Assembly: GCF_055900595.2 (NCBI RefSeq)
Contig: NZ_CM148325.1
Length of the DNA: 64,000 nt
Reading direction: 5' to 3' (one strand)
The translations under genes and the position numbers were made by a program. Shown piece by piece: positions 1 through 64,000 of the stretch. The notes beneath the pieces were generated by a model. That model ran no database searches, had not been told where the DNA came from, and saw nothing but the letters and a program-made list of their open reading frames with translations. The number at the start of each line of letters is the position of its first letter. Positions within the stretch are counted from its first letter, which is position 1.

Positions 1-61
1 CCTTATGCAAAGATTCATAATCCAGACCATCGAGATGGCAGTGTGAGTCGACTAAAAACAT
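1..61 (-). CDS. ycfH: TatD-family hydrolase YcfH, N-terminal 20 codons only (gene continues past window start)
   Basis: Reverse complement of 1..61 translates MFLVDSHCHLDGLDYESLHK, the remembered YcfH N-terminus; position immediately downstream of holB matches conserved order. Confidence 0.8.
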   Translation of the reverse strand, partial: MFLVDSHCHLDGLDYESLHK

Positions 62-71
62 GATGTCTCTC

Positions 72-1076
72 TTAAAGATGAGGAACCGGTAGCACAACGC
101 CCGGTTGCAGGTAATGCTCAATACGCAGTAAAAGATCGGTGATGAGAAGCTCTCGGTTAATACCTGTGACAGACATTAACTGTTCACGAATGTGGCAAAC
201 ATCCCCCAGTATAGCCTGCAGACGCGAGGGAGAAAGATGGTTTGCCAGTTCGACGACCAGGCCCGGCACATCAACATTGGTAACCTGCGCAGCGCCATGA
301 TGGCGTTTTAGCGCATCCATCAGCAACGTTGCCAGCCAGTGTAAACGCGCCGGAGCTTGTTCATGATTAAGGGCCGCTAGCAGCGAATACCAGTCGCCCG
401 ATTGCACGCTATATGCCAGCGCCTGACACAATGTTTCACGAGCCTGCCAGATATCTCCCTGAAACAACGCCAGTGCCGCACCAGGCGAACCGGCGCTTAA
501 GCGCAATGCGGCAAGTAATGCATCCTGTGACATTGTCACTTCGCGTGAAAGCCAGGTCACGGCGTACTGTTCCGGCGGCGGCGCAAGGTAATGTAACCGA
601 CAACGACTACGTAATGTTGCCAGTAAACGTTCAGGCTCGCGGGTAGCAAGGAAAAACCAGGTTTCTGCTGGCGGCTCTTCAAGCGTTTTCAGCAATGCGT
701 TAGCCGCGGCGTCAGTCAGTAAGGCAGCATCGGTTACCCAGACAACTTTCGCACCACCTAAGCGTGCGTGCTCATTTAACTTTTCGGTGACTTCACGTAC
801 CGCATCAATGCCCAGCGCATTTTTCCCTTTTTCGGGAGCCAGGGTGTAATAATCGGGATGCGTGCCAGCCTGCATCAACTGACATCCACGACAGTGACCG
901 CAACTTTTGTGGCCCTGCGGTTGTTGGCAGAGTAAATAACGGCTCAGGGCGTAGATTAAAGCATCCTCGCCCATACCCGGTAACGCCTGAATGAGTAGCG
1001 CATGGTGACCTCTTCCGGCCTGATAGCTGGCTACCAGTTTTTCGAAATCAGGTCGTAACCATGGATACCATCTCAT
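72..1076 (-). CDS. holB: DNA polymerase III delta-prime subunit
   Basis: ORF track 72..1097; trimmed to [14 protein letters not shown] start (334 aa). Start overlaps tmk stop. Confidence 0.95.
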
Positions 1077-1714
1077 GCGTCCAACTCCTTCACCCAATTG
1101 GTCACGGTAGTGCGGATTGCATCCATCACGGACTCCAGCGGCTGGGTGGCATCAATGGTATGAATGCTTTTATCTTGTGCTGCCACTTCCAGATAGCGGG
1201 CGCGGGTGCGATTAAAGAAATCGAAAGACTCTTGCTCAATACGATCCAGCTCGCCGCGCGCACGCGCGCGTTTTAAGCCAACTTCCGGGGTAACATCGAG
1301 ATAGAGCGTTAAGTCGGGGCGAAAATCCCCGAGAACAGCATCACGCAATGTTGCCAGCATATGTTGGTCAATACCACGTCCGCCGCCCTGATACGCCTGA
1401 GTGGAGAGATCGTGGCGATCGCCAATCACCCAGGTGCCGTTAGTCAGCGCAGGTTTGATGACCGTTTCTACCAGTTGAACGCGCGCGGCATAAAACATCA
1501 GAACTTCGGCTTTATCGGTAATGACTTCATCGCCTACCGATTTGATATCCAGCACCAGGCTTCTTAACTTTTCGGCAAGTTGCGTACCGCCAGGTTCCCG
1601 AGTGAAAACCATGTCGCGGATACCCAGTTGCTCGAGCGTCTCAACCACCACGTTACGCGCGGTAGTTTTGCCTGCGCCTTCCAGCCCCTCAATGACGATA
1701 TACTTACTGCGCAT
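1073..1714 (-). CDS. tmk: thymidylate kinase
   Basis: 213 aa, [19 protein letters not shown]-loop N-terminus; conserved position between mltG and holB. Confidence 0.95.
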
Positions 1715-2726
1715 TTTTTTCCTTAAGCACTTTCAGATAATCCTGCACAGACTTGTTATGACTGGCAAGATTGGTATTAAACGTGTGACCACCTTTACCA
1801 TCGGCCACAAAATAGAGATACGGCGTTTTTGCCGGATGCGCAGCAGCCTTCAGCGAATCCGCCCCCGGCGTCGCTATCGCACCTGGCGGCAAACCGGTAA
1901 TGGTATAGGTGTTATACGCTGTCGGCGTTTCCAGGTCTGCACGAGAAAGTTTGCCATTATAACGCTCTCCCATCCCGTAAATCACGGTCGGGTCGGTCTG
2001 CAGGCGCATACCAATGCGTAAACGGTTGATAAATACCGAGGCAACCTGATCGCGTTCGCTGGAAACGGCGGTTTCTTTTTCGATAATTGATGCCATCGTC
2101 ACCAACTGGTTTTTATCTTTATAAGGCAGACCGTCAGCACGCCCTTCCCAGGCGCTATCGACCGCTTTCACCATTTTCTTGTGTGCACGCTTGAGTAACG
2201 CGACATCTGTGGTATTAGCGGTATACATCCAGGTGTCTGGCCAGAACCAACCTTCAATCCACTCCGGGTTTTCCAGTTCAAGTGCCTGCGCTACGGTGGC
2301 GTACTTATCGTCGCTCAGCGTGTGCTTGATATACGGGGCCTCACGCAATTGCTTGAGGTAATCGCTCAAACGCATCCCTTCTACCAGTCGCAGAGGGAAC
2401 TGTGCTTCTTTACCGCTTTCCAGCAATTTCAGCATCTCACGTACGGTCATCTGCGGTGTAAAGCGGTAAGTCCCGGCTTTAAAGTGAGAAAGATCCGGTT
2501 CGATACGCAGCAGCCATTGAAAAACCCGTGGGCGATTGATGATCTTATCGGCGTAAAGCTGTTCACCGAGCGCCAGACGTCCGGTCCCTGGCTTCAGGGT
2601 AAATATCGTCTCTTCTTTGATAAGCAATTTGCTGTCGGCAAGATGGCGAACCTTCCAGACGCCCACACCAGCGGCGATACCCAGTACCACCAGCAATAAC
2701 AAGATAATCAATAACACTTTTTTCAT
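1704..2726 (-). CDS. mltG: endolytic murein transglycosylase (YceG family)
   Basis: 340 aa with N-terminal membrane anchor; overlaps tmk start by 11 nt. Confidence 0.93.
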
Positions 2727-2728
2727 GA

Positions 2729-3538
2729 CTAATTCGGGCGCTCACAAAGTGGGGCTAAATATTCATATAACGTTGCTGACGAAAAGGAGACATCGCCACA
2801 GGCACGTACGGGCATCACTGGCATTAACGCATTACAAATAACCATCTCATCTGCCTGCAACGCCTCTTCCAGAGTGGCTTGCACTTCGACAAGCTGATAA
2901 GAGGATTGTGCCAGTAAACGGATACAGAATTGTCGCATAATGCCGTTAACACCTGCCTGCTCTAGTCGCGGCGTATAAACTACATTGCCCTTCCGCCAGA
3001 ACAAATTAGCCGCACAGCATTCCGTAACCCACCCTTCGCTGTCAAGGACCAGCGCCTCATCAGCGTTTGTCTGCTCAAGATGAGAGCGGATCAATACTTG
3101 TTCAAGCCGATTAAGATGTTTAATACCTGCAAGATGAGGATTGCGCCCCAGCCGCACCGGGCTTAGCGCCAACATCATCCCCTCGTTACGCAAACGATCG
3201 TAATGTGCAGGATAAGCCGTAACGGAGAGAATCCGCGTTGCCGGTCCGCTGTTCAATGTGCTGTACCCTCGCCCGCCACTACCGCGACTGATCACGACCT
3301 TCAGCACACCATTCTGCTGTTCTGCTGCCAGCGTTTTCATCTCTTGTTCAAGCTGAGGCCAGAAGTCACAGGAAATCATCAACCGCTGACAAGCATCCTG
3401 TAGTCGCTGGATATGTGCCGATAACAAACTGACTTTACCGTCGATAACTCTGGCGGTGGTAAAACAACCATCACCAAACTGCGTTGCTCGATCGCTTACT
3501 GCCAGCGATTCCTGCTTATGACCGTTAATTAAGAACAT
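2729..3538 (-). CDS. pabC: aminodeoxychorismate lyase
   Basis: 269 aa fold-type IV PLP enzyme; AAGGAG ribosome-binding site upstream of ATG at 3538. Confidence 0.93.
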
Positions 3539-3645
3539 ACCGGCTCCTTATCAGAGAATTGTTAGTGTGGCAGCATGTTCACTACAGAACAAGTCGGAAT
3601 AAAAGCTAATAAATATCCTCCGGCATAGCCGGAGGTTTTTCAAAT

Positions 3646-4358
3646 GCGCCTGTAAGGCTCTGTTACCAGCCGCGCCCTAACAGGCGCATACGATCTGACA
3701 TTTGCATTCAACTTCGTTACTTACGGCCCGTAAACGGGCTGCCCGGATATGGAATCGATAACTGCTCCCCCATTTTATCCTCTTCAAGCTGGTGCTTTAT
3801 GTAGTCCTGTATCTTCGCCGTGTTCTTACCCACCGTATCGACATAGTACCCTCGGCACCAGAACTCCCTGTTTCTGTATTTGAATTTCAAATCCCCAAAC
3901 TGCTCGTAAAGCATCAGACTGCTTTTCCCTTTCAGATATCCCATAAAGCCGGATACGCTCATTTTGGGTGGGATTTCCACAAGCATATGGATATGATCTG
4001 CGCAGCACTCTGCTTCCAGAATCCGTACGCTTTTCCACTCACACAGCTTTCTCAAAATACTGCCTATCGCCCTACGCTTCTCTCCGTAAAACGCCAGTCT
4101 TCGGTATTTCGGCGCAAAAACTATGTGATATTTACAGTTCCAGCGGGTGTGCGCTAAGCTCTTTTCGTCCCCCATTGGGACCCCCTTTTGATTTCTTGTT
4201 TGACACTTGCAGTTGCCAGACCGCAAGGTGTTTTAACAAATCAAAAGGGGTTTTAATAACTGGCTCAAAGCTGAAAGCTTTCCGGAACCCCCAGCCTAGC
4301 TGGGGGTTTTCTGTGCACAAGAAAAAAGGCCCGCAAGCGGACCTTTTATAAGGGTGGG
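3646..4358 (-). mobile_element. IS200-type insertion sequence (IS200/IS605 family, tnpA only); boundaries approximate (about +/-40 bp)
   Basis: Intact Y1/HuH transposase ORF, stem-loop sequestering its ribosome-binding site (around 4180..4240), perfect palindrome AACCCCCAGCCTAGCTGGGGGTT at 4284..4306, imperfect hairpins near both ends. The fabF-pabC gap is 830 bp here versus roughly 120 bp as I recall for K-12. Confidence 0.75.
3717..4175 (-). CDS. tnpA: IS200 transposase TnpA (Y1 HuH single-strand transposase)
   Basis: 152 aa from MGDEKSLAHTRWNCKYHIVFAPKYRR, with HIHMLVEIPP HuH motif and catalytic-Tyr region; ORF track begins 17 codons upstream. Confidence 0.9.
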   Translation of the reverse strand: MGDEKSLAHTRWNCKYHIVFAPKYRRLAFYGEKRRAIGSILRKLCEWKSVRILEAECCADHIHMLVEIPPKMSVSGFMGYLKGKSSLMLYEQFGDLKFKYRNREFWCRGYYVDTVGKNTAKIQDYIKHQLEEDKMGEQLSIPYPGSPFTGRK

Positions 4359-4368
4359 AAATGACAAC

Positions 4369-5640
<1,272 letters not shown>

Positions 5641-5697
5641 CTAGTGGGACAAAAAGATAAAACTCAGGCGGTCGAACGACCGCCTGGAGATGTTCAC

Positions 5698-5934
5698 TTA
5701 CGCCTGGTGGCCGTTGATGTAATCAATGGCAGCCTGAACGGTGGTGATTTTCTCAGCTTCTTCGTCCGGAATCTCAGTATCAAACTCTTCTTCCAGAGCC
5801 ATTACCAGCTCAACGGTGTCAAGAGAATCCGCGCCCAGGTCTTCAACGAAAGAAGCATTGTTGGTAACTTCTTCCTGCTTAACGCCCAGCTGTTCGCCGA
5901 TAATTTTCTTAACGCGTTCTTCGATAGTGCTCAT
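5698..5934 (-). CDS. acpP: acyl carrier protein
   Basis: 78 aa, [18 protein letters not shown] with DSLD phosphopantetheine site. Confidence 0.98.
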
Positions 5935-6144
5935 ACTCTTAAATTTCCTATCAAAACTCGCTTTCGCGATGGTTTTCGTAGTGTATAAAATGTTGAAAAA
6001 TTTGCAACTAAATCCCGGCAGGTCTTACCACGATTTTACGTTATTTTGAGGCCTTACCCCCCAATAACGCAAATCATTTTGCACTAATTATTACTCATAA
6101 CCACGCAGACTGCGCGCAACATGAGCATTTTGTGCAAATCGCGG

Positions 6145-6879
6145 TCAGACCATGTACATCCCGCCGTTCACATGCAAAGTTTCACCCGTGATGTAAGCTG
6201 CTTCGTCGGATGCCAGGAATGCAACCGCGTTGGCGATTTCCTGTGCACCGCCGAGGCGACCCGCAGGAACCTGCGCCAGGATACCCGCACGCTGGTCATC
6301 GCTCAGCGCACGTGTCATGTCCGTTTCAATAAAGCCCGGAGCAACAACGTTTACAGTAATACCGCGTGACGCAACTTCGCGCGCCAGTGATTTACTGAAG
6401 CCGATCAAGCCCGCTTTCGCCGCAGCGTAGTTGGCCTGACCGCCATTTCCCATGGTACCAACCACAGAACCGATAGTGATAATACGACCATGACGCTTTT
6501 TCATCATAGCGCGCATTACCGCTTTTGACAGACGGAAAACAGATGAAAGGTTAGTTTCGATAATATCGTTCCACTCTTCATCTTTCATTCGCATTAACAG
6601 GTTATCACGAGTGATACCGGCATTATTGACCAGGATATCCACTTCACCAAATTCTGCGCGAATTTTTTCCAGAACAGATTCGATAGATGCTGGATCGGTC
6701 ACATTCAACATCAGACCTTTACCGTTAGCACCTAAATAATCGCTGATCGCCTGAGCGCCGTTTTCACTGGTCGCAGTGCCAATAACTTTCGCGCCACGGG
6801 CTGCGAGCGTTTCAGCAATTGCGCGGCCAATTCCGCGGCTTGCACCGGTTACCAGTGCGATTTTTCCTTCAAAATTCAT
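6145..6879 (-). CDS. fabG: 3-oxoacyl-ACP reductase
   Basis: 244 aa short-chain dehydrogenase, TGASRGIG Rossmann motif. Confidence 0.97.
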   Translation of the reverse strand: MNFEGKIALVTGASRGIGRAIAETLAARGAKVIGTATSENGAQAISDYLGANGKGLMLNVTDPASIESVLEKIRAEFGEVDILVNNAGITRDNLLMRMKDEEWNDIIETNLSSVFRLSKAVMRAMMKKRHGRIITIGSVVGTMGNGGQANYAAAKAGLIGFSKSLAREVASRGITVNVVAPGFIETDMTRALSDDQRAGILAQVPAGRLGGAQEIANAVAFLASDEAAYITGETLHVNGGMYMV

Positions 6880-6891
6880 GATTTTCCTCTT

Positions 6892-7821
6892 TTATAGCTC
6901 GAGCGCCGCTGCCATCGCTGAAGGTTCGTTCAGCGCCGAGGCGGTCAGGGTGTCGACAATGCGTTTCGTCAGGCCAGTAAGCACTTTGCCCGGGCCGACT
7001 TCATAAAGATGTTCTATGCCTTGCGCTGCCATGTATTCAACAGACTTCGTCCACTGAACCGGGTTATACAACTGACGTACCAGTGCGTCACGGATGGCAT
7101 CACCATTGGTTTCGCATTTCACATCAACGTTATTCACAACAGGTACTGTTGGTGCGTTAAAGGTGATTTTTGCTAATTCTACTGCCAGTTTGTCGGCTGC
7201 CGGTTTCATCAGCGCACAGTGAGACGGTACGCTCACTGGCAACGGCAGCGCGCGTTTTGCGCCTGCAGCTTTACAGGCAGCGCCAGCACGCTCAACGGCT
7301 TCTTTATGTCCCGCAATTACCACCTGGCCTGGAGAGTTGAAGTTTACCGGAGAAACCACCTGACCTTCTGCAGCTTCTTCACACGCTTTCGCAATAGACG
7401 CATCATCCAGACCGATGATTGCCGCCATAGCGCCCGTTCCTTCCGGTACGGCTTCTTGCATGAACTTACCGCGCATCTCAACCAGACGCACCGCATCAGC
7501 GAAATCAATCACACCAGCGCAAACCAGCGCAGAGTATTCCCCGAGGCTGTGACCGGCCATCATCGCTGGTGCTTTACCGCCCTGCTGCTGCCATACGCGG
7601 TACAGCGCAACTGATGCAGTCAACAGCGCTGGCTGAGTTTGCCAGGTTTTATTAAGTTCTTCGGCTGGTCCCTGCTGAGTCAGCGCCCACAGGTCATAAC
7701 CCAGCGCCGCAGAAGCTTCAGCAAACGTTTCTTCGACAATGGGATAGCTCGCCGCCATATCAGCCAGCATTCCAACGGTTTGAGAACCCTGTCCAGGGAA
7801 CACAAATGCAAATTGCGTCAT
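6892..7821 (-). CDS. fabD: malonyl-CoA:ACP transacylase
   Basis: 309 aa, GHSLGEYSAL active-site motif. Confidence 0.97.
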   Translation of the reverse strand: MTQFAFVFPGQGSQTVGMLADMAASYPIVEETFAEASAALGYDLWALTQQGPAEELNKTWQTQPALLTASVALYRVWQQQGGKAPAMMAGHSLGEYSALVCAGVIDFADAVRLVEMRGKFMQEAVPEGTGAMAAIIGLDDASIAKACEEAAEGQVVSPVNFNSPGQVVIAGHKEAVERAGAACKAAGAKRALPLPVSVPSHCALMKPAADKLAVELAKITFNAPTVPVVNNVDVKCETNGDAIRDALVRQLYNPVQWTKSVEYMAAQGIEHLYEVGPGKVLTGLTKRIVDTLTASALNEPSAMAAALEL

Positions 7822-7836
7822 GTTTTAATCCTTATC

Positions 7837-8790
7837 CTAGAAACGAACCAGCGCGGAGCCCCAGGTGAATCCACCGCCAAAGGCTTCAAGCAGAACCAAC
7901 TGCCCCGGCTTAATGCGCCCGTCACGTACAGCTTCATCCAGCGCGCACGGGACAGAGGCCGCAGAGGTATTACCGTGGCGATCCAGCGTCACCACGACAT
8001 TGTCCATCGACATGCCGAGTTTTTTCGCCGTTGCACTGATAATACGCAGGTTAGCCTGATGCGGCACCAGCCAGTCCAGTTGAGAACGGTCAAGATTATT
8101 CGCCGCCAGCGTCTCATCAACGATGTGCGCCAGTTCCGTTACCGCAACCTTGAAGACTTCGTTGCCCGCCATCGTCAGATGAATTGAATTCTCTGGATTC
8201 ACACGGTCAGCATTAGGTAGCGTCAGCAATTCACCATAGCTACCATCAGCGTGCAGATGGGTAGAGATGATTCCCGGCTCTTCAGAGGCAGCCAACACCG
8301 CAGCGCCCGCGCCATCGCCAAAAATAATAATAGTCCCGCGATCTGTTGGATCACAGGTGCGCGCCAGTACATCGGAACCGACGACCAGAGCATACTTCAC
8401 CGCCCCAGATTTCACGTATTGATCGGCTACGCTTAACGCGTAGGTGAAACCTGCGCAGGCTGCTGCAACGTCAAATGCCGGGCAACCTTTAATACCCAAC
8501 ATGCTTTGAATCTGACATGCTGCGCTCGGGAAAGCGTGCGTAGCAGAAGTTGTTGCCACAACGATCAGGCCAATCTGGTCTTTCTCAATGCCCGCCATCT
8601 CAATTGCGCGTGTCGCCGCTTCAAAGCCCATGGTTGAAACGGTTTCGTTTGGCGCGGCAATGTGGCGTTCGCGGATACCGGTACGAGTGACAATCCACTC
8701 GTCAGAGGTGTCCACCATTTTTTCCAAATCGGCGTTTGTCCGCACTTGTTCGGGCAGATAGCTGCCAGTACCAATAATCTTCGTATACAT
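7837..8790 (-). CDS. fabH: 3-oxoacyl-ACP synthase III (KAS III)
   Basis: 317 aa, [20 protein letters not shown]-terminus. Confidence 0.97.
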
Positions 8791-8857
8791 GTACGCTCAG
8801 TCACTTTTCGGTTATATACCGTCACTTGCAAACTGCGAGTTCGCTGGCAGCGTCCTG

Positions 8858-9928
8858 CTACCGCAGAGTTCCGCTTTTGCCACCGTCCAGCAGCTCAAAA
8901 CCAGCTGGGTATACAGATTCCAGGCGAGCGGCAATTCGCTGAGGAACTTGTCGCTGCACCGCCTGCACTGCCTGTTCAATCGCGACCGCAAAAGCTCGCT
9001 GATTGGCCGCACCATGACTTTTTATCACCGTGCCGCGCAATCCTAACAGACAGGCGCCGTTATACTGGTCGGGGTTGAGGTGACTGAATCGCCTCGTCAG
9101 GCTCTTTTGTAGCCAACGCTTTAATAACAGTAGCCACCACGACCGTTTTTTCCCTTCACCCTGAGATTTCAGCAGAGAAAGGAACATCCTGACAACACCT
9201 TCCATCGTCTTTAATGTGACATTTCCTGTAAAGCCGTCACAAACCAGCACATCTGTCTTGCCAGTTAACAACTCATTGGCTTCAAGATAGCCGATATAAT
9301 TGATAGAAGGGATTGTTTTAAGCACTGCTGAGGCATCCCGAATACTGTCGAGACCCTTTACTTCTTCTTCACCAATATTGAGCAACGCCACGCGAGGATT
9401 GGGAATTTCCACCACCTCTTCAGCCAGAACTGAGCCCATAATGGCAAATTGCACCAACATTGTACTGTCACAATCGACGTTGGCCCCTAAATCGAGGACC
9501 ACCGTTTTGCCCTTTTGCTGATGCGGTAATACCGTCACCAGCGCCGGACGCTCAATCCCCTCCAGGGGCTTGAGTAATAATTTTGCCAGCCCCATCAGCG
9601 CCCCGGTATTACCAGCACTGACACAGGCTTGCGCTCGACCTTCTTTCACCAGCTCAAGGGCCACGCGCATTGAACTACCACGACTGGCGCGGATAGCTTG
9701 CGAAGGCCGGGCATCACTGGCGATAACTGACTGCGCAGGAATAATCTGCAGACGCGAACGTTGTTCAAAGTCAGCTTTAGCAAGTAATGGCGTGATGGCG
9801 TCGGGATTGCCGACTAAAAGAAGAGTGAGTTGCGAATTAGAATTCAGTGCCTGCAATGCTGCAGGCACTGTCACGGAAGGGCCAAAATCCCCTCCCATGA
9901 CATCTAACGCCAGGGTTAGACGTGTCAA
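8858..9928 (-). CDS. plsX: phosphate acyltransferase PlsX
   Basis: 356 aa, [18 protein letters not shown]-terminus. Confidence 0.95.
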
Positions 9929-10008
9929 GGTATCGTCGCCGCCCGGTTTGGTCTTTCCCCAGTTGCCTGGGGAAAATCCTCACTAAGCTTCATCACGCAG
10001 ACGCGTGA

Positions 10009-10194
<186 letters not shown>

Positions 10195-10233
10195 TCAATT
10201 ACGGTTTATCCCCGATCCAACGGGGAGCACCAA

Positions 10234-10767
<534 letters not shown>

Positions 10768-10953
10768 TTAACTTTGTAACGTCATAGAGTCAAAGAAAAA
10801 GGCAGCCTGTGGTTGCCTTTTGCCAATAATTCGCACACATTGCGGGTTACTGCTTTATTTTCGTTCAGTGCTGATAACGAACATCAACCTGCAAAACGAA
10901 GCGCATAGTTTAAAATGGCTATCATCAATACGCTATATCTGTTGGAAAAAAAT

Positions 10954-11538
10954 ATGCCTAAACTTATTTTAGCCTCCACCTCGCCCTGGCGTCGCGCTCT
11001 TCTGGAAAAACTGCAAATCTCTTTTGAATGTGCAGCACCCGAGGTCGACGAAACCCCACGCAGTGACGAATCACCGCGACAGTTGGTGCTTCGACTGGCG
11101 CAGGAAAAAGCGCAATCTCTGGCGTCACGTTATCCGGATCATTTAATTATTGGTTCAGACCAGGTATGTGTTCTTGATGGCGAAATCACCGGTAAACCGT
11201 TAACGGAAGAAAATGCCCGTCTGCAATTACGCAAAGCCAGCGGCAATATCGTCACCTTCTATACTGGCCTGGCGTTGTTTAATTCGGCGAATGGGCATCT
11301 GCAAACAGAAGTGGAGCCTTTTGACGTCCATTTCCGTCACCTGAGCGAGGCGGAGATTGATAATTACGTGCGTAAGGAGCATCCCCTGCACTGTGCGGGT
11401 AGCTTTAAGAGTGAAGGATTTGGCATTACGCTGTTTGAGCGTTTAGAAGGGCGTGACCCTAACACGCTGGTTGGTTTACCGCTAATCGCGCTGTGTCAGA
11501 TGTTACGTCGGGAAGGGAAAAATCCGCTGATGGGATAG
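10954..11538 (+). CDS. yceF: Maf-like nucleotide pyrophosphatase YceF
   Basis: ORF track 10915..11538 trimmed to [14 protein letters not shown] (194 aa). Confidence 0.9.
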
Positions 11539-11544
11539 TTTTTT

Positions 11545-11625
11545 ACGCCGGATGCAGGTATGCCGCATCCGGCAATCGGTGCTGGCTGCCTGATGCGGCG
11601 TAAACGCCTTATCAGGCCTACCGCC
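11545..11625. repeat. REP (repetitive extragenic palindrome) copies between convergent yceF and rluC
   Basis: GCCGGATGCGGCGTAAACGCCTTATC(A/C)GGCCTAC-type palindromic units. Confidence 0.7.
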
Positions 11626-11649
11626 CATTATCAGGTTTATATGCTTGTA

Positions 11650-12609
11650 TTAGCGCGCGTTACGCAGTTTCTGCAAACAACGCTTCAACCCCTCATCCAT
11701 CGGTGCTTCGATACGCATCACCTCACCGGTTCCCGGATGGGTAAACTTCAACGCTGCGGCGTGCAGGAACAGACGATTTAATCCCGTGCCTGCTTCAGTG
11801 AGCTGTCTGTCAAATTCACGGTCACCGTAGCGATCGTCAAAGGCAATCGGATGACCCGCATACTGTGTATGCACACGGATCTGATGAGTACGCCCAGTTA
11901 CCGGGCTACAACGCACCAGGGTGGCAAATGCATAGCGTTCTTCCACTTTAAAGCGTGTTTCCGACGGTTTACCTTCCTGACTCACACGCACGATACGTTC
12001 GCCACTTTGCAGAATATTTTTCAGCAACGGCGCTTGTACGCTCTTCACATGCGACTGCCACTGACCGCGCACCAGCGCCAGGTAATCTTTTTGCATCCCT
12101 TTTTCACGTAATTGCTCATGCAGAGAACGCAACGCCGAGCGTTTTTTCGCTACCAGCAACACACCGGAAGTGTCCCGGTCGAGACGATGTACCAGTTCAA
12201 GGAACCGCGCTTCCGGGCGCAACGCCCGTAAACCTTCGATAACGCCGAAGCTTAAACCACTGCCGCCATGTACTGCCGTACCGGAAGGTTTATTCAGCAC
12301 CAGGATATGCTCATCTTCATATAAGATGACGTCCGCCAGCGCCGCCACCTTTTGCAGATGTGGCGAAACCGCCTCCTCTTCACGTTCAGCAACGCGAACC
12401 GGTGGAATACGCACCTCATCACCTGCTTCGAGTTTATATTCAGGCTTAATACGTTTTTTGTTCACCCGCACTTCGCCTTTACGCAAAATACGGTAAATCA
12501 TACTTTTAGGTACGCCTTTCAATTGGGTACGCAAAAAGTTGTCGATACGTTGCCCCGCTTCGTCCGCGGTGATAGCAACAATTTTTACGGATGGAGTCTC
12601 TGTTTTCAT
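11650..12609 (-). CDS. rluC: 23S rRNA pseudouridine synthase RluC
   Basis: 319 aa, S4-like N-terminal domain plus RluA-family catalytic core. Confidence 0.95.
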   Translation of the reverse strand: MKTETPSVKIVAITADEAGQRIDNFLRTQLKGVPKSMIYRILRKGEVRVNKKRIKPEYKLEAGDEVRIPPVRVAEREEEAVSPHLQKVAALADVILYEDEHILVLNKPSGTAVHGGSGLSFGVIEGLRALRPEARFLELVHRLDRDTSGVLLVAKKRSALRSLHEQLREKGMQKDYLALVRGQWQSHVKSVQAPLLKNILQSGERIVRVSQEGKPSETRFKVEERYAFATLVRCSPVTGRTHQIRVHTQYAGHPIAFDDRYGDREFDRQLTEAGTGLNRLFLHAAALKFTHPGTGEVMRIEAPMDEGLKRCLQKLRNAR

Positions 12610-12819
12610 GGTGGGCGATTCTAATTAGCCAACAGGATTCGCGCCACTCATTTTTCTATGCTTATATTTAGTTTTGCACCTTATTACTTCACTACGTCAT
12701 CACTTTATTGATGGTTATTAAACCAATCACCATTAAGAAGTGAAAAAACTGTGAGTAAGCGGGTGATAAATGGTAAAAGTCATCTTGCTATAACAAGGCT
12801 TGCAGTGGAATAATGAGAA

Positions 12820-13181
12820 CGTTTCCGTGTCCATCCTTGTTAAAACAAGAAATTTTACGGAATAACCCATTTTGCCCGACCGATCATCCACGCAGCAATG
12901 GCGTAAGACGTATTGATCTTTCAGGCAGTTAGCGGGCTGCGGGTTGCAGTCCTTACCGGTAGATGGAAATATTTCTGGAGAGTAATACCCAGTCTGTTTC
13001 TTTGATAATTGCGCTGTTTTTCCGCATGAAAAACGGGCAACCGACACTCTGCGCCTCTTTGAGCTGACGATAACCGTGAGGTTGGCGACGCGACTAGACA
13101 CGAGGCCATCGGTTCACACCCGGAAAGGCGTTACTTTGCCCGCAGCTTAGTCGTCAATGTAAGAATAATGAGTAAGTTACG
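12820..13181 (+). promoter_or_regulatory. rne promoter and long structured 5' leader (RNase E autoregulation); extent approximate
   Basis: 572-bp divergent rluC/rne spacer; leader length of about 360 nt is from established knowledge of rne, not measured here. Confidence 0.5.
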
Positions 13182-16100
13182 ATGAAAAGAATGTTAATCA
13201 ACGCAACTCAGCAGGAAGAGTTGCGCGTTGCCCTTGTAGATGGGCAGCGTCTGTATGACCTGGATATCGAAAGTCCAGGGCACGAACAGAAAAAGGCAAA
13301 CATCTACAAAGGTAAAATCACCCGCATTGAACCGAGTCTGGAAGCTGCTTTTGTTGATTACGGCGCTGAACGTCACGGTTTCCTCCCACTTAAAGAAATT
13401 GCCCGCGAATATTTCCCTGCTAACTACAGTGCTCATGGCCGTCCCAACATTAAAGATGTGTTGCGTGAAGGTCAGGAAGTTATTGTTCAGATTGATAAAG
13501 AAGAGCGCGGTAACAAAGGCGCAGCACTGACCACCTTTATCAGCCTGGCAGGTAGCTATCTGGTTCTGATGCCGAACAACCCGCGCGCGGGTGGTATTTC
13601 TCGCCGTATTGAAGGCGACGACCGTACCGAATTAAAAGAAGCACTGGCAAGCCTTGAACTGCCGGAAGGCATGGGGCTTATCGTGCGCACCGCTGGCGTC
13701 GGCAAATCTGCTGAGGCGCTGCAATGGGATTTAAGCTTCCGCCTGAAACACTGGGAAGCTATTAAAAAAGCCGCTGAAAGCCGCCCTGCCCCGTTCCTGA
13801 TCCATCAGGAGAGCAACGTCATCGTTCGCGCATTCCGCGATTACTTACGTCAGGACATCGGCGAAATCCTTATCGATAACCCGAAAGTGCTCGAACTGGC
13901 GCGTCAGCATATCGCTGCATTAGGTCGCCCGGATTTCAGCAGCAAAATCAAGCTGTACACTGGTGAAATTCCGCTGTTCAGCCACTACCAGATCGAGTCG
14001 CAGATCGAGTCCGCCTTCCAGCGTGAAGTCCGTCTGCCGTCTGGTGGTTCTATTGTTATCGACAGCACTGAAGCGTTAACTGCCATTGATATCAACTCCG
14101 CACGCGCAACCCGCGGCGGCGATATCGAAGAAACCGCGTTTAACACCAACCTCGAAGCTGCCGATGAGATTGCTCGTCAGCTGCGCCTGCGTGACCTCGG
14201 CGGCCTGATTGTTATCGACTTCATTGACATGACGCCAGTCCGCCACCAGCGTGCGGTAGAAAACCGTCTGCGTGAAGCGGTGCGTCAGGACCGTGCACGT
14301 ATTCAAATCAGCCATATTTCTCGCTTTGGTCTGCTGGAAATGTCGCGTCAGCGCCTGAGTCCATCGCTGGGTGAGTCCAGCCATCACGTCTGCCCGCGCT
14401 GCTCTGGTACCGGCACCGTGCGTGACAACGAATCCCTGTCGCTCTCTATTCTGCGTCTGATTGAAGAAGAAGCGCTGAAAGAGAACACCCAGGAAGTCCA
14501 TGCCATTGTTCCTGTGCCAATCGCTTCTTACCTGCTGAACGAAAAACGCTCTGCGGTAAATGCCATTGAAACTCGTCAGGACGGCGTGCGCTGTGTGATT
14601 GTGCCAAACGATCAGATGGAAACCCCGCACTACCATGTGCTGCGCGTACGCAAAGGGGAAGAAACCCCAACGTTAAGCTACATGCTGCCGAAACTGCATG
14701 AAGAAGCGATGGCGCTGCCGTCTGAAGAAGAGTTCGCTGAACGTAAGCGTCCGGAACAGCCTGCGCTGGCAACCTTTGCCATGCCGGATGTGCCGCCAGC
14801 GCCAACCCCGGCTGAACCTGCCGCGCCTGTCGTAGCCCCAACGCCTAAAGCAACACCGGCAACACCAGCAGCTTCTGCACAACCGGGGCTGTTGAGTCGC
14901 TTCTTCAGCGCACTGAAAGCGCTTTTCAGCGGTGGTGAAGAAACCAAACCGACCGAGCAACCGGCACCGAAAACTGAAACGAAACCGGAACGTCAACAGG
15001 ACCGCCGTAAGCCACGTCAGAACAACCGTCGTGACCGTAATGAACGCCGCGACACACGTAGCGAACGTAATGAAGGCAGCGATAATCGCGAAGAAAACCG
15101 CCGTAATCGTCGCCAGGCACAGCAGCAGACTGCCGAGACACGTGAAAGCCGTCAGCAGGCTGAGGTAACGGAAAAAGCGCGTACCACCGACGAGCAGCAA
15201 GCGCCGCGTCGTGAACGTAGCCGCCGCCGTAATGATGATAAACGTCAGGCGCAACAAGAAGCGAAAGCGCTGAATGTTGAAGAGCAATCTGTTCAGGAAA
15301 CCGAACAGGAAGAACGTGTACGTCCGGTTCAGCCGCGTCGTAAACAGCGCCAGCTGAATCAGAAGGTGCGTTACGAGCAAAGCGTAGCCGAAGAAACGGT
15401 AGCCGCACCAGTGGTGGAAGAAACTGCCGCTGCCGAAACCATCGTTCAGGAAGTGCCTGCTCCGCGTACAGAACTGGCGAAAGTCCCGCTGCCAGTCGTA
15501 GCGCAAACTGCGCCGGAACAGCAGGAAGAGAACAATGCTGATAACCGTGATAACGGTGGCATGCCGCGTCGCTCTCGCCGCTCGCCTCGTCACCTGCGCG
15601 TAAGTGGTCAGCGTCGTCGTCGCTATCGTGACGAGCGTTACCCGACCCAGTCGCCAATGCCGTTAACCGTAGCGTGCGCGTCTCCGGAACTGGCCTCTGG
15701 CAAAGTCTGGATCCGCTATCCGATTGTACGTCCGCAAGATGTACAGGTTGAAGAGCAGCGCGAACAGGAAGAAGTACAAGTGCAACCGATGGTGACTGAG
15801 GTCCCTGTCGCCGCCGCTGTCGAACCGGTTGTTAGCGCACCGATTGTTGAAGAAGTGGCTGAAGTCGTAGAAGCCCCCGTTCAGGTTACCGAACCGCAAC
15901 CGGAAGTGGTTGAAACGACGCATCCTGAAGTGATTGCCGCCGCGGTAACTGAACAGCCGCAGGTGATTACCGAGTCTGATGTTGCCGTAGCCCAGGAAGT
16001 TGCAGAACACGCAGAACCGGTGGTTGAACCGCAGGAAGAGACGGCTGATATTGAAGAAGTTGCCGAAACTGCTGAGGTTGTGGTTGCTGAGCCTGAAGTT

Positions 16101-16367
16101 GTTGCTCAACCTGCCGCGCCAGTCGTCGCTGAAGTCGCAGCAGAAGTTGAAACGGTAGCTGCGGTTGAACCTGAGGTCACCGTTGAGCATAACCACGCTA
16201 CCGCGCCAATGACGCGTGCTCCGGCTCCGGCATATGTTCCGGAGGCACCGCGTCACAGTGACTGGCAGCGCCCTGCTTTTACCTTCGAAGGTAAAGGTGC
16301 CGCAGGTGGTCATACGGCAACGCATCATGCATCTGCCGCTCCTGCGCGTCCGCAACCTGTTGAGTAA
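13182..16367 (+). CDS. rne: ribonuclease E
   Basis: 1061 aa: S1/catalytic N-terminal half ([30 protein letters not shown]) and low-complexity Arg/Glu/Pro-rich C-terminal scaffold. Confidence 0.98.
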
Positions 16368-16387
16368 TAATTAGCTCAAGTAATCAA

Positions 16388-16415
16388 GCCCTGGTAACTG
16401 CCAGGGCTTTTTTAT
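16388..16415 (+). terminator. rne intrinsic terminator
   Basis: GCCCTGGTAACTGCCAGGGC hairpin followed by TTTTTT. Confidence 0.75.
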
Positions 16416-16551
16416 TTCATCTTTGAATCAACATATTAAATGGCATCCTTGCTAACCAACAATACAAAATAGGCAAAAAAATGCCCGCCCCGGCGATCCC
16501 AGAGCGGGCAGACAAAACATACCCAGTTTCATGATATGTTTTAAAGCGAGC

Positions 16552-17505
16552 TTATTTGTTGAGCTGGAACAGCGACAATCCCTGCATATCTGTAAATGCT
16601 TTATACGATGCCTGCAATGCCGTTTGCTGCATGATGTAAGATGAAATAGTTGCATTCCAGTCCACATCAACCAGATCGCTCATCTGCTGCGTTTGCCCTA
16701 AAGCGCGATCGCTACCTAATGAATCCAGCGACTCCAGTTCGTTCAGCTGCGTGCCTAATTCCGCGCGAACGGTCAGCACATTGTTCAGCGAGTTTTTCAG
16801 TCCGCGGTTGGTTTTATCCAGTGCCGCAGCGGCGGTTTCTTTATCCGCTTCGCTTTCCGCGACCGGCGTTTTCAGGGCTGCGATGGCGCTATCCAGCATG
16901 GCAAAAAGATTGGTTTCAGAAGCGCTACCGTCTGGTTCCGCTACCGCGTTGCTGGTAATACTGTCGAAAATTTTGTCACCCGTGTGCCCTATCACCATCG
17001 AACGCGAAGCATCGACCTGTTGTTTAATACTTTCTGCTCCGCCAACATATTCGCCGTCTGCCTCACTAAACGGCGCAGTTTCTGTTTTATAACCGGCAAA
17101 AATGTAGCGCCCGTTACCATCCGTAGTGTTCGCCAGATTCAGCAACTGGTCACGAATACCCTGGATATCGGTTGCCAACGACGCCCGGTCATCATCACTC
17201 AAGGTGCCATTGCTGGCGTAGACAATTTTTTCCTGAGCATTCTGGATAGCAGTGGTGACCTGGCTAAGCACACTCTCTTCCAGTGACACTTTTTGAGTGG
17301 CGAAAGTACGCGCCAGCGTGTACTGGCTGTTTTGCGCCTGTGCCTGGGAGAGAACAACAGCTTGTGATGCAGCAATGGGATCATCTGAAGGGTTAACGAC
17401 TCGCTTACCCGTCGACATCTGTTCGCCGTACTTCATCCATTCGGCCTGAGAATTGGTGATGCCACGCATGTTTTGCTGGTACATCATCTGGGTACTGAAA
17501 CGCAT
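16552..17505 (-). CDS. flgL: flagellar hook-filament junction protein 2 (HAP3)
   Basis: 317 aa; conserved flg operon position; minus-strand hairpin plus T-run downstream at about 16480..16515. Confidence 0.95.
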   Translation of the reverse strand: MRFSTQMMYQQNMRGITNSQAEWMKYGEQMSTGKRVVNPSDDPIAASQAVVLSQAQAQNSQYTLARTFATQKVSLEESVLSQVTTAIQNAQEKIVYASNGTLSDDDRASLATDIQGIRDQLLNLANTTDGNGRYIFAGYKTETAPFSEADGEYVGGAESIKQQVDASRSMVIGHTGDKIFDSITSNAVAEPDGSASETNLFAMLDSAIAALKTPVAESEADKETAAAALDKTNRGLKNSLNNVLTVRAELGTQLNELESLDSLGSDRALGQTQQMSDLVDVDWNATISSYIMQQTALQASYKAFTDMQGLSLFQLNK

Positions 17506-17516
17506 TTTATCTCCCC

Positions 17517-19160
17517 TTAGCGAATGTTAATCAGCGCATCAAAAATCGCGTTTGCCGTCTGCAGAACCTGCGCATTCGCGAGGTAATACTGCTGAAAACG
17601 TTGCAGATTTCCGTACTCCTCGTCGAGATTGACACCAGAAATCGACTGCTGCTGATTGGAAAGCTGCGTCACCACATTACCTTGCGTGGTGCTACTGGTT
17701 TTCAACGTCGCGGTTTTATTACCGATATCACTCACTAACGAGGCATAAGCGTCGTTAAAGGATTTCGCACCGCCCACCGTTTTACTGTTACTTTGCAGAT
17801 CCAGCAGGGCCTGCCCGTTGCGGTTGTCGCTATCACCCGCATCTTCTTCGCTCGCCATGGCGATTTTCGCTTCGTCAGTGATTAATACATCCATGTTGAC
17901 GATGGCGTCACTTACCGGTTTCAGCGTGAAGCTGTCGTTAGCGGCAGGCGTGCCTGTAAACGTCAACTCCAGACCATCAAATACAACTTTACCGTTGTTA
18001 TCCGGCGTCACCGTAAAAGTGGTGTTGCTGGCAAGGCGGGTGACCTGCCACTGATTATTGTCGAACGAAATTTTGTAATCTGTCGCCAGTACCGCGGAGG
18101 CATCAGTTACCGTTGCACCGATCGAAACGTCACCTTTGTTTTTCGTGTTTTGCAGAACCGCGGGCTTACCGATAGCAAAGAAATCTTCACCGGCATCGCC
18201 GTTAGCATCAAATCCGGCTTTGTGTTGGGTGTTGAAAGCCTCGGCAAATGCCAGCGCCAGTTGTCCGAGCGTATTACGCGTCTGGTCCAGATCCTGAGAA
18301 CGGAATGTCAGAATGCCGCCCAGCGACCCGGTATTCAGTAATTTCTCCGGGATCTCAATATTGCCTGCCGTCCCATCAACATAAGCGACAGTCGTACGAG
18401 AAGGGTCGGCGCTGGAAGGAACTGCCGCAAGTTGCCGCGCCGTACTTCCCTGAACCAGTGAGTAGCCATTGGCCATCGTGATGTTATAAGTGCCACCATC
18501 CTGAACGCTGACTTCTACGCCAACAATCTGGTTTAATTCGCTCACCAGTTGATCGCGTTGATCCAGCAGATTGTTAGGTGACGCCCCTGCCCCCACGCCT
18601 GTCAGGCGGGAGATCTGATCGTTCAGGCTGGCGATTTGTTTAGCGTAATTGTTGATCTGATCAACGCTGGCACCTATCGCGATATTGACCTGTTTGTCCT
18701 GGTCGCGCAGATATTGATCGGTGGTTTTAAACTGATTCACCAACCCTTCTGATTTCCCAATCAGCGCCTGGCGTGCTGCCGGGTCTTCCGCGTTACTTAC
18801 CAGCGTTTGCAGGCTTGTGAAGAAATCCTGCATCTGTGTTGCCAGCGAAGAGGTACTGGTGGAGAGCATATTGTCGATTTTCGACATCTGCTCATAGCGG
18901 GCAGTCAGGCCGCTACTTTGCGTCTGCGCCGCACGTAACTGGTTGGTAATAAAAGCATCATACTCACGCTGCACACCGGAAACGTAGACACCATTGCCAA
19001 CCCAGCCACCCGCGCCCAACGTGCTGTTGGCCTGCGCCATAATAGTGGTTTGGCGGGTATATCCGGCAACGTTATAGCTGGAGATATTATTACTTGCCGT
19101 ATTTAACGCCGCCTGAGCCGCGTTCAGTCCGCTCATGGCGTTATTGATCAAGCTGGACAT
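17517..19160 (-). CDS. flgK: flagellar hook-filament junction protein 1 (HAP1)
   Basis: 547 aa, MSSLINNAMSGLNAAQAALNTASNNISSYNVAGYTRQ N-terminus. Confidence 0.96.
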   Translation of the reverse strand: MSSLINNAMSGLNAAQAALNTASNNISSYNVAGYTRQTTIMAQANSTLGAGGWVGNGVYVSGVQREYDAFITNQLRAAQTQSSGLTARYEQMSKIDNMLSTSTSSLATQMQDFFTSLQTLVSNAEDPAARQALIGKSEGLVNQFKTTDQYLRDQDKQVNIAIGASVDQINNYAKQIASLNDQISRLTGVGAGASPNNLLDQRDQLVSELNQIVGVEVSVQDGGTYNITMANGYSLVQGSTARQLAAVPSSADPSRTTVAYVDGTAGNIEIPEKLLNTGSLGGILTFRSQDLDQTRNTLGQLALAFAEAFNTQHKAGFDANGDAGEDFFAIGKPAVLQNTKNKGDVSIGATVTDASAVLATDYKISFDNNQWQVTRLASNTTFTVTPDNNGKVVFDGLELTFTGTPAANDSFTLKPVSDAIVNMDVLITDEAKIAMASEEDAGDSDNRNGQALLDLQSNSKTVGGAKSFNDAYASLVSDIGNKTATLKTSSTTQGNVVTQLSNQQQSISGVNLDEEYGNLQRFQQYYLANAQVLQTANAIFDALINIR

Positions 19161-19169
19161 GGAGGTTCC

Positions 19170-19215
19170 TTATAAGCCTTCAATTACAGAGTATTATCGG
19201 CAGCGACACGCCGGA
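19170..19215 (-). promoter_or_regulatory. candidate sigma-28 (FliA) class 3 promoter for flgKL
   Basis: Minus strand carries GCCGATAA -10 element (plus-strand 19194..19201) about 35 nt upstream of flgK ATG; -35 match is weak. Confidence 0.45.
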
Positions 19216-19225
19216 CTTGAGTTAT

Positions 19226-20167
19226 TCAGAACAGATTATCAATGTTCATGCTGTAGGTTTTGCTCACCTTGTCGCTTATCGATTTCATCTGCTGAATCAT
19301 GTTGGTGAGTTTTCGGGCATAGTGAGGATCGGTAGCATAGCCCGCGTCCTGTAGGGCCTGCGCCCCCTGCTCCGCACTCGCGGCGGTCGTCACGGCAGCG
19401 TAGCGCGGGTTACGTGTTAATAGCCCAACGTAATCCGACAATGCTTCCAGATACGAGCTGTAGACCCGAAACTTCGCTTTTACTTTCTTCGCTTCGCCAT
19501 TTTCATATTCAGTCGTGGTGATTTCAGTGACTGGCCCTTTCCAGTTGCCAGAGGCTTTGACGCCAAACAGGTTATAGCTCGGCTCGCCGTTTTCACGGCG
19601 GATTTGCCGTTGCCCCCAGCCAGACTCCAGCGCCGCCTGAGCGAGGATCAAATGGTGTGGCACACCACTTTGCTGGCTTGCCAGTTGGGCGGGCAGTGAG
19701 AGTTGCGCGAGGAATGCTTTACTGTCACCTGGCAGCGAATCATCGTAGTTGCGTGGTACGGCCTTTTGCACCAGCTGCGAAAGCGTCTGATTTTGATAAC
19801 GCATCACGGTTTCGAGCGGGAATTTCATCGGTGCTGCTGGCGTGGACTCATCTGGCAACGGTTGTTCTGGCGTCATCTGTTTAACCATCATCTCTGCCAG
19901 CCCCAGGCCTTTGCCCGCCGTCATCTGTTGGGCAATCTGCTGGTCATACATACTGGTGTAGAGGCGAGTGTGCTCGCTGCTGAACAGGCCATCTTTTGGC
20001 AAAGCGTCGCGCATGCTTTTCAGCATCATCTGCACGAACATCCCTTCTACCTGACGGGCCACTGGACGGATATTTGCCGCTGGATCTTCGCCCGCTTTCG
20101 CCTTCAGTTCGTTGAGCGATTGCGCATCCCAGGCCGCACTCGCCAGTAGTTTGCTGTCGCTGATCAT
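19226..20167 (-). CDS. flgJ: flagellar rod-assembly protein and peptidoglycan hydrolase FlgJ
   Basis: ORF track trimmed to [17 protein letters not shown] (313 aa); start overlaps flgI stop. Confidence 0.93.
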   Translation of the reverse strand: MISDSKLLASAAWDAQSLNELKAKAGEDPAANIRPVARQVEGMFVQMMLKSMRDALPKDGLFSSEHTRLYTSMYDQQIAQQMTAGKGLGLAEMMVKQMTPEQPLPDESTPAAPMKFPLETVMRYQNQTLSQLVQKAVPRNYDDSLPGDSKAFLAQLSLPAQLASQQSGVPHHLILAQAALESGWGQRQIRRENGEPSYNLFGVKASGNWKGPVTEITTTEYENGEAKKVKAKFRVYSSYLEALSDYVGLLTRNPRYAAVTTAASAEQGAQALQDAGYATDPHYARKLTNMIQQMKSISDKVSKTYSMNIDNLF

Positions 20168-21267
20168 CAGATAATTTCCAGTTTTGCCCGCAGACATCCC
20201 GCACTTTGCATTGATTGCAAAATAGACATCAGATCCATCGGCGTAGCACCCAGCGCATTGAGCGCGCGCACCACGTTATTGAGGCTGGCACTGGAGCGTA
20301 CGCTTTGCAGCGAACCGCCGCTCTGGCGTAAGTCGATCTGTGTTTGTGGAGTAACCACAGTCTGCCCACCACCAAACGGTGTATCTGGCTGGCTGACATT
20401 GGCCTGGCGATTAACTGTTACTGAGAGATTCCCCTGCGCTACCGCGCAGCTGTCGAGGGTCACTTCGCGATTCATCACCACCGAACCAGTGCGCGAGTTA
20501 ATCACTACTTTAGCGTCCTGCGGGGTGACATTAACCTGCATATTCTGGATATCGGCAAGGAAACGGACCTGGGAACTGTTGCCACTCGGTACGCGCACCT
20601 GAATAGTCCGCGCATCTAACGCGGTGGCGCTGCCATATCCACGCACGCGGTTGATGGTGTCAGCGATTTGCTGCGCCATACTGAAATCTTCGTCGTTAAG
20701 TTGCAAATTAAGGGTATTCCCGACGCCAAATTGGCTGGGCAATTCACGTTCAATAACCGCACCATTGGTGATCCGTCCACCGTTCAGTTGGTTCACCTGA
20801 ACACTGCTACCGCCAGCGGAGGCCCCTGCGCCGCCAACCAGAATATTGCCCTGTGCCAGCGCATACACCTGACTGTCAACGCCCTTAAGCGGTGTCATCA
20901 ATAACGTACCGCCACGCAGACTTTTGGCATTTCCCATGGAAGAAACCACCACGTCAATGGTTTGCCCCTGACGTCCAAACGGTGGAAGTGACGCCGTCAC
21001 CATTACCGCAGCGACGTTTTTTAGCTGCATATTAGTGCCCGTCGGAACGGTAATTCCCAGCTGTGAGAGCATGTTATTAAGCGTTTGTGTGGTAAACGGC
21101 GTCTGAGTTGTCTGGTCACCGGTGCCATCCAGCCCCACCACCAGGCCATAGCCAATCAGTGAGTTTTGCCTTACCCCCTGAACACTGGTGAGATCGCGAA
21201 TACGCTCAGCCTGAGCTGCCGTGATAACCAGTAGAAGAATTAATGCAGAGAGAAATTTAATCACCAC
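20167..21267 (-). CDS. flgI: flagellar P-ring protein
   Basis: 366 aa with signal peptide (M)[19 protein letters not shown]. Confidence 0.95.
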
Positions 21268-21275
21268 AGCCTCAC

Positions 21276-21974
21276 TTACATTGGCGACAGGTTAAGGAAG
21301 AAACGCTGCAACCAGCCCATATTTTGCGCTTCGTTAATGTAGCCATTGCCTACGTATTCAATGCGCGCATCCGCCACCTGAGTAGACGGTACGGTATTAC
21401 TGCCGCTGATGGTGCGAGGATTAACTACACCAGAGAAGCGAATAAATTCGGTACCCTGATTAATGGCGATCTGTTTTTCACCCACCACATGCAGGTTGCC
21501 GTTGACCAGTACCTGGTCAACCGTCACCGTCAACGTGCCGCTAAAGGTATTGCTGGCATTGGCCCCACCTTTTCCGTTGAACGTGTTGCCACCAGAGGCT
21601 TCGACATCGGCACGAGCGTTACCAAACAGCCCCTGCAAATAGCGCGGCACAGTATCAAAGCCAAAATTAGTTTTACCGTCACGGCTGGCATTCGCAGAGG
21701 AGCTTTTGCTGGCGCTGACGTTCTCCTGCAACACGATGGTCAGCGTATCGCCAATATTGCGTGGTCGACGATCTTCAAACAGCGGTTGATAGCCATAGTT
21801 AATCGGCTGAGCAGACTGGAAAATAGAACCGTTGGCGACGGGCGTCGGACCGGGAACCGGTTGTGCACTGGTCGCCCCCTGTACCAGCGGCGTGGAGGGT
21901 ATCCAGGCGCAGCCGGTTAGTGAAAGCACCAACAAGCTGGAAATGGCATAAGTATGCGCAGCGTTTTTTTGCAT
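21276..21974 (-). CDS. flgH: flagellar L-ring lipoprotein
   Basis: Trimmed to [22 protein letters not shown] lipobox start (232 aa). Confidence 0.94.
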
Positions 21975-22026
21975 GGCTATCATCTTCAAAAATCAGTAAA
22001 CCGGTGAATCTGCCACCGGTTATGCC

Positions 22027-22827
<801 letters not shown>

Positions 22828-22851
22828 TTATTGACAAAATGCATATGTCTT

Positions 22852-22890
<39 letters not shown>

Positions 22891-22980
22891 GAGCTCGCGA
22901 AATCAATAAATTGCGATTGCCCCCATAGACCCGATAAACTTGCGCATCGGGCAACTTATTCTTGTCATGTATCCGTTCAA

Positions 22981-23736
22981 TTAACTCATCGACAGCAGTT
23001 GGTTGGCACGGCCTGCGTTATCATCGACGCTGCTGATCACCTTCATCTGCATTTCAAAACGCCGCGCGCTGGCAATCATGTCGCTCATTGCCGCAACGGC
23101 ATTGACGTTACTGCCTTCCAGAACCCCCGACATCACACGTAAGGTTGGATCTGCCTGCAGTACCGGCCCACGCGTAGCCTGGCTTTCTGCGCTTAAACGA
23201 AAAATGCCGTCGTCACCGCGCTGCACTTCGCTGCCCGTGGCTTTCACCAGCTTCAGACGCCCCACTGGCGCGACAGTATTTGCCGGATCGCCAGAATTCA
23301 GCGCCGAGATTGTGCCATCGGCAGCAACAGTGATTTCCGCCCCTTCCGGCACAGCAATTGGCCCCGCCTCGCCGATCACCGGATGCCCCTGAATTGTCAG
23401 TTGCCCGGTGGGATCAACCTGAATGCTGCCATTACGCGTATATCCTTCGCTGCCGTCAGCGGTCTGCACGGCCAGCCAGCCGTCCTGCTGCAACGCGACG
23501 TCCAGCGGGCGCGAGGTGTAATCCATCTTACCGGGCGTCATGTCAGCACCCGGTGTTGACGCCGTAACCAGCGTGCGCGTGGGTAGTGAAAGCCCTTCCA
23601 CCGGCACTGCACGCAAGGCGTTTAACTGTGCGCGAAAACCGGGCGTAGAGGCATTGGCCAGATTACTGGCGGTCACCGCCTGTTGATTCAGCGTCTGGCT
23701 GGCTGCCCCCATCGCGGTATAAATTGCGTGATCCAT
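22981..23736 (-). CDS. flgF: flagellar proximal rod protein
   Basis: 251 aa rod-family protein. Confidence 0.95.
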   Translation of the reverse strand: MDHAIYTAMGAASQTLNQQAVTASNLANASTPGFRAQLNALRAVPVEGLSLPTRTLVTASTPGADMTPGKMDYTSRPLDVALQQDGWLAVQTADGSEGYTRNGSIQVDPTGQLTIQGHPVIGEAGPIAVPEGAEITVAADGTISALNSGDPANTVAPVGRLKLVKATGSEVQRGDDGIFRLSAESQATRGPVLQADPTLRVMSGVLEGSNVNAVAAMSDMIASARRFEMQMKVISSVDDNAGRANQLLSMS

Positions 23737-23755
23737 TGAGCTATCCCGTCAGCGA

Positions 23756-24961
23756 TTAGCGTAAGTTAACCAGCGTGTTGAGGATCTGGTCCTGGGTTTT
23801 GATGGTCTGGGCGTTAGACTGATAGTTACGCTGGGCAACGATCATATTGACCAGTTCTTTGCTGAGATCGACATTGGACGCTTCCAGCGCACCGTTGGTC
23901 AGGGTGCCAAAGTTGCCCGTCCCGGCTGTCCCCAACAGCGCCACGCCAGAAGATTGCGTCGCAGACCAGACGTTGTCGCCTTCGGATGCCAGACCTTCGT
24001 TGTTGGCAAAGTTCGCCAGTACAATCTGCCCCAGCAGTTGGGTTTGTTCGTTGGAATAGTTGCCGACAACCGTACCGTCATCATTGATTTGATAACTCAC
24101 CAGATCGCCCGGTTTATAGCCGTTCTGGGTGGTTGCCACAATGTTGTTAGCACCGGTATTTTGCTGCATGGAGTTGAGGAAGCTCAGGCTAAACGTGGCG
24201 GGATCTGCGCCGTTAATTGCGCCGGTGGTAATATCCTTTGTTGGATCTGAGGTCAGAACGCCATTGGCATTAAACACCAGCGTCGTTGCAGGGTTAGCTG
24301 TGCCTTTTGGATCACTGCTATCCAGGGTGTAAACATCCCAGTTATTATCCCCGGTCTTCACAAAATAAACGCTCATATCATGAGCATTACCCTGACTATC
24401 GAAAACAGTCACCGAACCTTTTTTGTTATAGCTATCCGCATTGCTGGCATCGAATCCTTTAACAGAGGGAAGCGGATCACTGGAATTCAGGTTGATCTGC
24501 ATCGACGCCGTGGTGGTAGTTTTCGCTGCCATCAGGGTATTCGGGATCGAAATATTGGTCGGATTCGCCCCTTGTTGAATAGTCGGCGGCGTACCGGTTG
24601 CCGGATACCCCGTCAGCTGTAATCCTTGCATATTCACCAGGTTACGATTTTCATCGAGCTTAAATTGTCCATTACGGCTGTAAAAAACCGAACCATTGCT
24701 GTCTACCAGACGGAAAAAACCATTCTGGCTGATAGCAACGTCCAGACCTCGCCCGGTGTTGGTGGTCGTGCCATCGGTAAAGTCCTGAGTGATACCGGCA
24801 ACTTTTACCCCCAGTCCCACTTTCGAACCGGCAAACATATCGGCAAAAGAGGCCGTGCCTGATTTAAAGCCGTAGGTGGCGGAGTTGGCGATATTGTTGC
24901 CAATAACATCGAGGTTGGTGGCGGCAGCGTTTAATCCGCTAACCGCTTGAGAAAAGGCCAT
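23756..24961 (-). CDS. flgE: flagellar hook protein
   Basis: 401 aa, MAFSQAVSGLNAAATNLDVIGNNIANSAT. Confidence 0.96.
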   Translation of the reverse strand: MAFSQAVSGLNAAATNLDVIGNNIANSATYGFKSGTASFADMFAGSKVGLGVKVAGITQDFTDGTTTNTGRGLDVAISQNGFFRLVDSNGSVFYSRNGQFKLDENRNLVNMQGLQLTGYPATGTPPTIQQGANPTNISIPNTLMAAKTTTTASMQINLNSSDPLPSVKGFDASNADSYNKKGSVTVFDSQGNAHDMSVYFVKTGDNNWDVYTLDSSDPKGTANPATTLVFNANGVLTSDPTKDITTGAINGADPATFSLSFLNSMQQNTGANNIVATTQNGYKPGDLVSYQINDDGTVVGNYSNEQTQLLGQIVLANFANNEGLASEGDNVWSATQSSGVALLGTAGTGNFGTLTNGALEASNVDLSKELVNMIVAQRNYQSNAQTIKTQDQILNTLVNLR

Positions 24962-24986
24962 GACTGACTCCTGAAATTTGAGGGCT

Positions 24987-25682
24987 TTAAATTATCTGCC
25001 GTACTTCGTCGAGGGTGGTGGTGCCGTAAGTGCCGAGATCCAGCGTATTACCGTTGTTGCCGCGGATCACCCCCTGCACCAGAGCAAACTGCAGCGGCTG
25101 GGCAACCAGTTGTGTACCACCGTTACTGGCGCTAATCGCTACATTGTAAGAACCGTTCGGCGCAGTGCTGCCGTCAGTCAACGTACCGTCCCAGGTGAAA
25201 CTGTGGACTCCGGCAGTCAGTTCACCGATATCAATGGTACGGACAACCGCGCCGTTTTTATCGGTGATGGTGGCCGTAACTTTGTCTGCCGCCTGCTGCA
25301 ACTCAACACCAAACGGCGTGGTCGTGGTCACAGCCCCTTCCTCACTGCCGGTTCCGGCAAGAACTGTGGTGCCGGGGATCATCACACCGTGACCGATCAG
25401 GTTACTGGCCTGTAGCGACTGGCTGTTATCAATCTGTCCGGAAATAGATCCGAGTGTAGTATTGAGTTTTTCTATCCCGCTGACCGTGCTGATTTGCGCC
25501 AATTGCGACGTCAGCTCGTTGTTTTCCATTGGATTGGTCGGGTCCTGGTTTTTCAGCTGCGCCACCAGCAAAGTCAGAAAACTGCTTTGTAAATCTGCGG
25601 CGTTGCTACCCGTGAGCGAGCTACTGCTGGTGGTGCTAACGCCGGTATTTGTCGGATCGGTGGTGGTTACCGCAATGGACAT
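24987..25682 (-). CDS. flgD: flagellar hook capping/scaffold protein
   Basis: 231 aa; conserved position. Confidence 0.95.
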   Translation of the reverse strand: MSIAVTTTDPTNTGVSTTSSSSLTGSNAADLQSSFLTLLVAQLKNQDPTNPMENNELTSQLAQISTVSGIEKLNTTLGSISGQIDNSQSLQASNLIGHGVMIPGTTVLAGTGSEEGAVTTTTPFGVELQQAADKVTATITDKNGAVVRTIDIGELTAGVHSFTWDGTLTDGSTAPNGSYNVAISASNGGTQLVAQPLQFALVQGVIRGNNGNTLDLGTYGTTTLDEVRQII

Positions 25683-25693
25683 AGATTTCTCCT

Positions 25694-26098
25694 TTATTGA
25701 CCAAGCGTAAGGGTTTTCAGCATCATGCTTTTCACCGTGTTGAGCACTTCAACATTGGCCTGATAGCTGCGTGATGCTGACATGGTGTTAACCATCTCGC
25801 CGACAACATCAACGTTTGGCATTTTCACGTAGCCCTTTGCATCCGCCAGCGGATTACCCGGTTCATAAACCAGTTTGTCCGGAGCCTGACTTTCTATAAC
25901 ATCGGCAACCTTTACGCCGCCTGTCGCAGCGCCTGGCGCAGCGTTCACCTGGAATACCACCTGTTTTGCCCGATATGGCTGTCCATCGGGACCGGTCACG
26001 CTATCAGCATTCGCCAGATTACTGGCCGCCACATTCAGGCGCTGGGACTGGGCAGTTAACGCCGACCCGGCGATATCAAAAATGTTCAGCAGTGCCAT
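25694..26098 (-). CDS. flgC: flagellar proximal rod protein
   Basis: 134 aa. Confidence 0.96.
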
Positions 26099-26101
26099 CC
26101 G

Positions 26102-26518
26102 TTAATTTCCGCTCTGTAAAACGTTCATCATGCCTTTGATTTGCCCGCTCAACGCGCTAAGGCTCATCTGGTATTGCAGGCTGTTATCGGCAAACTGAGT
26201 GCGTTCGCGATCCATATCGACGGTATTACCGTCCAGCGAAGGCTGGTCCGGAATACGGTATTGCAGTTCTGCGGTAGGAGGCGTCAGCGCCTGCGCCGGA
26301 ATGTGTTGCGTTGAGGTCATCGTCAGCGCAACCATGCTGGTTTCATCCCGTCCACGCTGCATGACCTTTTTAAGTTCACTGGCAAAATCGATATCGCGTG
26401 CCTGATAACCAGGGGTATCGGCATTGGCGATGTTTGCTGCCAGCACTTCCTGACGCTGGGCGCGCAGATTGAGCGCCTCTTGTTGAAAACGTAAGGCGGC
26501 GTCGAGCTTATCGAGCAT
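26102..26518 (-). CDS. flgB: flagellar proximal rod protein
   Basis: 138 aa. Confidence 0.96.
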
Positions 26519-26672
26519 ATCTCCTCCGCAAGTATCAAAATTCTGCCATCAGCTTAAATGCCTTTACGCGCGCGTTATCGGCGGAATAAACGCAAAATGG
26601 GTCGCTATTTATGCCGTTGATGGTCATTGCGTACAGGTACAATTCACGTTGTAGAAATGGCTGGGAGCGAAA
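26519..26672. promoter_or_regulatory. divergent flgB / flgA class 2 promoter region (FlhDC-dependent, by established knowledge)
   Basis: 154-bp spacer between divergent flgBCDEFGHIJ and flgAMN operons; sites not resolved from sequence. Confidence 0.5.
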
Positions 26673-27332
26673 ATGCTGACAATAAAACGTAGCGTGGCGA
26701 TCATTGCGATACTGTTCAGTCCGTTAAGTACGGCGAGCAATCTCACATCGCAGTTACAAACCTTTTTTAGCGCCCAGCTCGCGGGAGTAAGTGATGAGGT
26801 TCGTGTTTCTATTCGTACATCGCCCCATCTACTTCCGCCGTGCGAGCAACCACTGCTTTCGATAAGCAATAATTCCCGCCTGTGGGGAAATGTGAATGTG
26901 CTGGCACGCTGCGGTAACGACAAACGATATTTGCAAGTCAATGTACAGGCCACAGGAAATTATGTGGTTGCCGCGATGCCCATTGTGCGGGGAGGAAAGC
27001 TGGAAGCTGGCAATGTAAAACTGAAACGCGGCAGGCTGGATACCTTGCCGCCGCGTACTGTGTTGGATATCAATCAACTTATTGATGCCGTTAGCCTGCG
27101 CGATCTATCACCCGAACAACCTATCCAATTAACCCAGTTGCGCCAGGCCTGGCGTGTAAAAGCGGGACAACGCGTCAACGTGATCGCCAGTGGTGATGGG
27201 TTTAGCGCCAACGCTGAAGGTCAGGCGCTGAACAATGCTGCCGTCGCACAGAATGCGCGGGTGCGCATGGTATCGGGACAGGTGGTCAGCGGCGTTGTCG
27301 ATGCAGATGGGAATATTCTTATAAACCTGTAA
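26673..27332 (+). CDS. flgA: flagellar P-ring assembly chaperone
   Basis: 219 aa with signal peptide. Confidence 0.94.
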   Translation: MLTIKRSVAIIAILFSPLSTASNLTSQLQTFFSAQLAGVSDEVRVSIRTSPHLLPPCEQPLLSISNNSRLWGNVNVLARCGNDKRYLQVNVQATGNYVVAAMPIVRGGKLEAGNVKLKRGRLDTLPPRTVLDINQLIDAVSLRDLSPEQPIQLTQLRQAWRVKAGQRVNVIASGDGFSANAEGQALNNAAVAQNARVRMVSGQVVSGVVDADGNILINL

Positions 27333-27337
27333 CCTGT

Positions 27338-27364
27338 TAAAGATTACCCGACCCATGCCGATAA
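27338..27364 (+). promoter_or_regulatory. sigma-28 (FliA) class 3 promoter of flgMN
   Basis: TAAAGATT-N11-GCCGATAA matches the TAAAGTTT-N11-GCCGATAA consensus; about 43 nt upstream of flgM ATG. Confidence 0.75.
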
Positions 27365-27407
27365 ATAAGCAACACATGATAAAAGCGCCCTCAATGAGGA
27401 ATAAACC

Positions 27408-27701
27408 ATGAGTATTGACCGCACTTCACCTCTGAAGCCCGTAAGCACCGTTCAACCGCGTGAAACCACTGACGCGCCGGTAACGAATACCCGGGCGGCA
27501 AAAACAACCGCCGCCACCAGCACCAGTGTGACGTTAAGCGACGCGCAAGCAAAACTAATGCAACCCGGCAGCAGTGATATCAATCTTGAACGTGTCGAAG
27601 CGTTAAAACTGGCGATTCGTAACGGTGAACTAAAAATGGACACCGGCAAAATTGCCGATGCGCTAATCAACGAAGCGCAGCAAGACTTGCAGAGTAACTG
27701 A
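27408..27701 (+). CDS. flgM: anti-sigma-28 factor
   Basis: 97 aa, [24 protein letters not shown]. Confidence 0.96.
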
Positions 27702-27705
27702 TCGT

Positions 27706-28122
27706 ATGACGCGTCTTGCAGAGATCCTCGACCAGATGTCCGCAGTGCTTAACGATCTCAAAACGGTAATGGATCAAGAGCAGCAACATCTCTCAATGGG
27801 GCAGATCAACGGCAGCCAGTTGCAATGGATTACAGAACAAAAAAGCTCACTGCTGGCGACGTTGGATTACCTCGAACAGTTACGCAGAAAAGAACCCAAT
27901 GCAGAAAATAGCGTTGATATTAGTCAACGTTGGCAGGAAATTACGGTGCAAACTCAGCAACTACGTCAAATGAATCAACATAATGGCTGGTTACTGGAAG
28001 GACAGATTGAGCGCAATCAACAGGCGCTGGAAATGTTAAAACCGCATCAGGAACCGACGCTGTACGGGGCGAACGGTCAGACATCAATACCCCATCGCGG
28101 CAGTAAAAAGATTTCGATCTGA
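27706..28122 (+). CDS. flgN: flagellar export chaperone for FlgK/FlgL
   Basis: 138 aa; directly follows flgM. Confidence 0.95.
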   Translation: MTRLAEILDQMSAVLNDLKTVMDQEQQHLSMGQINGSQLQWITEQKSSLLATLDYLEQLRRKEPNAENSVDISQRWQEITVQTQQLRQMNQHNGWLLEGQIERNQQALEMLKPHQEPTLYGANGQTSIPHRGSKKISI

Positions 28123-28132
28123 AGATTATCTC

Positions 28133-28153
28133 CGGCCTGCAGTGCAGGCCGGA
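28133..28153. terminator. hairpin between convergent flgN and murJ (likely bidirectional terminator)
   Basis: Perfect palindrome CCGGCCTGCAGTGCAGGCCGG. Confidence 0.6.
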
Positions 28154-28161
28154 ATGCATTG

Positions 28162-29784
<1,623 letters not shown>

Positions 29785-29806
29785 CTACCGCCAGATGTTA
29801 CAGGGT

Positions 29807-30730
29807 TTATTCACTCATCGCATCGCGCCAGATCTTGTCAACGATACGTTGCGCCAGCACGGCCTGTTCTCCGGCAGTTTGTGGAACTGTCTGATTTTGC
29901 ACGCAATCAATGAAGTGACGCGCACAGCCAACAAATCCACGTTGCTCAAGAGTACTCTGCCAACCTGGAATAGGTTTATGCACCACGCCCTGCCCGCGCT
30001 CCTCACACCATTCGCGCATATCTATAATGTCGATGAGCGCACCGTCAGTCACGGCCTGCACGGCTTCACGCTGACTTCCGGCACGGCGATGCATACAGGT
30101 GGTAATCTGCAAAGGACCGGCCGAAAAATGGTGCTCGGCAAACAGCATTTCGCCCACGTCGTTAGTCAGTAGCATACCGCCATCCAGAGAGGCTTTGCCG
30201 CTCGACAACCACAGCGCGGTATCCACCACATGCAGATAATCATCCAGCAACGTGAAATAAAGGTCGTGTGGCCCGACGCTATTACTACGATGTTTATCCA
30301 TTCTTAGCGAGGCTGCGGTGGCAAGTTGCGTTTTTAACTCACCGTAGAGTGGTGCGAAACGACGGTTAAAACCGACCATCAACGTCAGTTTTTTCCGCGC
30401 CGCCAGTTCAACCAGCCGTTCAGCATCGCGCAGATTTTCTGCCAGCGGTTTATCGACGCAGACATGTACCCCCGCATTGAGTAACGCACTGACCACGTCA
30501 AAGTGGCTGGCGGTGCTGGAATGCACAAAAACAGCGTCACAACAGGCAGCAAGGCTGGATAACGAATCGGCATAAGGAATGCGCCAGCTTTCACAAATTG
30601 GCAGAGCTTTCGCGCGCGTTGGCGACCACGCACCTTGTAACGTCCAGTCAGACGCTGCCGCCAGCACCGGTAACCACGCCTTTTGCGCGATGCCGCCTAA
30701 CCCCACTACGCCGATACGTAATTTTTTCAC
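29807..30730 (-). CDS. yceM: Gfo/Idh/MocA-family oxidoreductase YceM (MviM)
   Basis: Rossmann motif GVVGLGGIAQKA; start assigned to GTG giving (M)KKLRIGVVG (307 aa), just after yceH stop. Confidence 0.85.
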   Translation of the reverse strand: MKKLRIGVVGLGGIAQKAWLPVLAAASDWTLQGAWSPTRAKALPICESWRIPYADSLSSLAACCDAVFVHSSTASHFDVVSALLNAGVHVCVDKPLAENLRDAERLVELAARKKLTLMVGFNRRFAPLYGELKTQLATAASLRMDKHRSNSVGPHDLYFTLLDDYLHVVDTALWLSSGKASLDGGMLLTNDVGEMLFAEHHFSAGPLQITTCMHRRAGSQREAVQAVTDGALIDIIDMREWCEERGQGVVHKPIPGWQSTLEQRGFVGCARHFIDCVQNQTVPQTAGEQAVLAQRIVDKIWRDAMSE

Positions 30731-30731
30731 T

Positions 30732-31974
<1,243 letters not shown>

Positions 31975-32209
31975 TCTATACCTACTCCTTCCCGTAACGT
32001 CTTTAATACGCTGTAAGTATTACTATACCTGCGCAACCAGACCCTGTGAAAAGTCCAGAATGCCATTTTCTGCATTATTCACATATTTGATAAAAACTCT
32101 CTATCAAAGCGACGTTTTGATAAAAAAATATTGTCCCCGAAGTGATGGGAAAAGTCATAGCGGCAATGCAGAATAGAAAGTGCTCATCTTTTATTTCCCG
32201 GGAGGGGAA

Positions 32210-33418
32210 ATGTCCCGCGTGTCGCAGGCGAGGAACCTGGGTAAATATTTCCTGCTCATCGATAATATGCTGGTCGTGCTGGGGTTCTTTGTTGTCTTCC
32301 CGCTGATCTCTATCCGCTTCGTTGATCAAATGGGCTGGGCCGCCGTCATGGTCGGTATTGCCCTCGGCCTACGCCAGTTTATTCAGCAAGGTCTGGGGAT
32401 TTTCGGCGGCGCAATTGCCGACCGCTTTGGTGCCAAACCGATGATTGTCACCGGTATGCTGATGCGTGCCGCCGGATTCGCCACAATGGGTATCGCCCAC
32501 GAACCGTGGCTACTGTGGTTTTCATGCCTGCTTTCGGGACTCGGCGGCACGTTGTTTGATCCTCCGCGTTCGGCGCTGGTGGTGAAACTAATCCGCCCGC
32601 AGCAGCGTGGCCGTTTTTTCTCACTATTAATGATGCAAGACAGCGCTGGTGCTGTCATTGGCGCATTGTTGGGAAGCTGGCTGTTGCAATACGACTTTCG
32701 CCTGGTCTGTGCCACAGGAGCCGTTTTGTTTGTGCTGTGTGCTGCGTTTAATGCCTGGTTGTTACCGGCATGGAAACTCTCCACCGTACGCACGCCCGTT
32801 CGCGAAGGCATGACCCGCGTGATGCGCGACAAGCGTTTTGTCACCTATGTCCTGACGCTGGCGGGTTACTACATGCTGGCTGTACAAGTGATGCTGATGC
32901 TGCCAATTATGGTCAACGACGTCGCGGGCGCGCCGTCTGCCGTTAAATGGATGTATGCCATTGAGGCGTGTCTGTCGTTAACGTTGCTCTACCCTATCGC
33001 CCGCTGGAGTGAAAAACATTTTCGTCTGGAACACCGATTGATGGCTGGGCTATTAATAATGTCATTAAGCATGATGCCAGTGGGTATGGTCAGCGGCCTG
33101 CAACAACTTTTCACTCTGATTTGTCTGTTTTATATCGGGTCGATCATTGCTGAGCCTGCGCGTGAAACCTTAAGTGCTTCGCTGGCAGATGCAAGAGCAC
33201 GCGGCAGCTATATGGGGTTTAGCCGTCTGGGTCTGGCGATTGGCGGCGCGATTGGTTATATCGGTGGTGGCTGGCTATTTGACTTGGGTAAATCAGCGCA
33301 CCAACCAGAGCTTCCGTGGATGATGCTGGGCATTATTGGCATCTTCACTTTCCTTGCGCTGGGTTGGCAGTTTAGCCAGAAACGCACCGCGCGTCGTTTG
33401 CTGGAACGCGACGCCTGA
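32210..33418 (+). CDS. mdtH: MFS multidrug efflux transporter MdtH
   Basis: ORF track trimmed to [21 protein letters not shown] (402 aa). Confidence 0.93.
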
Positions 33419-33481
33419 TTTGATACTCCCCCCTGACTCCTCCATACTGAAAGTGAACTGACAGCCAAATGGAGGAGTCAC

Positions 33482-34129
33482 GTGAAGCTATACATTTACG
33501 ATCACTGCCCTTACTGCCTCAAAGCCCGCATGATTTTCGGCCTGAAAAATATCCCCGTCGAATTACATGTTCTGCTCAATGACGACGCAGAAACACCCAC
33601 CCGGATGGTCGGTCAAAAACAGGTTCCCATTCTGCAAAAAGATGACAGCCGCTATATGCCAGAAAGCATGGACATCGTTCACTATGTCGATAAACTCGAC
33701 GGCAAACCGTTACTGACCGGCAAACGTTCACCTGCCATTGAAGAATGGCTGCGCAAGGTCAACGGCTACGCCAACAAACTGCTGTTACCGCGTTTTGCCA
33801 AATCGGCATTTGATGAGTTTTCTACTCCCGCCGCACGCAAATATTTTGTCGACAAGAAAGAAGCCAGCGCGGGTAATTTTTCCGACCTGCTGGCCCACTC
33901 TGACGGTCTGATTAAGAATATCAGCGATGATTTTCGTGCGCTGGACAAACTTATCGTCAAACCGAACGCCGTGAATGGCGAACTTTCGGAAGACGATATT
34001 CAGCTATTTCCGCTCCTGCGTAATCTGACGCTGGTAGCCGGAATCAACTGGCCAAGCCGCGTTGCTGATTACCGCGATAATATGGCGAAACAGACACAAA
34101 TCAATTTGTTATCATCAATGGCGATTTAA
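33482..34129 (+). CDS. grxB: glutaredoxin 2
   Basis: 215 aa, CPYC active site at residues 9-12; GTG start codon. Confidence 0.95.
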   Translation: MKLYIYDHCPYCLKARMIFGLKNIPVELHVLLNDDAETPTRMVGQKQVPILQKDDSRYMPESMDIVHYVDKLDGKPLLTGKRSPAIEEWLRKVNGYANKLLLPRFAKSAFDEFSTPAARKYFVDKKEASAGNFSDLLAHSDGLIKNISDDFRALDKLIVKPNAVNGELSEDDIQLFPLLRNLTLVAGINWPSRVADYRDNMAKQTQINLLSSMAI

Positions 34130-34262
34130 TCCTGACCCGCCGCGGCAGCCTGTATTCGCGGGTTGCCGCCGTTTTCAGTTTTTTCTGCTGGCGAGTTTAT
34201 CGCTGGTGACACATGCTGCGTTGTGTCAGGATATTGACGCAGATTTCATGTCGAGGACTACC

Positions 34263-34823
34263 ATGAACAAGTTTTTATTTGCCGCTGTATTGTTCGTCAG
34301 TGGCCTGCTCGTTGGCTGTAATCAACTCACCCAATACACCATCACCGAACAAGAAATTAACCAGTCGCTTGCGAAACATAATAATTTCTCAAAAGATATC
34401 GGTTTACCCGGCGTGGCTGACGCCCATATTGTTCTGACAAACCTGACCAGCCAAATTGGTCGCGAAGAGCCGAATAAGGTTACCCTAACCGGAGACGCCA
34501 ATCTGGACATGAACTCCCTGTTCGGTAGCCAGAAAGCGACCATGAAACTGAAGCTGAAAGCGCTGCCTGTGTTTGATAAAGAAAAAGGCGCGATCTTCCT
34601 GAAAGAGATGGAAGTAGTCGATGCGACGGTACAACCGGAAAAAATGCAAACGGTGATGCAAACGTTGCTTCCCTATTTGAACCAGGCATTACGCAATTAC
34701 TTTAACCAGCAACCTGCTTATGTCCTGCGCGAAGATGGCAGTAAGGGCGAAGCAATGGCGAAGAAACTGGCGAAAGGTATTGAAGTGAAGCCTGGTGAAA
34801 TTGTCATTCCGTTTACTGATTAA
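34263..34823 (+). CDS. yceB: DUF1439 lipoprotein YceB
   Basis: ORF track trimmed to MNKFLFAAVLFVSGLLVGC lipobox start (186 aa). Confidence 0.9.
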   Translation: MNKFLFAAVLFVSGLLVGCNQLTQYTITEQEINQSLAKHNNFSKDIGLPGVADAHIVLTNLTSQIGREEPNKVTLTGDANLDMNSLFGSQKATMKLKLKALPVFDKEKGAIFLKEMEVVDATVQPEKMQTVMQTLLPYLNQALRNYFNQQPAYVLREDGSKGEAMAKKLAKGIEVKPGEIVIPFTD

Positions 34824-34829
34824 TCACGA

Positions 34830-34856
34830 GGGCGCATTTGCGCCCTTTATTTTTCG
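34830..34856 (+). terminator. yceB intrinsic terminator
   Basis: GGGCGCATTTGCGCCC hairpin followed by TTTATTTTT. Confidence 0.7.
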
Positions 34857-34861
34857 TGCAA

Positions 34862-34877
34862 AGGAAAACGTTTCCGC
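34862..34877 (+). promoter_or_regulatory. PurR operator in pyrC promoter
   Basis: AGGAAAACGTTTCCGC resembles the PurR palindrome ACGCAAACGTTTGCGT; located about 50 nt upstream of pyrC ATG. Confidence 0.6.
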
Positions 34878-34928
34878 TTATCCTTTGTGTCCGGCAAAAA
34901 CATCCCTTCAGCCGGAGCATAGAGATTA

Positions 34929-35975
34929 ATGACTGCACCATCCCAGGTATTAAAGATCCGCCGCCCAGACGACTGGCACCTTCACCTCCGCGATGGCGAC
35001 ATGTTAAAAACTGTCGTGCCTTATACCAGCGAAATATATGGGCGGGCTATCGTAATGCCCAATCTGGCTCCGCCCGTGACCACCGTTGAGGCTGCCGTGG
35101 CATATCGCCAGCGTATTCTCGACGCCGTACCTGCCGGGCACGATTTCACCCCGCTGATGACCTGTTATTTAACAGATTCGCTGGACCCTAATGAGCTGGA
35201 ACGTGGATTTAACGAAGGCGTGTTCACCGCTGCAAAACTTTACCCCGCAAACGCAACCACTAACTCCAGCCACGGCGTGACGTCGGTTGATGCAATCATG
35301 CCGGTACTTGAGCGCATGGAAAAAATCGGTATGCCGCTACTGGTGCATGGTGAAGTGACACATGCAGATATCGACATTTTTGATCGTGAGGCGCGCTTTA
35401 TAGAAAGCGTAATGGAACCGCTTCGCCAGCGCCTGACCGCGCTGAAAGTCGTTTTTGAGCACATCACCACCAAAGATGCTGCCGACTATGTCCGTGACGG
35501 AAATGAACGTCTGGCTGCCACCATCACTCCGCAGCATCTGATGTTTAACCGCAACCATATGCTGGTTGGTGGCGTGCGTCCACACCTGTATTGTCTACCC
35601 ATCCTCAAACGCAATATTCACCAACAGGCACTGCGTGAACTGGTCGCCAGCGGTTTTAATCGCGTATTCCTCGGTACGGATTCTGCGCCGCATGCACGTC
35701 ATCGCAAAGAGAGCAGCTGCGGCTGCGCGGGCTGCTTCAACGCCCCAACCGCGCTGGGCAGTTACGCTACCGTCTTTGAAGAGATGAATGCTCTGCAGCA
35801 CTTTGAAGCATTCTGTTCTGTAAACGGCCCACAGTTCTATGGCTTGCCGGTCAACGACACATTCATCGAACTGGTCCGCAAAGAGCAACAGGTTGCTGAA
35901 AGCATCGCATTGACTGATGACACACTGGTGCCATTCCTCGCCGGGGAAACGGTACGCTGGTCCGTTAAACAATAA
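34929..35975 (+). CDS. pyrC: dihydroorotase
   Basis: 348 aa, [26 protein letters not shown]. Confidence 0.97.
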
Positions 35976-36011
35976 AAATCGTAGCTTCCTGTTGTCATTA
36001 GGTTATTTTAA

Positions 36012-36027
36012 CTGTATAAATAACCAG
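36012..36027 (+). promoter_or_regulatory. LexA (SOS) box of dinI
   Basis: CTGTATAAATAACCAG fits CTGT-N8-ACAG with one deviation; 22 nt upstream of dinI ATG. Confidence 0.8.
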
Positions 36028-36048
36028 TATATTCAACAGGGGGCTATT

Positions 36049-36294
36049 ATGCGAATTGAAGTCACCATAGCGAAAACTTCTCCATTGCCAGCTGGGGCTA
36101 TTGACGCCCTGGCTGGCGAACTTTCCCGCCGTATTCAGTATGCGTTTCCTGATAATGAAGGCCACGTATCGGTACGTTATGCCGCAGCGAATAATTTATC
36201 GGTTATTGGCGCGACAAAAGAAGATAAACAGCGCATTAGCGAAATTCTCCAGGAAACGTGGGAAAGCGCCGATGACTGGTTTGTCAGCGAATAA
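36049..36294 (+). CDS. dinI: DNA damage-inducible protein I (RecA modulator)
   Basis: 81 aa MRIEVTIAKTSPLPAGAIDAL...; ORF track starts far upstream in the pyrC 3' region. Confidence 0.95.
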   Translation: MRIEVTIAKTSPLPAGAIDALAGELSRRIQYAFPDNEGHVSVRYAAANNLSVIGATKEDKQRISEILQETWESADDWFVSE

Positions 36295-36321
36295 TATGCA
36301 GTGATTTTTGTTTTTGCCGGG

Positions 36322-36346
36322 TCGCCCCGGCTTTTTTATTTTACTT
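36322..36346 (+). terminator. dinI intrinsic terminator
   Basis: GCCGGGTCGCCCCGGC hairpin followed by TTTTTTATTTT. Confidence 0.65.
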
Positions 36347-36583
36347 ACGATTTTCGAGTACAAAATTCCTACACTTCCTCAAAATAATTGCACAATATGC
36401 TAAAAAAATATGAATGACATGCTGTTTTATTGTTCATATAAATCTTAAAAGCAAAAATTTATCTGTTCCCCCCTTTAAAAATTCGGTGAATACCCTTACT
36501 TATTGGTATACTGAAGTTGCTTCAGATAAAAACGCATTGAACCTCGAATAACGTTGTCTAGTAACACGAATTAGGGGGCCATG

Positions 36584-36838
36584 ATGGAAAAAAATAATGA
36601 AGTCATTCAGACTCATCCGCTCGTAGGGTGGGACATCAGCACCGTTGATAGCTATGATGCGCTGATGTTGCGTTTGCATTACCAGACCCCAAATAAGTCC
36701 GAGCAGGAAGGGACTGAAGTTGGTCAGACGCTCTGGTTAACCACTGATGTTGCCAGACAATTTATTTCGATATTAGAAGCAGGAATCGCCAAAATTGAAT
36801 CCGGTGATTTCCCGGTAAACGAGTATCGGCGTCATTAA
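36584..36838 (+). CDS. bssS: biofilm regulator BssS
   Basis: 84 aa MEKNNEVIQTHPLVGWDISTVDSYD. Confidence 0.92.
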   Translation: MEKNNEVIQTHPLVGWDISTVDSYDALMLRLHYQTPNKSEQEGTEVGQTLWLTTDVARQFISILEAGIAKIESGDFPVNEYRRH

Positions 36839-36952
36839 CATGACATGACCATCCACCCAAAAGGCACCTCACTGGTGCCTTTACCATTTCTGGGTTGTAT
36901 ATCTGCATTCAGTTAATTACTCTGCTTAAACCATGAGAGCAGAGAGAAAAAA

Positions 36953-38071
36953 ATGAAATACGATCTCATCATTATTGGCAGCGGTTCCGTAGGCGCTGCC
37001 GCCGGGTATTATGCAACCCGTGCCGGTTTAAACGTGCTAATGACCGACGCCCATATGCCACCGCATCAACACGGCAGCCACCACGGCGATACGCGATTAA
37101 TTCGCCATGCTTATGGTGAAGGCGAAAAGTATGTCCCGCTGGTCCTCCGCGCGCAAACGCTGTGGGATGAACTCTCCCGCCACAACGAAGAAGATCCCAT
37201 TTTTGTACGCTCTGGCGTCATTAACCTTGGCCCGGCTGATTCCACATTTCTCGCCAACGTCGCCCACAGCGCCGAACAGTGGCAACTCAACGTTGAAAAG
37301 CTCGATGCGCAAGGGATTATGGCCCGCTGGCCGGAAATACGCGTCCCGGACAACTACATCGGCTTATTTGAGACTGATTCCGGCTTTTTACGCAGCGAAC
37401 TGGCGATTAAAACCTGGATTCAACTGGCGAAGGAAGCGGGTTGTGCGCAGTTGTTCAACTGCCCGGTCACCGCAATTCGTCATGACGATGATGGCGTAAC
37501 TATTGAAACCGCTGACGGTGAGTATCAGGCGAAAAAGGCGATTGTCTGCGCGGGAACATGGGTAAAAGATCTGCTCCCGGAACTGCCTGTCCAGCCCGTA
37601 CGCAAAGTATTTACCTGGTATCAGGCCGATGGTCGCTATAGCGTGAAGAATAAATTCCCGGCGTTTACCGGTGAACTGCCCAATGGCGATCAATATTATG
37701 GTTTTCCGGCAGAAAACGACGCGTTGAAGATTGGCAAACATAACGGAGGCCAGGTTATCCATTCAGCGGATGAACGTGTTCCGTTTGCGGAAGTCGTCAG
37801 CGATGGCTCGGAAGCCTTCCCGTTCTTGCGCAATGTATTGCCGGGTATCGGTTGCTGCCTGTACGGCGCTGCCTGCACCTATGATAATTCGCCTGACGAA
37901 GATTTTATTATCGATACTCTACCCGGCCACGATAATACACTGCTCATTACCGGCCTGAGCGGGCACGGTTTTAAATTTGCGTCAGTTTTAGGGGAAATAG
38001 CTGCCGATTTTGCGCAAGACAAAAAAAGCGATTTTGATTTGACGCCATTCATGCTTTCCCGCTTCCAATAA
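36953..38071 (+). CDS. solA: N-methyl-L-tryptophan oxidase
   Basis: 372 aa, FAD-binding [15 protein letters not shown] motif. Confidence 0.96.
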
Positions 38072-38091
38072 TCATCATTACGGCCTCCAGA

Positions 38092-38232
38092 ATGAGGCCG
38101 TTTTTACAGGAGTATTTAATGCGTCGGCTGTTGCACTATCTCATCAATAATATTCGCGAGCATCTGATGCTTTATCTTTTTCTCTGGGGACTGTTGGCAA
38201 TTATGGACCTGATCTACGTGTTTTATTTTTAG
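38092..38232 (+). CDS. yceO: small membrane protein YceO (46 aa)
   Basis: Not in ORF track. Reads [46 protein letters not shown]; start overlaps the solA terminator hairpin CGGCCTCCAGAATGAGGCCG. Confidence 0.6.
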
Positions 38233-38493
38233 TTTTTCCGCACTGACATAAACTGACAAATATTTAATCTCCCTTTCATTTAGCGTGAAAAATTGAATGA
38301 GATTCTTCCTGCCTCTACAGCACTCACCAGACCTTCCAGATGCTGAACCCACTAAACTTATGAAGATTCTTTCATTATTAATTCAAAATTATTGAAATAA
38401 AAATAAATATCATTCAATTTGTTATTTTTGTGTTGCAATTCATTCTCCGACACGCCATTTTCTTTCTCTCGCAAATTCTTTTTGGATGCACTT

Positions 38494-39060
38494 ATGTCAT
38501 TCACAAATACCCCTGAACGCTATGGTGTTATATCTGCGGCCTTACATTGGCTAAGCGCAATTATTGTCTATGGCATGTTTGCTTTAGGTCTGTGGATGGT
38601 CACGCTCAGCTATTACGATGGCTGGTACCACAAAGCACCCGAATTGCATAAAAGCATCGGCATTTTGTTAATGATGGGGCTGGTTATTCGCGTTCTTTGG
38701 CGTGTCATATCTCCACCGCCGGGTCCGCTGCAAAGTTATTCGCCCATGACTCGTGTTGGCGCAAAGGCTGGACATCTTGCATTGTACCTATTGCTCTTTG
38801 CCATCGGCATCAGCGGCTATCTGATCTCAACTGCCGATGGTAAACCGATCAGCGTTTTTGGCTGGTTTGACGTCCCCGCGACCCTCGCCGACGCTGGCGC
38901 ACAGGCTGACTTTGCCGGTGCCCTGCATTTTTGGCTCGCGTGGAGCGTCGTAGTACTGTCCGTTATGCACGGATTTATGGCCCTGAAGCATCATTTCATC
39001 GATAAAGACGACACTCTGAAGCGCATGCTGGGAAAGTCGTCATCTGACTATGGAGTATAA
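38494..39060 (+). CDS. yceJ: cytochrome b561-family protein YceJ
   Basis: ORF track trimmed to MSFTNTPERYGVISAALHWLSAII (188 aa). Confidence 0.9.
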   Translation: MSFTNTPERYGVISAALHWLSAIIVYGMFALGLWMVTLSYYDGWYHKAPELHKSIGILLMMGLVIRVLWRVISPPPGPLQSYSPMTRVGAKAGHLALYLLLFAIGISGYLISTADGKPISVFGWFDVPATLADAGAQADFAGALHFWLAWSVVVLSVMHGFMALKHHFIDKDDTLKRMLGKSSSDYGV

Positions 39061-39063
39061 AAA

Positions 39064-39639
39064 ATGAAAAAAAGCCTGCTTGGTTTAACCTTCGCTTCCT
39101 TGATGTTCTCTGCCGGTTCAGCGGTTGCCGCCGATTACAAAATTGACAAAGAAGGTCAGCACGCCTTTGTTAACTTCCGCATCCAGCATCTTGGCTATAG
39201 CTGGTTATATGGCACCTTTAAAGATTTCGACGGTACTTTTACCTTTGATGAAAAAAATCCAGCTGCCGATAAAGTGAATGTGACAATTAACACCACCAGC
39301 GTCGATACTAACCACGCCGAACGCGATAAACATCTTCGCAGTGCGGATTTTCTCAATACCGCAAAATATCCACAGGCAACATTCACCTCCACCAGCGTGA
39401 AGAAAGACGGTGACGAACTGGATATTACTGGCGATCTGACGCTGAATGGCGTAACCAAACCCGTCACGCTGGAAGCGAAATTAATTGGTCAAGGCGACGA
39501 CCCGTGGGGTGGTAAACGTGCAGGCTTCGAGGCCGAAGGCAAAATTAAGCTCAAGGACTTCAATATCAAAACAGATTTAGGTCCAGCTTCTCAGGAAGTG
39601 GATCTGATTATTTCAGTGGAAGGCGTACAGCAGAAGTAA
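39064..39639 (+). CDS. yceI: periplasmic polyisoprenoid-binding protein YceI
   Basis: 191 aa with signal peptide; 3 nt after yceJ stop. Confidence 0.93.
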
Positions 39640-39680
39640 GCGTGAAATGTTGCCGGATGACACGCATCCGGCAATGATTT

Positions 39681-40733
39681 TTATTCTGTTGGATCAGGAA
39701 TGCCCAGTGTTGTATTCAGACGTCCACGAGACTTATTAAAGATCTTATTGCCATTTTCACGTCCTGCCCGACGGCGTCGCTGTTCTTCTGGCGGTAACGC
39801 GCTTTCTTCGCAGCAAATCTCACTGCAACAACCTTTGTATTTTTCTGCACATACTGGACACTGAATAAACAGCAGGTGGCAGCCATCATTTTTACAGTTG
39901 GTATGGCTATCGCACGGCGCACCGCACTGGTGGCAATGCGCGATAATCTCATCAGATATACGTTCGCCCATCCGCTCGTCAAACACAAAATTTTTGCCAA
40001 TAAAACGCACCGGTAAGCCCTGCTCGCGCGCCTTACGGGCGTATTCAATAATTCCGCCTTCGATATGCCAGACTTTATTGAATCCGTTATGTTTCATCCA
40101 GGCACTGGCCTTTTCACAACGAATGCCGCCGGTGCAGTACATAACGATTTTTTTATCTTTATGTTCCTGCATCATCTCGACTGCTTTTGGCAGCTGCTCA
40201 CGGAAGGTATCTGCCGGAATTTCCAGCGCGTTTTCAAAGTGCCCCACTTCATACTCATAGTGGTTACGCATGTCGATAAACAGTGCATCGGGATCGTCAA
40301 GCATGGCGTTCACTTCCGCCGCTTGCAAATACTCACCAACATTACTGGCATCGAAGTGAGGATCGTCAATACCGTCGGCTACGATGCGATCGCGCACCTT
40401 CATGCGCAGTACCCAGAAGGATTTCCCGTCATCATCCAACGCGATATTCAGGCGTAAGCCATCTAAAGCCGGGTCGAAGCCGTATAGCTGTGCGCGAAAT
40501 GTTTCAACATTGCTCGCAGGTACACTGATTTGCGCGTTAATCCCCTCATGCGCCAGATACACTCGCCCAAAAATATTCAGCGCAGTAAACAGCTGATATA
40601 AAGCGTCACGGGTCGCTTTCGGATCGGCGATGTGGAAATACTTATAAAACGAAATGGTGGTGCGCGGTTCGCGCTCAGCCAACATTTTGGCTTTCAGCGC
40701 GTCGTTGGAAATGCGGTTGTGTAACACTGGCAT
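39681..40733 (-). CDS. trhO: rhodanese-domain tRNA uridine(34) hydroxylase TrhO (YceA)
   Basis: ORF track trimmed to [33 protein letters not shown] (350 aa). Confidence 0.9.
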
Positions 40734-40957
40734 GGTGTACGGTTCCTGCGAGATGGGAAAGTAAAAATCCGCGGCATGATATAGCAATTATCGATAATTA
40801 ACATCCACACATTTTACGCTACATTTGCGCATTAAAAATTATTTATTATTTACAAGCGCGGTAATTTCGCCCAGTCTTCAGCCACAAATTTTGGTTGCGG
40901 GCGAAAAAATGCGACAATACATACAATTGCCCGAATAGGTTGAAAAACAGGATTGAT

Positions 40958-41878
40958 ATGACGAATCTACCCAAGTTCTCCACCGCACTGCTTCATCCGC
41001 GTTATTGGTTAACCTGGTTGGGTATTGGCGTACTTTGGTTAGTCGTGCAATTGCCCTACCCGGTTATCTACCGCCTCGGTTGTGGATTAGGAAAACTGGC
41101 GTTACGTTTTATGAAACGACGCGCAAAAATTGTGCATCGCAACCTGGAACTGTGCTTCCCGGAAATGAGCGAACAAGAACGCCGTGAAATGGTGGTGAAG
41201 AATTTCGAATCTATTGGTATGGGGCTGATGGAAACCGGCATGGCGTGGTTCTGGCCGGACCGCCGAATCGCCCGCTGGACGGAAGTGATCGGCATGGAAC
41301 ACATTCGTGACGTGCAGGCGCAAAAACGCGGCATCCTGTTAGTTGGCATCCATTTTCTGACTCTGGAGCTGGGTGCGCGGCAGTTTGGTATGCAGGAGCC
41401 GGGCATTGGCGTTTACCGCCCGAACGATAATCCACTGATTGACTGGCTACAAACCTGGGGCCGTTTGCGCTCAAATAAATCGATGCTCGACCGCAAAGAT
41501 TTAAAAGGCATGATTAAAGCCCTGAAAAAAGGCGAAGTGGTTTGGTACGCACCGGATCATGATTACGGCCCGCGCTCAAGCGTTTTCGTCCCGTTGTTTG
41601 CCGTTGAGCAGGCTGCGACCACAACCGGAACCTGGATGCTGGCACGGATGTCCGGCGCATGTCTGGTGCCCTTCGTTCCACGCCGTAAGCCAGATGGCAA
41701 AGGGTATCAGTTGATTATGCTACCGCCAGAGTGTTCTCCGCCGCTGGATGATGCCGAAACCACCGCCGCGTGGATGAACAAAGTGGTCGAAAAATGCATC
41801 ATGATGGCACCAGAGCAGTATATGTGGTTACACCGTCGCTTTAAAACACGTCCGGAAGGCGTTCCTTCACGCTATTAA
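40958..41878 (+). CDS. lpxL: lipid A lauroyl acyltransferase (Kdo2-lipid IVA)
   Basis: ORF track trimmed to [24 protein letters not shown] (306 aa). Confidence 0.95.
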
Positions 41879-42049
41879 ATCTCCCATGCCGGATGCTTGA
41901 GAATGGCATCCGGCATTCCCACAGCAAATCCTCCTGATTTAGCGATAAAAGCTCTCTGGATTGCGCCCCCTGGAAGTCGGGCGCATAATTAGTGTGCTTA
42001 TCTTTTCTTCTTATGTTCACCGCGCCTGGCGCACCAACAGCGGATTGCT

Positions 42050-43276
42050 ATGTCACCCTGTGAAAATGACACCCCTATAAACTGGAAACGAAACCTGATC
42101 GTCGCCTGGCTAGGCTGTTTTCTTACCGGTGCCGCCTTCAGCCTGGTAATGCCCTTCTTACCCCTCTACGTTGAGCAGCTTGGCGTTACCGGCCACTCCG
42201 CCCTGAATATGTGGTCCGGTATTGTCTTCAGCATTACATTTTTATTTTCGGCCATCGCCTCACCGTTTTGGGGTGGACTCGCCGACCGTAAAGGCCGAAA
42301 ACTCATGCTATTACGCTCTGCCCTCGGCATGGGCATCGTGATGGTGTTGATGGGGCTGGCACAAAATATCTGGCAGTTTTTGATCCTGCGGGCGCTGCTT
42401 GGTTTGCTTGGCGGATTTGTTCCCAACGCTAACGCACTGATCGCCACACAAGTACCGCGTAATAAAAGCGGCTGGGCGCTGGGTACGCTCTCCACAGGCG
42501 GCGTTAGCGGCGCGTTGCTCGGCCCAATGGCTGGTGGTTTGCTTGCCGATAGCTACGGCTTACGTCCGGTATTCTTTATTACCGCCAGTGTGCTGATACT
42601 TTGCTTTTTCGTCACCCTGTTTTGCATCCGAGAAAAATTCCAGCCGGTCAGCAAAAAAGAGATGCTGCATATGCGGGAAGTGGTGACATCACTTAAAAAC
42701 CCGAAACTGGTACTCAGCCTGTTTGTCACCACGTTAATCATCCAGGTGGCGACGGGTTCAATTGCCCCTATTCTGACGCTGTATGTCCGCGAACTGGCGG
42801 GTAACGTCAGTAATGTCGCCTTTATCAGCGGCATGATCGCCTCGGTGCCAGGCGTGGCTGCTCTGCTGAGTGCACCACGACTCGGCAAACTTGGCGATCG
42901 AATCGGACCCGAAAAGATCCTGATTACAGCGCTGATCTTTTCTGTACTGCTGTTGATCCCAATGTCTTATGTTCAGACGCCATTGCAACTTGGGATTTTA
43001 CGTTTTTTGCTCGGTGCCGCGGATGGTGCACTACTCCCCGCCGTACAGACACTGTTGGTTTACAACTCGAGCAACCAAATCGCCGGGCGTATCTTCAGCT
43101 ATAACCAATCGTTTCGTGATATTGGCAACGTTACCGGACCATTGATGGGAGCAGCGATTTCAGCGAACTACGGTTTCAGAGCGGTATTCCTCGTCACCGC
43201 TGGCGTAGTGTTATTCAACGCCGTCTATTCATGGAACAGTCTGCGCCGTCGTCGGATACCCCAGGTATCGAACTGA
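42050..43276 (+). CDS. mdtG: MFS efflux transporter MdtG
   Basis: 408 aa, [27 protein letters not shown]. Confidence 0.94.
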
Positions 43277-43358
43277 TTTTTCGCCTTTCATACTTGCAAA
43301 AGCGGAGAATCAGCTATCCTTTTCCCTGAAACCTCATCAACTCAAAGGGAGAATCGTG

Positions 43359-43733
43359 ATGACCATGTACGCAACGCTTGAAGAAGCCATTGACGCTGCA
43401 CGCGAAGAATTTCTTGCAGACAACCCCGGCATCGACGCCGAAGACGCGAATGTGCAACAGTTCAATGCCCAAAAATACGTTTTGCAGGACGGCGACATCA
43501 TGTGGCAAGTTGAGTTTTTTGCCGACGAAGGGGAAGAAGGTGAATGTTTACCCATGCTTAGCGGTGAAGCCGCGCAAAGTGTCTTTGACGGCGACTATGA
43601 TGAGATAGAGATCCGCCAGGAGTGGCAGGAAGAGAATACATTACATGAATGGGACGAGGGGGAATTTCAGCTTGAGCCACCGCTGGATACGGAAGAAGGA
43701 CGGGCAGCGGCTGATGAGTGGGATGAACGCTAA
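43359..43733 (+). CDS. msyB: acidic protein MsyB
   Basis: 124 aa highly acidic protein MTMYATLEEAIDAAREEF. Confidence 0.9.
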   Translation: MTMYATLEEAIDAAREEFLADNPGIDAEDANVQQFNAQKYVLQDGDIMWQVEFFADEGEEGECLPMLSGEAAQSVFDGDYDEIEIRQEWQEENTLHEWDEGEFQLEPPLDTEEGRAAADEWDER

Positions 43734-43961
43734 TTACTCATACGGGCCATGATGAATGTCGATCGGCAGCAGTAAAGTATCGAAAACAAGGGAGAATGGC
43801 AGATCAAGGATCGTGACGTAACGCCAGGCGGAGTCACGCACGTCCCATTGCACACCAGGATAATATTGGTTGCCATGCCCCTGCCCCGGTATAGTGCGAC
43901 TAATAATACTGCCGCAGCCACTCAACAAGGTCACCATAATACTGACCATGATGAAACGCAT
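43734..43961 (-). CDS. yceK: lipoprotein YceK
   Basis: 75 aa with lipobox LLSGC. Confidence 0.85.
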   Translation of the reverse strand: MRFIMVSIMVTLLSGCGSIISRTIPGQGHGNQYYPGVQWDVRDSAWRYVTILDLPFSLVFDTLLLPIDIHHGPYE

Positions 43962-43974
43962 TTGATACCTCTCC

Positions 43975-44006
43975 CGTAAAAAAATACCGGCATAACGCCG
44001 GTATTT
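43975..44006 (-). terminator. intrinsic terminator downstream of opgGH
   Basis: ATACCGGCGTTATGCCGGTAT hairpin flanked by A-run and T-run. Confidence 0.6.
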
Positions 44007-44019
44007 TTATTGGCTCGTT

Positions 44020-44125
44020 GTTTTTGCCAGATGCAGCGTGAACGCCTTGTCCGACCTAAAAAATATTGCAAAATCAATACATCGTAGAACGTAGTGGCCT
44101 GATAAGCGTAGCGCATCAGGCCACT
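44020..44125. repeat. REP-like palindromic units
   Basis: GCCTGATAAGCGTAGCGCATCAGGC and related units between opgH stop and the terminator. Confidence 0.6.
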
Positions 44126-44130
44126 ACGTT

Positions 44131-48313
<4,183 letters not shown>

Positions 48314-48595
48314 TCAGCACGCTGGCTCATGGATTAAGCACCTGATTGCAACCGTTTTCACTTTCCGTGCTTCTCCTAAAGACAGAAGCATCGACTTCGT
48401 GTAGGGTTTGCCAGCAAATTTATTTATCAACCGTCTTACAGACGCTTCCATTCTGGTTAGTGGTAGCGATGATGCTATGCATAAAAACCTTGAAGCCTGC
48501 GTCTGGCGCGGTCAGGTCGGTGTCGCTATGGCAACAAGCCTAAAGGCATAACCCGACAGGGATAAGACGAAAAATCCGAGATTAGTTAACCATAT

Positions 48596-49753
48596 ATGAA
48601 TCCAGTACCCGCGCAACGTGAATATTTCCTCGACTCCATCCGCGCCTGGCTGATGTTGTTAGGGATCCCTTTTCATATTTCTTTAATCTATTCGAGCCAT
48701 ACATGGCATGTGAATAGCGCCGAACCGTCATTGTGGCTGACCCTTTTTAATGACTTCATCCACTCGTTCCGCATGCAGGTATTTTTCGTTATATCCGGGT
48801 ACTTTTCTTACATGCTTTTTTTACGCTATCCCTTGAAAAAATGGTGGAAAGTACGTGTCGAACGTGTAGGGATCCCGATGTTAACAGCCATCCCCCTACT
48901 GACATTGCCGCAATTTATTATGCTGCAATACGTCAAAGGGAAAGCGGAAAGTTGGCCTGGGCTGTCATTGTATGACAAATATAATACGTTGGCCTGGGAA
49001 TTAATATCACACCTGTGGTTTTTACTGGTGTTAGTGGTCATGACGACGCTATGCGTATGGATATTTAAACGCATCAGAAATAATTTAGAAAATTCTGATA
49101 AAACGAATAAAAAATTCTCGATGGTAAAATTATCGGTGATTTTTTTGTGCCTCGGCATCGGTTATGCGGTAATAAGAAGAACGATTTTTATTGTGTATCC
49201 ACCCATTCTGAGTAACGGCATGTTCAATTTTATTGTCATGCAAACGTTATTTTATTTGCCGTTCTTTATCCTCGGCGCACTGGCTTTCATTTTCCCTCAT
49301 CTTAAAGCCTTGTTTACCACGCCGTCTCGTGGCTGTACCCTTGCAGCAGCATTGGCGTTTGTCGCTTATTTACTCAACCAGCGCTATGGCAGTGGCGATG
49401 CCTGGATGTACGAAACCGAGTCGGTGATCACCATGGTCCTCGGTCTGTGGATGGTGAATGTGGTCTTCTCCTTCGGCCACCGTTTCCTTAACTTCCAGTC
49501 AGCGCGGGTGACTTACTTTGTTAACGCATCGCTATTTATCTATCTGGTTCACCACCCGTTAACGCTGTTTTTCGGCGCGTACATTACACCGCACATCACC
49601 TCCAACTGGCTTGGTTTTCTCTGTGGCCTGATATTCGTAGTAGGGATTGCGATAATTCTGTATGAAATTCATTTACGCATCCCGTTACTGAAGTTTTTGT
49701 TCTCTGGTAAACCGGTTGTTAAGCGTGAGAACGATAAAGCACCAGCCCGTTAA
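48596..49753 (+). CDS. opgC: OPG succinyltransferase (membrane acyltransferase)
   Basis: 385 aa polytopic membrane protein. Confidence 0.93.
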
Positions 49754-49760
49754 GCCGCGT

Positions 49761-51182
49761 TTACAATAACCATTCCACAGGCAATATCGACGCCAGTCTG
49801 ACCATAACCCGCTTCCAGAAACTGGTAGCGGGTTCTTTTTTGAGAACAATTTCTTTCTTTGCATGACGATCAACCCAGTTGATCCGCCCCCACCTGTCCA
49901 GACGGAGCTGCCAGGCCGCATCATACTGGCTCTGAATAAAGCGTTTATCAATTAACTGTGCCAGCGTTTCGCTCTCTATCACGAACCCCATTTCAGTATT
50001 GAGCAATGTCGAACGTGGATCGAAATTGAAAGAGCCAATAAACACCGTTTTACCATCGATGCTAAAGGTTTTAGCATGCAGGCTGGCACCGGAATTACCG
50101 GTTATGCCGCGATCGTGTAACGTACTACTTTGTTCACGCGTCGGCTTGAGTTCATATAATTCCACGCCGTAGCGGAGCAATTTTTTGCGCCAGCGCGCGT
50201 ATCCGGCATGGACGACAGCAACATCGTTAGCGGCAAGAGAATTGGTTAGGATCGCAATCTTTACCCCTTTTCTCACCATCCGTAAGAGTTGCGCCACACC
50301 TGCGCGTGTCGGTACAAAATAGGAAGAGATAATATCGATGCGTTCACTGGGTGAGCCCATGATATCGAACAGGCGCTGCGGTAACAGTGAATGCCGTTTT
50401 GCCTTGCCTTCCCCTTTCGCCGGATCATCACTTAATAAACGTGTTTTCGCCCAGATAAGCGGCAACGTTCCATCAACCAGATGATTTATAAACGGGCTGG
50501 ATTCCATTTTGCGTAAATAACGATGCGTCATGGCATCGTCATGCCAGGAGGCGGGTAACTCGATGCGATCCGCCATTTCACCTTCCGGGACATCCAGCAC
50601 CTGCTGTAAGGGTGAAACCGATTTACAATACCAGTAGCGGGCGAAATCATCGGCAACGTCCTCTACAACTGGTCCTATTGCCATGACATCTAAATCCGAA
50701 AAAAGTGGCTCTTCCCCTGCACCAAAATAGGCATCACCAATATTTCGTCCCCCCACCAGAGTCACCACACCATCGACGGTGAAACTTTTATTGTGCATAC
50801 GGCGATTGAGACGGGAAAAGTCGGTGATATAACCAAGCGGACGTAGCAGTCGAAACGAAAAAGGATTAAAAAGTCGGACTTCAATGCGGGGATGACTGTC
50901 AAGCAAGCGTAAAATGTCGTCAAGTCCGGGTGTATTGTTGTCGTCCAGCAACAAACGGACGCGAACGCCACGCTTTGCTGCGGCTAACAGGGCGGAAAAC
51001 AGTAACCGACCCGACATATCGTCCTGCCAGATGTAATACTGAACATCCAGCGTATGCTCTGCCATTTCGGCCAGACGATACCGGGCGGCAAACGCATCCA
51101 GACTTTTCTCCAGAGGAAAAAGGCCACACTGACCGGGATGTTGCGAACACAGTGGCAGCACCGCGCTCGCCAGCCGGGGCAA
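49761..51182 (-). CDS. clsC: cardiolipin synthase C (PLD family)
   Basis: Two HxK(x)4D phospholipase D motifs (RRMHNKSFTVDG, ASLHAKTFSIDG). Start uncertain: TTG at 51180..51182 gives 473 aa; ATG 9 nt upstream or ORF-track start 51251 are alternatives. Confidence 0.85.
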   Translation of the reverse strand: MPRLASAVLPLCSQHPGQCGLFPLEKSLDAFAARYRLAEMAEHTLDVQYYIWQDDMSGRLLFSALLAAAKRGVRVRLLLDDNNTPGLDDILRLLDSHPRIEVRLFNPFSFRLLRPLGYITDFSRLNRRMHNKSFTVDGVVTLVGGRNIGDAYFGAGEEPLFSDLDVMAIGPVVEDVADDFARYWYCKSVSPLQQVLDVPEGEMADRIELPASWHDDAMTHRYLRKMESSPFINHLVDGTLPLIWAKTRLLSDDPAKGEGKAKRHSLLPQRLFDIMGSPSERIDIISSYFVPTRAGVAQLLRMVRKGVKIAILTNSLAANDVAVVHAGYARWRKKLLRYGVELYELKPTREQSSTLHDRGITGNSGASLHAKTFSIDGKTVFIGSFNFDPRSTLLNTEMGFVIESETLAQLIDKRFIQSQYDAAWQLRLDRWGRINWVDRHAKKEIVLKKEPATSFWKRVMVRLASILPVEWLL

Positions 51183-51183
51183 A

Positions 51184-51717
51184 TCATTCATCTCCTTGTT
51201 GGGTAAGGAGTCTTTCGTAGAGGTGGGCGTTTTCTTCATCATAACAGACAAAGTATACCTGTTCGGGTAAAGCGTGACGGGTAATAAATTCTGAAACGGT
51301 TTTTACTGCGATTTCAGCCGCTGCCGCGCGAGGGTAACCATAAACCCCAGTACTAATTGCAGGAAAAGCCACTGACGTATAGCTGTTTGCCGCCACCAGT
51401 CGTAGGCTATTGAGATAGGCATCCTGCAAAAGCTGGTCTTCGTTTTGTTCACCACCACGCCAGACTGGGCCGACGGTGTGCACTACGGCTTTCGCGGGAA
51501 GATCGCCTGCAAGCGTAATAACGGCATGCCCCGTAGGGCAATCGCCCTGCTGTTGCCTGACTTTTAAACAGGCATCCAGAAGGGCCGGACCCGCTGCGCG
51601 ATGAATGGCTCCATCGACGCCGCCGCCTCCCATTAATGACGGATTAGCCGCATTCACAATCACATCAACGGCCAGTTTGGTAATATCACCCTGCACAACA
51701 TGAATACGCGTTTTCAT
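51184..51717 (-). CDS. ymdB: macrodomain O-acetyl-ADP-ribose deacetylase YmdB
   Basis: 177 aa, [25 protein letters not shown]. Confidence 0.95.
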
Positions 51718-51811
51718 AACGCCTCCTTACACCTTCTTGTTTCTTAAGTGTACAGCAGGCTTTTTGGTTAAATCGCATTTTTCTGCTCAGCAAGGTGAGT
51801 TGTTCAGAAAC

Positions 51812-52191
<380 letters not shown>

Positions 52192-52192
52192 C

Positions 52193-52229
<37 letters not shown>

Positions 52230-52230
52230 T

Positions 52231-52576
<346 letters not shown>

Positions 52577-52634
52577 ATTCTTCTCCCGAAAAAAAACAGG
52601 GCTTGCGCCCTGTTTCTTTAATACAGAGGATGTA

Positions 52635-53090
52635 TTAGTACTGATGAGCGGTCGCGTTGTTACCAAAGCCAACCTGAGTGACGTTAACGCTGGAGTTAGA
52701 TGCAGTCTGGTCAACAGCAGCACCGTTACCGCCACCGAACTGTTTAACAGTCATAGTAGAATCTTTACCATTCCACTGATCAAGAGTGGCGCTGTTACCG
52801 AAGCCACGCTGAGTCAGATCGATTGAGCTGTCATCTGAGCCCTGACCAACATCTGCACCGTTACCACCGCCATGCTGGGTAATAGTCAAGTCAGAGTTAC
52901 GGGCATCAGTTTGCAGAGCAAGTGCAGAGTTACCGCCACCGTACTGGTAAATGTTCAGCTCTGAATTTGGGCCGCTATTATTACCGCCACCACCGTGGTT
53001 ACCGCCGCCGCCGTACTGAGGAACAACACCTGCCAGAGCGCTACCAGAGAATACGATTGCTGCAATTGCTGCTACTTTTAAAAGTTTCAT
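52635..53090 (-). CDS. csgA: major curlin subunit
   Basis: 151 aa, five imperfect S-x5-Q-x-G-x-G-N-x-A-x3-Q amyloid repeats. Confidence 0.97.
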   Translation of the reverse strand: MKLLKVAAIAAIVFSGSALAGVVPQYGGGGNHGGGGNNSGPNSELNIYQYGGGNSALALQTDARNSDLTITQHGGGNGADVGQGSDDSSIDLTQRGFGNSATLDQWNGKDSTMTVKQFGGGNGAAVDQTASNSSVNVTQVGFGNNATAHQY

Positions 53091-53130
53091 GTAAAACCCC
53101 CATCGGATTGATTTAAAAGTCGAATGGAAA

Positions 53131-53586
53131 TTAACGTTGTGTCACGCGAATAGCCATTTGCGACTGTCTCTGCACTACAATTGCCGTTTTTTGAGTACCA
53201 TACTGTGTAATATTTGCTTTATTACCAGAACCTTTCTGGATAATCATCGCAGTATTACCATAAGCACCTTGCGAAATACTGGCATCGTTGGCATTGCCCG
53301 CCTGATCAATATATGCAAGGTTATAATCTCCTGTCTGGTCAATCTTTGCCCGGTTGCTACTACCTTCTTGCGCAACAACCGCCAAAAGTTTTGAGCCTCC
53401 CTGCCGTAACTGAGCACTATTATTAGTCCCAGCTTGACCAATTATGGCTGCCTGATTAAATGAAGACTTACTCAATTCATTTACCGCGAAGTTATATTCT
53501 GAATTAGCTAAATCATAACCTGCTGCGGCTGCAATCCCAGGCGCACCCAGTATTGTTAACATCATAAATAACAATTTGTTTTTCAT
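53131..53586 (-). CDS. csgB: minor curlin / nucleator
   Basis: ORF track trimmed to MKNKLLFMMLTILGAPGIAAA (151 aa). Confidence 0.95.
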   Translation of the reverse strand: MKNKLLFMMLTILGAPGIAAAAGYDLANSEYNFAVNELSKSSFNQAAIIGQAGTNNSAQLRQGGSKLLAVVAQEGSSNRAKIDQTGDYNLAYIDQAGNANDASISQGAYGNTAMIIQKGSGNKANITQYGTQKTAIVVQRQSQMAIRVTQR

Positions 53587-54340
53587 GTTGTCACCCTGGA
53601 CCTGGTCGTACATTTAAGAAATTAAATCATTTCAACTTGGTTGTTAACGCAACCTGTATTTTGTTAACGCCGCGTTACGATGGAAAGTATGTCTGCGGAA
53701 ATATTTTTAATAACTCACCTGCGCGTTGTATTTTTCTTTTTTTGTTCATACCAAAGTATTAAAACCCACGTAAATACGCTGTTATCTACGCAAAAAAATA
53801 TTTTGTTTTCTTTTAAATTTCGGTTTTCCGCAATCAAAAATCACCAGACAGTCATTCTTCTTGCCCGTCGCTGATTGCTGCGATATGTCTTGCGCACAAG
53901 CCGTGACAAACCTCGTCTTTTTGCAGTAAAAAATTGTCCACGGAGGTGTGGAGAAAAAACAAGAACGTTTTACATGACGAAAGGACTACACCGAAATATT
54001 TTTTATATGCATTATTAGCAAGTTAGCACCATTTGTATGATTTTTTAAAATTGTGCAAGAAAAACCAAATGTACAACTTTTCTATCATTTCTAAACTTAA
54101 TAAAACCTTAAGATTAACATTTTAATATAACGAGTTACATTTAGTTACATGTTTAACACTTGATTTAAGATTTGTAATGGCTAGATTGAAATCAGATGTA
54201 ATCCATTAGTTTTATATTTTACCCATTTAGGGCTGATTTATTACTACACACAGCAGTGCAACATCTGTCAGTACTTCTGGTGCTTCTATTTTAGAGGCAG
54301 CTGTCAGGTGTGCGATCAATAAAAAAAGCGGGGTTTCATC
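53587..54340. promoter_or_regulatory. csgBAC / csgDEFG divergent control region
   Basis: 754-bp AT-rich non-coding spacer between divergent csgB and csgD starts; multifactor regulation is established knowledge, sites not resolved here. Confidence 0.8.
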
Positions 54341-54991
<651 letters not shown>

Positions 54992-54995
54992 AGCC

Positions 54996-55385
54996 ATGAA
55001 ACGTTATTTACGCTGGATTGTGGCGGCAGAATTCCTGTTCGCCGCAGGGAATCTTCACGCCGTTGAGGTAGAAGTCCCGGGCTTGTTAACTGACCATACT
55101 GTTTCATCAATTGGCCATGATTTTTACCGAGCCTTTAGTGATAAATGGGAAAGTGACTATACGGGTAACTTAACGATTAATGAAAGGCCCAGTGCACGAT
55201 GGGGAAGTTGGATCACAATAACGGTCAATCAGGACGTTATTTTCCAGACTTTTTTATTCCCGTTGAAAAGAGACTTCGAAAAAACTGTCGTCTTTGCACT
55301 GATTCAAACTGAAGAAGCACTAAATCGTCGCCAGATAAATCAGGCGTTATTGAGTACGGGCGATTTGGCGCATGATGAATTCTAA
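54996..55385 (+). CDS. csgE: curli secretion specificity factor
   Basis: 129 aa. Confidence 0.95.
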
Positions 55386-55409
55386 ATAAAAAATTGTTCG
55401 GAGGCTGCA

Positions 55410-55826
55410 ATGCGTGTCAAACATGCAGTAGTTCTACTCATGCTTATTTCGCCTTTAAGTTGGGCTGGAACCATGACTTTCCAGTTCCGTAATCCAAACT
55501 TTGGTGGCAACCCAAATAATGGCGCTTTTTTATTAAATAGCGCCCAGGCACAGAACTCGTATAAAGATCCGAGCTATAACGATGACTTTGGTATTGAAAC
55601 GCCATCAGCGTTAGATAACTTTACCCAGGCCATCCAGTCACAAATTTTAGGTGGGCTACTGTCGAATATTAATACCGGTAAACCGGGCCGCATGGTGACC
55701 AACGATTATATTGTCGATATCGCTAACCGCGATGGTCAATTGCAGTTGAATGTGACGGATCGCAAAACCGGACAAACCTCGACCATCCAGGTTTCGGGTT
55801 TACAAAATAACTCAACCGATTTTTAA
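55410..55826 (+). CDS. csgF: curli assembly protein
   Basis: 138 aa. Confidence 0.95.
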
Positions 55827-55852
55827 GCCCCAGCTTCATAAGGAAAATAATC

Positions 55853-56686
55853 ATGCAGCGCTTATTTCTTTTGGTTGCCGTCATGTTACTGAGCGGATGC
55901 TTAACCGCCCCGCCTAAAGAAGCCGCCAGACCGACATTAATGCCTCGTGCTCAGAGCTACAAAGATTTGACCCATCTGCCAGCGCCGACGGGTAAGATCT
56001 TTGTTTCGGTATACAACATTCAGGACGAAACCGGGCAATTTAAACCCTACCCGGCAAGTAACTTCTCCACTGCTGTTCCGCAAAGCGCCACGGCAATGCT
56101 CGTCACGGCATTAAAAGATTCTCGCTGGTTTATACCGCTGGAGCGCCAGGGCTTACAAAACCTGCTTAACGAGCGCAAGATTATTCGTGCGGCACAAGAA
56201 AACGGCACGGTTGCCATTAATAACCGAATCCCGCTGCAATCTTTAACGGCGGCAAATATCATGGTTGAAGGTTCGATTATCGGTTATGAAAGCAACGTTA
56301 AATCGGGCGGTGTTGGTGCAAGATATTTTGGGATCGGTGCCGACACGCAATACCAGCTCGATCAGATTGCCGTGAACCTGCGTGTCGTCAATGTGAGTAC
56401 CGGTGAGATCCTCTCCTCGGTGAACACCAGTAAGACGATACTTTCCTATGAAGTTCAGGCGGGGGTCTTCCGCTTTATTGACTACCAGCGCTTACTGGAA
56501 GGGGAAGTAGGTTACACCTCGAACGAACCCGTTATGCTGTGCCTGATGTCGGCTATCGAAACAGGCGTCATTTTCCTGATTAATGATGGTATCGACCGCG
56601 GTCTTTGGGATTTGCAGAACAAAGCAGAACGGCAGAATGACATTCTGGTGAAATACCGCCATATGTCGGTTCCACCGGAATCCTGA
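55853..56686 (+). CDS. csgG: curli secretion channel lipoprotein
   Basis: 277 aa, lipobox LLSGC. Confidence 0.96.
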   Translation: MQRLFLLVAVMLLSGCLTAPPKEAARPTLMPRAQSYKDLTHLPAPTGKIFVSVYNIQDETGQFKPYPASNFSTAVPQSATAMLVTALKDSRWFIPLERQGLQNLLNERKIIRAAQENGTVAINNRIPLQSLTAANIMVEGSIIGYESNVKSGGVGARYFGIGADTQYQLDQIAVNLRVVNVSTGEILSSVNTSKTILSYEVQAGVFRFIDYQRLLEGEVGYTSNEPVMLCLMSAIETGVIFLINDGIDRGLWDLQNKAERQNDILVKYRHMSVPPES

Positions 56687-56749
56687 TAGATAAAAATGCC
56701 GGAATTATCATCCGGCATTTTACTGTTCAAGCGAAAGCGTGAGTGCCCC

Positions 56750-57241
56750 TCACGCTTTATTTTTGATTTGCTGCTCACGGTGAGCCGTCTTTGCACTACG
56801 CGCCGCCAGCCACAAGCCGCTGTTTTTCATTGCGTAACCAAATATCAACCCGAGCGCCAGCGAAGGTAACACCAGTTTCCAGTCACCCTGCCCGGCAAAC
56901 GTCGCGCATGCGCCTATAAACGTCCCCGGAACAAATGAAAGCAGCAGCTGTTTCGCCTGAATACACATCAGAAACGCGACAATACCGGTTATGACATAAC
57001 CGAGAATTTCCAGATGTGGTGCCAGTGCACTACCGTAAATAATGACCATCGCCCACACCACGCCACTAAGCAGGGTTGCAGCGGAGATCGCCAGCCCTTT
57101 CAGCCCACCTTGCGGGCAGGCAAAGTAGGCCGTACAGCCCAGGAAACCCGCCCAGCTTAGTAAGCCCAGGGAAACAGCCACCCATCCCCAGATACCGGAG
57201 AGAATGCCTGTTGTGATTGCAATAGAGAGAAGTATGTTCAT
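56750..57241 (-). CDS. ycdZ: inner membrane protein YcdZ (DUF1097)
   Basis: ORF track trimmed to MNILLSIAITTGILSGIWGW (163 aa). Confidence 0.85.
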   Translation of the reverse strand: MNILLSIAITTGILSGIWGWVAVSLGLLSWAGFLGCTAYFACPQGGLKGLAISAATLLSGVVWAMVIIYGSALAPHLEILGYVITGIVAFLMCIQAKQLLLSFVPGTFIGACATFAGQGDWKLVLPSLALGLIFGYAMKNSGLWLAARSAKTAHREQQIKNKA

Positions 57242-57342
57242 GCCGCGCATGATAGCAGAAAACGCGGCCATGAATGAGATCGAGCACACATTTTATGCAA
57301 CAACAAATTATCTGTTGCAGTTATGAGTGATGGAGATCACAT

Positions 57343-57897
57343 TTACTCTTCAGAATCTTCTTCAAGCTCGTCCCACATTGCACTAATAGCATCGCGGGTT
57401 AGCGGTGCCATGGTGCGCCAGAAAGGCGTAGTTGCATGGGCCTCCACTTTGCCAAGGAACGCACCACACCAGGGTAACAGATACTCACTGAACAGTGTTT
57501 CCAGTGCTTCGCTCTCATCTTCCGTTGACTGATCTTCCAGCCAGGAAGCCGCGAGCAGCAATGTACCGATGTGATCGGCTGGCGTATCCGCTAATGGCAT
57601 CCCTCGTTCGGAAAGAAAAGCGCGCACTTCCGCTTCCGTCGCGCCCTCAACCCATGCGCTACGATATGGCGGCACAGCACATTCATCGCCGATAAACAAC
57701 GCATTGTAATCGGCAGAGACTTGCGCCATATCACAGCTTTTCTGTAAACGTATCAGTAACTCATCCTGCTCCAGTGGCCAGTTCGCAGCCAGTTTCCCTT
57801 CACGAATCAGGGTAAACAGCGGCACCAGTAAAGGGTCTTGCGGTTGGCGGTAATAGAGCGAACCCAGCACACGACAGAGGATAGAAAACTCGTTCAT
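57343..57897 (-). CDS. ycdY: TorD-family chaperone YcdY
   Basis: 184 aa. Confidence 0.88.
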   Translation of the reverse strand: MNEFSILCRVLGSLYYRQPQDPLLVPLFTLIREGKLAANWPLEQDELLIRLQKSCDMAQVSADYNALFIGDECAVPPYRSAWVEGATEAEVRAFLSERGMPLADTPADHIGTLLLAASWLEDQSTEDESEALETLFSEYLLPWCGAFLGKVEAHATTPFWRTMAPLTRDAISAMWDELEEDSEE

Positions 57898-57920
57898 TAA
57901 TATATTTCCATTACTAGTAA

Positions 57921-58658
57921 TTAAAGGTCTGCAAATTCCGCAATCGGTGCCATACCGCGAGATTCAAGGAAGTTCAGTAAGCGGCGTGGAGAAACATTCA
58001 AAATGCGCTCTGGCGGAAAATCTACCGCGTCGAGGATTTTAAGACACTCTTCAAATTCACCCATGGTAAACGCGGTGTGAGAATCCGAGCCTAATGCCAC
58101 CCAACCTCCAGCGTCACGTACCGCTGCGGCTACCGCACGACAGTTGTCTTCACTGCCCTTACGTGAGTGTAAAAATGAGGAATTATTGATTTCCAGCGCC
58201 ACCTGATGTTTCGCAGCTGCTTCAGCAACGGCTTTAACATCTATTTCATATTTCGGATTTCCGGGATGGCTTATTATATGCACATTGCCGCTGGCGATAG
58301 TGGCGATCATCGCTTGCGTATTGGTCGCTTTGTCATGCGGCGCAAACACCGGCTCATGAAAACCGGCAATAATCAGATCCAGCGAATCAAACATTTTGCC
58401 ACTGCAGTCAATTTCACCGTCAACATTTTTAATGTTAGCTTCGATGCCGCGCAGGATCCCAACCCCATCAACCACTCGCGGCCAGATACGCATGTTAATG
58501 AAGTGCCAGTGATGCGGCGCATCTTCCATATCTGGGCCATGATCGGTGATCGCAAAAAGTTTAATGCCCTTTTGTTTGGCCTGGGCAATGTAATCACTCA
58601 ATGTGCTATATGCATGCGTGCTGGCAACGGTATGCATATGAAGGTCGACGGGATACAT
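57921..58658 (-). CDS. ycdX: PHP-family zinc phosphatase YcdX
   Basis: 245 aa, [18 protein letters not shown] metal-binding N-terminus. Confidence 0.92.
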
Positions 58659-58715
58659 AACTCTCTCCTGTATTCAATTCCCGCCAAGGATAGCAGGAAA
58701 CCTGATGCTTTATTA

Positions 58716-59159
<444 letters not shown>

Positions 59160-59183
59160 TTATCAAAATCATTAAGTTAAGGT

Positions 59184-59244
59184 AGATACACATCTTGTCA
59201 TATGATCAAATGGTTTCGCCAAAAATCAATAATCAGACAACAAA

Positions 59245-59252
<8 letters not shown>
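59184..59252 (-). ncRNA. IS10 RNA-OUT antisense RNA (position inferred from canonical IS10 layout)
   Basis: Canonical IS10 places pOUT transcription from about nt 115 outward to about nt 47; mapped onto this copy by offset from the outside end. Confidence 0.5.
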
Positions 59253-61028
<1,776 letters not shown>

Positions 61029-61222
61029 TTATCGTTATGATCTACAAAGGCCACCAGCATAACAAATCCGTGGTCGGTGGCAAAAAAAGCAGATTTCGCT
61101 TATTAAAACTGCATATTGATTGAAGTTTGAATAAACGCGCGATTTTTTTAAAAAGTTTGTTGACCTCAGGTCATGATTTCCCTAAATTAGCGCCCGTTCC
61201 AGCAAGACAGGAACGACAATTT

Positions 61223-61310
61223 GGTGAGGTGTCCGAGTGGCTGAAGGAGCACGCCTGGAAAGTGTGTATACGGCAACGTATCGGGGGTTCGAATCCCCCC
61301 CTCACCGCCA
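61223..61310 (+). tRNA. serX: tRNA-Ser (anticodon GGA)
   Basis: GGTGAGGTGTCCGAGTGGCTGAAGGAGCACGCCTGGAAAGTGTGTATACGGCAACGTATCGGGGGTTCGAATCCCCCCCTCACCGCCA: class II tRNA with long variable arm and encoded CCA; hairpin plus T-run terminator follows. Confidence 0.9.
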
Positions 61311-61413
61311 TCTTTAAAGAAGAGCTCGTACGAAGGTACGGGCTTTTTTTTCGTATATTGCACACACCGGGGGATGAAAAGCCCCGACCGGGGTTCGACA
61401 ACTGGCGACAAAC

Positions 61414-62781
61414 TCAATCATCATCCTTGCAGTTGATAAGAATTTCTGCCTCTTTTACAACTATCTTATTACGTCCGGTTTCTTTCGCTTCATATAGTGC
61501 ATTATCAGCCATTCGATAGATTTCATTCGGATTTAACGCACTTCCCTGAGTCACCACAGCGCCAATGCTAATCGTCACTTTTTGCGGTATGGCGTATTCA
61601 GGATTATCGCCTGTCAAACGCTCTACATTTGCCCTTATCCTTTCGGCTAAAACTTTCGCGCTTTCAGTATCGGTCTCCGTCAGCAAGACGCCAAACTCTT
61701 CGCCGCCAACGCGTGCTAAAAGGTCATTTGGTCGTATGCTTTTCCCAATGATGCTCACCACTGTTTTTATCACCTGATCGCCAACCGGATGCCCCCACGT
61801 ATCGTTAACTTTTTTAAAGTGATCGATATCCATAATCATGACACAATAAGACGTTTTTTGGGCTGATGCTGATTGAGCCTTCAGTTCATTGAAAAAATAA
61901 TTCCTGTTAAATATATTAGTTAATGGATCGCGATGGGCAATGTTCTTTGTTACTCGTAGCGCACTGAAAATATGGCACATAAATATTACCATAACGGTTA
62001 ATTTACTGACTACTTCAATAGTGCGGCTAATATACCAAGTGGACACACTATACCTGCTCATAAATAACAGAGAGATATTATACAGCACGGCACAGAAAGC
62101 AATCACTGATACTCCATTCCAGATATCACAGCGTAAACCATTAAAGTATAGATTAACCAAAAGCAAGATTAACCACATGAAAATCATTATGGTAACATAT
62201 GAGGTTTTCCAGACTACCTGACCATTTTCATTTGTTAACTCGGCAATATGTAAACTGTAGTCATCATAATGACTACTTAGCATGTGAGCAACTGCCGCCC
62301 CCCCAAAAATAAAAAATAGGCTTATACACAATGTCATTTTTTTGGAAAAAAAACAGCGTTTCTTATTGTTTTCACTAACTTTATTCACCAGCGCTAGCAA
62401 TATTAACATGCACAAACTCATCTGACGAAACAAATAATAAATTGCAATATCATTTTGTACAACGCTGCTTATCAAATGCCCCTCAATAAATTGCTGAATG
62501 ATAATGGCAGTTTTAACAAAGTAAATCAAACAACTCAGAAACGCTAAACTAAGTATACAGTTTGAAAATTGCACACGATCATAAATGAAATACAATTGCA
62601 TGAAAATAAATGCAACGGTATCGATAAAAAATAAAGCAATCATAACCATTAGATAGGTTGATCGTGGAACAACCTCCTCAACGGTTGGCTGATTAAACCA
62701 ACTATTTACCAAAACGAATGCAAGCCCAAACAATAAGCTCACCAATACAGTACTACTAATTCCCAAATAGTCTTTTTCCAT
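61414..62781 (-). CDS. dgcT: membrane-anchored diguanylate cyclase (GGDEF/GGEEF domain)
   Basis: Polytopic N-terminal domain plus C-terminal GGDEF domain with RVGGEEFGVLL active site; start set at MEKDYLGISSTVL (ORF track begins 30 codons upstream). Confidence 0.88.
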   Translation of the reverse strand: MEKDYLGISSTVLVSLLFGLAFVLVNSWFNQPTVEEVVPRSTYLMVMIALFFIDTVAFIFMQLYFIYDRVQFSNCILSLAFLSCLIYFVKTAIIIQQFIEGHLISSVVQNDIAIYYLFRQMSLCMLILLALVNKVSENNKKRCFFSKKMTLCISLFFIFGGAAVAHMLSSHYDDYSLHIAELTNENGQVVWKTSYVTIMIFMWLILLLVNLYFNGLRCDIWNGVSVIAFCAVLYNISLLFMSRYSVSTWYISRTIEVVSKLTVMVIFMCHIFSALRVTKNIAHRDPLTNIFNRNYFFNELKAQSASAQKTSYCVMIMDIDHFKKVNDTWGHPVGDQVIKTVVSIIGKSIRPNDLLARVGGEEFGVLLTETDTESAKVLAERIRANVERLTGDNPEYAIPQKVTISIGAVVTQGSALNPNEIYRMADNALYEAKETGRNKIVVKEAEILINCKDDD

Positions 62782-63136
62782 AAAGCTACACCAATCTGTA
62801 GGTTGTAGATCCCTTTCTGTCACTAATAGATATAAGAACTGTACTGTTGTCAATATAAAAATCCACCACAAACAATACCAATGATGATAGTTGCAGACCG
62901 CAATTATTATTGCCTTAGTGCTTTATACATTCTTCGCGACAAGACAGGCTTGCAAATACATATAAATGGTTATAAGGAAATCCTTATAAAACATTAATTC
63001 ATAGATATATTAGGAATAACAATTGAATCCGTGAGTACAGTAACACTGCATTTCATCAGGACTTTCGAAAAATCCGATATCATGCATCGGAATTTACTGA
63101 TTTAATTATTTTAATCCTAATTTATTTTGAAAAAGG

Positions 63137-63370
63137 CATTGGGATTTATGCCGTATTCCTGAAGTTCCTCATCATTGGAATGGATTTTCGGGCGAGAAAA
63201 GGATTTTATATGGATACTCTACTCATCATTTCTTCTTCTCATCATCAACAATTCACGTCTCTCTTCCGCGTTTAATAACGGATTATGATGTGCAAAAAAA
63301 ATATCTTTCGTTTCAGTTACCTGTAATTAGATACAGAGAGAGATTTCGGCAATACATGGAGTAATACAGG
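63137..63370 (+). promoter_or_regulatory. pgaA 5' leader with CsrA-type GGA motifs; 5' extent approximate
   Basis: GGA motifs flank the start (CATGGAGTAATACAGGATG); leader length of about 234 nt is from established knowledge, not measured here. Confidence 0.45.
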
Positions 63371-64000
63371 ATGTATTCAAGTAGCAGAAAAAGGTGTCCG
63401 AAAACCAAATGGGCTTTGAAAATTCTTACTGCCGCATTTTTAGCAGCGAGTCCCGCGGCGAAGAGTGCTGTTAATAATGCCTATGATGCATTGATTATCG
63501 AAGCTCGCAAGGGAAATACTCAGCCAGCTTTGTTATGGTTTGCACAAAAATCAGCACTCAGTAATAACCAAATTGCTGACTGGTTACAGATTGCCTTATG
63601 GGCCGGGCAAGATAAACAGGTTATTACCGTTTACAACCGCTACCGTCATCAGCAATTACCAGCGCGTGGTTATGCAGCTGTCGCCGTCGCTTATCGTAAC
63701 CTGCAACAATGGCAAAACTCGCTTACACTGTGGCAAAAGGCACTCTCTCTGGAGTCGCAAAATAAGGATTATCAACGGGGACAAATTTTAACCCTGGCAG
63801 ATGCGGGTCACTATGATTCTGCGCTGGTTAAACTTAAGCAGCTTAACTCTGGAGCACCGGACAAAGCTAATTTACTCGCAGAAGCCTATATCTATAAACT
63901 GGCGGGGCGGCATGAGGATGAATTACGGGCGATGACAGGGTCATTACCTGAAAATGCCTTAACGCAACAATATCCCACAGAATACGTGCAGGCATTACGG
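63371..64000 (+). CDS. pgaA: poly-beta-1,6-N-acetylglucosamine export porin PgaA, N-terminal 210 codons (continues past window end)
   Basis: Not in ORF track as a start-to-stop ORF. Reads MYSSSRKRCPKTKWALKILTAAFLAASPAAKSAVNNAYDALIIEARKGNTQPALLWF... (signal peptide plus TPR region). Confidence 0.88.
   Translation, partial: MYSSSRKRCPKTKWALKILTAAFLAASPAAKSAVNNAYDALIIEARKGNTQPALLWFAQKSALSNNQIADWLQIALWAGQDKQVITVYNRYRHQQLPARGYAAVAVAYRNLQQWQNSLTLWQKALSLESQNKDYQRGQILTLADAGHYDSALVKLKQLNSGAPDKANLLAEAYIYKLAGRHEDELRAMTGSLPENALTQQYPTEYVQALR

Follow-up and report, generated by a model that had tools for sequence, protein, structure and literature searches.

Candidate in-frame translation starts of clsC at the ymdB-clsC junction of Escherichia coli

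Introduction

Termination-reinitiation coupling takes place at adjacent or overlapping stop-start junctions, the classic examples being trpE-trpD and trpB-trpA of E. coli. Genes with two in-frame initiation sites, such as E. coli infB, clpB and cheA, give rise to a long and a short protein. Long same-strand overlaps between genes also occur in bacterial annotations, and these are often start-site mispredictions.

Here, we consider the translation start of clsC, which follows ymdB on the minus strand of a 64,000-nucleotide stretch of E. coli DNA (hereafter, the window; NCBI RefSeq assembly GCF_055900595.2, contig NZ_CM148325.1). According to PMC8027125, which summarises earlier work, ClsC makes cardiolipin from PE and PG. 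More ClsC is described there from clones including ymdB, the adjacent ymdB being reportedly needed for full output (PMC8027125). Overproduction of YmdB in trans changed clsC mRNA only 1.1-fold (PMC4222554). The reading that we prefer, to which we assign a probability of about 0.45, is that translation of clsC in this E. coli can begin in frame at either of two functional sites of the ymdB-clsC messenger.

Gene models and public annotation of clsC

The two gene models of clsC, its upstream neighbour and its catalytic motifs are as follows:

49761..51182, minus strand: short clsC reading frame, 473 aa and a stop codon, the curated K-12 model (b1046); two PLDc_2 domain matches
49761..51242, minus strand: long clsC reading frame, 493 aa and a stop codon, the RefSeq PGAP model; 59-nt overlap with ymdB
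51184..51717, minus strand: ymdB, O-acetyl-ADP-ribose deacetylase, 177 aa; stop TGA at 51186..51184
50772..50795, minus strand: first HKD motif of clsC, HNKSFTVD, read from the sequence
50055..50078, minus strand: second HKD motif of clsC, HAKTFSID, read from the sequence

ClsC carries two PLD (HKD) catalytic motifs and two PLDc_2 stretches (E 1.7e-40). The gene is orthologous to E. coli K-12 b1046, with the shared context csg-ymdA-ymdB-clsC-opgC; the protein matches the RefSeq ClsC of strain Z0117EC0005 exactly, and the DNA is about 98% identical to K-12-like genomes. The minus-strand clsC frame is open from 51302, the in-frame TAA upstream being 51305..51303, and contains the in-frame starts TTG 51251, ATG 51242, ATG 51239, ATG 51191 and TTG 51182. 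The open reading frame was listed as 49761..51251 on the minus strand, with 496 aa from a TTG. In the E. coli genomes inspected, the PGAP model of clsC has 1482 nt and 493 aa, starts at ATG 51242 and overlaps ymdB by 59 nt, whereas the curated K-12 gene (NC_000913.3 b1046, NP_415564.2) has 1422 nt and 473 aa and starts at a TTG one base past the ymdB stop; the long and short products differ by 20 residues. The public annotations of the clsC start are thus in conflict and the ambiguity, which a preliminary description of this DNA had pointed out, is real, being borne out by both the competing in-frame starts and the split annotation.

The choice of start determines the protein that is cloned, tagged, purified and modelled, i.e., 473 aa (K-12 and the review literature) versus 493 aa (the RefSeq records inspected). 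NCBIfam contains no ClsC-specific model, and only generic cardiolipin synthase/PLD models match, all of them below cut-off; an NCBIfam anchor for the N-terminus was therefore rejected, since none exists. A lipoprotein assignment through the sequence LPLC was likewise discarded, as LPLC is not a lipobox and its Cys is missing in relatives.

The candidate start at the ymdB stop codon

The elements around the ymdB stop codon are the following:

51180..51182, minus strand: TTG, candidate start of the 473-aa form, 1 nt past the ymdB stop
51192..51197, minus strand: AAGGAG, a hexamer resembling a Shine-Dalgarno (SD) sequence, 9 nt upstream of the TTG; encoded within ymdB by CAA-GGA-GAT, in which GGA is a rare Gly codon
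51205..51210, minus strand: CUCCUU, predicted 5' arm of a 6-bp hairpin pairing with AAGGAG; loop 51198..51204
51143..51170, minus strand: 12-bp hairpin within clsC, beginning 9 nt past the TTG

As previously described, TTG 51182..51180 lies 23 codons downstream of the start listed for the open reading frame and gives a 473-aa product. The reported spacing of 8 nt is corrected here to 9 nt between AAGGAG (51197..51192) and TTG (ATGAATGAT). The clsC start had also been placed 2 nt from the ymdB stop; the adjacency holds, although the gap is exactly one base (51183), and 2 is the coordinate difference.

The arrangement AAGGAG-N9-TTG is present in a single copy in the window (expectation, 0.41), and 31 of 100 shuffles contain one or more copies, so that by motif count alone it is statistically not unusual; its weight derives instead from its position and conservation. 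Of 5423 E. coli genomes, at least 5416 carry the same central 22 nt, SD and TTG included, and about 1500 have variants in the flanking 12 nt. A TGA-n-TTG junction is shared by E. coli, an 87% relative, C. amalonaticus, C. sedlakii and C. tructae, while the junction reads TGA-t-ATG in the C. freundii group, ATGA (an overlap) in C. werkmanii, and TAA/TGA-n-GTG in Dryocola, Cedecea and Buttiauxella. Hence, the homologous start is kept in the C. amalonaticus group (as TTG) and in the C. freundii group (as ATG), in agreement with the earlier proposal that the TTG with its AAGGAG is a credible start. TTG makes up about 10% of the Leu codons in the compared ymdB genes, yet it is retained in five of the seven lineages of the 'QQGDE' group. 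The junction is thus kept in the E. coli/C. amalonaticus, C. freundii and Cedecea groups and is missing from E. albertii, Salmonella and about ten other genera; AAGGAG is replaced by AAGGCG or AAGGTG (Gly GGC/GGT) in E. albertii, Salmonella and Citrobacter.

Translational coupling, as suggested in the preliminary description, is plausible: stop and start lie 1 nt apart on one strand, and the SD inside the upstream reading frame is predicted to be sequestered in a hairpin within ymdB (−6.2 kcal/mol, z −2.4), an arrangement that fits coupling. According to folding across relatives, this CUCCUU/AAGGAG hairpin would be confined to alleles carrying AAGGAG. In C. werkmanii, in-frame stops lie upstream of the start at the ymdB stop (one draft genome, in which a 2-nt difference is possibly an assembly error), suggesting that the short form of ClsC suffices there.

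Candidate starts inside ymdB

Further upstream, four elements were considered, together with an ATG close to the TTG:

51240..51242, minus strand: ATG, candidate start of the 493-aa form, made by ymdB codons TAT+G
51237..51239, minus strand: second ATG, 492 aa; site at −57 flagged by tetracycline-inhibited ribosome profiling (TetRP)
51241..51264, minus strand: ymdB codons 152-159 (GAA CAG GTA TAC TTT GTC TGT TAT), conserved at synonymous sites; proposed upstream initiation region
51249..51251, minus strand: TTG listed as start of the open reading frame, 496 aa, unlikely; AGGT 5 nt upstream, in-frame TGA in Phytobacter
51189..51191, minus strand: ATG, 476-aa form, unlikely; three codons upstream of TTG 51182, SD spacing 0, not conserved

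A simple thermodynamic model scores all clsC sites as weak (TTG 51182, +5.9 kcal/mol; ATG 51242, +9.5 kcal/mol) compared with −2.6 kcal/mol for ymdB's own start. The alternatives named earlier were an ATG three codons upstream of the TTG, which is indeed present at 51191, and TTG 51251; both rank among the weakest candidates, and the list was incomplete, overlooking the in-frame ATGs at 51242 (493 aa) and 51239 (492 aa). We regard a clsC start at ATG 51191 (476 aa) or TTG 51251 (496 aa) as very unlikely. ATG 51191 has the best start codon and is shared by E. coli, E. albertii, C. tructae and the C. freundii group; however, it adjoins AAGGAG directly, is modelled at +14 kcal/mol, reads AGG in C. 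amalonaticus and ACG in C. sedlakii, and can be regarded as a by-product of the ymdB codons GAT-GA. TTG 51251 has AGGT at the ideal 5-nt spacing, lies inside the conserved patch and is modelled at +6.6, close to TTG 51182, but it corresponds to an in-frame TGA in Phytobacter, where the next ATG is retained.

The true competitor of TTG 51182 is ATG 51242/51239, which is the RefSeq start and also coincides with a TetRP signal that its authors called inconclusive. At −57 (ATG 51239), TetRP profiling gave 0/30.1/16.1, versus 0/0/5.7 at the annotated TTG, and the authors considered the −57 signal inseparable from elongating ribosomes on ymdB. The supplements of TRAINSPOTTER, Giess 2017 and the Salmonella riboproteogenomics paper contained no match to clsC/ymdC, and a literature search for clsC together with TTG returned nothing relevant. 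Frameshifting into a YmdB-ClsC fusion was also considered and can be practically dismissed, the region having no slippery or stall context.

ATG 51242 is kept in every ymdB-clsC lineage having Tyr at ymdB codon 159. No ATG, GTG or TTG is found near the ymdB stop in E. albertii (TTA, with AAGGCG), 'Pluralibacter' S54 (CTG), Salmonella, Leclercia, Lelliottia, Enterobacter, Pseudescherichia, Superficieibacter, Atlantibacter, Siccibacter, Kosakonia, Cronobacter and Franconibacter. When these genera were compared, no alternative clsC start position was common to all: in some, the conserved RL motif is preceded by a GTG/TTG at a distance of 8-12 codons or by an ATG at 16 codons, and in Leclercia and Enterobacter ENT03 the nearest clsC start is the ATG cluster homologous to 51242. 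By sequence comparison, ATG 51242/51239 thus appears to be the sole canonical clsC start common to about a dozen related genera. Moreover, the motif T-x-x-T followed by RLGRA, common to distant homologues, lies upstream of or spans the ymdB stop in the genera lacking a junction start, showing that clsC coding must begin further upstream there. Relatives without an alternative start keep both the open frame and the upstream start, and in about a dozen genera the overlap is unavoidable because no alternative start is conserved.

The region around this ATG is itself conserved. Codons 152-159 form the gene-wide minimum of synonymous diversity in ymdB, both in the E. coli/C. amalonaticus group (0.108, the average over the gene being 0.497; P=0.0075) and, taken separately, in the genera with only the upstream start (0.118 versus 0.526; matched by 0 of 4000 shuffles). 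These permutation values overstate independence, as the compared sequences are phylogenetically related. In the C. freundii group, the minimum was not seen (0.30 versus 0.41). The constraint appears, from these alignments, to be limited to ymdB genes that are followed by clsC and have no ATG at their stop, the controls without an overlapping clsC comprising three sequences only. Over codons 161-170, synonymous diversity is back at the gene average (0.50); a reduction along the whole ymdB/clsC overlap was thus not found, only codons 152-159 being constrained, and the 20-residue extension of ClsC does not appear to be under selection at the peptide level.

With random synonymous codons for YmdB, the clsC frame is open in only about one-third of draws, and it is open in all upstream-start lineages compared; for E. 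coli alone, the openness falls short of significance (P about 0.33) and could be a remnant. Four of the five C. freundii-group genomes have an open upstream frame despite the ATG at the ymdB stop, indicating that openness can persist as a relic. As a control, Pseudocitrobacter, in which no clsC follows ymdB, has TAC in place of TAT and a closed frame. In Phytobacter, ymdB now ends 184 nt before the aligned clsC start, and a decayed copy of the ymdB stretch, ATG included, lies upstream of clsC.

The conserved patch could serve another purpose. A minus-strand promoter scan at the patch revealed no promoter-like site and no conserved −35, and an internal promoter was rejected as its cause on this basis; a search of the region for known RNA families gave no match. 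It is also conceivable, although we hold it to be unlikely, that only TTG 51182 is used (473 aa), the upstream ATGs and the open frame being ancestral relics and the patch serving otherwise, e.g., in the translation of ymdB or as a standby site for coupled initiation. The TTG indeed has a strong SD at a workable spacing, built from a rare Gly codon, is retained against codon bias and lies at a stop-start adjacency kept in three lineages, and the upstream ATG has no SD and a worse model score. C. werkmanii manages without the upstream frame, and the four C. freundii-group genomes with a persisting frame agree with a relic. However, even in the E. coli/C. amalonaticus group taken alone, no part of ymdB is under stronger synonymous constraint than the patch at ATG 51242, and this constraint is relaxed in the group that has an ATG at the ymdB stop. 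In addition, the TetRP signal at −57 exceeds that at the TTG, and clsC is intact in the sister species E. albertii, which has neither the TTG nor AAGGAG.

Conversely, only the upstream ATG (51242 or 51239) may be used, as in the 493-aa RefSeq model, the TTG being an ordinary Leu codon and AAGGAG incidental to Gln-Gly-Asp codons. In favour of this, the ATG is the sole canonical start position across about a dozen genera including Salmonella and E. albertii, follows a conserved initiation-region patch, is retained in the Phytobacter relic and coincides with the TetRP signal at −57, and AAGGAG-N9-TTG is no rarer than chance in 64 kb. We nevertheless consider it improbable: TTG is retained one base past the ymdB stop in five diverged lineages despite its low share among Leu codons, the C. 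freundii group carries ATG at the homologous position, and the strong internal SD is fixed across E. coli together with the predicted hairpin arm that pairs with it.

That both sites are functional would accommodate the two conservation signals, i.e., the TTG kept against Leu codon bias, and the ATG (TAT, not TAC) kept together with the synonymous patch, each exceeding what ymdB as the overlapping gene would demand. ATG 51242 sits in a translated region behind a U-rich stretch and lacks a suitably spaced SD.

Two proposed initiation sites on the ymdB-clsC messenger

We infer that each site would be used in vivo as follows. At the first site, AAGGAG would be held in the hairpin within the ymdB coding region, and UUG 51182 would follow one base past the ymdB UGA. 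Ribosomes translating ymdB would open the hairpin and terminate beside the UUG, so that initiation there may be coupled to ymdB translation and yield the 473-aa protein. The second and probably older site would be AUG 51242 (or 51239), 60 nt inside ymdB, giving a protein of 493 or 492 aa whose extra 20 residues may represent a variable, unconstrained leader. In evolutionary terms, the upstream AUG alone would come first (Salmonella, Enterobacter, Cronobacter and others), followed by both sites (E. coli and the C. amalonaticus group), and finally by a start at the ymdB stop only (C. freundii group). Among present-day relatives, the TTG is dispensable in E. albertii and the upstream frame in C. 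werkmanii (single draft genome).

On this reading, initiation signals and coupling that reside within ymdB could act in cis to produce the higher ClsC output from clones containing ymdB. If the signals lie inside ymdB, a clone made from the annotated TTG would be without them, which would account for the effect in cis. We propose tentatively, with the odds somewhat against it, that the 'YmdB requirement' of ClsC is such a cis property of the messenger rather than a protein-protein effect, and that E. coli is midway in a migration of the start codon, with two N-terminal forms. If this is true, the last 80 nt of ymdB hold both clsC initiation regions, i.e., an ancestral AUG that lacks an SD and is maintained across Enterobacteriaceae by synonymous constraint, and a derived UUG at the ymdB stop that is gated by the hairpin. 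The start would be migrating from inside ymdB to its stop codon, and the ratio of the two ClsC forms would be set by how heavily ymdB is translated. The question of the clsC start may thus offer a testable cis explanation of the reported ymdB effect. For annotation, the locus provides a 59-nt overlap that resembles a miscall, yet is unavoidable in many genera.

Comparison with known systems

ClsC itself is the PE/PG-using E. coli cardiolipin synthase of the PLD superfamily, the same gene and an enzyme without any difference, only its translation start being in question. The case is otherwise ordinary, as start-site ambiguity and coupled junctions are common and of a known kind.

We note likenesses and differences with respect to each of the known systems. 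First, as in trpE-trpD and trpB-trpA, clsC and ymdB share strand and transcript, with stop and start 1 nt apart, and the clsC SD lies inside the upstream coding region, masked by a predicted hairpin, at a junction conserved in some relatives (ATGA in C. werkmanii). Unlike in the classic coupled pairs, the clsC start is a weak UUG, many related genera have no junction start, and the coupling is predicted from the arrangement. Second, like infB, clpB and cheA, clsC has two in-frame starts, 60 nt apart, with separate conservation signals; in those genes, the long and short products have each been detected and frequently have different functions, whereas the clsC forms are predicted from sequence, and the 20 extra residues of ClsC show no peptide-level constraint. 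Third, the RefSeq clsC resembles a miscalled start in overlapping ymdB by 59 nt with no SD, whereas, unlike in a miscall, the overlapped region around the clsC start is under synonymous constraint.

Locus and candidate start codons

The window contains the csg-ymdA-ymdB-clsC-opgC region of E. coli, with 100% identity to strain Z0117EC0005 and about 97.8% identity to K-12-like genomes, in both cases over 2.1 kb. The ymdB-clsC locus was found in 5423 of 5426 complete E. coli genomes. The gene under study is that of ClsC itself, whose protein carries two HKD motifs and two PLDc_2 matches. On the minus strand, the clsC frame has an in-frame TAA at 51305..51303 and is then open to its stop at 49763..49761, with five canonical in-frame starts ahead of the conserved protein.

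Candidate clsC starts and junction signals
51251, minus: TTG, start of the ORF track, 496 aa
51242, minus: ATG, 493 aa
51239, minus: ATG, 492 aa
51197..51192, minus: AAGGAG, 9 nt ahead of TTG 51182
51191, minus: ATG, 476 aa
51186..51184, minus: ymdB stop TGA, 1 base before TTG 51182
51182, minus: TTG, 473 aa

The preliminary description called the clsC start ambiguous, and public records already disagree on it: RefSeq PGAP begins at ATG 51242 (493 aa, 59-nt overlap with ymdB) in every E. coli record inspected, whereas the curated K-12 MG1655 protein NP_415564.2 has 473 aa from the TTG, 1 base past the ymdB stop. The spacing of 8 nt given there between AAGGAG and TTG is 9 nt by our count. A ribosome-profiling study (Nakahigashi et al. 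2016, PMC4909307) listed ymdC, i.e., clsC, with a candidate new start, an ATG at −57, which corresponds to 51239 when the coordinate is checked against a K-12-like genome. The reported signal was 0/30.1/16.1 at −57 vs. 0/0/5.7 at the annotated site. The authors graded the −57 start as 'not conclusive' because the upstream gene, within whose coding sequence it falls, is strongly expressed. No further initiation-site or N-terminal data on clsC were found in the literature searched.

The choice narrows to TTG 51182 and ATG 51242/51239, each of which is backed by the comparative data. Use of another start is improbable: ATG 51191 and TTG 51251, which the preliminary description offered as alternatives, fall in the least likely class, the former adjoining the Shine–Dalgarno (SD) sequence and not being conserved, the latter being a stop codon in Phytobacter.

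The TTG at the ymdB stop

Among relatives collected through ClsC or YmdB similarity, a start codon 1 base past the ymdB stop was found in three sets of lineages.

Junction forms in E. coli and relatives
TGA-n-TTG: E. coli (three diverged alleles), an 87% relative, C. amalonaticus, C. sedlakii, C. tructae
TGA-t-ATG: C. freundii group; C. werkmanii has an ATGA overlap with in-frame stops upstream (frame break based on one draft genome)
TAA/TGA-n-GTG, five codons further upstream: Dryocola, Cedecea, Buttiauxella

TTG accounts for only about 10% of Leu codons in the compared ymdB genes. Among ymdB codons for identical residues, 52–61% differ when E. coli is set against the other genera compared. 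The retention of TTG across lineages with nearly saturated synonymous sites speaks for a role as start codon, beyond that of a mere Leu codon. At least 5416 of 5423 E. coli genomes have the same 22 nt from AAGGAG to TTG, and the 12 bases flanking this stretch vary in about 1500. AAGGAG is yielded by the rare Gly codon GGA, for which relatives without AAGGAG use GGC or GGT.

In the predicted fold, AAGGAG is fully paired to CUCCUU seven bases upstream (−6.2 kcal/mol, z −2.4), with UUG 51182 in an unpaired stretch; this hairpin is restricted to alleles with AAGGAG and, lying inside ymdB, could be opened by ribosomes finishing that gene. As a free-standing ribosome-binding site, TTG 51182 is weak in a simple thermodynamic model (+5.9 kcal/mol, vs. 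−2.6 kcal/mol for the start of ymdB), mainly because of local structure, which fits a reliance on ymdB translation. Inside clsC, a predicted 12-bp hairpin (51143–51170, minus) begins 9 nt past the TTG and is the source of much of the predicted initiation cost there. A silent ymdB polymorphism common in E. coli, ACC to ACT at 51202 (e.g., in the B2 strain APEC O1), falls within the SD hairpin loop and, in the clsC extension, replaces Pro by Leu.

The ATG inside ymdB

In E. albertii, TTA replaces TTG and AAGGCG replaces AAGGAG; 'Pluralibacter' S54 has CTG at the TTG position. In 11 genera (Salmonella, Leclercia, Lelliottia, Enterobacter, Pseudescherichia, Superficieibacter, Atlantibacter, Siccibacter, Kosakonia, Cronobacter and Franconibacter), that position is a codon for Thr, Lys, Pro or Ser, with no ATG, GTG or TTG near the ymdB stop. 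The motif T-x-x-T|RLGRA, common to ClsC of these genera and distant homologues, is located at or ahead of the ymdB stop, so clsC coding in the 11 genera must begin upstream. A few have GTG or TTG 8–12 codons ahead of the RL motif and one has ATG 16 codons ahead; Leclercia and Enterobacter ENT03 have no start closer than the ATG cluster homologous to 51242, which is the only start position common to all these relatives.

ATG 51242 is created by ymdB codons TAT+G, and all clsC-linked lineages with Tyr at position 159 encode it by TAT. With the YmdB protein fixed, random synonymous codons would leave the clsC frame open in about one of three cases; it is open in all lineages examined for this. 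Two natural controls agree with this. Pseudocitrobacter, with mdoC rather than clsC next after ymdB, encodes Tyr 159 by TAC and Val 154 by GTC and has a closed clsC frame. In Phytobacter, the aligned clsC start comes 184 nt past the end of ymdB, yet a decayed copy of the ymdB stretch precedes clsC with the ATG intact and TTG 51251 turned into an in-frame TGA. At the P. massiliensis locus (L019), this duplicated ymdB 3′ end occupies about 1320–1500, between a complete ymdB and clsC, and provides clsC with its start region.

When ymdB was analysed codon by codon, synonymous diversity had its gene-wide minimum at codons 152–159 (51264..51241).

Synonymous diversity, codons 152–159 vs. gene mean (permutation P values ignore shared ancestry)
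E. coli and C. amalonaticus group: 0.108 vs. 0.497, P 0.0075
Genera with upstream start only: 0.118 vs. 0.526, 0 of 4000 shuffles
C. freundii group (ATG at stop): 0.30 vs. 0.41, not the minimum

Diversity is back at the gene average downstream of ATG 51242, and Pro is commonly replaced by Leu in the E. coli extension, so the 20 extra residues are unconstrained as a peptide; the constraint is limited to the initiation region.

Choice of start and its history

In E. coli, constraint still shows on both sites, and from sequence we tentatively infer use of both TTG 51182 and the upstream ATG (probability roughly 0.45). That the junction TTG acts alone, as its conservation might suggest, is rather unlikely beside the constraint at codons 152–159; that ATG 51242/51239 acts alone, as the 11 genera might suggest, is somewhat less likely still beside the invariant AAGGAG–TTG stretch. 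The simplest history would have three steps. The ATG inside ymdB would be the original clsC start; a second start would then have arisen at the ymdB stop in the Escherichia–Citrobacter lineage (UUG) and, as a separate event, in the Cedecea group (GUG); finally, the old initiation region would have decayed where the new start turned AUG (C. freundii group).

Clones of clsC with ymdB yield more ClsC 'by an unknown mechanism', an unanswered question in reviews (PMC8027125). Other authors have read this as an effect of YmdB protein. When YmdB was overproduced in trans, clsC mRNA changed by only 1.1-fold (PMC4222554), and the title of a 2024 paper says that ClsC substrate specificity does not require the ymdB product. 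We hypothesize a cis effect, which would fit the anatomy, since the last 80 nt of ymdB contain signals for both coupling and initiation.

Wider family and neighbourhood

In distant beta- and gammaproteobacterial homologues (L042–L083), the 50 codons N-terminal of the match hold a lipobox-like L-x-[GAS]-C in 22 of 39, its Cys 22–25 residues ahead of 'RLGRA', and the remainder mostly have a hydrophobic N-terminal segment; 'LPxLExR' occurs in 24 of 39. These proteins resemble exported lipoproteins or membrane-anchored proteins, whereas Enterobacterales ClsC has no signal peptide, a contrast that bears on ClsC topology. In Erwiniaceae (Erwinia, Pantoea; L023–L037, L053), clsC lacks ymdB upstream, Mixta excepted, and starts at a conserved M-x-E-A-F with a strong SD, 15–18 codons ahead of 'RL'; the ClsC leader thus differs by family.

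Ten pig-associated E. coli genomes (e.g., NZ_CP075462.1, locus L084) carry a divergent ymdB-clsC allele, 80–90% identical to 49700–51800, with clsC labelled only 'phospholipase D family protein' and ATGATG, AAGGAG and TTG all kept. Five of the E. coli assembly matches to 49700–51800 lie on plasmid-labelled records. Downstream, clsC (minus) and opgC/mdoC (plus) converge with 7 nt between stop codons (49751–49763), which leaves no space for separate terminators; terminator-like hairpins are found within the coding ends.

Comparison with known systems

The ymdB-clsC junction shares sequence-readable features of termination–reinitiation coupling, and TTG 51182 would have the usual anatomy of a coupled start because its masking hairpin lies inside ymdB, where finishing ribosomes would open it. 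Dual in-frame starts are likewise a known arrangement; for clsC, the candidate sites are read from DNA and both products are putative. The 59-nt overlap looks typical of miscalled starts, yet such an overlap is unavoidable in many genera.

Follow-up and report, generated by a model that had tools for sequence, protein, structure and literature searches.

The spacer between csgB and csgD decides curli fibre production and biofilm entry in E. coli, and natural single-base variants of this region can switch behaviour in Salmonella and E. coli. The question raised here was whether the copy carried by a 64,000-nucleotide stretch of DNA (the window; NCBI RefSeq assembly GCF_055900595.2, contig NZ_CM148325.1) is an ordinary, intact curli control region, and what its base differences from the reference copy of E. 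coli K-12 MG1655 are likely to mean.

The csgB-csgD spacer and its setting

The open reading frame positions and translations placed the csgB-csgD intergenic gap at window positions 53587-54340 (754 bp), exactly where the original prediction had described a large control region between these two genes. The spacer is flanked on the left by csgB, encoding the curli nucleator subunit (53131-53586, minus strand, ATG at 53586, protein start MKNKLL), and on the right by csgD, encoding the biofilm master regulator (54341-54991, plus strand, ATG at 54341). The mechanical csgB open reading frame extends 27 nt upstream of the annotated MKNKLL start. The csgD-csgB spacer of K-12 MG1655 is equally 754 bp long (NC_000913.3, positions 1103197-1103950). 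The gene order, csgC-csgA-csgB on one arm and csgD-csgE-csgF-csgG on the divergent arm, matches that of K-12, as do the neighbours of the cluster (ymdA, ymdB, and clsC on one side, and ycdZ and ycdY on the other). CsgB is identical to its K-12 counterpart at 150 of 151 residues (S98N), and CsgD at 214 of 216 residues (99%; S19P and S110A). Both E. coli AST85 and Z0117EC0005 encode the same CsgB and the same CsgD (CsgD, WP_000481500.1). CsgA (gene at 52635-53090) differs from that of K-12 by N110D and E112T; it is identical in AST85, and CsgA of Z0117EC0005 differs from it at residue 67.

The GC content of the spacer was 34.5% compared with 50.0% for the 64-kb window, and an equally low value was found in only 2% of 754-bp windows. 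The earlier description of the region as AT-rich is thus accurate, yet the lowest GC content of any 754-bp stretch lies elsewhere, at approximately 62305-63058 (32.2%, below that of the curli spacer). This other stretch lies at the 5' end of a dgcT-like GGDEF gene and in the 589-bp gap that separates this gene from pgaA. Intergenic gaps were measured using the PGAP annotation of the near-identical AST85, which was transferred over the syntenic 64 kb. On this transferred annotation, the 754-bp spacer was the largest intergenic gap, as had been proposed, followed by gaps of 589 bp (between pgaA and the GGDEF gene), 572 bp (rne-rluC), and 393 bp (mdoC-mdoG). No annotated feature lay under the spacer in the 61 genomes listed or in the annotations of K-12, Z0117EC0005, and AST85. 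We also considered a hidden small gene in the spacer and rejected it; the mechanical open reading frames of 40-64 amino acids are unannotated in all genomes listed.

On each testable feature, with a one-base deviation beside the CsgD-box core as the exception, the region belongs to a known kind and is nothing new. We are confident that it represents the canonical divergent csgDEFG/csgBAC curli control region of Escherichia coli in an intact copy.

Promoter elements, the csgD leader, and substitutions relative to K-12

The spacer aligned with that of K-12 MG1655 over 754 columns with 0 gaps and 11 mismatches (98.5% identity). Alignment to K-12, which the original prediction had proposed as a check for indels and substitutions, therefore revealed no indels but 11 substitutions, so that the region and the reference differ. 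Relative to the csgD P1 start, the substitutions are located at 54113 (-80), 54059 (-134), 54026 (-167), 54019 (-174), 53841 (-352), 53832 (-361), 53822 (-371), 53819 (-374), 53743 (-450), 53720 (-473), and 53671 (-522). Two blocks are identical to K-12, namely alignment columns 1-227 (the leader and the promoter up to -79) and columns 671-754 (the 84 nt adjoining the csgB ATG). Accordingly, the 311 nt comprising the leader, the core promoters, and the csgB-proximal 84 nt contained no substitution, in comparison with 11 in the central 443 nt. In this alignment, the leader, the -10 hexamers of csgD and csgB, the OmpR box, and the 84 nt adjoining the csgB ATG showed no change relative to K-12. 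The K-12 copy thus shares with the window its flanking genes, the 754-bp length, the 148-nt leader, both -10 hexamers, and the OmpR box, and differs from it at 11 single bases. Known rdar-constitutive or loss-of-function mutations near -44/-47 or in the -10/-35 spacer were looked for and are absent; the sequence from -79 to +148 is that of K-12.

The csgD transcription start was placed at 54193 on the basis of a published +67 primer (PMC12388358) and a 148-nt untranslated region (PMC4152358). The resulting 148-nt csgD 5' leader (54193-54340, plus strand) is 100% identical to that of K-12. Folding of 54193-54360 predicted two stem-loops, at -84 to -27 and -10 to +16 from the AUG (z score of the minimum free energy, -1.96), which coincide with the published SL1 and SL2 (PMC4152358). 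The csgD leader is targeted by the small RNAs OmrA/B, McaS, RprA, GcvB, and RydC via Hfq (PMC4152358). Since the leader has the K-12 sequence, the sites of small-RNA pairing and the Shine-Dalgarno region are predicted to match those of K-12.

A match to the Rfam family ES056 (RF02752) was found at 54194-54285 on the plus strand, scoring 119.7 bits (gathering score, 43) and covering model positions 1-92 of 92. This match corresponds to leader nucleotides +2 to +93, with its first base one off the inferred csgD start. An experimentally mapped transcription start site adjoins the 5' end of ES056 (PMC4676190, Table 3); because the Rfam coordinate is 54194 and the inferred csgD start is 54193, this mapped site corresponds to the csgD start. 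ES056 could alternatively be an independent small RNA gene and more than just the 5'-terminal part of the csgD mRNA. Such a gene would accord with the existence of an Rfam family, with a window match far above the gathering score, and with the detection of a 92-nt transcript by RNA-seq (PMC4676190), yet the element begins one base from the inferred csgD start and lies wholly within the leader, and the novel transcripts of the source paper were reported without predicted Rho-independent terminators (PMC4676190). The element is more simply explained as a fragment of the leader or as a csgD transcript that terminated prematurely, and RprA-linked premature termination has been discussed (PMC4152358). 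We consider an independent gene very improbable. By its sequence and position, then, ES056 is the 5' part of the csgD leader in the window as in K-12, and the full-length 92-nt Rfam model corresponds to the 5' portion of the leader in both. Together with the colinearity with K-12 and the SL1/SL2 fold, this match agrees with the earlier view of the region as the known curli regulatory spacer with its csgD leader.

Upstream of the start, the csgD P1 -10 hexamer, TAGATT, was assigned to 54182-54187 (plus strand) from its distance to the start and is the same as in K-12. The sequence GTTACATTTAGTTACATGTT at 54134-54153 (plus strand; -59 to -40, centred at -49.5) is identical to K-12 and is presumably the OmpR box attributed to Prigent-Combaret et al. 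2001. Farther upstream, the palindrome AAAATTGTGCA-(12 nt)-TGTACAACTTT occupies 54047-54080 (plus strand; -146 to -113 of csgD P1), and both half sites (54047-54057 and 54070-54080) are intact. Its motif and coordinates are presumably those of the MlrA site attributed to Ogasawara 2010a. The substitution at 54059 (-134) falls on base 2 of the 12-nt spacer between the half sites, where K-12 has T and the window has G in the csgD sense (A to C in the opposite sense). In the literature, a 33-bp palindrome sits between the IHF and OmpR sites (review, PMC3913822). The published footprints on the csgD promoter extend from -201 to +28 for H-NS and from -192 to -20 for RcdA, and all four csgD-proximal substitutions fall within these spans; the pair at 54019 (-174) and 54026 (-167) lies within the H-NS-protected region.

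On the csgB side, the -10 hexamer CATACT was inferred at 53686-53691 (minus strand), with the start inferred near 53679, and has the K-12 sequence. The proposed CsgD box in the csgB promoter (53709-53721, minus strand) reads C-A-GGTGAGTTATT in the csgB sense, and C-G-GGTGAGTTATT in K-12. The G-to-A substitution at 53720, at approximately -41 from the inferred csgB start, turns CGGGTGAGTTA into CAGGTGAGTTA in the csgB sense; the core GGTGAGTTATT is intact, and the base directly upstream of it is A where G is usual. This base would be position 2 of the 11-bp CsgD motif CGGGKGAKNKA, a motif attributed to Brombacher 2003 and Zakikhany 2010. The putative assignments of the OmpR, MlrA, and CsgD sites are backed by matching coordinates, two reviews, and cross-genus conservation. 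CsgD is described as binding an 11-bp site at the csgBAC promoter (review). The earlier note had also called for inspection of the known operator sites; two rare substitutions fall at recognised activator sites, one in the spacer of the MlrA palindrome and one at the edge of the CsgD box, and the OmpR box is unchanged.

A further rare substitution, at 53671 (A in K-12 and G in the window, csgB sense), lies approximately 9 nt downstream of the inferred csgB start and just upstream of GCGTTAACAA repeats. The distal GCGTTAACAA repeat forms the hairpin GGTTGCGTTAACAACC, which was flagged at 53639-53654 by a terminator scan. In Escherichia sp. MOD1-EC7003, a 20-bp deletion has occurred between two direct GCGTTAACAA repeats, leaving a spacer of 733 bp; the deletion lies between the csgB start and its ATG and corresponds to approximately 53642-53670 of the window. 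A generic sigma-70 promoter scan of 53500-54400 returned two sites compared with 3.2 expected from shuffled sequences, neither of which is a real csg promoter; the scan is uninformative here because the csg promoters depend on sigma-S and activators.

The substituted positions were compared with those of related genera. A search of genome contigs with a degenerate pattern of the csgB N-terminus yielded six loci, of which one (L021) had too little upstream DNA, and the set is suited to a small phylogenetic footprint and not to statistics. The taxa were E. albertii, another Escherichia species, S. enterica subsp. diarizonae, and three Citrobacter. In the csgB-proximal alignment of Escherichia, Salmonella, and Citrobacter, the core GGTGAGTTATT, the -10 hexamer CATACT, and CATCGTAACG were invariant. 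Position 53720 lies at the edge of this conserved block, outside the invariant core; the base is G in five of the six other taxa (K-12, the second Escherichia species, Salmonella, and two Citrobacter), the E. albertii type strain has T, and variation extends to the bases upstream. Position 53671 varies between genera, with G in E. albertii and C. koseri. As for the MlrA palindrome, the csgD-proximal half site is invariant across genera, and Salmonella and C. koseri depart from the others in the distal half site; the 12-nt spacer of the palindrome differs in each genus, though at the position substituted in the window every other taxon compared has A. Approximately 15 of the 20 positions of the OmpR box are invariant across genera, and its upstream end varies. 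The rare substitutions are therefore located at or among genus-variable positions beside invariant cores, which argues that they are tolerated polymorphisms.

The csgD-csgB (agfD-agfB) spacer of Salmonella enterica has the same divergent layout, with a length of 755 bp (PMC6611641) or 760 bp in S. diarizonae. The CsgD-box core, the csgB -10 hexamer, one MlrA half site, most of the OmpR box, and the central stem of the leader are shared as invariant or nearly invariant blocks. In contrast, the sequence is heavily diverged outside these blocks, and the start-proximal part of the leader differs. The effects of RcsB and H-NS have been reported to be opposite in the genera Escherichia and Salmonella (PMC12388358).

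Distribution of the haplotype among complete genomes and other features of the window

The spacer had matches in 5,371 of 5,426 complete E. coli genomes, and in 5,329 of the 5,426, at least 80% of the region was matched at an identity of at least 95%. At least 99% identity to the window allele was observed in 31 genomes. The exact window haplotype was absent from the 5,426 complete genomes, the best match being 99.9%. This value (753 of 754 bases) was reached by each of the eight nearest genomes, AST85, Z0117EC0005, E200086, E400634, E500002, E600003, 100117, and 100248. In AST85 and Z0117EC0005, which were compared base by base, the sole difference is at 54128 (-65), where both have C and the window has T, the common base and that of K-12. 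A private mutation in the strain was considered and rejected; each window base matches either K-12 or the nearest genomes, in line with the original statement that nothing in the region appears strain-novel.

The alleles at the 11 substituted positions were tabulated in 19 spacers sampled across the identity ranking. In this sample, four to five of the 11 positions have the commoner allele in the window and the minority one in K-12. The window base at 54113 (-80) was present in 11 of the 19 haplotypes, and that at 54019 in 7 of the 19; at 54026, the window base is the majority allele and that of K-12 the minority one. The window base is likewise the common allele, with K-12 carrying the minority one, at 53743 (alignment column 598). 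Among the four central substitutions at 53819, 53822, 53832, and 53841 (-374 to -352 from csgD P1), the alleles at 53819 and 53822 were found only in the group with at least 99% identity, and those at 53832 and 53841 are common in E. coli.

The frequencies of the rare alleles were determined as exact-match counts with queries of 61-63 nt. The A allele of 53720 at the edge of the CsgD box was found in 8 of 5,347 genomes, the allele of 54059 in the MlrA spacer in 17 of 5,322, and that of 53671 in 13 of 5,358. The eight nearest genomes share all three of these rare alleles with the window. A genome announcement (PMC13064198) covers six of the eight carriers of 53720 A, which are eatA-encoding paediatric isolates from GEMS, and lists five of these six (100117, 200086, 400634, 500002, and 600003) as ST485, OND:H45, and phylogroup 'Cryptic I' or 'Cryptic'. 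The window most likely comes from an ST485-like lineage of cryptic clade I. The rare alleles are lineage markers and are not unique to the window strain, and the 11 substitutions apparently make up a rare lineage haplotype, the cryptic clade I/ST485 allele.

Several other variants of the spacer were observed in the same survey. A total of 55 of the 5,426 complete genomes had no spacer match and approximately 40 more matched over less than 80%, with S1-CAM-01-A retaining 61 bp only; the curli control region is thus deleted or disrupted in about 1-2% of complete E. coli genomes. Seventeen records matched at just 80-90% identity, and these are probably other cryptic clades labelled E. coli. Strain 47538 (NZ_CM135149.1), a urine isolate, has a 10-bp deletion in the csgD OmpR box (-43 to -52), which judging from its position is likely to be a natural loss-of-curli allele.

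Elsewhere in the window, a complete IS10 of 1,329 bp (59138-60466) lies within ghrA (ycdW), approximately 4.8 kb from the spacer, and splits this gene into fragments at 58713-59129 and 60432-61028. It is bordered by a 9-bp target-site duplication, CGCCAGGCC, at 59129-59137 and 60467-60475, and contains a 402-amino-acid transposase open reading frame (59245-60453) and an Rfam RNA-OUT match (59183-59252). Unlike the window, the nearest complete genomes apparently lack IS10 in ghrA, because a 25-kb query aligned with them over only 95% and the shortfall matches the size of the element. Further Rfam matches above the gathering score were to STnc490, SraB, the rne 5' UTR element, the PyrC leader, and a tRNA (4185-4308, 10792-10960, 12821-13157, 34879-34928, and 61223-61307, respectively), all of which are expected for this chromosomal region. 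A tRNA-Ser is annotated at the syntenic AST85 locus of the tRNA match.

Expected effect of the substitutions and divergence along the csg genes

The 754-bp AT-rich spacer would accommodate two back-to-back promoters that depend on sigma-S and activator proteins. According to the literature, csgD P1 would be transcribed mainly by sigma-S RNA polymerase. The published binders of the csgD promoter region are OmpR, MlrA, IHF, RstA, CpxR, H-NS, RcsB, and RcdA. Activation of csgD requires OmpR, MlrA, and IHF. H-NS and CpxR are reported to act as cooperative repressors, and RcsB to repress from -31 to +53 (PMC12388358). The 148-nt leader would then receive post-transcriptional repression by Hfq-dependent small RNAs, and CsgD would bind the box overlapping the csgB -35 region and thereby switch csgBAC on. 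All elements of this mechanism are present by sequence and are the same as in K-12 save for the two bases at the CsgD-box edge and in the MlrA spacer. The window copy is expected to work like the K-12 copy with unchanged expression, and the 11 substitutions are most likely to be neutral or nearly so. With the region intact and its leader and core promoters matching the reference, no new biology is implied, and the value of this copy is as a catalogue of rare-lineage alleles.

The lineage substitutions might instead be cis-regulatory variants that alter curli output, with 53720 G to A as the main candidate and 54059 A to C as the second, acting for instance by weakening the activation of csgBAC by CsgD or by altering the MlrA-dependent induction of csgD. 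Both alleles are scarce, as the 8 genomes with 53720 A and the 17 with the MlrA-spacer allele indicate, and 53720 changes position 2 of the presumed CsgD motif, at a base that is G in K-12, the second Escherichia species, Salmonella, and two Citrobacter. There are also precedents: single-base changes at -44, -47, -80, and -189 alter csgD promoter activity in Salmonella, and in uropathogenic E. coli, rdar phenotypes have been linked in a preprint to polymorphisms of the spacer at OmpR, IHF, and CsgD sites. However, E. albertii has T at 53720, the adjacent upstream bases vary, and the position is outside the core GGTGAGTTATT; similarly, the MlrA spacer varies across genera, in contrast to a csgD-proximal half site that is invariant and a distal one that is largely conserved. 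An altered curli output is therefore an unlikely consequence of these substitutions. Slightly less likely still is the specific case in which 53720 A, perhaps with 54059, would weaken or retune CsgD-dependent csgBAC activation and confer a heritably different curli and biofilm setting on the lineage. If this were true, a human-gut lineage that includes eatA-positive isolates would have its own curli and biofilm setting. Near-neutrality of the substitutions thus remains our preferred reading.

The divergence from K-12 is uneven along the csg genes. The spacer diverges by 1.5%, compared with 5.1% at the third codon positions of the flanking genes. Third-position divergence was 0% in csgB and 1.8% in csgD, in comparison with 10.5% in csgA and 6-10% in csgE, csgF, and csgG; the overall values over 52635-56686 followed the same order, with 1 of 456 nt in csgB, 0.9% in csgD, 4.6% in csgA, and 2.3-3.4% in csgE, csgF, and csgG. 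This pattern suggests recombination boundaries near csgA/csgB and csgD/csgE, or an unusually strong constraint on the intervening sequence. Sharp boundaries of this kind are typical of recombination mosaics, and recent recombination with mainstream E. coli, rather than purifying selection on the operators, might account for the low divergence of the csgB-spacer-csgD block. On the other hand, the absence of substitutions from the 311 nt of leader, core promoters, and csgB-proximal sequence, against 11 in the other 443 nt, fits constraint. We regard recombination as the sole cause as possible but rather doubtful. Constraint and recombination are not mutually exclusive and both are plausible, and the identity of the region as the canonical curli control region is unaffected either way.

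Follow-up and report, generated by a model that had tools for sequence, protein, structure and literature searches.

The gene-free serX-dgcT junction of an Escherichia coli chromosome as a probable ancestral form of a tRNA integration site

The tRNA gene serX is a textbook hotspot for integration, and E. coli is known to be polymorphic for the DNA adjoining it, which may be present or absent. Genomic islands described from the serX region include PAI-CFT073-serX, PAI-UTI89-serX, LAA and the SRL PAI (PMC7545054). The direct repeat TGGCGGTGAGGGGG flanks OI-43, OI-48 and the SRL PAI (PMC3064760), and a 14-bp direct repeat has likewise been published for the SRL PAI (PMC7545054). Integration at a serX-type site has been shown for the SRL PAI and OI-48 (PMC3064760, PMC7545054), the latter of which sits between serX and ycdU in O157:H7 (PMC3064760). 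Here we analyzed a 64-kb stretch of E. coli DNA, referred to as the window, in which serX is followed almost directly by the diguanylate cyclase gene dgcT. We find that this adjacency is real, already known and an unremarkable polymorphism at a well-known tRNA integration hotspot. The junction is very probably the ancestral, unoccupied form of the site, a reading to which we assign a probability of roughly 0.9.

The serX gene, its attachment core and the 103-bp spacer

A search of the 64-kb window with ARAGORN returned one tRNA gene and no other, an intact serX at 61223-61310 on the plus strand. Its cloverleaf displays a long variable arm and a GGA anticodon, as expected for tRNA-Ser(GGA). The gene scores 53.8 bits against the Rfam tRNA model (RF00005, gathering score 29), and its alignment with K-12 serX shows identical sequences. 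The copy is told apart from its paralogue serW, which adjoins infA/clpA, by its neighbour ghrA, fragments of which lie immediately upstream; the same synteny is found in AST85 and K-12. A candidate serX promoter, TTGACC and TAAATT with a 17-nt spacer (61160-61188, plus strand), is located 35 nt upstream of the tRNA 5′ end. The pair matches the consensus at 9 of 12 positions, which suggests that it may drive serX.

The convergent gene on the other side of the spacer is dgcT (ycdT; 61414-62781, minus strand). The minus-strand open reading frame extends over 61414-62871, and the ATG at 62781 yields a protein of 455 amino acids with MASE4 and GGDEF domains (Pfam, 1e-64 and 3e-50, respectively). 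In AST85, whose DNA is 100% identical here, RefSeq annotates a 455-aa GGDEF-domain protein divergent from the upstream pgaA, and other genomes name the gene dgcT. The MASE4 membrane domain combined with GGDEF, and the divergent orientation to pgaA at the AST85 locus, identify the product as the diguanylate cyclase DgcT/YcdT.

As serX ends at 61310 and the dgcT stop codon, TCA on the plus strand, occupies 61414-61416, the gap between the two genes (61311-61413) amounts to 103 bp. This agrees with a first-pass annotation of the DNA, which had estimated a separation of about 100 bp without intervening genes: no open reading frame of at least 40 aa lies wholly inside the gap. The same annotation had placed a terminator there, and the gap indeed contains one strong hairpin followed by eight T residues. 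We predict this element (61324-61351, plus strand; stem GCTCGTAC/GTACGGGC, loop GAAG, then T8) to be the intrinsic terminator of serX. The spacer folds with an energy of -36.4 kcal/mol, corresponding to z = -3.66 relative to shuffled sequences, and the hairpin has the build of a rho-independent terminator, with a core stem of 8 bp, 16 bp when its A/U extension is included, and then U8. A simple terminator scan did not report the plus-strand element and flagged a terminator-like match on the minus strand only, at 61340-61327, so that the plus-strand call is based on the RNA fold and direct reading of the sequence. Since an A-rich run upstream extends the stem to 16 bp, dgcT transcripts arriving from the opposite side may also terminate there. 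The minus-orientation match at the hairpin fits such a two-way terminator between convergent serX and dgcT, a function that the hairpin may serve as judged from its predicted fold. Sub-threshold matches to sX4 and Thr_leader in 60900-61700 scored well below the gathering thresholds and were dismissed as look-alikes of the tRNA and the terminator.

The spacer is related to the tandem repeats found downstream of serX in other strains. Positions 61311-61410 (plus strand) form a collinear match to the opening 100 nt of the repeat unit of K-12, which is 181 bp long; the identity is about 98%, and the match runs as far as GGCGACA at 61410. Three further bases, AAC, lead to the dgcT stop. Each K-12 unit begins with the last 19 nt of serX and continues with the terminator and spacer sequence. 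Two of these units reach the gathering score of the Rfam RtT family (RF00391), at 46.3 bits, and RefSeq annotates such units downstream of serX as RtT sRNA. The window spacer is thus homologous to the 5′ part of units recognized as relatives of the RtT repeats of the tyrT operon, but it differs from them in being cut off at 100 of 181 nt and in having no RF00391 match. Indeed, none was found in 60900-61700 even at E <= 1 (gathering score 45 bits), because the window copy is too short. In our reading, transcription of serX runs rightwards and would end at the strong hairpin and its U8 tract. The rest of the 103-bp spacer is a truncated copy of an RtT-like unit, present as 181-bp tandem repeats in other strains, and dgcT converges from the other side, with its stop 3 bp past the truncated unit.

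The number of extra 181-bp units 3′ of serX differs among strains: none in the window, one in E200086 (locus 3001-3284), three in K-12 (locus 11990-12565) and about two in the outgroup genome L008 (8369-8759). E200086 carries the dgcT allele of the window and an identical dgcT junction, but its serX-dgcT gap measures 284 bp owing to one additional complete unit. Unit copy number therefore varies even within the lineage of the window. This variation bears on an alternative explanation of the short gap, namely that it is an assembly artefact in which 181-bp RtT repeats or an island were collapsed. Short-read assemblies can collapse repeats, and E200086 is joined by other genomes with the same dgcT allele and one more unit. 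However, three independent complete genomes (AST85, Z0117EC0005 and E500002) match 61311-62900 at 100% in a single piece, and more than 1100 other complete genomes have the same adjacency. A collapse would moreover affect at most one 181-bp unit and no gene. We consider an artefact extremely improbable and treat the short gap as genuine.

serX ends in the 14 nt CCCCCTCACCGCCA (61297-61310), and the published repeat TGGCGGTGAGGGGG is the same sequence read on the opposite strand. This 14-bp tRNA 3′ end is also the attachment core of the serX/serW islands, i.e. OI-43 and OI-48 of O157:H7, the SRL PAI of Shigella, and PAI-CFT073-serX and its relatives. In contrast to these, the window contains no island, integrase or second core copy: with up to one mismatch allowed, the core occurs once in 64 kb, and the 103 bp that separate serX from dgcT are free of integrase and island genes. 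The single core copy together with the lack of an island indicates that attB of serX is unoccupied. The core is the attachment sequence used by islands with P4-family integrases (OI-48/SpLE1, the SRL PAI, ExPEC serX islands), and the attB of the window may be competent for recombination. K-12 has four copies of the core because of its RtT-like repeats. As every RtT-like unit holds the core, the number of potential island attachment sites differs among strains.

Occupied versions of the site are found in other genomes. The island of ETEC4070, with its tyrosine-recombinase gene, exceeds 20 kb and ends in ...GGCGGT; CCCCCTCACCGCCA comes next, and then the window-type spacer and dgcT. This island thus entered a chromosome with the arrangement of the window. 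In PK5086, a CP4-like island with cbtA/cbeA begins at the tRNA end.

The K-12 layout and other arrangements among E. coli genomes

The first-pass annotation had described K-12 as carrying ymdE, ycdU and an IS3 copy in this neighbourhood. MG1655 confirms this description and has three tandem RtT-like repeats besides. The order in its b1025-b1032 interval is dgcT (b1025), IS3D (insE4/insF4), the ymdE pseudogene, ycdU, 735 bp of non-coding DNA and serX; the non-coding stretch consists of three tandem 181-bp units and a partial fourth. Common to MG1655 and the window are an identical serX, its terminator, the initial 100 nt of the spacer (about 98%) and the genes of the two flanks (ghrA-ycdXYZ-csg and dgcT-pgaABCD-phoH, respectively). 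They differ in the distance from the dgcT stop to serX, which is 3330 bp in MG1655 vs 103 bp in the window, and in the three extra RtT-like units (with four att cores), ycdU, ymdE′ and IS3D. They also differ in the DgcT protein, as that of K-12 has 452 aa and another C-terminus than the 455 aa of the window. The description of the window as the empty version of a tRNA-adjacent variable site is upheld, given that it lacks all of the K-12 extra DNA and has a single att core.

We then located the breakpoints of homology between the two types. Coming from serX, the homology with genomes of the ycdU type extends to 61371 (E1 type) or to 61410 (K-12 type, after full units), and on the dgcT side it resumes only at 61457, so that the last 14 dgcT codons differ between the window and the ycdU type. 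The breakpoints delimit 85 bp of the window (61372-61456), including these 14 codons, in whose place the ymdE-ycdU-type genomes K-12, O104:H4 and E1 have about 1.7 kb of foreign DNA. The ycdU segment has a GC content of 41.9% vs 50% for the window, but dgcT itself has 37-39%, and low GC is therefore no clean separator of the segment from its neighbour. An IS3 next to dgcT is common to K-12, O104:H4 and E1. The extra DNA of K-12 is not a tRNA-integrated island. It would stem from an older exchange of sequence where the spacer meets dgcT, by which the last dgcT codons were rewritten as well. Concerning the course of events, an ancestor of K-12, the other ycdU carriers and O157 would have had about 85 bp of the spacer and dgcT 3′ end swapped for a low-GC segment of about 1.7 kb with ycdU and a fragment of a malonyltransferase gene (ymdE). 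After this replacement, IS3 would also have inserted next to dgcT. The direction of the ycdU event is one that we infer from the comparisons described below.

The protein ends reflect the same division. DgcT of the window terminates in ...KEAEILINCKDDD and the K-12 type in ...RDVVNFCESP, the latter being the end of the 452-aa proteins of K-12 and O104:H4. The 455-aa end, ...KEAEI(L/V)IN(C/R)KDD(D/E)*, is found in the window, ST131, ETEC4070 and the island copy of NCTC10444. Alleles of dgcT whose nucleotide sequences diverge by as much as 11% have this end in common. The 452-aa end, by contrast, occurs in genomes of the ycdU type only.

To assess the frequency of the arrangements, we searched 5426 complete E. 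coli genomes. The contiguous order ghrA-serX-dgcT was present in 1203 of them and a 501-bp junction query was covered in 1137, so that direct serX-dgcT adjacency characterizes 21-22% of the genomes, among them O25b:H4-ST131 and NRG 857C. ymdE-ycdU was detected in 2601 genomes (48%). The window-type 3′ junction between spacer and dgcT, wherever serX lies, was found in 1479 (27%), Nissle 1917 included. The approximately 280-340 genomes beyond the adjacency count presumably have an island between serX and the junction, or a second copy of dgcT.

Classes of junction were assigned in 60 records taken at even intervals from the results of the junction search. Direct adjacency was seen in 13 and one or more full RtT units downstream of serX (K-12-like) in 26, while in 11 records, e.g. 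PK5086, homology stopped exactly at the tRNA 3′ end. In three records ycdU directly followed a short spacer (E1 type), and in four dgcT-pga was absent and a DUF2726 gene preceded phoH. The last class is represented by THO-008 (locus 6162-7527), which lacks dgcT-pgaABCD, has the DUF2726 gene between serX and phoH, and loses homology to the window spacer at 61394. The pga-negative strains Tob1, Fec101 and B-8638 have been described as lacking ycdT-pga between phoH and csgG (PMC5635171). B2-type genomes (ST131 strain 751 and NRG 857C) resemble the window: serX and dgcT are directly adjacent across a spacer of 104 bp, the junction is the same, and DgcT has 455 aa and ends in ...KDDE*. They differ from it in their alleles, as the identity of spacer and dgcT to those of the window is no more than about 89-92%. 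Regarding the synteny comparison called for in the first-pass annotation, the adjacency is thus real and K-12 does differ; the arrangement is, however, not remarkable, as it occurs in 21-22% of 5426 genomes and the outgroup locus is equally gene-free.

Polarity of the serX-dgcT junction

To determine which state is ancestral, we looked for an outgroup by collecting dgcT loci from one genome per species. The search gave 27 loci, 26 of which encode distant GGDEF proteins from unrelated phyla; the only true orthologous locus was that of L008, a divergent Escherichia. Its csg-ghrA flank is 89-90% identical to E. coli, vs 97.6-98.0% among E. coli, and its DgcT is 77% identical. The order in L008 is serX, about 391 bp of RtT-like units and dgcT, with the GGCGACA junction and the ...KDDD* C-terminus as in the window. 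Neither ycdU nor any other gene lies between serX and dgcT at this outgroup locus. As L008 has no ymdE-ycdU but the same spacer/dgcT junction and the same 455-aa end, it indicates that the state of the window is the ancestral one.

The opposite scenario is that the window state is secondary, a K-12-like ancestor with ymdE-ycdU having lost this DNA by deletion. The ymdE-ycdU arrangement is the most frequent single state (48% of genomes), and tandem RtT repeats could promote deletions, as the one-unit difference within the lineage of the window illustrates. Yet a deletion is unable to create the 46 bp (61411-61456) that the window holds and K-12 is missing. These 46 bp, and with them the 455-aa C-terminus, are preserved in the outgroup as well as in dgcT alleles of high divergence, and ETEC4070, although occupied by an island, keeps the same spacer/dgcT junction behind its att repeat. 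A secondary loss consequently appears very unlikely to us. Direct adjacency is likely to be ancestral and the ycdU state of K-12 derived, a polarity drawn from one outgroup genome (L008) and parsimony across recombining alleles.

Being probably ancestral and found in roughly a fifth of the complete E. coli genomes, the adjacency is ordinary. What the comparison clarifies is that the arrangement without island and ycdU is very probably the ancestral one, and that it is the usual one in major ExPEC lineages, ST131 for example. K-12, the reference that often serves as the default, would hold a derived insertion that altered the DgcT C-terminus. Caution is thus advisable when K-12 coordinates or the K-12 DgcT are taken as “wild type”.

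The divergent dgcT block and other features of the locus

The dgcT gene of the window shows 89.3% nucleotide identity to the K-12 allele. More generally, dgcT and the sequence directly flanking it differ by about 10% from the alleles of K-12, ST131 and ETEC4070, with the DNA on both sides 97-100% identical. The divergent block covers approximately 61311-62900, i.e. the spacer, dgcT and about 120 bp upstream of it, and is only 81-95% identical per 100 bp to ETEC4070, ST131 and K-12. From 62900 (pgaA onward), the window is again 98-100% identical to ETEC4070. The allele is rare, with about 16 complete genomes at an identity of at least 99.5%. The identity of only about 90% over dgcT raised the possibility that the window derives from a cryptic clade and not from E. 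coli proper. This was rejected, as the csg-ghrA region is 97.7% identical to K-12 and 98.0% to ST131.

Several genomes, including NCTC10444 (locus 8900-17350), F11, LR-31 and PEC41, contain a second, apparently mobile dgcT-pgaABCD-′phoH module elsewhere in the chromosome, bordered by IS3, IS30 and IS911 fragments. In NCTC10444, the dgcT of the module has an overall identity of 95.6% to the window allele, which rises to 97-100% over 61400-62100, the 3′ half of the gene; the pgaA-B of the module is only about 76% identical. This module keeps part of the serX-side spacer, which indicates that it was captured from a chromosome with direct adjacency. An origin of the NCTC10444 island in the species of L008 was considered and rejected, since the two are only 80-85% identical.

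The block of about 61311-62900 has the appearance of a mosaic segment the size of a gene, bounded on one side by the serX 3′ end, and the identity pattern suggests gene conversion between chromosomal and mobile copies of dgcT. A tentative extension would be that dgcT is a cassette subject to horizontal exchange, for which the serX/RtT spacer repeatedly provides the crossover point, and that RtT units could multiply the att sites available to islands. We regard this as possible but doubtful. If true, the c-di-GMP input to PNAG biofilm synthesis would be a horizontally swapped cassette.

Two further features were noted in the neighbourhood. The ghrA gene upstream of serX is split by a complete IS10 of 1329 bp (elsewhere annotated as ISVsa5) at 59138-60466, leaving minus-strand fragments at 58713-59137 and 60467-61028. 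The element encodes a 402-aa transposase (59245-60453), has outside and inside terminal repeats and is flanked by the 9-bp target duplication CGCCAGGCC. AST85, which matches the window at 100% over 60467-62900, has an intact ghrA at the IS10 site. Finally, unrelated to the serX-dgcT finding, the phoH gene of K-12 (locus 859-1052, minus strand) contains a full-length Rfam match to Ysr251 (Yersinia sRNA 251, antisense) with a score of 189 bits.

Follow-up and report, generated by a model that had tools for sequence, protein, structure and literature searches.

The spacer between dgcT and pgaA at positions 62782-63370 of the window, which is the whole 64,000-nucleotide stretch analysed (RefSeq assembly GCF_055900595.2, contig NZ_CM148325.1), is very probably the native Escherichia coli pgaABCD control region, comprising an NhaR promoter and a CsrA/Rho-controlled 5′ untranslated region (UTR), in an intact minority allele. 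We infer that the mechanism described for K-12 would carry over to the window allele, given ∼96% identity and the retention of every known element. The region is already known, and there is nothing new in the window copy.

The spacer (GC 0.34) is limited by the dgcT start codon, which reads CAT on the + strand at 62779-62781, and by the pgaA ATG at 63371-63373. This divergent intergenic region was delimited from open reading frames and alignment to K-12; its length, first given as 590 bp, is 589 bp when counted between the start codons at 62781 and 63371. The dgcT (ycdT) coding sequence (61414-62781, − strand, 455 aa) was identified from the ORF list, Pfam and identity to K-12. Its product carries a MASE4 domain (PF17158, 1e-64) and a GGDEF domain (PF00990, 3e-50), has an intact active site (GGEEF, within RVGGEEFGVLL) and is 90% identical to K-12 DgcT; the gene is annotated dgcT in related genomes. 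The pgaA coding sequence (63371-64000, + strand) leaves the window at 64000 after its first 210 codons (630 nt). The encoded 210-aa N-terminus is 96% identical to K-12 PgaA, and its top matches are NCBIfam PgaA models, with a score under the full-length cut-off because the window holds the first 210 aa only. The divergent pairing of a c-di-GMP synthase gene with the pga operon, claimed in the preliminary description, is thus confirmed by the domains of DgcT and by both K-12 identities.

Gene order towards the end of the window runs from yceJ through mdoGH, csg, ycdXYZ, ghrA, serX and dgcT to pgaA, and the order serX-dgcT-pgaA is common to E. coli genomes. The neighbouring ghrA is split by an IS10-type element. 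Following a scan of 60500-64000, no Rfam 15 model matched the spacer or leader; the lone match in the spacer, to a miRNA model at E=0.6, was discarded as spurious, the real neighbour being tRNA-Ser(GGA) at 61223-61310. A plasmid search for the pga leader returned mostly chromosome-sized or mislabelled records and gave no sign of a mobile leader.

Matches to the spacer were obtained in 4,235 of 5,426 complete E. coli genomes, with at least 80% coverage in 4,125. Identity was 93.4% to the ycdT/dgcT-pgaA region of K-12 MG1655 and 99.8% to strain Z0117EC0005; the value for a canine isolate was 99.8%. In the nearest genome, pgaABC is intact. The promoter and leader together (301 bp) are 96.7% identical to K-12, and the same 301 bp recur at at least 99% identity in 188 complete genomes. 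Judged by these matches, the window copy is an intact, minority and well-populated allele of the E. coli pga control region.

A divergent dgcT-pga allele (L003-type), present in ∼99 E. coli genomes and encoding a PgaA N-terminus of 86% identity, was obtained from a genome-contig scan with the PgaA N-terminus. Two loci were returned; the second lies in a Tannerella assembly, on a contaminant contig that is E. coli-like. A protein homologue search with the same N-terminus yielded mostly frameshifted E. coli fragments, Klebsiella alone being truly divergent.

Identity was compared by stretch, in numbering that sets the first leader nucleotide (63134) as +1. For K-12 and the divergent allele respectively, it was 90.3% and 61% in the dgcT-proximal spacer, 94.6% and 83% in the promoter block, and 96.2% and 72% overall in the leader. 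Within the leader, identity to the divergent allele was ∼80% at +39 to +143, 43-57% at +144 to +218 and 100% over the Shine-Dalgarno/AUG block; further upstream, the block from −96 to −7 was 77-87% conserved. Identity to K-12 is complete (100%) from −55 to +31. Such a pattern of conservation would be expected if an activator site lay close to the promoter and if the 5′ half of the leader and the translation-initiation region were both functional.

The pgaA 5′ untranslated leader (63134-63370, + strand, 237 nt) was placed by alignment to the published K-12 5′UTR of 234 nt (PMC4052769, PMC3571907). It is orthologous to the K-12 leader, with 228 of 237 positions identical and a single 3-nt indel, and the proposal that this long leader is a known CsrA target was correct (PMC4052769, PMC7652899). 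The three extra nucleotides are A's, an A8 tract at 63294-63301 replacing the A5 tract of K-12. Besides this AAA insertion, six point substitutions were found, at +32, +82, +88, +156 and K-12 positions +174 and +211. Two of them, C82U and G88A, lie at the apex of the hairpin described below and turn a predicted C-G pair into U-A. The change from C to U just 3′ of the site-2 GGA is the sole change in any of CsrA sites 1, 2, 5 and 6, site 2 reading GGAU here and GGAC in K-12. The SELEX consensus for CsrA is reportedly RUACARGGAUGU (Dubey 2005); GGAU is nearer to it than the GGAC of K-12.

Leader and AUG together contain eight GGA triplets, at 63142 (+9), 63177 (+44), 63182 (+49), 63201 (+68), 63212 (+79), 63280 (+147), 63358 (+225) and 63369 (+236). 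When compared with the characterised K-12 leader, as the preliminary description had proposed, the window leader was not divergent (∼96% identity): all eight K-12 triplets are kept in place, and none of the nine leader differences hits a GGA core. The excess of GGA is modest, with eight observed against 4.9 ± 1.5 in dinucleotide-preserving shuffles (P=0.037); at the density of the whole window, 10.5 GGA per kb, ∼2.5 would be expected in the leader, and the antisense strand of the leader had no GGA excess (3 observed, 2.8 expected). Because the count is weakly above chance, the case for CsrA rests on homology and not on motif counting. The GGA motifs initially noted around the pgaA ribosome-binding site are present: CATGGAGTAATACAGGATG is found at 63355-63373 and nowhere else in the window, with two GGA at 63358 and 63369, 11 nt apart. 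That at 63358 lies inside the GGAG Shine-Dalgarno sequence, and a GGA within a Shine-Dalgarno sequence, taken alone, is unremarkable; that at 63369 overlaps the AUG.

The functional CsrA array reaches ∼170 nt further upstream than the RBS sites, which were the only ones initially noticed. According to PMC4052769 and PMC7652899, which recount the work of Wang 2005, the K-12 pgaA leader carries six footprinted CsrA sites. In the same papers, the Shine-Dalgarno/AUG sites are described as needed for translational repression and the two 5′-most sites, within +61 to +81, as driving CsrA-induced Rho termination. The stretch +61 to +81 forms the left arm of a discontinuous hairpin (+61 to +107), whose right arm is the 5′ half of a C-rich Rho utilisation (rut) site (PMC4052769); opening of this hairpin by CsrA leads to Rho-dependent termination at ∼+138 to +200 (PMC4052769; PMC7652899).

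On the basis of this published anatomy (PMC4052769) and of the predicted fold, the metastable hairpin +61 to +107 was located at 63194-63240 on the + strand. Its left arm (63194-63214, + strand) holds site 1, AAAAGGAUU (GGA at 63201), and site 2, UAUGGAU (GGA at 63212). The GGA cores of sites 1, 2, 5 and 6 are the same as in K-12. A C-rich, G-poor tract, the putative rut region, follows at 63215-63273 (+ strand); of its 59 nt, 20 are C and 3 are G, and it matches K-12 at 97-100% identity. Over 78-nt windows covering +61 to +158, C amounts to 26-27% and G to 9-12%, in agreement with the published C>G bubble at +50 to +130 (PMC4052769).

Sites 5 and 6 (63352-63375, + strand) were assigned from identity to K-12 and their published role. 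Site 5, AUACAUGGAGUA, spans the Shine-Dalgarno GGAG (63358-63361), and site 6, AAUACAGGAUGU, spans the AUG (63371-63373); their block is 100% identical in K-12, UTI89, the 28RC1 allele and the divergent allele. The only GGA from the hairpin to the Shine-Dalgarno region lies in ACGGA (63278-63282, + strand, +145 to +149), which is identical in K-12 and reads GGG in the divergent allele. By elimination, this ACGGA is presumed to be CsrA site 3 of the six reportedly mapped by Wang 2005. By the same reasoning, AGAGAGAGA (63335-63343, + strand, +202 to +210), identical in K-12, is presumed to be a degenerate site 4. PMC4066749 counts AGAGA among secondary CsrA sites and cites Wang 2005 for it, and AG-rich degenerate CsrA sites have been described for pgaA (PMC10729762).

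Two more GGA occur 5′ of published site 1, in UUGGAAUGGAUU (63177-63184, + strand, +44 and +49). The divergent allele has both, one at an offset of 1 nt. It has lost its GGA at published sites 2 and 3 and keeps six of the eight GGA, against 37% expected per motif (P ∼0.04, a weak deviation). The Shine-Dalgarno/AUG sites and the 5′-proximal GGA are conserved more deeply than published sites 2 and 3, which provides a modest lead for specialists. It is possible, if rather unlikely, that the CsrA array of the pgaA leader is larger than the six published sites, with the GGA at +9, +44 and +49 added. If true, these GGA could serve as nucleation points for CsrA on the nascent transcript ahead of hairpin formation, or shield the 5′ end.

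RNA folding was carried out as global minimum free energy and partition function calculations, with local accessibility computed at W80/L40. A 5′-terminal hairpin, GGCAU-UGGGAUUU-AUGCC, is predicted at 63135-63152 (+ strand) with GGGA in its loop, the classic high-affinity presentation for the +9 GGA (P unpaired 0.92 in the global fold). Its predicted stability is −6.7 kcal/mol (z = −2.3), which 4 of 200 shuffles equalled; the divergent allele preserves the GGGA and four of the five pairs, and the GGGA lies outside the six published CsrA sites. Among the leader elements compared with shuffles, only this hairpin was extra stable. The whole leader was no more structured than shuffles (z = +0.5), nor did the +61 to +107 hairpin alone exceed them in stability (z about −0.2 to −0.5), at −6.0 kcal/mol here and −6.4 kcal/mol in K-12. 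Since the published hairpin is deliberately metastable, fold stability was rejected as evidence either way.

Counting GGA motifs in predicted loops, which the preliminary description had put forward as a check, gave a mixed picture. The +9 GGA is in a loop, and the AUG-overlapping GGA (+236) is predicted in the triloop of a UACA/UGUA mini-hairpin; those at +44, +49, +68, +79 and +147 are predicted to be mostly paired. Overall GGA accessibility is average. The K-12 leader shows the same pattern, so the check does not discriminate and is invalid for this leader. GGA outside loops cannot refute control by CsrA, because the location of sites 1 and 2 in a stem is the mechanism itself. The lesson is that 'GGA in predicted loops' is an unsafe filter for CsrA targets, as the best-characterised multi-site target, in which CsrA invades a stem, fails it.

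For the +61 to +107 hairpin, 22 of 25 tested pairs were intact or compensated across E. coli alleles. Covariation in the 5′ hairpin, the +61 to +107 hairpin and the AUG mini-hairpin, assessed in seven alleles with too little variation, amounted to one compensated pair, C-G to U-A in the window, and 147 of 500 shuffles were equal or better. Strain ESDR8 has G88A without C82U; because of this lone G88A and the non-significant covariation, compensation between C82U and G88A is not claimed.

Upstream of the leader, a candidate NhaR-type activator site region was delineated at 63065-63095 (+ strand) from a consensus match, a dyad and conservation. The sequence TCGAAAAATCCGA (63065-63077, −69 to −57), of the form T-N11-A, matches the NhaR consensus proposed in PMC6307784, TCgaAAAAatCtA, at 10 of 13 positions and overlaps the dyad AAAATCCGAT-N7-ATCGGAATTT. 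NhaR binds upstream of the single pga promoter and activates it (PMC7652899). From its position relative to the presumed +1, TATTTT (63123-63128, + strand, −11 to −6) is the probable −10 hexamer. There is no good −35 upstream of it, and a simple sigma-70 consensus scan did not call a pgaA promoter; the poor −35 and this negative scan are consistent with an activator-dependent promoter. A perfect 9+9 palindrome at 62970-62989, TTATAAGGA-AA-TCCTTATAA, was not taken as a site, because K-12 has it only in imperfect form and the divergent allele lacks it.

On the other side of the spacer, the short dgcT leader contains one GGA, in AAAGGGAUCU (62810-62813, − strand), ∼30 nt 5′ of the AUG and kept in both K-12 and the divergent allele. 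CsrA acts directly on the ycdT mRNA through a single site (PMC4066749, PMC6028588), and AAAGGGAUCU is presumed to be that site. A candidate dgcT −35, TTGACA (62847-62852, − strand), lies in the block TATATTGACAA, which is conserved in the divergent allele and may, with low confidence, mark the −35. An overlapping alternative dgcT promoter from the consensus scan reads TTGGTA-18-TATATT. CsrA represses the pgaABCD mRNA, NhaR translation and diguanylate cyclases, and c-di-GMP allosterically activates PgaCD (PMC7652899).

Three other readings of the region were weighed. According to the first, the RBS-proximal GGA would be a Shine-Dalgarno sequence with a chance neighbour, and the leader would have no CsrA-specific role in this strain. 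The GGAG of any good Shine-Dalgarno sequence contains GGA, and the modest excess (8 vs 4.9) and average accessibility of the motifs speak for it. However, the Shine-Dalgarno/AUG sites are 100% identical to K-12 sites that were footprinted and mutated, their block is invariant in an allele otherwise 72% identical, and AAUACAGGAUGU is one base short of the SELEX sequence RUACARGGAUGU reportedly given by Dubey 2005. Chance is a highly improbable explanation in view of these identities. Equally improbable is a leader that works mainly through translation of a 21-codon upstream ORF (63210-63275) instead of through CsrA and Rho acting on RNA structure. AUG, stop and 21-codon length of this ORF are kept in the divergent allele (MDTLLIISSSHHQQFTSLFRV here, MNTQLTISSSHYQQFASLFLV there), but its peptide has changed at 6 of 21 residues (dN/dS roughly 0.5), its nucleotides are also under constraint as rut site and hairpin arm, and no Shine-Dalgarno sequence is evident. 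Moreover, the AUG was mutated in K-12 by Figueroa-Bossi et al. and pgaA expression was unaffected (PMC4052769).

The region might also be a decaying remnant, with the pga locus being inactivated and the leader free of selection. The insertion in ghrA and the 90% identity of DgcT to K-12 would fit such decay, and the rest of the operon lies beyond the window. Against this, the dgcT and pgaA frames are open and GGEEF is intact, the leader allele is found at at least 99% identity in 188 complete genomes, pgaABC is intact in the nearest genome, and the substitutions spare all known functional motifs, which leaves decay with next to no probability. The reading as an intact, CsrA/Rho- and NhaR-controlled pga region is retained.

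In short, control of the window allele would proceed as follows. Transcription would start at ∼63134 from a weak promoter, activated by the LysR-type NhaR via the conserved block at ∼−70 to −40. The 237-nt leader would fold co-transcriptionally into the metastable hairpin at 63194-63240, with two CsrA sites in the left arm and the first half of the C-rich rut hidden by the right arm. When free CsrA is abundant, a dimer would bind the left arm, open the hairpin and expose the rut, and Rho would terminate transcription within the leader. CsrA bound at the Shine-Dalgarno/AUG would block the 30S subunit and destabilise the mRNA, and the two intermediate sites probably aid cooperative bridging. Titration of CsrA by the CsrB, CsrC and McaS RNAs would relieve repression. 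The diguanylate cyclase DgcT, whose own mRNA would be a single-site CsrA target, would supply c-di-GMP for allosteric activation of PgaCD. As the dgcT mRNA is also a CsrA target and c-di-GMP activates PgaCD, CsrA would control both the machinery and its activator.

The closest known system is the K-12 pgaABCD region (Wang 2005; Goller 2006; Figueroa-Bossi 2014), which has the same locus, flanking genes and orientation and a 96% identical leader. Both have the eight GGA, the hairpin at +61 to +107, a C-rich rut tract, the Shine-Dalgarno/AUG sites and a putative NhaR-type block. The window differs from K-12 in leader length (237 vs 234 nt), in the six point substitutions of the leader, in an A-to-T change at −56 that makes its upstream dyad more symmetrical, in the dgcT-proximal half of the spacer, which is 10% diverged, and in lacking ycdU, IS3 and RtT repeats beyond dgcT. 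Several A(N)GGA sites, including one over the Shine-Dalgarno sequence, are also present in the leaders of glgC, cstA, nhaR and dgcZ/ydeH; there, as in pgaA, the ribosome is kept off by a CsrA dimer that spans sites separated by 10-63 nt (PMC4052769, PMC4066749). Among these multi-site leaders the pgaA array, with six sites, is the largest, and in the literature surveyed hairpin remodelling by CsrA leading to Rho termination is described for pgaA only. Klebsiella pneumoniae pgaA, like that of E. coli, is preceded by a long non-coding region (633 bp), which has four GGA in its last 150 nt, a count not above chance (4 vs 2.8, P=0.28). However, this region has no alignable similarity to the E. coli leader and is not flanked upstream by a GGDEF gene. 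Within the data reached, this type of pgaA leader appears to be restricted to Escherichia.

The minority allele, with GGAU in site 2, a U-A pair at the hairpin apex and an A8 tract, might have a CsrA/Rho threshold unlike that of K-12. The value of the finding is one of annotation only, namely that this genome has an intact, canonically wired pga control region. From such wiring it follows that, as in K-12, CsrA, CsrB/CsrC/McaS, NhaR (pH, Na+) and c-di-GMP should influence the formation of PGA-dependent biofilm.

The ghrA gene, uninterrupted in related genomes, is split in the window by a 1,329-bp insertion sequence of the IS10/ISVsa5 type (59138-60466), whose transposase ORF lies at 59245-60453. 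Both typical termini were found (CTGATGAATCCCC... and ...GGGGATCTCTCAG), and the element is flanked by a 9-bp target-site duplication, CGCCAGGCC, at 59129-59137 and 60467-60475. Further along the window, only ~100 bp (61311-61413) separates tRNA-Ser(GGA) from the dgcT stop codon, whereas in K-12 this interval (~3.5 kb) holds four RtT-like repeats, ycdU, a pseudogene fragment and IS3. The same compact layout as in the window was found in strains Z0117EC0005 and 201609.

A deeply divergent dgcT-pgaABCD allele is present in ~99 complete E. coli genomes (comparison loci L003, 1920-2530; L006, 4633-12611; and L009). Identity to this allele is 86% at the PgaA N-terminus and falls as low as ~61% in the dgcT-pgaA spacer. 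In strain CUPS03, the divergent allele adjoins a tyrosine integrase and an RtT repeat. The spacer of the window contains a perfect 9+9 palindrome, TTATAAGGA-AA-TCCTTATAA, at 62970-62989 (−164 to −145 from the pgaA start site). As the K-12 copy is imperfect and the divergent allele lacks it, this palindrome is probably fortuitous.

In strain ESDR8 (L010, 1-667), a divergently oriented EAL-domain gene, not dgcT, lies ~310 bp from the pgaA promoter and leader, and the chromosomal coordinate of the pga operon is unusual, which suggests a rearranged locus or a second copy. In an assembly of Tannerella forsythia ATCC 43037, one 382-bp contig (NZ_JUET01000049.1; L004) shows essentially no difference from the pgaA promoter and leader of E. 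coli K-12, and almost certainly represents E. coli contamination.

The pgaA leader of the window includes a 21-codon upstream ORF (63210-63275; MDTLLIISSSHHQQFTSLFRV). Its start, stop and length are all retained in the divergent allele, with 6 of the 21 residues changed; in K-12, mutation of its AUG had no effect (Figueroa-Bossi et al., PMC4052769). In strain PT62, which was isolated from a pigeon, a 21-nt stretch of the divergent-allele leader (CCCGTAGTCCTTCCCTTTTGG; L009, ~760-800) is perfectly duplicated in tandem between the 5′ hairpin and the GGA pair at +44/+49.

In the divergent-allele leader, GGA is lacking at published CsrA site 2 (GAA) and at presumed site 3 (GGG; window 63278-63282), and the regulatory hairpin (window 63194-63240) has lost three basal pairs. 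The CsrA sites at the Shine-Dalgarno sequence and AUG (window 63352-63375) are 100% kept. CsrA/Rho attenuation may be different in the divergent allele.
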